DNA of 64,000 bases from NCBI RefSeq assembly GCF_036365525.1, contig NC_090412.1, positions 8,288,123 through 8,352,122 of the forward strand, given 5' to 3'. Of the stretch, positions 1 to 64,000 are shown one piece after another (position 1 is the first letter of the stretch; every line of letters starts with the position of its first letter). Source of the stretch: Heterodontus francisci (taxonomy: Eukaryota). The notes beneath the pieces are model-generated. The model worked only from the letters and a program-made list of their open reading frames with translations. It made no database searches and was not told the DNA's origin. The translations under genes and the position numbers were made by a program.

Positions 1-1377
1 CTTCTTTGGCCTCCTTGTCTCGAGAGACAATGGGTAAGCGCCTGGAGGTGGTCAGTGGTTTGTGAAGCAGCGCCTGGAGTGGCTATAAAGGCCAATTCTA
101 GAGTGACAGACTCTTCCACAGGTGCTGCAGATAAAATTGGTTGTCGGGGCTGTTACACAGTTGGCTCTCTCCTTGCGCTTCTGACTTTTTTCCTGCCAAC
201 TGCTAAGTCTCTTCGACTCGCCACGCTTTAGCCCTGCCTTTATGTCTGCCTGCCAGCTCTGGCGATCGCTGGCAACTGACTCCCATGACTTGTGATCAAT
301 GTCGCAGGACTTCATGTCGCGTTTGCAGACGTCTTTAAAGCGGAGACAAGGACGGCCGGTGGGTCTGATACCAGTGGCGAGCTCACTGTACAATGTGTCC
401 TTGGGGATCCTGCCATCTTCCATGCAGCTCACATGGCCAAGCCAGCTCAGGCGCCGCTGGCTCAGTAGGGTATATATACTGGAGATGTTGGCCGCCTCGA
501 GGACTTCTGTGTTGGAGATACGGTCCTGCCACCTGATGCCAAGGATTCTCCAGAGGCAGCGGAGATGGAATGAATTGAGACGTCGCTCTTGGCTGACATA
601 CGTTGTCCAGGCCTCGCTGCCATAGAGCAAGGTACTGAGGACACAGGCTTGATACACTTGGACTTTTGTGTTCCGTGTCAGTGTGCCATTTTCCCACACT
701 CTCTTGGCCAGTCTGGACATAGCAGTGGAAGCCTTTCCCATGCGCTTGTTGATTTCTGCATCGCGAGACAGGTTACTGGTGAAAATTGAGCCTTGTTGGT
801 GAACTCTTGAACCACTTCCAGAGCGTAGTCGCCGATATTTATGGATGGTGCATTTGTGACGCCCTGTCCCATGATGTTCGTTTTCTTGAGGCTGATGGTT
901 AGGCCAAATTCGTTGCAGGCAGCCGCAATCCTGTTGATGAGTCTCTGCAGACACTCTTCAGTGTGAGATGTTAATGCAGCATCGTCAGCAAAGAGGAGTT
1001 CCCTGATGAGGACCTTCCGTACTTTGGTCTTCGCTCTTAGACGGGCAAGGTTGAACAACCTGCCCCCTGATCTTGTGTGGAGGAAAATTCCTTCTTCTGA
1101 AGATTTGAATGCATGTGAGAGCAGCAGGGAGAAGAAGATCCCAAACAGTGTAGGTGCGAGAACACAGCCCTGTTTCACACCACTCAGGATAGGAAAGGGG
1201 TCTGATGAGTCGCCGCTATGCTGAATTGTGCCTTTCATGTTGTCATGGAATGAGGTGATGATACTTAGTAGCTTTGGTGGGCATCCGATCTTTTCTAGTA
1301 GTCTGAAGAGACCACGTCTGCTGACGAGGTCAAAGGCTTTGGTGAGATCAATGGAAGCAACGTAGAGGGGCATCACT
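1..1377 (-). mobile_element. RTE-clade LINE, 5'-truncated, frameshifted
   Basis: RT motifs IDLTKAFD, GVKQGCVLAP, LLFADDAAL and C-terminal CSTCGRVCHSRIGLYSH. 3' end at the window start. Confidence 0.93.
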
Positions 1378-2084
1378 CATTGAGAAAATGAAAGAAGGCA
1401 GGGGTGGGAAATGGCACACAGAATTTGCTTAGCACAAGACAGGAACAAACAGATACCAAACCAATGCATTTCAATAAGACAAAGTGCGTTTCATCCAACC
1501 TTTGCTCACTTGCACCATCTGGTGGCTAAAGATTGAGAAGGGGGGGAAGATATGGAGAACATTTTCTATTGGTTTTCTGTCTTTTGTACACATTAATGCT
1601 TCAGAGGCTTTTAATCTCAGCAAAGGGAGAATGGCAGGCAGGATTTAGGAGCCCCTGAATTACACTGAGGAAATTTCTAATTGGAGGGTGGAGCAATTGC
1701 GATGGGTGGAAAATCCTGTTGGGGGGGGGGGGAAACCTCCCCCACAAAAAACTCAGCACAATGCCCAGGCAATTTTAACAATCCAGAACCGCCAGGTGTG
1801 ACACCAGGTCTGGTCGGGGGAGCAAGAAATCAGGATGGAGGCCACAGGGTGCTGGGGACCCAAGGGAACAGTGCTTGGTAGACTGTCAGTGCTGGGCAAG
1901 GGCTTCATCCGCTGTGCCTGTGCCAGGAGGAAGCCGCAAGACCAGGGCCTGTGACCCAAGCACTCCTTGTGGGGGCCTTTGGGAAGGGGAGCACTCCTGC
2001 CCCTCCTGACCATAAGGATTTCACAGAAAAATATTTTATTTATAACTTGCATTGGCCCCTTCTGGTTAGTCAGGATCTCCTGCC

Positions 2085-2465
2085 TACATTGGCTCCCAGT
2101 CTGGCAACATGTCCATTTAAAAATTCTCACCCTTGTTTGCAGTTTCCTCTATGGCCTCCCCTCTCACTATCTCTGTAATCTCCTCCAGACCTACAACTCT
2201 CCAAGATTTCTGCGCTGCTCCAATTCTGGTCTCTTGCCCATCCCCAATTTTAATCACTCCATGACCAGTGACCGTGCCTTCAGCTGTTTAGGCCATAAAC
2301 TCTGGAATTCCCTCCTTCAACCTCTCTATCACGCTCTCCTCCTTTCAGACGCTCCTAATATCTCCTTATGTGGCTCAGTGTCAAACTTCGTTTGATCATG
2401 CTACTGTAAAGTGTCTTGGGATGTTTTACTACATTAAAGGCACGATATAAATACTAGTTGTTGTT
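2085..2465 (+). mobile_element. L2-type LINE 3' fragment
   Basis: LHWLPV..FKIL..RAFS..LWNSL remnants and tail atataaata..gttgttgtt. Confidence 0.75.
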
Positions 2466-3689
2466 TAAACCCCACTTAAAACATTGTAACTCGGAGCAAT
2501 ATCAATAAACAACAGATGAAGTCCTCCTGTGCATCAGGACAATGTTTAACATTTAAAGCCAGTTAAAGGGGACAGTTGCCCCGTATAGCAGAAGTCATAC
2601 AAAGGTCAAATTTTTCCTGCTACTTCCGCGAAATTTCCCACAATAGCGCTGACAAGAGGAATTTCCCTCTTCTAATTGTACAGACGCTCACAGCGTCCAA
2701 TTTGAGCACGCATGGGATTATAAAATTTAAGGAAATGGGCAAAGGATGAGCATATATGAGGGCAAACTCCAACACGGACTGGTCAGGCTGAATGGCCTGG
2801 CTCAGTGTTGTAATTTTGATGCAAATATGTGTTACTGCTTCCTCTAAACATCACAGTGAATAAGATCACACAGACTGAAATGAACTCAATTCATGGAATA
2901 TACCCTGTCTGAATGGCCAGTGCTATAAAATTAACACACTGGGATCATGCAGTTCTGATGTTGGCAATTAGCAAAGATTTTTGTGGGGGGGGGGGGGGGG
3001 AAATTCACTCACAGACCCAGTTATCCAAAGCAAATTAAATAGATCATCTAACCATCTAAAGGAAGTTCAAACAATAACCTGATTGAGAACAATTCACACA
3101 TCAAAGAATGCCATTGGTGTGATGGTGGTAGTCATCAAATAATATTCCGCTAACTGACAGGGGCTCCCTAACCAAATGCCCCTTTACGCCACTCACTGCC
3201 TTGTACAGTCTCCTGCCTCAGTCCTCTCCCAGTCGCTTTAAGAAGAATGAAAATGATTGAATGACCTGTTCAATTTGACTCAGGTCATTTTCTTTGACCC
3301 TTTACTCTTGTGCCAGTTAGTCATCGCTTATATCTCATTATTAGAATCATACAATCATGCAACATAGAAGGAAACCTTTCAGCCCTTTGTGGCTGTTCGG
3401 CCCAACCCACCACCCCCCCCCCCCGCCACCCCCACCCCCACTCAGTAATTGACATTTTCAATCAAGTCGAAAAAATTGACTTTTTGTCACATCTTGTGGG
3501 CATGACTTGTTTTATAAAATGAGTCTTTTAGGTTGAACTGAACCTGCCTGTTGGTTTCCTATGCATCACAGTGACAGTCAGTGGACTTAAAAGTAATTCA
3601 TTGTAAAAGCACTGCTTGGAGACATTCCTAAGAGACACGATAAAGAAGTAAAAAATTGTTTTTTGCACCTTATCACAGCTCCAAGTGTT

Positions 3690-4215
3690 CCTTTTGTGTG
3701 CAGCAAGATCACACAAACAGCAGTGAGATGAATAAGCAGTTGTTCAGTTTTAAGTGGTGTGGTTTGAGGGACGAATGTTGCCCGGGACAGTTTGGGAACT
3801 TCCTGCCCTTCTTCAATCCATGGGATCTTTAATGGCATCTACCTGAACAGACAAACAGGGCCTCGGTTTTACATCTCATTAAAGGTGGCACCCCTGATAG
3901 TGCAGCACTCCCTTCAGTGACTTCAGCACAAGATCTAGGCTGGCACTCCCAGTGCAGTACTGAGGGAGTGCTGCACTGTCGGAGGTGCCGTCTTTCGGAT
4001 GAGACAAACCAAGGCCCCTCCTGCCCCCTCTAGTAGATGTAAAAGATCCCATGGCCTATTTTGAAGAAGAGCAGGGGAGTTCTCCCTTGTGTCCTGGCCA
4101 GTATTTGCCCCTGAATCAACATTACCACTGTGGCTGCACTGCAAAAAAAAAATTGACTATGAAGTACATTGGGATGTCCTGGGGTTGTGAAAGGTGCTAT
4201 ATAAATGCAAGTATT
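3690..4215. mobile_element. Two DeuSINE/SacSINE-type SINE fragments in opposite orientation
   Basis: gcagtactgagggagtgctgcactgtc core and gtgctatataaatgcaagt tail. Confidence 0.65.
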
Positions 4216-6379
4216 TTTGCAGTACCACTTGATCCAACCAAAGCCACATAAATAATAACGAGACATTTTGTGCATCTTGAGTGCAGATCGTGCATGGGAA
4301 TAAACTTGCATGATTTATGACAGTCTTGTCACCTCTATGCTGGGAGTAGAGCCTTACCATAAAAGTGGCTGTCTTTCGCCTGTAATTGATGAAGATAGCT
4401 TCTCCATCTCCGTGTTGATTTGACCTTTGCCTGGACTCTAAGGAGATTACATCATCTTTAATCAATAGAAATCCTACAGTCACGTCCATAGTTTGTTTTT
4501 CCAGGATTTTTTAAAAAAAGGTAAGTAGTAATTGCCAAGATTCCTATTTAAAGCAAATGGCCTTTGTGTCCTTGATGAGTTTATTTTGTGTCAGTATTTG
4601 GGTTTGTTGATAGTTTGGGTGATGCTTTTATAGGAGGGGTGAGTAATGTAGCAGTGACTGGTGAGTTGTAAATGAGAGTTGGCACAGTGCAGTGTACATA
4701 TTTCATTTAAATTCTTTTAGCATTTATTTCCCCATAGGGAAGTCAAACAACTTAGAATTCACAGTCTCTAAATGTTGTGTTCATTATGCAAGTACATTCT
4801 CAGCAATGCTTAAAGTTTATGACATTTGAGTTATAATTCTTAACTTAAGCCATCTGAAGTTTTATTGTACCATCCGGCTTTCCTTTCATTAACAAGTGAA
4901 GGAAATGACAGGTCACAATCAACCTCATCCTCTTCTCTCTGTAAGAAAGCTCAGTGAATGATTATGTGGCTTACCCACAGGTTTGGTTTTATGGCAGTGG
5001 CTTCCTTTGTGCTATTGCCAAGATGCCAGGGATCCTCCGCCATGACGGGCAAACAGACATGACAACAAAAACAATGGTTAAAACATTACGTACTATTTCA
5101 TGGTATTTACAGCACAGAAACAGACCTATTGGCGCAGATGCTCCATGTCAATGTTTATGCTCCACTAGTGCCTCCTTCCAACACTCTTCATCTAACCTCA
5201 TCAACATATCCTTCTATTCCTTTCACCCTCATGTTTATCTAGCTTCCCCTTAAATGCATTTATACTAGTCAGCTTAACTATATCTTGTGGGAGCGAATTC
5301 CACATTCTAACCGCACTCTGGGTAAAGAAGTTTCTCTTGAATTCCCTATTGGAATGATTAGTGACTATCTTAGTCCATCCATGTTCATTACCTCTAGGTT
5401 CTATTTTTTCCAATGATTTCCCTTTTACATTCCACTCCTTAACAATCTCTAAACTCATCTAAATCTCTACTGTCCGCACTTACCTATCACTTCGGTCCTT
5501 GCCAACATTCACTGGCTTCCCATCCGAATCAAAATCCTTGTCTCACTTTCAAATACCTCCATGGCCTCAGCCATCTCTGTCTCTGCAACCTGCTTCAGCC
5601 AAACATCCCAGCTGTTACCCTCATCCCACTGTGAATCCTCCCACTTTCCACTCTCCCATTAATGGCACAGCTTTCAGCCACTTTGCCCCTTGTACTCTGG
5701 AACTCTCTCGCTGATTCCTTCCTCCCTCATTCTGTCTCCCCCCACCTACCAAAGCATCCTCAAAGCCTACATTTTGGCCTTTGACTTTTGTCACCTCCTC
5801 TAGTTCTTCTCAAGTCCTCCTTGATCTCTGTTCTCCCCTCAAGATGTTTTATAATGTTGAAGGTGATATAAAATTGCAAATTCTTTTGTTGGCCACTTGA
5901 CCAGGGCAATCTTTTTAAAATAATTAAATCTTTTATTAAAAGTCCCACCTGAACTAAGAGCTGAAGACTCACTTGCCTCTCCTCAGGTTCTATTGTACAG
6001 TCTCACATACCATAACCTGACACAACATGGGCAATTAGGAATGGGCAATAAATGCTGGTATTGCCAGCAAGGCTCACAACCCATTTATAGTGTGTTTGTT
6101 ATAAATAATACAGTGAGAGATATTCTTTAGGTTAGAACACATTTCATATTGTTCCTCAGCACTAGTTGCTTTATGTGTATGAAACTATATATTTCTTTCT
6201 TTCTCTTAACTTAAAAACCAAGCTGCTCATTGGACAACCAGTTGCAGTTTGCACAGCCAAATTCCTCTGTTGGCAAATTACTGTGAAGTTGTATTAAGGT
6301 ACGTTGACTGTGAATAACATACAGCTCGTTCGTGAAATACATTCATAAAAAGCGCACCAAGAACTTGGAGACCAGAGAC

Positions 6380-9362
6380 AGAGAAAACACAGCCGGAGCA
6401 GAACCGGGGGAAAATCGAAAGGTGACATCAAAGCGACGTCACAGTGGACAGAGAGAGAGCAAGGAAACAGAAAGCTGTCGGTGTGAGTATACAGGTAAGC
6501 TTTTAACTTAATCTAAATCAATCAGATATAAAATAAGACATGATCGATTCATTAGTATATAAACTAATAACTAAAGTGAATTTTATAATTTATATTATAG
6601 AGTGAGAGAGAGAGAGACCAGCAGGGAGTGTACTTGCTCAAATTCAGACAACTTAATGCATAAGCTGTATTAAGTTTATTAAGGTTTATCAGTATTTGTA
6701 AGATTTAATAATAGTAATAAGGTTTATTAGATTTAGCAAGCTTTATTAGCATTAGTAAGGTCCATTGCCAGTAGGAAGGTCTACATATCTGTGTAATCAA
6801 GAAAAGTATAACTTTAGAACAAGTGAGTAGCTGGTGAGTATTTTTATTTTTTGAGTAAGGTTTATTTTAACTGGTGAACTGTATAGATTTTTAGTAGGAT
6901 TTAACAGTACCAGTAAGGTTTTATTAATAATTCTAAGGTGTTGTAGTATTGGTAAGGATTTTTTTTAGCAGTAACAAAGGGTCAACTAATAAATAAAGGA
7001 ACGGCGGGGGTGCTTCAACCTCAAGAGTGCACCTCCTGTGCTATGTGGGAGCTCCAGGATGCTTCCCGTATAATGGAGAACCATTTGTGCAGGAAATGTT
7101 GTCAATTGCGGCAGCTTGAGCTCTGGGCTTTGGAACTTGAGCAGCAGCTGATGACATGAGGATGAGAGCTACATGGATGGCATGTTTATATGTTTATATA
7201 TGTGGTCACCCCACAGCTTACGAGTATGCGGGGAGACAGGGAATGAGTGACCACCAGGCAGTCAAACAAAATCAGACAGGTAGTGCAGGAGACCTCTGAG
7301 TGAATCTCACTCTCCAACAGGTATTCAGTTCTGAGGCCAATTTTACTAAACTGAGGAGTGATTTTGTGAAAGTGGACTGGAAACAGCTATTTGAGGGTAA
7401 ATCAGTGTCAGAACAGTGGGAGGCATTCAAAGGGGAGATTCAAGGGGTTCAGAGTAAACATGTTCCCACAAAGAAAAAGGGTGAGACGGACAAATCTAGA
7501 GCCCCATGGATGACAAGGAGCCTACAGGGTAAGATAAGGCAGAAAAGGAAAGCTTATGTCCGATACCGAGAACTCAATACTACAGAAAGCCGAGAGGAAT
7601 ATAGAAAGTGGAGGGGTAAAATCAAAAAGGAAATTAGGGAAACAAAGAGAGGGCATGAAAGATTATTGGCAAGCAAAATCAAGGTGAAGTAAAAGGATAA
7701 CTAAGGAGAGAGTAGGACCCATAAAAGACCAAAAAAGTAACCTATGTGTAGGAGCGGAAGATATTGGTATGATTCTTAATGAATACTTAATGAATGTCTT
7801 CATAAAGGAGAGGGACAATGCAGATATTGTGGTTAAGGAGGAGGAGTGTGAAGTATTGGATGTGATAAAGATAGGGAGAGAGGAAGTATTAATGGAATTA
7901 GCATCCTTGAACATTGAAAAATCACCACAGCCAGACGAAATGTACCCGAGGCTGTTAAAAGAAGCAAGAGAGGAAATAATAGAAGGTCTGACCATCATTT
8001 TCCAGTCCTCACTGGATACAGGTGTGGTGCCAGACGATTGGAGAACTGCTAGCATTGTACCTCTGTTTAAAAAGGGAGCGAAGGATAGACTGAATAATTA
8101 CAAGCCAGTCAGTCTAACCTCAGTAGTGGGCAAATTATTGGAATCTATTCTGAGAGACAGGATAACCGGTCACTTAGAAAGGCATAGGTTAATCAAGGAT
8201 AGTCAGCATGGATTTGTTAAGGGAAGATCTTTTGACAGGCTGGTTAAAAAATTAAAATCCCATGGGATTCAGGGCAATGCAGCAAGGTGGATACAAAATT
8301 GGCTCAGTGGCAGGAAACAAAGGGTAATTGTTGACAGGTGTTTTAGCGACTGGAGGTCCGTTTGCAGTGGCGTTCCGCAGGGCTCAGAACTGGATCCCCT
8401 GCTTTTTGTTGTATATATTAACGATTTGGACGTAACTGTAGGGAGAATGATCAAGAAGTTCGCAGACAACACAAAGATTGGCCGTGTGGTAGATAGCGAG
8501 GAGGATAGCTGTAGGCTGCAGGAAGATATTGATGGTCTGGTCAGATGGGCAGAAAAGTGGCAAATGGAATTCAACCTGGAGAAGCGTGAGGTGATGCATT
8601 TGGGGAGGTCAAACAAGGCATAAGAATACACGATAAATGGGAAAATACTGAGTAGTGTAGAGGAAGTGAGGGACCTTGGAGTGAATGTCCACAGATCCCT
8701 GAAAGTAGCAGGACAGATCGACAAGGTGGTTAAGAAGGTATACGGAATCCTCTCCTTTATTGGCCGAGGTATAGAATGTAAGAGCAGGGAGGTTATGCTG
8801 GAACTGTATAACTCATTGGTTAGGCCACAACTTGAGTACTGTGTGCAGTTCTGGTCACCTCATTACAGAAAGGATGCAATTGCATGAGAGAGGATACAGA
8901 GGAGATTTACGAGGATGTTGCCAGGACTGGAAAAATGCAGCTATCAGGAAAGATTGGATAGGCTGGGGTTGTTCTTGGAACAGAGAAGGCCGAGGGGAGA
9001 TCTGATTGAAATGTACAAAATTTTGAAGGGCCTGGATAGAGTGGAGGTGAAGGGTCGAGGAGAGAGGTCACTGACTAGGGGGCATAGATTTAAAGTGACT
9101 GGTAGAAAATTAGAGGGGAGATGAGGAAAAACTTTTTCACCCAGAGGGTGGTGGGGAACTGGAACTCACTGCCTGAAAGGATTGTTGAGGCAGAAACCCT
9201 CAACTCATTCAAAAGGACTCTGGAAATGCACCTCAAGTGCCGTAATCTGCAGGGCTACGGACCAAATGCTGAAAGGTGGGTTTAGAATAGGTGGATTGTT
9301 TCTTGGCCGGCAGACATGATGGGCCAAGTGGCCTCTTTCTGTGCCTTAAAGTTTCTATGGTT
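6380..9362 (+). mobile_element. CR1 LINE with 5' region, ORF1 remnant and internally deleted ORF2
   Basis: ORF1-like CxxC..MWE..CRKC near 7030-7100, jump into ORF2 at about 7333, RT motifs [35 protein letters not shown]1 3'UTR. Confidence 0.9.
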
Positions 9363-9518
9363 AGTTTATCAATCTAACAAAGCTTTGAGAAGCTCGGCAA
9401 TTACAAGCTAAACTGGTAGAGCCTGTCCGCTCTACAGCCTGTCAGGAGTTGGCAGAATTCTGTTCCTAAATGACTTGTCATCATGACATCTCCCTCATTA
9501 ATAGCCTCCCCTCTTCAG

Positions 9519-10704
9519 ATTGCACCATCAAGCCAACCTTCCCTGATTTCCTTCTTACTCCGGTCCTGGTCCGACTTCGAACTGTGACTTTTTGCTGCAT
9601 TACAGGGACTTTAATAAACTTTAATTGTCATTGAAGGTGTGATTGAAATCTGGCGCCATCTCAGTCCCAAGGGGTGTGTGAGTACAAAGCACAGAAAGCA
9701 CTAGATTCAGCACACCACTGGCAGGTCCAGACTCTACAGTGTGGTTAGAGCTATTCTGGTGTTGTGGTGAGTTTAACACAGAGCAACGGTTTCTTTGTCT
9801 TTCCATCTTACATACCTAAGAAACAATCGCATATCTGCAGCTGAGATCTGTGTGTTTGGTGGTTTAAACACAGCACACAGATAAACTCCAAGCATCAGAG
9901 AGAGAGCGCAAGAGTGGGGAAAGCAAACCTGTCACAGTTGTGTAATGCTGTAGATAAATGCAACTGTCAATTTATTTGATAGATGAAACCTTATCTGTTC
10001 AGAAAATCAAGTCTAATTAATTGCTGTTGATCTGCAGGCTGGCAATGGTCAGCACTATTTTCATTTTTATTCAGATTTAAATTGATGTGGACGTTAATAA
10101 TTTGATCACTTTAATTTTTTATCAAAAACACATCACGCAATCTGGTTAAGGAAGTGACTGGCACAATAAATCTATCAGGAAAGATTGAATAGGTTGTGCC
10201 TCCTTTCTCCAGAAAAGAGAAGGCTAAGGGGTGATCTTATAGAGGTCCTGAAGATCTTGAAAGGGTTTGATAGGCTAGACATAGAGAAAATGTTTCCACT
10301 TGTTGGGGGAGGCGGGGGAGTCCAGATCTAGAGGCAATAAATATAATAAATCCAACAGGGAATTCAGGAGAAACTGCTTATTCAGAGTGTTGAGACTGTG
10401 GAACTTGCTAACATAAGTAGTTGAGGCACACAGCATAGAGGCATCTAAGAGCAAACTAGATAAGCTCATGAGGGAGAAGGGAATAGAAGGTGATGCTTAT
10501 AGAGTGAGATGAAGTTGGGAGGGGAGAAAACTCATGTGGAGCATAAGGACCGGCACAAACCAGTTGGGCTGAATGGCCTGTTTCTGTGCTGTAGATTCTA
10601 TGTAATTCTGTGTAACCTGTTGCAGTAATTTGATCCTTTGTTCTGTTGCGCAGGTTCCAGTTCAGACTTTGTCCTACACTCGCAGCACAAAGGAAGTTTC
10701 CTGA
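9519..10704 (+). pseudogene. Possible degenerate CP/TM exon (9519-9677) and tail exon (10654-10704) of a convergent receptor-like paralogue
   Basis: ctcttcag|(D)CTIKPTFPDFLLTPVLVRLRTVTFCCITGTLIN[frameshift]LIVIEGVIEIWRHLSPKGC|GTGAGT, then gcgcag|VPVQTLSYTRSTKEVS*. Weak similarity to the TM exon at 13125-13282. Confidence 0.3.
10165..10615 (+). mobile_element. CR1 LINE 3' fragment
   Basis: ERLNRL..RRLRGDL..WNLL remnants and ctgtgctgta..ttctatg tail. Confidence 0.75.
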
Positions 10705-11857
10705 CGAGGTACCAAAGCCGCCCATGAACCGAACCCCATGATCTTTGCACGTGTCGGGAGTGGGGAGTGAGCCATGGAACTAACGACAACCCTCAGACAT
10801 GGTGTATCTCACTGGAGACCGCACGGGGTTCCTAGCCCACTCTGCATTGTAAGAGACAGTGGCTGGGATCTACCACTCTTCATAGTGGGACTGGGGCAGT
10901 TGAGGGTAGAAAACTGGAAAGGGGATGCATTCCATTGTGTCCTTACCCACATGCAACCTTCAATAAGCCCAACATTTTCCTGCCATGGCAACACTGGACA
11001 CTATTCATCCTGATTTGTGTTGGAGGTTACTGTTCCATTTTTTACATTCAGTAATCAATCGCAGACTGATCAATTGCATAGAGTAGGGTGTCCAAATGAA
11101 AGATTTGTTTTAAAAAATCAGTGTTTCACTGGAACTCAGAAGGCCAGTAGGATCACTACCAGTACAACTGGCATTTATATAGCGCCCATAACATAATGAA
11201 ACATCCCAAGGCACTTCACAAGACTGTTACAAAGCAAAATTTGACATAGAGCCAAATTAGGAGATATTAGGACAGGTGACCAAAAGCTTGGTCAAACTTA
11301 GGTTTTAAGGGGGTCTTAGAGAAGGAGAGAGAGGTAGAGAGGTGGGGAGGCTTAGGGATGGAATTCCAGACCTTAGGACCTTGGCAGCTGAAGGCGTTTT
11401 TTCTGCACTCCCACTCCGGCCATTTCTGGGCAGACTCACAAAAAAACATCTACCGTCACAATCGGATCACCCAAATCCATCCAGTTCCATTCTGCAGATG
11501 TTTCTTGCACAAGATACCCGGCTGCTGAGACTGCGTCTTCAAGCAAAGAAGCAGTGGAATAAGGCTGCAGAAAGATCCATAAACAACTGCTCCATTAACA
11601 GGCGGAACGGACAACAATGTTAACGTTATCGCAGAAATATCATGGCAAACCTACTCCGCCGCCACCATCACCAAAACAGTCCATCTGGTCACTATCGCAT
11701 TGCTGTTTGTGGGATCTTGCTGTGTGCAATTTGGCTGCTGCATCTCCTGACAATACAACTGTGACTACACTTCAAACAGTACTTCATTGATAGTGCTTTG
11801 GGACGTCATGAGATTGTGAAAGGCACTATATAAATCCAAATTATTTCTTTAATAGTT

Positions 11858-11896
11858 AATAAATAAAACTATAAGCAGCTTTTCAACATGTTTATT
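11858..11896. terminator. Convergent candidate polyA signals (AATAAA on + at 11858/11862; AATAAA on - at 11891-11896)
   Basis: Both hexamers are visible within 40 bp. The minus-strand one is about 1.2 kb after the receptor stop codon. Confidence 0.35.
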
Positions 11897-12480
11897 TGCA
11901 ACATAGCACATTTATGACAAACAGTTCCTCAAGCCAACGTATCATGAATCAACAATGTTTGAAAAGACTATAACTTCTAGAATGAGTCAACAAAAATACC
12001 AAGCCTGTGGAATTCTGTCAGATAATGAGGACTGGATTGAGAATTTTATTCTCCATAATATATATTGACTGTTGTACTGTATAAGCTGATGTCCAATGAC
12101 TAGAAATGTAGGTGATGTTTGGGGGTCTGGAAGGAGGGTGTTAACCTAAACACGTGTCTTTATGGAGGCTGTTACTGCAGCTCACGCTAGGGCGTGTCCT
12201 CACTCCACTCCTGGCGTGCTCTCGGTTTCCTGTGTATACCAAGCTCTCCAATGCCACTCCCAATGACTCCAGGTTTCAGTCTGCTGCCCAACCCTCTCTC
12301 TCTCTCACTCTCCCTCGTTCGCACTCTCTTCTCCCACGTTTCCAATCTCCTGCTTCCCATCTTTCGGATTCTCCTGCTCCTCTCTCAGGCACCTTTATAA
12401 ACCCAACTTTATGACCACGTTTTCAGTCACTCCTTCCCCTCTCTGTCTGTCTCTGTGAACCGGTGGGGGGGGGGGGGGGG

Positions 12481-12883
12481 GTGGTTTGCCAACTCTCCAG
12501 GATTGCCCTGGAGTTTCCAGGAATTAACGATTAATCTCCAGGATATTGCTGCAAGCAATGCGGGGGAAAACTCAAAGACGTTAAATAAAATTGTGGGGGG
12601 GGGGGGTTTTTGCATTTTCTTTGAGCATTTGTTATTTGTAAAAATATTGGAGATGGGATAAAAAGGCAATTTGACTGACAGTTCAGTATCATCCAATCAG
12701 ATAATTAAGAGTCTGTTTGCCTTCCAATGGTGGAGAGCGTGGTGCGCTGGAAGGATGTATGTGTCAGGTGACCAATAGCAAGCGTGTCGGGGATGGGGGG
12801 GGGGGGACGGGACAGGGCAGTTAGAGACTGGATGTCATGTGACAAAACCTCCAGGATTAAGTCCAACTAGAGTTGGCAACCCT
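12481..12883. mobile_element. Non-autonomous hAT-like MITE in the putative 3'UTR of the receptor gene
   Basis: Terminal inverted ends ggtttgccaactct ... agagttggcaacccta. Confidence 0.55.
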
Positions 12884-13124
12884 AGTCTTGGGGGCCGTTC
12901 ATCTAGCTCCATTTGGATTTGCCCACCTGTAAAAAAATTACCCCAATTTAACATAGATAGCGAGCATTTTTAAGCATGGCTGTTTGGTGGAAAAAGATGC
13001 AAGCACTAAGAATTCTTAATGATTGGACATCAGGCAACATGATTTAAGTTTCACTTCAGTCGCAAGTGGAGGAGAGCCCAGCGAGAGACTGATCAGCGAG
13101 GCTCGGTGCTGACACAAAGTGCCA

Positions 13125-13282
13125 TCAGGAAATGGCGGGAACTGCACTGCCATCCATCCCAGGTTTCTGGCAGAACCGTCTCTTACAGATGACCCCTGAC
13201 ACAACAATGCCATACATCAGACTGAACAAGGTGATGCTCAGGTACGAGAAAGCTGCCACCTTTAATCCATGGAAAGTATGGG
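13125..13282 (-). CDS. Transmembrane + cytoplasmic exon: (A)HTFHGLKVAAFSYLSITLFSLMYGIVVSGVICKRRFCQKPGMDGSAVPAIS*
   Basis: Strong acceptor ttcattctctttccacag|CC. About 24-aa hydrophobic helix with antigen-receptor (CART-like) spacing Y-x6-S-x2-Y-x3-V-S, followed by KRR stop-transfer and TGA at 13125-13127. Confidence 0.85.
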
Positions 13283-16200
13283 CTGTGGAAAGAGAATGAA
13301 ATAGAAATGAGACACTCAGCAGTGGACTGCAAACGCCTTCCAAAGCAAGAAGATGTAAGGCAAAGCCCATGTCTTACAGAAAACTAGAGTCCACAGCTGG
13401 AACCGATCTACAACAGAACCTTGGTTATCTTCACCACGCCCTTCGTTATGCCATGCCCGAATATCTGCTAAAAGGGTTAATTTATGAGGTCAGTTTGCAT
13501 AGACTGAGCTTGTAATTCTTTGAGTATAGAAGATTAATCAACTCTCCAGCTCTCCAACTCTCTGAGATCTTGTGCATCCCTAACTTCCTTCACCCCACCA
13601 ATAGCAGTCGTACCTTCAGCCACCTGGGCCCTAAGCTCTGGAATTTCCTCCCTAAACCTTTCCACCTCTTCATCTCCATTAAGAGGCTCCTTAAAACCGA
13701 TCTCTTTGACCAAGCTTTTGTGTTTCCTTATTTGGCTCGGTGTCAATTTTCCTCCGATTACACTCCCATGAAGCATCTGGAAACATTTTACTTAATTAAA
13801 GGCACTATATAAATGCAAATTGTTGTTGATTTGAGCTGTTTATTTAGAGAAATAAACCTTAAAATAAAACAAAAGCTCCTTTACCTGAAGGAGAGCCCAG
13901 CATGCTGCTTCCTGCTGTTCCAACAGATACGGAACTCGGATATTTGCACTTCTTCAAATCTGTGAAGGGTTTTGTAAAATGGAGCAATGATTAAAGAAAT
14001 ATTCCATTCCTTTTTACAGAGTCTGCTGCACAAAGAACAAATGGCTGAATCAGTCTATATTCAAATATATATTTTGTACATCTCCTAGATGTAGATATTG
14101 TCATATATGGAGTTAGGTTCTAGATCAGCCCAGGCTAATGTTGGTGGAATTTAACTTCAATTCATTCATCCAAAAAAAGTTGGAATTGAAAGCTAGCCTC
14201 AGTAATGGTGCCATGAAACTATCGTCAATTGTTGTAAAAACCCATCTGGTTCACTAACGTCCTTTAGGGAAGGAAATCTGCTGTCCTTACCTGGTCTGGC
14301 CTACATGTGACTCCAGACCCATATCAATGTGGTTGACTCTTAACTGCCCTCTGAAATGGCCTAGCAAACCACTCAGTTGTCAAGGGCAATTAGGGATGGG
14401 CAACAAATGCTGGCTTTGCCAGTGATGCCCACATCCCATGAAAGAATTTTTTAAAACTCACTGAACAGGGAACAGGCTCGAGGGCCTCCTCCTGTTCCTA
14501 TGTTCCATGCAAAAAGTTGATGGCGTGTGAGTTGACAAATCACTTCCCATGTCTAAACAGTGTGAGGCAGCAGAACAGCAAACTGGTTGTGTTGTCAAAG
14601 CAATTGAGTTGAAACCCTCCGTTGCTGGAGTCTTTCAGAGCTCTGGACAGGCTGCACCTGGAGCACTGGCTTCAGTTCTGGTCACCACAACACTGAGGCG
14701 GGGCATCATTCATACCCTAAACAGCACAAAGAGCTACAAGAGAGTGATGAGAATGTGGAACTCACTACCAGAGGGATTGATTGACGCAAATAGTATAGAT
14801 ACATTTAAGTGGAAGCTAGATGAGTTTATGAGGAAGCAGGGGATTGAGGGTTATGCTAATAGATGAGGAAGGATGGGAGGAGGCTCGAGTGGAGCATTAA
14901 CACTGATAAGAACAAGAACATTAGAAATAGGAGCAAGAGTAGACCATTTGGCCCATCAAGCCTGCTCTTATTCAATACGATCATGGCTAATTTTAGGCTT
15001 CAACTCCACTTTCCCTCTTGCTCGCCATATTCCTTGATTCCCTGAGACACCAAAAATCTATCCGAGCCTTAAATATATTCAACGATGGAGCATCCACAAC
15101 CCTTTGGGGTAGAGAATTACCTGGAGTATTGCGTGCAGTTCTGGTCACCGCATTATAGGAAGGACGTGGAAGCTATGGAAAGGGTGCAGAGGAGATTTAC
15201 TAGGAGGCTGCCTGGTATGGAGGGAAGGTCTTACAAGGAAAGGCTGAGGGACTTGAGGTTGTTTTCGTTGGAGAGAAGGAGGAGGAGAGGTGACTTAATA
15301 GAGACATATAAGATAATCAGAGGGTTAGATAGGGTGGATAGTGAGAGTCTTTTTCCTCGGATGGTGATGGCAAACACGAGGGGACATAGCTTTAAGTTGA
15401 GGGGTGATAGATATAGGACAGATGTCAGAGGTAGTTTCTTTACTCAGAGAGTAGTAGGGGCGTGGAACGCCCTCCCTGCAACAGTAGTAGACTCGCCAAC
15501 TTTAAGGGCATTTAAGTGGTCATTGGATAGACATATGGATGAAAATGGAATAGTGTAGGTCAGATGGTTTCACAGGTCGGCGCAACATCGAGGGCCGAAG
15601 GGCCTGTACTGCGCTGTAATGTTCTAAAAAATTCTAATCTAATCTAAAGAATTCCAAAGATTCACAACCCTTTGAGTGAAGTAATTTCTTCTCATTTCAG
15701 TCCTAAATAATTGGCCCCTTGTCCTGAGACCGTGCCCCCGTGTTTTAGATTCCCCAGCCAGGGGAAACAACCTCCCAGTGTCTACCCTATCCATCCCCTT
15801 CAGAAGCTTATACATTTTAGACATAGACATAGAAAATAGAAGCCGGAGTAGGCCATTTGACCCTTCGGGCCTGCTCCGCCATTGAAAAAAGATCATGGCT
15901 GATGGTCTAATTCAGTACCCTGTACCCACTTTCTCCCCATATCCCTTGATCCCTTTGGCATTAAGAAATATACGCATCTCCTTCTTGAATATATTAAATG
16001 ACTTGGCCTCCACTTCCTTCTGCGGTAGAGAATTCCACAGGTTCACCACCCTCCAAGTGAAGAAATTTCTCATCTCGGTTCTAAATGGCATACCCCGTAT
16101 CCTGAGACTGTGACCCCTGGTTCTGGATTCCCCAGCCATCGGGAACATCCTCCCTGCATCTAGCCTGTCTAGTCCTATTAGAATTTTATAGGGTTCTATG

Positions 16201-19200
16201 AGATCCCCTTGCATTCTTCTAAACTCTAGTGAATATAGGCTTAGTCGACCCAATCTCTCCTCATGCATCAATCCTGCCATCCCATGAATCAGCCTAGTAA
16301 ATCTTCTTTGCACTCCCTCCATGGCAAGAATAGCCTTCCTCAGATAAGGAGACCAAAACTGCACACAATACTCCAGGTGTGGTCTCACCAAGGCCCTGCA
16401 TAACTGCAGTAAGACATCCTTGCTCCTGTACTCAAATCCTCTTGCATTAGAGACAATTTCATAACATTGCCTCTCATTCTTCTAAACTCCAGAGAGTATA
16501 GGCCCAATTTACTCAGTCTCTCATCATAAGATAGCCCTGTCATCCCAGGGACCAATTTAGTGAACCTTCACTTTACCGCCTCCAATGCAAGTGTATCCTT
16601 TCTTAAATGTGGAGATCAAAACTGTACACAGTATTCCAGATGTGGTTAGGCCTGTTTCTGTGCTATATATTCTATGTAATTTTACGTAAATTGGTAATTG
16701 GGAAGGAAGGGGACTGCTCACCACTTTTGAGGCCACCTATTTTCATATCTATTTTCATACCTCTTTTCATATCTCCGCTCTCATGCTGCAGAATGCACGT
16801 GAAGCTGGCCTCACTGTTCCATTCCTCCGCCGTGACAGTCAATGAGCTGACCGTGCTAAATGTCCCTTCTCCCTGTGCAGGAGCCGGTTGACTTGTGACC
16901 GCCTCCGATCGCCTGTTGTCGTTCACCTTCCAGGTCACTCGAATTGGTTCTGGGTTAAAACCCATCGCCAGGCAGACCAGTGTAGCTGTGTTGCTAGTTG
17001 CCAGCTCCTTCTCCAAGGGTTCAAACATGAACAACTTTGGAGAGGAAACACGTGGCTGTCCCTCTTTTTGAGAAAGGAATGGCAGGGAGGAATAACAACA
17101 ATACAGATTAATGACAAAGCTACCCGCACTTTCACAGTGCTCAGAATTAAATTAAAAATCAGGAATTCTTTGAATTCATCGTTACAAATATAAAGTGATC
17201 AATGTAGAAAATCGCTCAAATAATTCATTTGGCTCAACAGGACTATTAAATATTTAAAATGAGCAGGTAAGTGCATTAATCAAATCGGGATGATTTTAAA
17301 AATTCAAACAAGGAAACATTGGCATGCAATGATAATATGAAATATTGAAAATCTTGCTTACCTGACACTATGAGCTGAGTTCCACTACCAAATATATAAG
17401 ACTCCTCAGACCCACAGTGATACAGAGCTGGATAATAATGACAGTATGCAGCACTCACTCCCTGATGGCTTAAGGACAAATGAGATAGCACCATGTCGCC
17501 TCTACAATAAATCCGATTAACTCCTGACATTTACACTTGACGAAGATTGTCAAAGTTTCCATTCTTGCCTCAGTTGGTAGCCAGTAGGCTGTGGGTTCAA
17601 GTCCCACTCCAGGACTTGAGCAGAGAATCCAGGCTGACACTTCATTGCAGTACTGAGGGAGGTGCTGCACTGTCGGAGGTGCTATCTTTCGGATAAGATG
17701 TTAAACCAAGGCCGCGGGTGCCTGTTCAGGTGGATGCAAAAGATCCCATGGCATTATTTTTGATGGAGAACTCTGCTGCACTCAGTGTCCTGACCAATTT
17801 GACTCACTGAATCAACACTACCAAAAAATGAAGAGATTATCTGGTCATTCATTTATTTGCTCTTTGTGGGATCTTGCTGTGTGCAATGTGGCTGTTACGT
17901 TTGCCTACTAAATGGAGACTGCACTTCAAAAGTAATCTGTTAGCTGTAAGGCAGTTTGGTATGTCCTTAAGACATGGAAGGCTACTTATTTATATTCGTT
18001 AAGTATTCAGTAAATCTTTCTTATCTCAGAAACGCTAACTGTATTCATCACTGAGGGGTCTAAGTGTGGATGAATGGCATGTATAATTAGCACTCCAGGT
18101 CAGGAAACTCTGCAAACTACTGGCTAATTAAAGGCACCACCTGCGAACTCCAAACTCTACAACAAAACCAAAAAGAAAAATAATTTCCCTCAGGAAGAAT
18201 TCAGAGCTCAACGGCCAGCAAATCAGAATCACTCTCATTGCTTCGCCAATGTTCTCTAGTCATAATGAACATTGCAACAAGTTATGTGTGGAATAATGGT
18301 CCCTCTAGAAATCAGGAAAGAAATTGCACTGATTTTTATTAGACTGATTTGCCCCCACCCTGCGATCATGGGGATAATCAACAACAGTTCCCATTATATT
18401 AAAAAGATAGATTGTAATGTCTCTCACATGTGTTTCACGTACAATGAATTTGTTGGGAGTGCAGCATTTGCTGTTATGTAGATTTCAGTGTGTTTCTTGT
18501 TGGAATCTGAGACCAAGAAGGCACTATATTCCAACTGGAGTTATACTGGATTAGCACTGAAGCTACCAGGAGTAAAACTACAGCCGGCGAATGTTATCCT
18601 GTCCCATGCAAGGTCAGTTTGTAAATCACTCCAAGTGACGATTCATGCTGGGAAAGGTGTGGAGGTTCTTGTATGATAGAGCTGAGTGCCAGTACCACTG
18701 TGAGACACAGCAGCACAGAAATACATGCCCGAGTCTGCCTTGGTGACCCGCTGAATACTCAGTTGGCATGTATGATTTTTTAAAGTTATGGAGGATTGGT
18801 AACGCTCCCCAAATCCTTCCTCATAGTCGGGCTTAGTCTTTCGGTAAGATGTGGTCAACATCAGTTCAGGGGCCATTTTTGGGTACTGACGATACCACTG
18901 AATGTTAAATTTATTCATGGCGGCTCCCTCCATTCGGCATTCGAAGCTGGCTTCTCGACCGTGGCTGATGGAATTCGACGGTTTAGGCTGAATTACAACC
19001 GCTTGGGAGAAAACTCCTGGCAACAAGGAAGCAGCATTAATTATCCCAAGTCCAGGCTCATTATTTAATGAATGTTCATCACTCCAACATTAACCCTGCT
19101 TTTCACATTTACCAAGGAGGATCAAACTCCTGCTGAATAATCCTGCGGACGGGCTTTAGTTGCAAAAACATTGCACCTTAAAAATTACACCGTAATAGAT

Positions 19201-20607
19201 CATTCACAGCACTACTGTCTGTGGGATCTTGCTATGCATTATAGTCATAGCATTTGAAAATACTTCATTGTCTGTGAAGCACTTTAAGATTAGTTCCGAG
19301 GGCAGTGATAAGGTGCTACTTAGATCCAAAGCTTCCTTTAATTTCAAATGACTCCTAACAGGCATTCCCGATGGGATGGAATTTTTAGAATCACATCGGC
19401 ATTGGATTTGTGACCGTTTCATGTTGGTTGTACAATGGAAATTTAAAGAAGAGAAAGGACTGCAAAAAATCCAAGAAGGATTGGCGATTGGAAATGATTT
19501 CGAACTGAGCCACGAGGGGAGAATTCAAATGGTACAAGAACCAGCTGGGCAGCATCTCATACTGCATGAGATCTCACCAGGGTTCTGGGAGGCAGCCTAC
19601 CTGACAAGTGACTACATAGGAGCTTTATATTAATAAATATTAGGGTGATAAATGACATGTGTATACAGGCCTCGATGATACATCAAGATCACAGCACGCA
19701 GAGATGCTTGACAGTAATGTGCCATTTTTAAGATGTGAACTTGAAATGTTTTAAAGAAATAAACCATGTCCACTATCTGTATATACAAAGAGATCGAATC
19801 TCTATACTAGAAGTGTAAATTGATATGCAGATAAGAAACAAATTTATATAACAATTATTTTACATTCATCAGTTCACAAAACATATGCTGTATCAGTGCA
19901 GTGGGAGTGCAGAGAATTAACAATCACTAAAACAACAAAGAATACATGGTGGAGTAAACTGGGGTGAATCAGTCCAGACCAGCTCAGTCCAGTCCAGTCC
20001 AATCTGGTCCAATCCAGTGAAAAAGTCCTGATCGAAATCAGCAGGCTTTTCCCAATTAGTTTTCTTTCAATGTGCTAAATATCGAATGTTGCTTCTATCG
20101 GGTGTGATAGAACAGTCAGTCGAAAGCTGGGATCTCAAGTCCACAGGCGCACATACTGAGTTAACACACTCAAACATTGCTGGCATTCTGTAATTTAGGT
20201 TTACCTGCTGTTATCTGTGCAGACACACACACATACATGCATTTTACTGTAAAAGTCCTCTGTATGTGTGTGTCTGCATATCTTTACCTACCTTGAAATT
20301 TCAAACCAAGTATAGTTTACTGAGAAGCAGATTATTTTCGAATCGATAATTCTATCTGCGTCTACTGACAGCAATCACTTCTTTGTGCCTGAAAAGCTAC
20401 AATCCTCACGCCAGTAGATTTATCATGAGCAAACTGCAACTCGTGGAATCCCAGACAGACCCAGCACTGAGTGACAGGAGCATTGCCAGTTGCACTCAAC
20501 GTTTCACCACTTTACAAAGTCAGAGCTTGCGAGATGCACAAGTGGAGAGAATTTAACAAGCACTCACCAGTTAGATGGGTCAAGAGCTGGAAAATGAGTG
20601 GCAGCAT
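13125..20607 (-). CDS. Orphan RAG-type rearranging antigen-receptor-like gene (L-V-[23RSS]..[12RSS]-J-C1-CP-TM/CYT), about 326 aa after an in-frame V-J join
   Basis: Six segments with GT-AG boundaries, all introns phase 1, no stops: 20607-20568, 19016-18703, 17412-17362, 17063-16722, 13959-13885, 13282-13125. Canonical Ig V and C1 motifs, FGxG J, complementary 23/12 RSS pair. Confidence 0.9.
13885..13959 (-). CDS. Connecting-peptide/hinge exon with a single Cys: (D)LKKCKYPSSVSVGTAGSSMLGSPS
   Basis: 75-nt phase1-phase1 exon, cccttcacag|AT ... TCAG|GTAAAG. Cys positioned like the TCR interchain disulfide Cys. Confidence 0.75.
14140..14445 (+). mobile_element. tRNA-derived shark SINE (related copies at about 22945-23360 + and 36595-36975 -)
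   Basis: Shared core aaaaacccatctggttcactaa..ccttacctggtctggcc..gactccagaccc in three places. Confidence 0.7.
14740..16645. mobile_element. Nested cluster of CR1 3' fragments in the C-CP intron
   Basis: CR1 C-terminal ORFs on + (15118-15558) and - (15639-15896, 15912-16391) interrupting one another. Confidence 0.85.
16722..17063 (-). CDS. C1-set constant exon
   Basis: ctttctcaaaaag|AG GGA CAG. (E)GQPRVSSPKLFMFEPLEKELATSNTATLVCLAMGFNPEPIRVTWKVNDNRRSEAVTSQPAPAQGEGTFSTVSSLTVTAEEWNSEASFTCILQHESGDMKRGMKIDMKIGGLKS. ATLVCL..GFxP, W and FTCxxxH motifs. 342 nt, donor G|GTGAGC. Confidence 0.93.
17362..17412 (-). CDS. J gene segment (G)SEESYIFGSGTQLIVS(G)
   Basis: FGxG-T-x-L-x-V motif, preceded by a heptamer and followed by a phase-1 donor TCAG|GTAAGC. 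Confidence 0.93.
17413..17440 (+). promoter_or_regulatory. J recombination signal sequence, 12-bp spacer, degenerate nonamer
   Basis: CACAGTG (17413-17419) + ATACAGAGCTGG (12 nt) + ATAATAATG (5/9 to consensus), facing the V RSS (deletional orientation). Confidence 0.8.
17560..17985 (+). mobile_element. DeuSINE/SacSINE-type SINE between V and J
   Basis: tRNA-like head ggttcaagtcccactccag, Deu-like core, cttcaaaagta tail. Confidence 0.75.
18664..18702 (-). promoter_or_regulatory. V recombination signal sequence, 23-bp spacer
   Basis: Minus strand CACAGTG + GTACTGGCACTCAGCTCTATCAT (23 nt) + ACAAGAACC (8/9 to ACAAAAACC), abutting the V coding end. Confidence 0.95.
18703..19016 (-). CDS. V gene segment (Ig/TCR V-set domain, L2+V exon)
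   Basis: Acceptor cttccttgttgccag|GA. (G)VFSQAVVIQPKPSNSISHGREASFECRMEGAAMNKFNIQWYRQYPKMAPELMLTTSYRKTKPDYEEGFGERYQSSITLKNHTCQLSIQRVTKADSGMYFCAAVS. B-strand Cys, WYRQ and DSGMYFC present; ends directly at the heptamer. Confidence 0.95.
20568..20607 (-). CDS. Leader exon (L1) of the antigen-receptor-like gene: MLPLIFQLLTHLT(G)
   Basis: ATG at 20607, 40-nt hydrophobic exon ending G|GTGAGT (phase 1). Splices to GA-GTT-TTC-TCC to give the typical split leader ...LTGVFS|QAVV. Confidence 0.8.
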
Positions 20608-23600
20608 GTTTCTCTACCTTGTGCCTGGGCTGTTTTTTGGGGTCTGATCGATTCTGGTGACTCACTGGTCCAGCATTCACTGGGCTGTGCTGGAAATGAA
20701 CTGCACTGTGTTTGCTGTGTATGAGTGGGTGGGTGTATGTGGGAGGAGCCTCTCAAAGACCAGGCGAGTCTCTGCTGCATCTCCATTGTGACAGTGGCTC
20801 ACAGGGTTTGTGTCTCTGAGGTTTGATATTTTTAAGTTTGAAATGACTAAGTGATGAAACCACTAGAAAGGTACATTTCTTTCCATGCTTAGCTCGTGAA
20901 CTCGTAGCTTTTAAAGAGCACAGAATCTTCATTCAGACTGTGGTTAGACTGAGTAACTGCCAGACCAGTAATTGCAGATGGTCATGCCCAAGTTATACTG
21001 CAGGCTATGCCTCTGAGGAAATAATTCTGTGCAAGTGTGTTCACATACGGTCAAAGAGCTACACTTACACCCCACAGCAGCTATTTGTGTGAAGATGCAT
21101 TTAAGGGGAAGCTAGATAAGCACATGAGGAAGAATGGAATAGACAGATATGTTACATAGAGGGGTGGGAGGAGGTTCATATGGAGCATAAACACTGGCAT
21201 GGACCAGATGGGCCGAATGGCCTGATTCTGTGCTGTAAGCACCATGTAGACACTACGGAGGCACTATAAATGCTCTGGCCTCGATACCTACTAGAGGAGG
21301 AGTGGGGTTCAGTTTTGGCTGTAACTCTTCCTTTGCTGTTCAGTGCTTTTGGAAACTGTGTTTATGAACAGATGACGTGTTGTCAAACTGATGGTTATGT
21401 TTATCTCCACCGTCGATCAGCCTTCACAGCTCTGCTCGCTCTCTGCCACTTGCTTGCCTGCTGCTTCTGAGTAAGTGTGCCACTGAAACAATCACCCACA
21501 AACACAGATCTGAGGTTCAGATAGGTTACTGTCTCTCCATTAGCCAGAACAACAGTGGAAGCTGTTTTCTCCTGTGCTAATGCTTTTTTCCTGCAAACAC
21601 TGGTTGCATGTTAAAGATCCGAGGATCCTGTTTGGAGAGGGCCACACAGATACCCCAGTGTCCAGACTAAAGTTCCTCCCTCAAATATACTTCATGTAAC
21701 TTCTTGGATGTAAAACTCTTTGAAATGCTGCTAAGAGGCAATGATAGGTGCTTACATAAATGCAAGTTTTTCTTTCTCAATATTAAGTGGCTGCTTCAAA
21801 TTTAAGTCATAACATCTGATGGATCCTAAAACAGATAACACCAGTTTCAGCTCCGAAGGAGCGTGAGGTTACCCTACCAAAGCATCCTTACACTAATTGA
21901 CAGGTTTAGATTTGACACACAGCCTTACTGTGACATCTGACCATTGTCAATCAGAAACCACTTCACAATGGTAGAAGGAGTGGGATAACTGAAGTCTGAA
22001 AACGCCCTGACCAAGCTGTCCTTGCACATTGCCTCATACAGCAACAAGTTTCATTTACTTAGCATCTCTAATGTAGAAAAATATCCCAATGCGCTTCACA
22101 AGACTATCAGCAGACAAAGCAAAGCAGGAGATATTGAGAGGGGGTGATCAAAAGCTTGGGCAAAGAGAGAAATTTTATGGAGGGTCTTAAAGGCGGACTG
22201 GGAGGTTGAGAGTTGGAAGGGTTTAGGGAGGGAATTCCAGAGCTTGAACTAGACACTTGAAGTCAGACTGCTAATGACATGGAAAAGGGAGTGGGGGTAA
22301 TGGGAGTAAGAGGGAGCTTGCAACAGTGGGGGCGGTGGGGGGGGGGGATGTGTTGTAGGCTATAGAGATAGGGAGGGGTGAAGCCAGGGAGAGATTTAAA
22401 CATAAGGATGAGAGTTTTAAACTGGAACTGTTGTGGGACCAGCAATGGCAGAGATTAGGATCTTGGCCAGGTAGAAGATGGAGACTTATAGCTAGGAGAA
22501 AAAATAAAATACATTAGGAGAGAGTTTCCACCAGTTGGTGCTGGTTTTATCAGCACAATTCAGCTGAGATCAGCCTGGCCAGCGCTAAAGATTGCAGAAA
22601 TGTAAAGGCAACTTACGTCAAAGCGCAAATCACGCCTCTGTGATCTTTTACGCTGGTTTCCAAAACAGCCCTGCTCACAAAACTGGCCCCGTCCCAGATC
22701 GAAATAATGAGGATGGAAAGTTTCCACTGACTGTGCCCTCAAGGAGGTACTTCAAATTGAGCTGATATCTTTGAGTTAGGCCTGTTTTAAAAGCTTTTAC
22801 ATATTAAAAAATATTTAATTTACTCAGGAACTGATTCGCGTCCATCACTGAAACTAGTAAATGGTTCAGTATAGTTTTTTTTTTGAAGTAATTTTCAGTG
22901 ATTTAACATCAGGTTACTCACACACACAGAACGAGATGCCCTGAGCAAGGTACAGTAACAGAGAAGTTATGTTACTAGACCTAGTAATCCAGAGACCTTG
23001 ATTAATGATCTGGAGACACGAGTTCAAATCCCAATATGACAGCTGGGGAATTTGAATTCAATGAATTAAATAAATCTGAAATAAAAAGCTAGCATCAATA
23101 ATAGTGATCATGAAATACTGGATTGTTGTAAAAACCCATCTGATTCATTAGCGTCCTTCAGGGAAGGAAATCTTCCATTCTTACCTGGTCTGGCCTATAT
23201 GGGAGGACTCCAGACCCACAGCAATGCGGTTGACTCTTAAATACCCTCTGAAATGGTTTATCAAGCAACTCAATTGTATTCAAGAAGGCAGTTCACTGCC
23301 ACCTTCTCAAGGGCAATAAATACTAGCCTTGCTGGTGATGCACACATCTGGTGAACGAATAAAAAAGGCACCCTAGTTAAAAATGATTTTTTTTTGTATG
23401 ATAAGCCCATTTTCAGTGGTATTAACAAAACTACACCAGTTTACCACTCTTAAATACATTAAATATCTTTTAATACATAGAAAATGTAAATGATTACATT
23501 CTATTACATTGCCCATTGGAGCTGATTAATGGAAGATTGTGCTGGTTACGGGTGTGATTAAGCAAACGAGTTTGGGTGGAAACCTGAAGCCATCACTTTG

Positions 23601-23720
23601 GAAAAACAGCACAATTTGTGCTCAGTTTCCTGATTGTGTCATTAGCCGAAACTCTACCCCATTAGAGATAACTCCCTCCCAAAGGATGATGCAAGCTCTT
23701 GACTTTAAATGCAACATTTG

Positions 23721-23726
23721 TTTATT
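23721..23726 (-). terminator. Candidate PSD polyadenylation signal (AATAAA; a second one at 23781-23786)
   Basis: tttatt on the + strand in an AT-rich block about 3.1 kb downstream of the PSD stop. Confidence 0.45.
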
Positions 23727-26700
23727 GAACAGTATTCCTTGAGTTTTACAATAGTTGTCATCTTTAAATAACTATTAACATTTATTAAGAGTTTCCTTGA
23801 TTTAAATTTGCCCGAGTCATATCTTGAAGACATAAAACGGTAGAAGTTCCCCTCAGGGCACCAGATTCATTGGCTTTATTTGAACTAGTCCAATCGTGGA
23901 ATTCTTTTTCAACGGTCCGCATGATTTTTATTTTTGTTACTACCGGGAGATGTTGGTGCACGACAGTCCTCCACTTCCGACACCACATATACATCAAATG
24001 AAAGCCACATTCAGAGGAAAGCTCCCTGTCCATCTTCCCAACAGCACATCCTAATCCTGACCCCGCAAACACACCCAATTCCTACAGCAACCATCACAGC
24101 AGCCTCTCTGGTTGAGACTGTTGGTTTACTGTCAGATGATGAATGAAGGCTAATTACAGAAAATCGGGTTCAGACTGTCTGATACTCATTTCATTTAAAC
24201 CCAGCATGTGCGGGGATGCAGAAGTCAGTCTATCAATGCATTAGCTCTTAAGAGTCTTCCTCAATGCTGACCTGACATTTCAGCTAACTTCTGTTCTACC
24301 AGATGCTACCTGACTTGCTGAGTGGCTCCAGGATAGGCCGTATTTTCTTTTCCACATTTTCATTTCACACAAGATCCTCTTTTAACCTGTGGAGTGAGCA
24401 AAGATTTTTCTGCACTGGATTCAAGGACAGGTCCCAGAGATGAAAGGACACCTAGCTAACTCACCATGACACCAAGACCCTCATTATAGGCAATCCCCTC
24501 TGCTCTCAACTCTATAGTTCCCAAAGGTGAAAAGGCAGTGTGCTGAATTATAGTCACCCAATCCCTACACACTCACCTCCCTGGTTAGCCGAAAATAAAG
24601 ACTGAGAGTCAATATTCAGGGAGAAGTAGACTTTCATAAAATAGAGTTTGATTAATGGCTGTGGAGACACCTAACTGTTGCTACCAGACCTTCCCTTCAT
24701 TCTCTATCACTAACTGAATAATATTAAACCATTACGGAGTTCAGATCCAGCTCCTCCCCCCCAGTGCACCTCCCCCACGGCTCCTCGAAAGTGGACATTG
24801 TCCCATTTATCTCATTTTATAAGGGTTACCTTCATCAAAATAGTACATTTAATGCAAATACTCTAGCATTCACATGGCGGTATCGCACAGCACAGGGTCA
24901 TGGCCTAAGACTGCCTCTGTGGTATGGAAATGATATTAATATCCAGCTACAGTGAGTAACTTGTGTGCAAATAACAAGCTGAATGTCAGTGTTGGAGGCC
25001 AACCAGCGGGAATCTCCACTCTTTTTCCCTTCTCCAATAGGTTCACCAGAGAAACAACTGCAATAGTACAAATGATGCAGAGCTTCAACTGCTGACACAG
25101 TCCATTGCACAGCCACATGCGATGGTGCGAGAGACCTCACTGCCAGGCCTATGGGATACGACAGGGTTGAGAAAGGCCATTCGGCCCACCTATCCCTAGC
25201 CCCTCCCAGAGAACATTACAGCATTTCACTTCCCCCCCCCCCCCCAACATCATACCCTTACAGCAGGAGGGCCAAATCACTGGGAGCCAGGTGAAAGAGC
25301 TCTTTTTACTCTCGTCTGCCGTACCGGAAGGATACACAAGAACCCAAAGAAAAAAAACACTTGAAAAAACTCAATCCAGCAGCATTGAAGGTGACAGAGA
25401 CTTTGTGGAGTTGATCTGGACGCTGTGCAATGGTGTGAACCAGCTAACAGTGGGTCTTGCCATCCAAGTTATGGAAATAAAAATGGGGAGAAGTTTGGAA
25501 CTCTCTTCTGCAAACGGCAATCGATGCTAGCATCAATTGTTAATTTTAAAACTGAGCTCGACAGATTGTTAGCCAAAGGAATTAAGGGAAGGTGGGGTGG
25601 GGGCAAAGGTGGGTATATGGAGTTAGGTCGTGATCAGCCATGATCTCATTGAATGATAGAACATGCTGGAGGGGCTGAATGGCCTCCTCCTGTTCCTGCG
25701 TTCCAACGCTTTATACAATCGCACAGAGTCCAGATCTACCCTGCAATGTCACACAGCCCCCATCATCTTTAGATTCTTGTTGACTTTCTAGCCTTGGATT
25801 CAACACCACCGACCAGAACAGCAGATGTTTAAAAATATACTTCAGAACGGAGAGGAATAAGACTGAACTGGTTTACCAGACTCCTAATTGTTTAACTAAA
25901 CGGCATGACATCATCAAGTATCCTAAAAGAATTGTTAAAAAGTCTATTATTCATTCTGTGACAATGAATTGTATGAAAAACACATTCAGCTGATTCTGAC
26001 TTTTACTGTAGAATAATTTAACATTTATGGGGTGGAAAGCAAGTGTGAACAGCTGGATGAAGGGGAAAGGAAAGTGAAACACAACATAAATAAGGTATCA
26101 ATGTTCGCACCACAACAGGAGTATTAACTTGTCACTGACATGGGTGTGATTGTCAGTAGTCCCACGCAGGAAAGTGTGACCATGAGAAGCCCCAATTCCT
26201 TAACCTCGATTGGTATAATCCAGGAAGCCACTGTGAGGCGGCAGCAACTGTTAAATAGCGGGTCCCATCAAAACTCAGAAGCACAAAACCAAACCCACCA
26301 AAGCTCTCTGCTGCTTACCTGTGGCAATCTGAGCCAGCCTCAATGCCGCCTTAAATACAAGTTTATTCTGCTCCGTGAAAACACAACAGCCGCGTGGCAA
26401 CTCTCAGGCCTCCTTTGGTTGTGAAGGGCAATGCCTTCCTCTCACGTGCTCGAGAGAGAAGAACAGAGACTTTGCAGGAGGAACCAGCTAAGAATTCAGA
26501 AAATAAAAGTACAAGTTGATCCAAGATCTCCTGTTTGATGATTCATGCCTGACCATGGTCCTGCCCGATAGTGGTGCATCGAGCAAGTATTTTGCCTTAC
26601 TGTCCTTAAGACCACAGTATCTGTGCCCTAGTGTCTGTACCAAAGGCCATGCATTTCAGTCCTTTGGAAAGAGAACCACTTTTGCACCATCCAGTCCTTG

Positions 26701-26819
26701 AACCATACATGCGCCAACCAACATGAGCAGCTACCACTGGCACTACACTAAAGTCAGGAGTTGTAACCGAACGTACAACATGCTAGCCAGTCTGAGTGCA
26801 GAGCTCAACTAACGGTGTG

Positions 26820-63387
<36,568 letters not shown>

Positions 63388-64000
63388 TCAGAAAAGGGAG
63401 AAGTTCAGACCCAAAGCGAAACAGAAAACCTTCTGAGCTTTTTAGAAAACTATTTGGTTTTCCTCGGTGTTGTTAGTGATATGTCACAGGCTGTGCTATG
63501 GAGTTCCAACACAGAAACAGGCCATTCGGCCTGTAAAGTCTGGCGTTTATGCTCCATACAAACCTCCTCCCACCTCTCTTCATCTCACCCTATCAGTGTT
63601 TTCTTCTAAAAGAATATGTGTTCGTAATAAAGTGAGAAAACGGTGAATGGGACTAGGCTTGTGTCTCCTCGAGCATAGAAGATTAAGGGGTAATCTAAAT
63701 GAGGTGATTAAAGCAGTTGATCGGTTGATAGAGAGAAACTATTTCCTCTGGTGCGGGAGTACAGTACAAAGTAGCATAACCTTAAAATGAGAGCTAGGCT
63801 ATTCGGGGGTGATGTTCAGAAGCACTCTTCACACAAAGGGGAGTGGAAATCGGGAACTCTCTCCCCCAAAAAGCTGTTGAGGCAAGGGGTCAACTGAAAA
63901 TGTCCAAACTGAGATTGACAGTTTTTTTTTTGTTAGGCAAGGGTTATCAAGGTTATGCAACCAAGGCAGGGAGATGGAGCTATTGTACAGATCAGCCATG

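What the first reader, a model, noticed from the sequence alone, without database searches (positions are those of the whole stretch)
13125..13282. TCRbeta/gamma-like transmembrane helix with the CD3-binding lysine replaced by Phe
Seen: YLSITLFSLMYGIVVS aligns without gaps to the TCRbeta pattern YEILLGKATLYAVLVS, but F sits at the K position, so the helix has no charged residue. The polar S..Y face shared with membrane Ig is kept. The roughly 19-aa tail (KRRFCQKPGMDGSAVPAIS) has juxtamembrane Cys residues and no Tyr motif. Established: TCR chains assemble with CD3 through basic TM residues, while mIg uses a neutral TM with polar residues to bind CD79. Inference: this chain probably signals through CD79-like partners, through a partner chain, or CD3-independently, making it intermediate between BCR and TCR.
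Basis: partly seen in the sequence, partly recalled or inferred. Interest (0 to 1): 0.75.

Follow-up and report, generated by a model that had tools for sequence, protein, structure and literature searches.

The report
Orphan shark receptor lacking CD3 anchor
This exon is the membrane anchor of a spliced shark immune-receptor gene that matches none of the known T-cell-receptor or antibody chains we could test, and in two species it carries a neutral residue where T-cell receptors have the lysine that docks their signalling partner CD3, so the protein likely pairs through an antibody-like membrane surface and would need some other route to signal.

Summary
Observation confirmed and extended. 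The exon (minus strand, 13282-13125) ends a single leader-V(23-RSS)-(12-RSS)J-C1-connecting peptide-TM cassette. Contigs of two species splice C to a 75-nt Cys-bearing exon and then to this TM exon. Gap-free alignment puts Phe opposite the TM Lys of a gamma-type and a beta-type TCR, and a second, about 97% identical species keeps the Phe codon. The layout is TCR-gamma-like, V is nearest alpha/delta types (at most 36%), C is a generic C1 (at most 43%), and no orthologue record was found. The kept polar residues map to the membrane-Ig chain-to-chain dimer face rather than to the main CD79 contact, so CD79 coupling is unsupported. Against function as a diversified receptor: the contigs seen are unrearranged, no V-J joint was listed, the J nonamer is weak and evidence of selection is mixed. 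Best reading: an orphan antigen-receptor-type chain that likely dimerises and cannot itself dock CD3. Conservation beyond one close relative is untested. The scan had not noted this on other DNA.

The parts
20568..20607 (-). Leader exon (13 codons + 1 base, split leader); TGAGTCA motif about 50 bases upstream of the ATG, no octamer within 1 kb
   Evidence: contigs of organism B end at the donor 20568; leader-to-V joint not listed in either lay
18703..19016 (-). Single V exon, open, in frame with the leader; both Cys and the WYRQ motif present
   Evidence: Pfam V-set E 7.9e-12; only V found in the 64 kb by a V profile
18664..18702 (-). 23-spacer RSS: perfect heptamer, nonamer with 1 mismatch
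   Evidence: the only site of this quality on either strand of the window
17413..17440 (+). 12-spacer RSS of J: perfect heptamer, weak nonamer (4 mismatches)
   Evidence: 4 sites of this quality exist among 19 perfect heptamers in the window, so it rests on position; no difference listed in organism B
17362..17412 (-). Single J segment with FGxG motif, phase-1 donor
   Evidence: J joined to C in one contig each of X6 and X8
16761..17063 (-). C1-set constant exon
   Evidence: Pfam C1-set E 4.2e-21; exon ends from contigs
13885..13959 (-). Connecting-peptide exon, 75 bases, one Cys (likely interchain disulfide)
   Evidence: joints in 4 of 4 runs; 75 letters between C and TM in 2 of 3 organism-B runs; translation
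13125..13282 (-). TM + cytoplasmic exon (the finding); 3' UTR continues past 12500
13224..13226 (-). Phe codon TTC at the position of the TCR beta/gamma TM Lys
   Evidence: unchanged in organism B

Best explanation
The exon anchors a spliced, single-cassette shark antigen-receptor-type chain (V-J-C1-connecting peptide-TM) that has Phe instead of the CD3-docking Lys in two species and likely works as a disulfide-linked dimer, most likely a homodimer with a membrane-Ig-like helix core, that would not itself recruit CD3. Shown: gene anatomy, RSS pair in 23/12 arrangement, C-CP-TM and J-C splicing, Phe in both species. Inferred: (1) RAG joins the one V to the one J in some lymphocytes, inefficiently because the J nonamer is weak, so diversity would be junctional only; (2) the connecting-peptide Cys and the L/A/S/Y/G/S helix face hold two chains together; (3) with no basic TM residue and no Tyr motif in the tail, signalling would need a partner bound by hydrophobic packing or polar contacts, or the dimer is a non-activating or modulating receptor. 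The partner is unidentified; CD79 is possible but not favoured.
For: Anatomy and splicing. Register and Phe. With the core Tyr as anchor, the six mouse IgM dimer-face positions named in PMC9860311 passages (L1, A5, S15, Y18, S19, T23) read L, A, S, Y, G, S here (4 identical, 2 small or polar), against N, Y, S, Y, F, T in human TCR gamma as printed and T, K, N, Y, G, T in P0089; this comparison was made by eye. Old and separate lineage: best single V hit 34-36% among the 150 best of 1.84 billion representatives; C at most 43%, to shark heavy-chain domains, and structurally tied between C-lambda, TCR C-beta, UrIg2 and IgNAR; a dead gene would hardly stay open at that distance from all relatives (inference). 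Listed coding differences between the two species: 10 synonymous, 8 non-synonymous (18 of 21 listed), dN/dS 0.24-0.33, P 0.003-0.07 depending on assumptions; no coding gap listed in the V, C or TM pieces.
Against: No V-J coding joint was listed in 7 runs of 2 samples; contigs run unbroken across the V RSS (X1) and the J RSS (X1, X6, X7, X8), i.e. germline transcripts (joint tables were cut by 306 and 79 rows, and contigs drop rare junctions). The J nonamer is 5 of 9. The non-synonymous rate (1.6-2.2%) does not differ from non-coding divergence (40 of 1894, 2.1%; P 0.6-0.9), so the synonymous excess may partly reflect CpG changes. The linear Y(small)xxxT motif also occurs in the heterodimeric beta chain P0089, so it does not prove a homodimer. 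Only one relative, about 97% identical, was seen. Leader-to-V splicing was not listed.
Confidence: 0.4

Rival explanations
1. It is a beta/gamma-position chain that likely pairs with a TCR delta- or alpha-type chain; the partner's Arg and Lys would recruit two signalling dimers, giving a reduced TCR-CD3 complex without the dimer normally held by the beta/gamma Lys.
For: TM register and the nine-residue distance from core Tyr to the basic stop match TCR gamma; three-exon constant region as in TRGC genes (PMC7349638 section 6 and passages); CP Cys; no Ig octamer; D-less V23/12J arrangement complements a D-bearing chain.
Against: Loss of this Lys usually blocks assembly and export of TCRs (recalled); small residues at the Y-13 and Y+1 positions fit symmetric packing better; V groups with alpha/delta types rather than gamma (81/89, unstarred; gamma not rejected, p-AU 0.37).
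Confidence: 0.22
2. It is a fading locus: an old receptor cassette that is still transcribed and spliced but no longer rearranges or makes useful protein, the Phe being one sign of lost CD3 coupling.
For: Only germline contigs seen in both species; weak J nonamer; dN close to non-coding divergence; no protein record found; the unrearranged leader-V reading frame stops 19 codons past the V end.
Against: All six exons open in the window, splice sites used in two species, synonymous excess; Phe (TTC) is three base changes from either Lys codon, not a single recent hit; no difference listed over the J and its RSS in organism B (119 bases, chance about 0.08).
Confidence: 0.18
3. The main product is a V-less, invariant chain (leader spliced to C or to a cryptic acceptor before J) that would act like a surrogate pre-TCR-alpha-type partner in developing lymphocytes.
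For: Leader, J and C are all phase 1, and two acceptors upstream of J (17523, 17427) keep the frame open; organism-B leader contigs stop at the donor with depth 11-14 while V pieces are 2.6-4.7 (contig depth is a poor measure); weak Pfam PTCRA hit of C, below cut-off.
Against: No such joint listed; the V is intact with a near-perfect RSS; the helix lacks the basic residues of pre-TCR alpha (recalled).
Confidence: 0.1
4. It couples to CD79 like a B-cell receptor.
For: Neutral helix with the IgM dimer face kept and an aromatic residue at the F8 position; sharks have CD79 alpha (PMC4034164 passages); C is as close to light-chain C as to anything.
Against: The F12 position is Thr, and Cys substitution at F12 blocked BCR assembly; no octamer; a single C domain and a TCR-type connecting exon.
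Confidence: 0.1

Closest known systems
TCR gamma chain (TRG; sandbar shark 5V-3J-1C; single V-J-C cassette of salmon locus 2; PMC7349638 section 6)
   Same: V23/12J without D, three-exon constant region (C1, connecting peptide with Cys, TM + tail), TM register, short tail without Tyr
   Different: Phe in place of the TM Lys; one V and one J; 5' neighbour is a PH-domain gene, not AMPH; V does not fall inside the sampled gamma clade; no close match to any gamma record found
Cartilaginous-fish Ig light-chain miniclusters (PMC5192425 passages)
   Same: One V, one J, one C in a cassette; C ties with C-lambda by fold and feature search
   Different: C is spliced on to connecting-peptide and TM exons; V is TCR-like; no octamer
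Membrane IgM TM core (PMC9860311)
   Same: No basic residue; dimer-face positions L1, A5, S15, Y18, small 19, hydroxyl 23 kept
   Different: F12 position is Thr; one C domain; TM and 19-residue tail in one exon
UrIg2 (PMC12227049)
   Same: Shark antigen-receptor-type gene with C1 and TM; its structure is among the top fold hits for C
   Different: UrIg2 has a joined VJ exon, nine or more C domains and a Leu-Leu-Ile-Phe TM centre; this gene has split V and J with RSS and one C
TCR alpha/delta chains and NAR-TCR
   Same: V nearest to alpha/delta-type V domains
   Different: No Arg and Lys pair in the helix, no D, no V array, canonical C1 fold

Membership tests
TCR gamma | V with 23-RSS, J with 12-RSS, no D | tested here: met
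   J nonamer weak; no further RSS between V and J at the thresholds used
TCR gamma | Constant region in C1, connecting-peptide (Cys) and TM + tail exons | tested here: met
   layout from PMC7349638 passages
TCR gamma | Basic residue (Lys) in the TM helix for CD3 | tested here: not met
   Phe in both species
TCR gamma | Locus flanked by AMPH and STARD3NL | tested here: inconclusive
   5' neighbour is a PH_9-domain gene ending at 26823; 3' neighbour outside the window; chicken TRG also has other flanks
TCR gamma | V domain within the V-gamma clade | tested here: inconclusive
   outside the starred clade, but grouping not rejected (p-AU 0.37); labels were set by recalled motifs and no shark gamma V was identified among the rows
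Rearranging antigen receptors (any) | Somatic V-J joining in lymphocytes | tested here: inconclusive
   no joint listed in 7 runs; tables cut and contigs drop rare junctions
TCR alpha/delta | Two basic TM residues (Arg and Lys) | tested here: not met
   residues 8-32 uncharged; Lys 7 lies at the luminal edge
TCR alpha/delta | Translocon with many V and J, D segments for delta | tested here: not met
   one V in 64 kb; no D-type RSS pair
Ig light chain | V-J-C minicluster | tested here: met
Ig light chain | C ends the protein; no TM | tested here: not met
   C spliced to CP and TM exons
Membrane Ig heavy chain / BCR | Neutral TM with S15, Y18, small 19, T23 dimer face | tested here: met
   S, Y, G, S at those positions, Ser for Thr
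Membrane Ig heavy chain / BCR | F8 and F12 for CD79A packing | tested here: not met
   Tyr and Thr
Membrane Ig heavy chain / BCR | V-D-J and several CH domains | tested here: not met
   one C exon spliced straight to CP
Membrane Ig heavy chain / BCR | Assembly with CD79a/b | not testable with these tools
   needs co-expression
UrIg / UrIg2 | Joined VJ exon without RSS and three or more C domains | tested here: not met
   split V and J with RSS, one C
Pre-TCR alpha | No V; basic TM residues (recalled) | tested here: not met
   intact V with RSS, neutral TM; PTCRA hit 19.7 bits is under the 23.1 cut-off

The most novel reading that the evidence does not exclude
This is a fifth, ancient rearranging antigen-receptor locus of sharks: a lone V23-12J-C1-TM minicluster whose homodimeric, charge-free membrane core predates the split between CD3-coupled TCRs and CD79-coupled antibodies, i.e. 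a living example of the post-RAG Ig/TCR precursor that PMC12227049 calls the most speculative step of its scheme.
Probability: 0.17. Interest if true: 0.93.

Novelty: new variant of a known kind. Interest (0 to 1): 0.72.

Why it matters
Jawed vertebrates are described with four TCR chains plus Ig heavy and light chains, and sharks add NAR-TCR, IgNAR and the non-rearranging UrIg genes. A separate, RSS-bearing V-J-C-TM cassette that combines light-chain-style clustering, TCR-gamma-style exons and an IgM-like neutral helix fails a defining test of each family checked. If it rearranges and is shared across sharks and rays, it makes testable how antigen receptors signalled before the CD3 and CD79 systems diverged, and whether V23-12J was the first rearranging arrangement. 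Even if confined to one genus it is a natural test of what a TCR-like chain does without its CD3-docking lysine.

Tried and rejected
Orthologue searches: C against 197-2000 aa proteins gave 4 of 153 candidates, all shark multi-domain Ig at 38-41%; C against 87-279 aa, 0 of 3; V against 183-2000 aa, 0 of 5; full HMMER search with V, best single domain 34% among the 150 listed of 618; metagenome contigs, 0 of 436 pattern matches. These blanks are weak, since constant segments are often annotated without a protein. No whole genome was held, so copy number and the canonical TRG locus of this genome could not be checked. No run is on record as RNA; the spliced joints are what show transcripts. The TM exon alone finds no receptor in PDB or Pfam. 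Rival register: the KVAxF stretch at the start of the helix resembles the TCR alpha motif (recalled) and would keep a Lys, but nothing hydrophobic precedes it and 25 uncharged residues follow, so it was rejected. Idea that J is the stump of a joined VJ exon (its heptamer reads in frame as Y-H-C): a V profile finds no relic upstream. Fold search of C did not separate families: no Foldseek hit at E 0.001 or better, VIA top Z 9.5 and 9.3, then ties near 8 (single-sequence model, pLDDT 72). The P0089 TM stretch found no PDB hit, so its beta label rests on my reading of its sequence. Complex prediction for a TM homodimer was not available. RNA editing at 13237 was rejected as unlikely (G to A on the transcript strand); no DNA run was laid, so allele versus assembly error is open. 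Literature: 9 answered full-text searches plus one search listed no description of this gene. Not held and so unseen: Criscitiello 2010 and 2006, Fu 2019 (PRARP), Ohta 2019, Flajnik 2024; a 1995 report of two TCR-delta-like horn shark cDNAs is recalled only and could bear on novelty. The two supplements of PMC12227049 had no hit for six terms; figures and bioRxiv supplements could not be seen.

Full report
Observation. Residues 8-32 of the exon are uncharged, followed by KRR; a Lys sits at residue 7, at the luminal edge. To test the register without recalled sequences I used two TCR TM regions among the session's hits: P0071 (a bird protein whose TM stretch hits only human TCR chains in PDB, 9 of 11 named gamma, Lys on Lys) and P0089 (a teleost protein that I read as beta-type). 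The best gap-free register puts Phe opposite Lys in both (11 and 5 of 1000 shuffles reach the score; they rank first of 60 hydrophobic segments, by one point).

The gene. Upstream on the same strand lie a leader exon (20607-20568), one V exon (19016-18703; Pfam V-set) with a 23-spacer RSS that is the only one of its quality in the window, one J (17412-17362) with a perfect heptamer, 12-base spacer and a weak nonamer, and one C1 exon (17063-16761). A V profile finds no second V in the 64 kb and no D-type signals lie between V and J. About 6 kb above the leader ends a PH_9-domain gene (PSD/EFA6 family by my recall of its motifs). Below the TM exon the long open frames look like LINE fragments (read by eye). 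The organism was not given; hits point to a shark, and an unchecked earlier AI note calls it horn shark.

Transcripts. Contigs of 4 of 4 runs of one sample join C to a 75-base exon (13959-13885) and that exon to the TM exon with GT-AG ends. The small exon keeps the frame and carries one Cys. In a second organism (3 runs, one sample, another study) C and TM lie in one contig 75 letters apart in 2 of 3 runs, and J is joined to C in the third. All 13 differences in the TM and UTR piece are listed; four are coding (three synonymous, one Ile to Val) and none touches the Phe codon. The relative is only about 3% diverged, so this shows conservation within a narrow group. All four runs of the first organism read Asn instead of Ser four residues before the Phe, on the same helix face; allele or assembly error is not settled.

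What was not seen. No V-J coding joint was listed in the 7 runs. Contigs pass unbroken over the V RSS (X1) and the J RSS (X1, X6, X7, X8), so germline transcripts are present in both species. The joint tables were cut (306 and 79 rows not shown) and contigs drop rare, diverse junctions, so rearrangement is neither shown nor excluded. Leader contigs in the second species stop at the donor, with the partner exon unlisted; leader, J and C share phase, and two acceptors above J keep the frame, so a V-less form is possible. Selection evidence is mixed: 10 synonymous and 8 non-synonymous among 18 of 21 listed coding differences (dN/dS 0.24-0.33; P 0.003-0.07), but dN equals non-coding divergence of 40 in 1894.

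Relationships. No orthologous protein was found. V is at most 36% identical to anything listed; feature search names TCR alpha/delta and gamma V clusters; in a tree of 56 of 151 extracted V domains (at most 11 per motif-based label) it sits on its own long branch beside alpha/delta types (81/89, unstarred), outside the starred gamma, lambda and shark VJ groups, though grouping with gamma is not rejected. C is at most 43% identical, to shark heavy-chain domains, scores higher against these than against two teleost beta-type C domains, is called light-chain-like by features, and ties by fold between C-lambda, UrIg2, IgNAR and TCR C-beta. The chain is thus a mosaic: light-chain-style cassette, TCR-gamma-style exons and RSS, alpha/delta-leaning V, generic C1.

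Mechanism. PMC9860311 (abstract, the first two of seven parts and passages) shows that TCRs assemble with CD3 through basic TM residues, that the conserved polar face forms the chain-to-chain core in both TCR and BCR, and that CD79A packs mainly on IgM F8 and F12. Anchored on the core Tyr, this helix has L, A, S, Y, G, S at IgM positions 1, 5, 15, 18, 19, 23, a closer fit to the symmetric face than human gamma or P0089, while positions 8 and 12 are Tyr and Thr. With the Cys in the connecting peptide, the most likely product is a disulfide-linked dimer, more likely of two copies than with an alpha/delta chain (inferred). It has no basic residue for CD3 and no Tyr motif, so it cannot signal the TCR way by itself; CD79 coupling is possible but one key contact is missing and the promoter has a TGAGTCA motif and no octamer. 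I put the homodimer reading at 0.40, heterodimer with a delta/alpha chain at 0.22, fading relic at 0.18, V-less surrogate at 0.10 and CD79-coupled at 0.10.

Comparison with print. Sandbar shark TRG has 5 V, 3 J and 1 C, and salmon has a lone V-J-C gamma cassette (PMC7349638, section 6 and passages); TRG is flanked by AMPH and STARD3NL in most lineages (PMC8656973 passages). Shark light chains are V-J-C clusters without TM (PMC5192425 passages). UrIg2 has a joined VJ and many C domains, and its authors regard V23-12J as likely ancestral and the Ig/TCR precursor as the most speculative step (PMC12227049: first two parts, most of the discussion, passages, supplements searched). Passages of PMC10751288, PMC6795676, PMC13433984, PMC1845163 and PMC4034164 showed no such gene. 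Ten full-text searches listed no description, but the key subscription papers on shark TCRs were not held, so I leave about one chance in four that it has been reported under another name.

Verdict. It works most like a TCR-gamma-shaped chain with an IgM-like helix, but is filed under none of them. New variant of a known kind; interest 0.72, limited by unproven rearrangement and unknown distribution.

Noticed in passing
window 13237: All four organism-A runs read T (Ser to Asn, four residues before the Phe, same helix face); window and organism B have C. Allele or assembly error; an Asn there could change helix pairing.
   Followed up: partly
window 17362-17619: Germline J-C transcripts that run through the J RSS in both species; contig ends near 17619 probably reflect the adjacent repeat.
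   Followed up: partly
window 20568-20681: Organism-B leader contigs end exactly at the splice donor with the partner exon unlisted; in-frame acceptors at 17523 and 17427 would give a V-less chain.
   Followed up: partly
window 17407-17427, minus strand: The J heptamer reads in frame as A-L-Y-H-C, like the end of a V domain, but no V relic is detectable upstream.
   Followed up: yes
window 18703-19016: V has a third Cys in the E strand at the position where bird and turtle gamma-type V hits (P0153, P0110) also have Cys, and one N-glycosylation sequon beside it.
   Followed up: no
window 26823-36142, minus strand: 3' exons of a PH_9-domain, coiled-coil gene (PSD/EFA6-type by recall); useful as a synteny anchor for finding the receptor cassette in other genomes. 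Paralogue not determined.
   Followed up: partly
P0005, P0009, P0146 and related hits: A shark family of multi-V, joined-VJ transmembrane proteins forms its own supported clade among the V hits and is named 'uncharacterized' or mis-named in databases.
   Followed up: no
window 29626-30042 and 56653-57042: Short tandem repeats that give long low-complexity open frames; probably non-coding.
   Followed up: no
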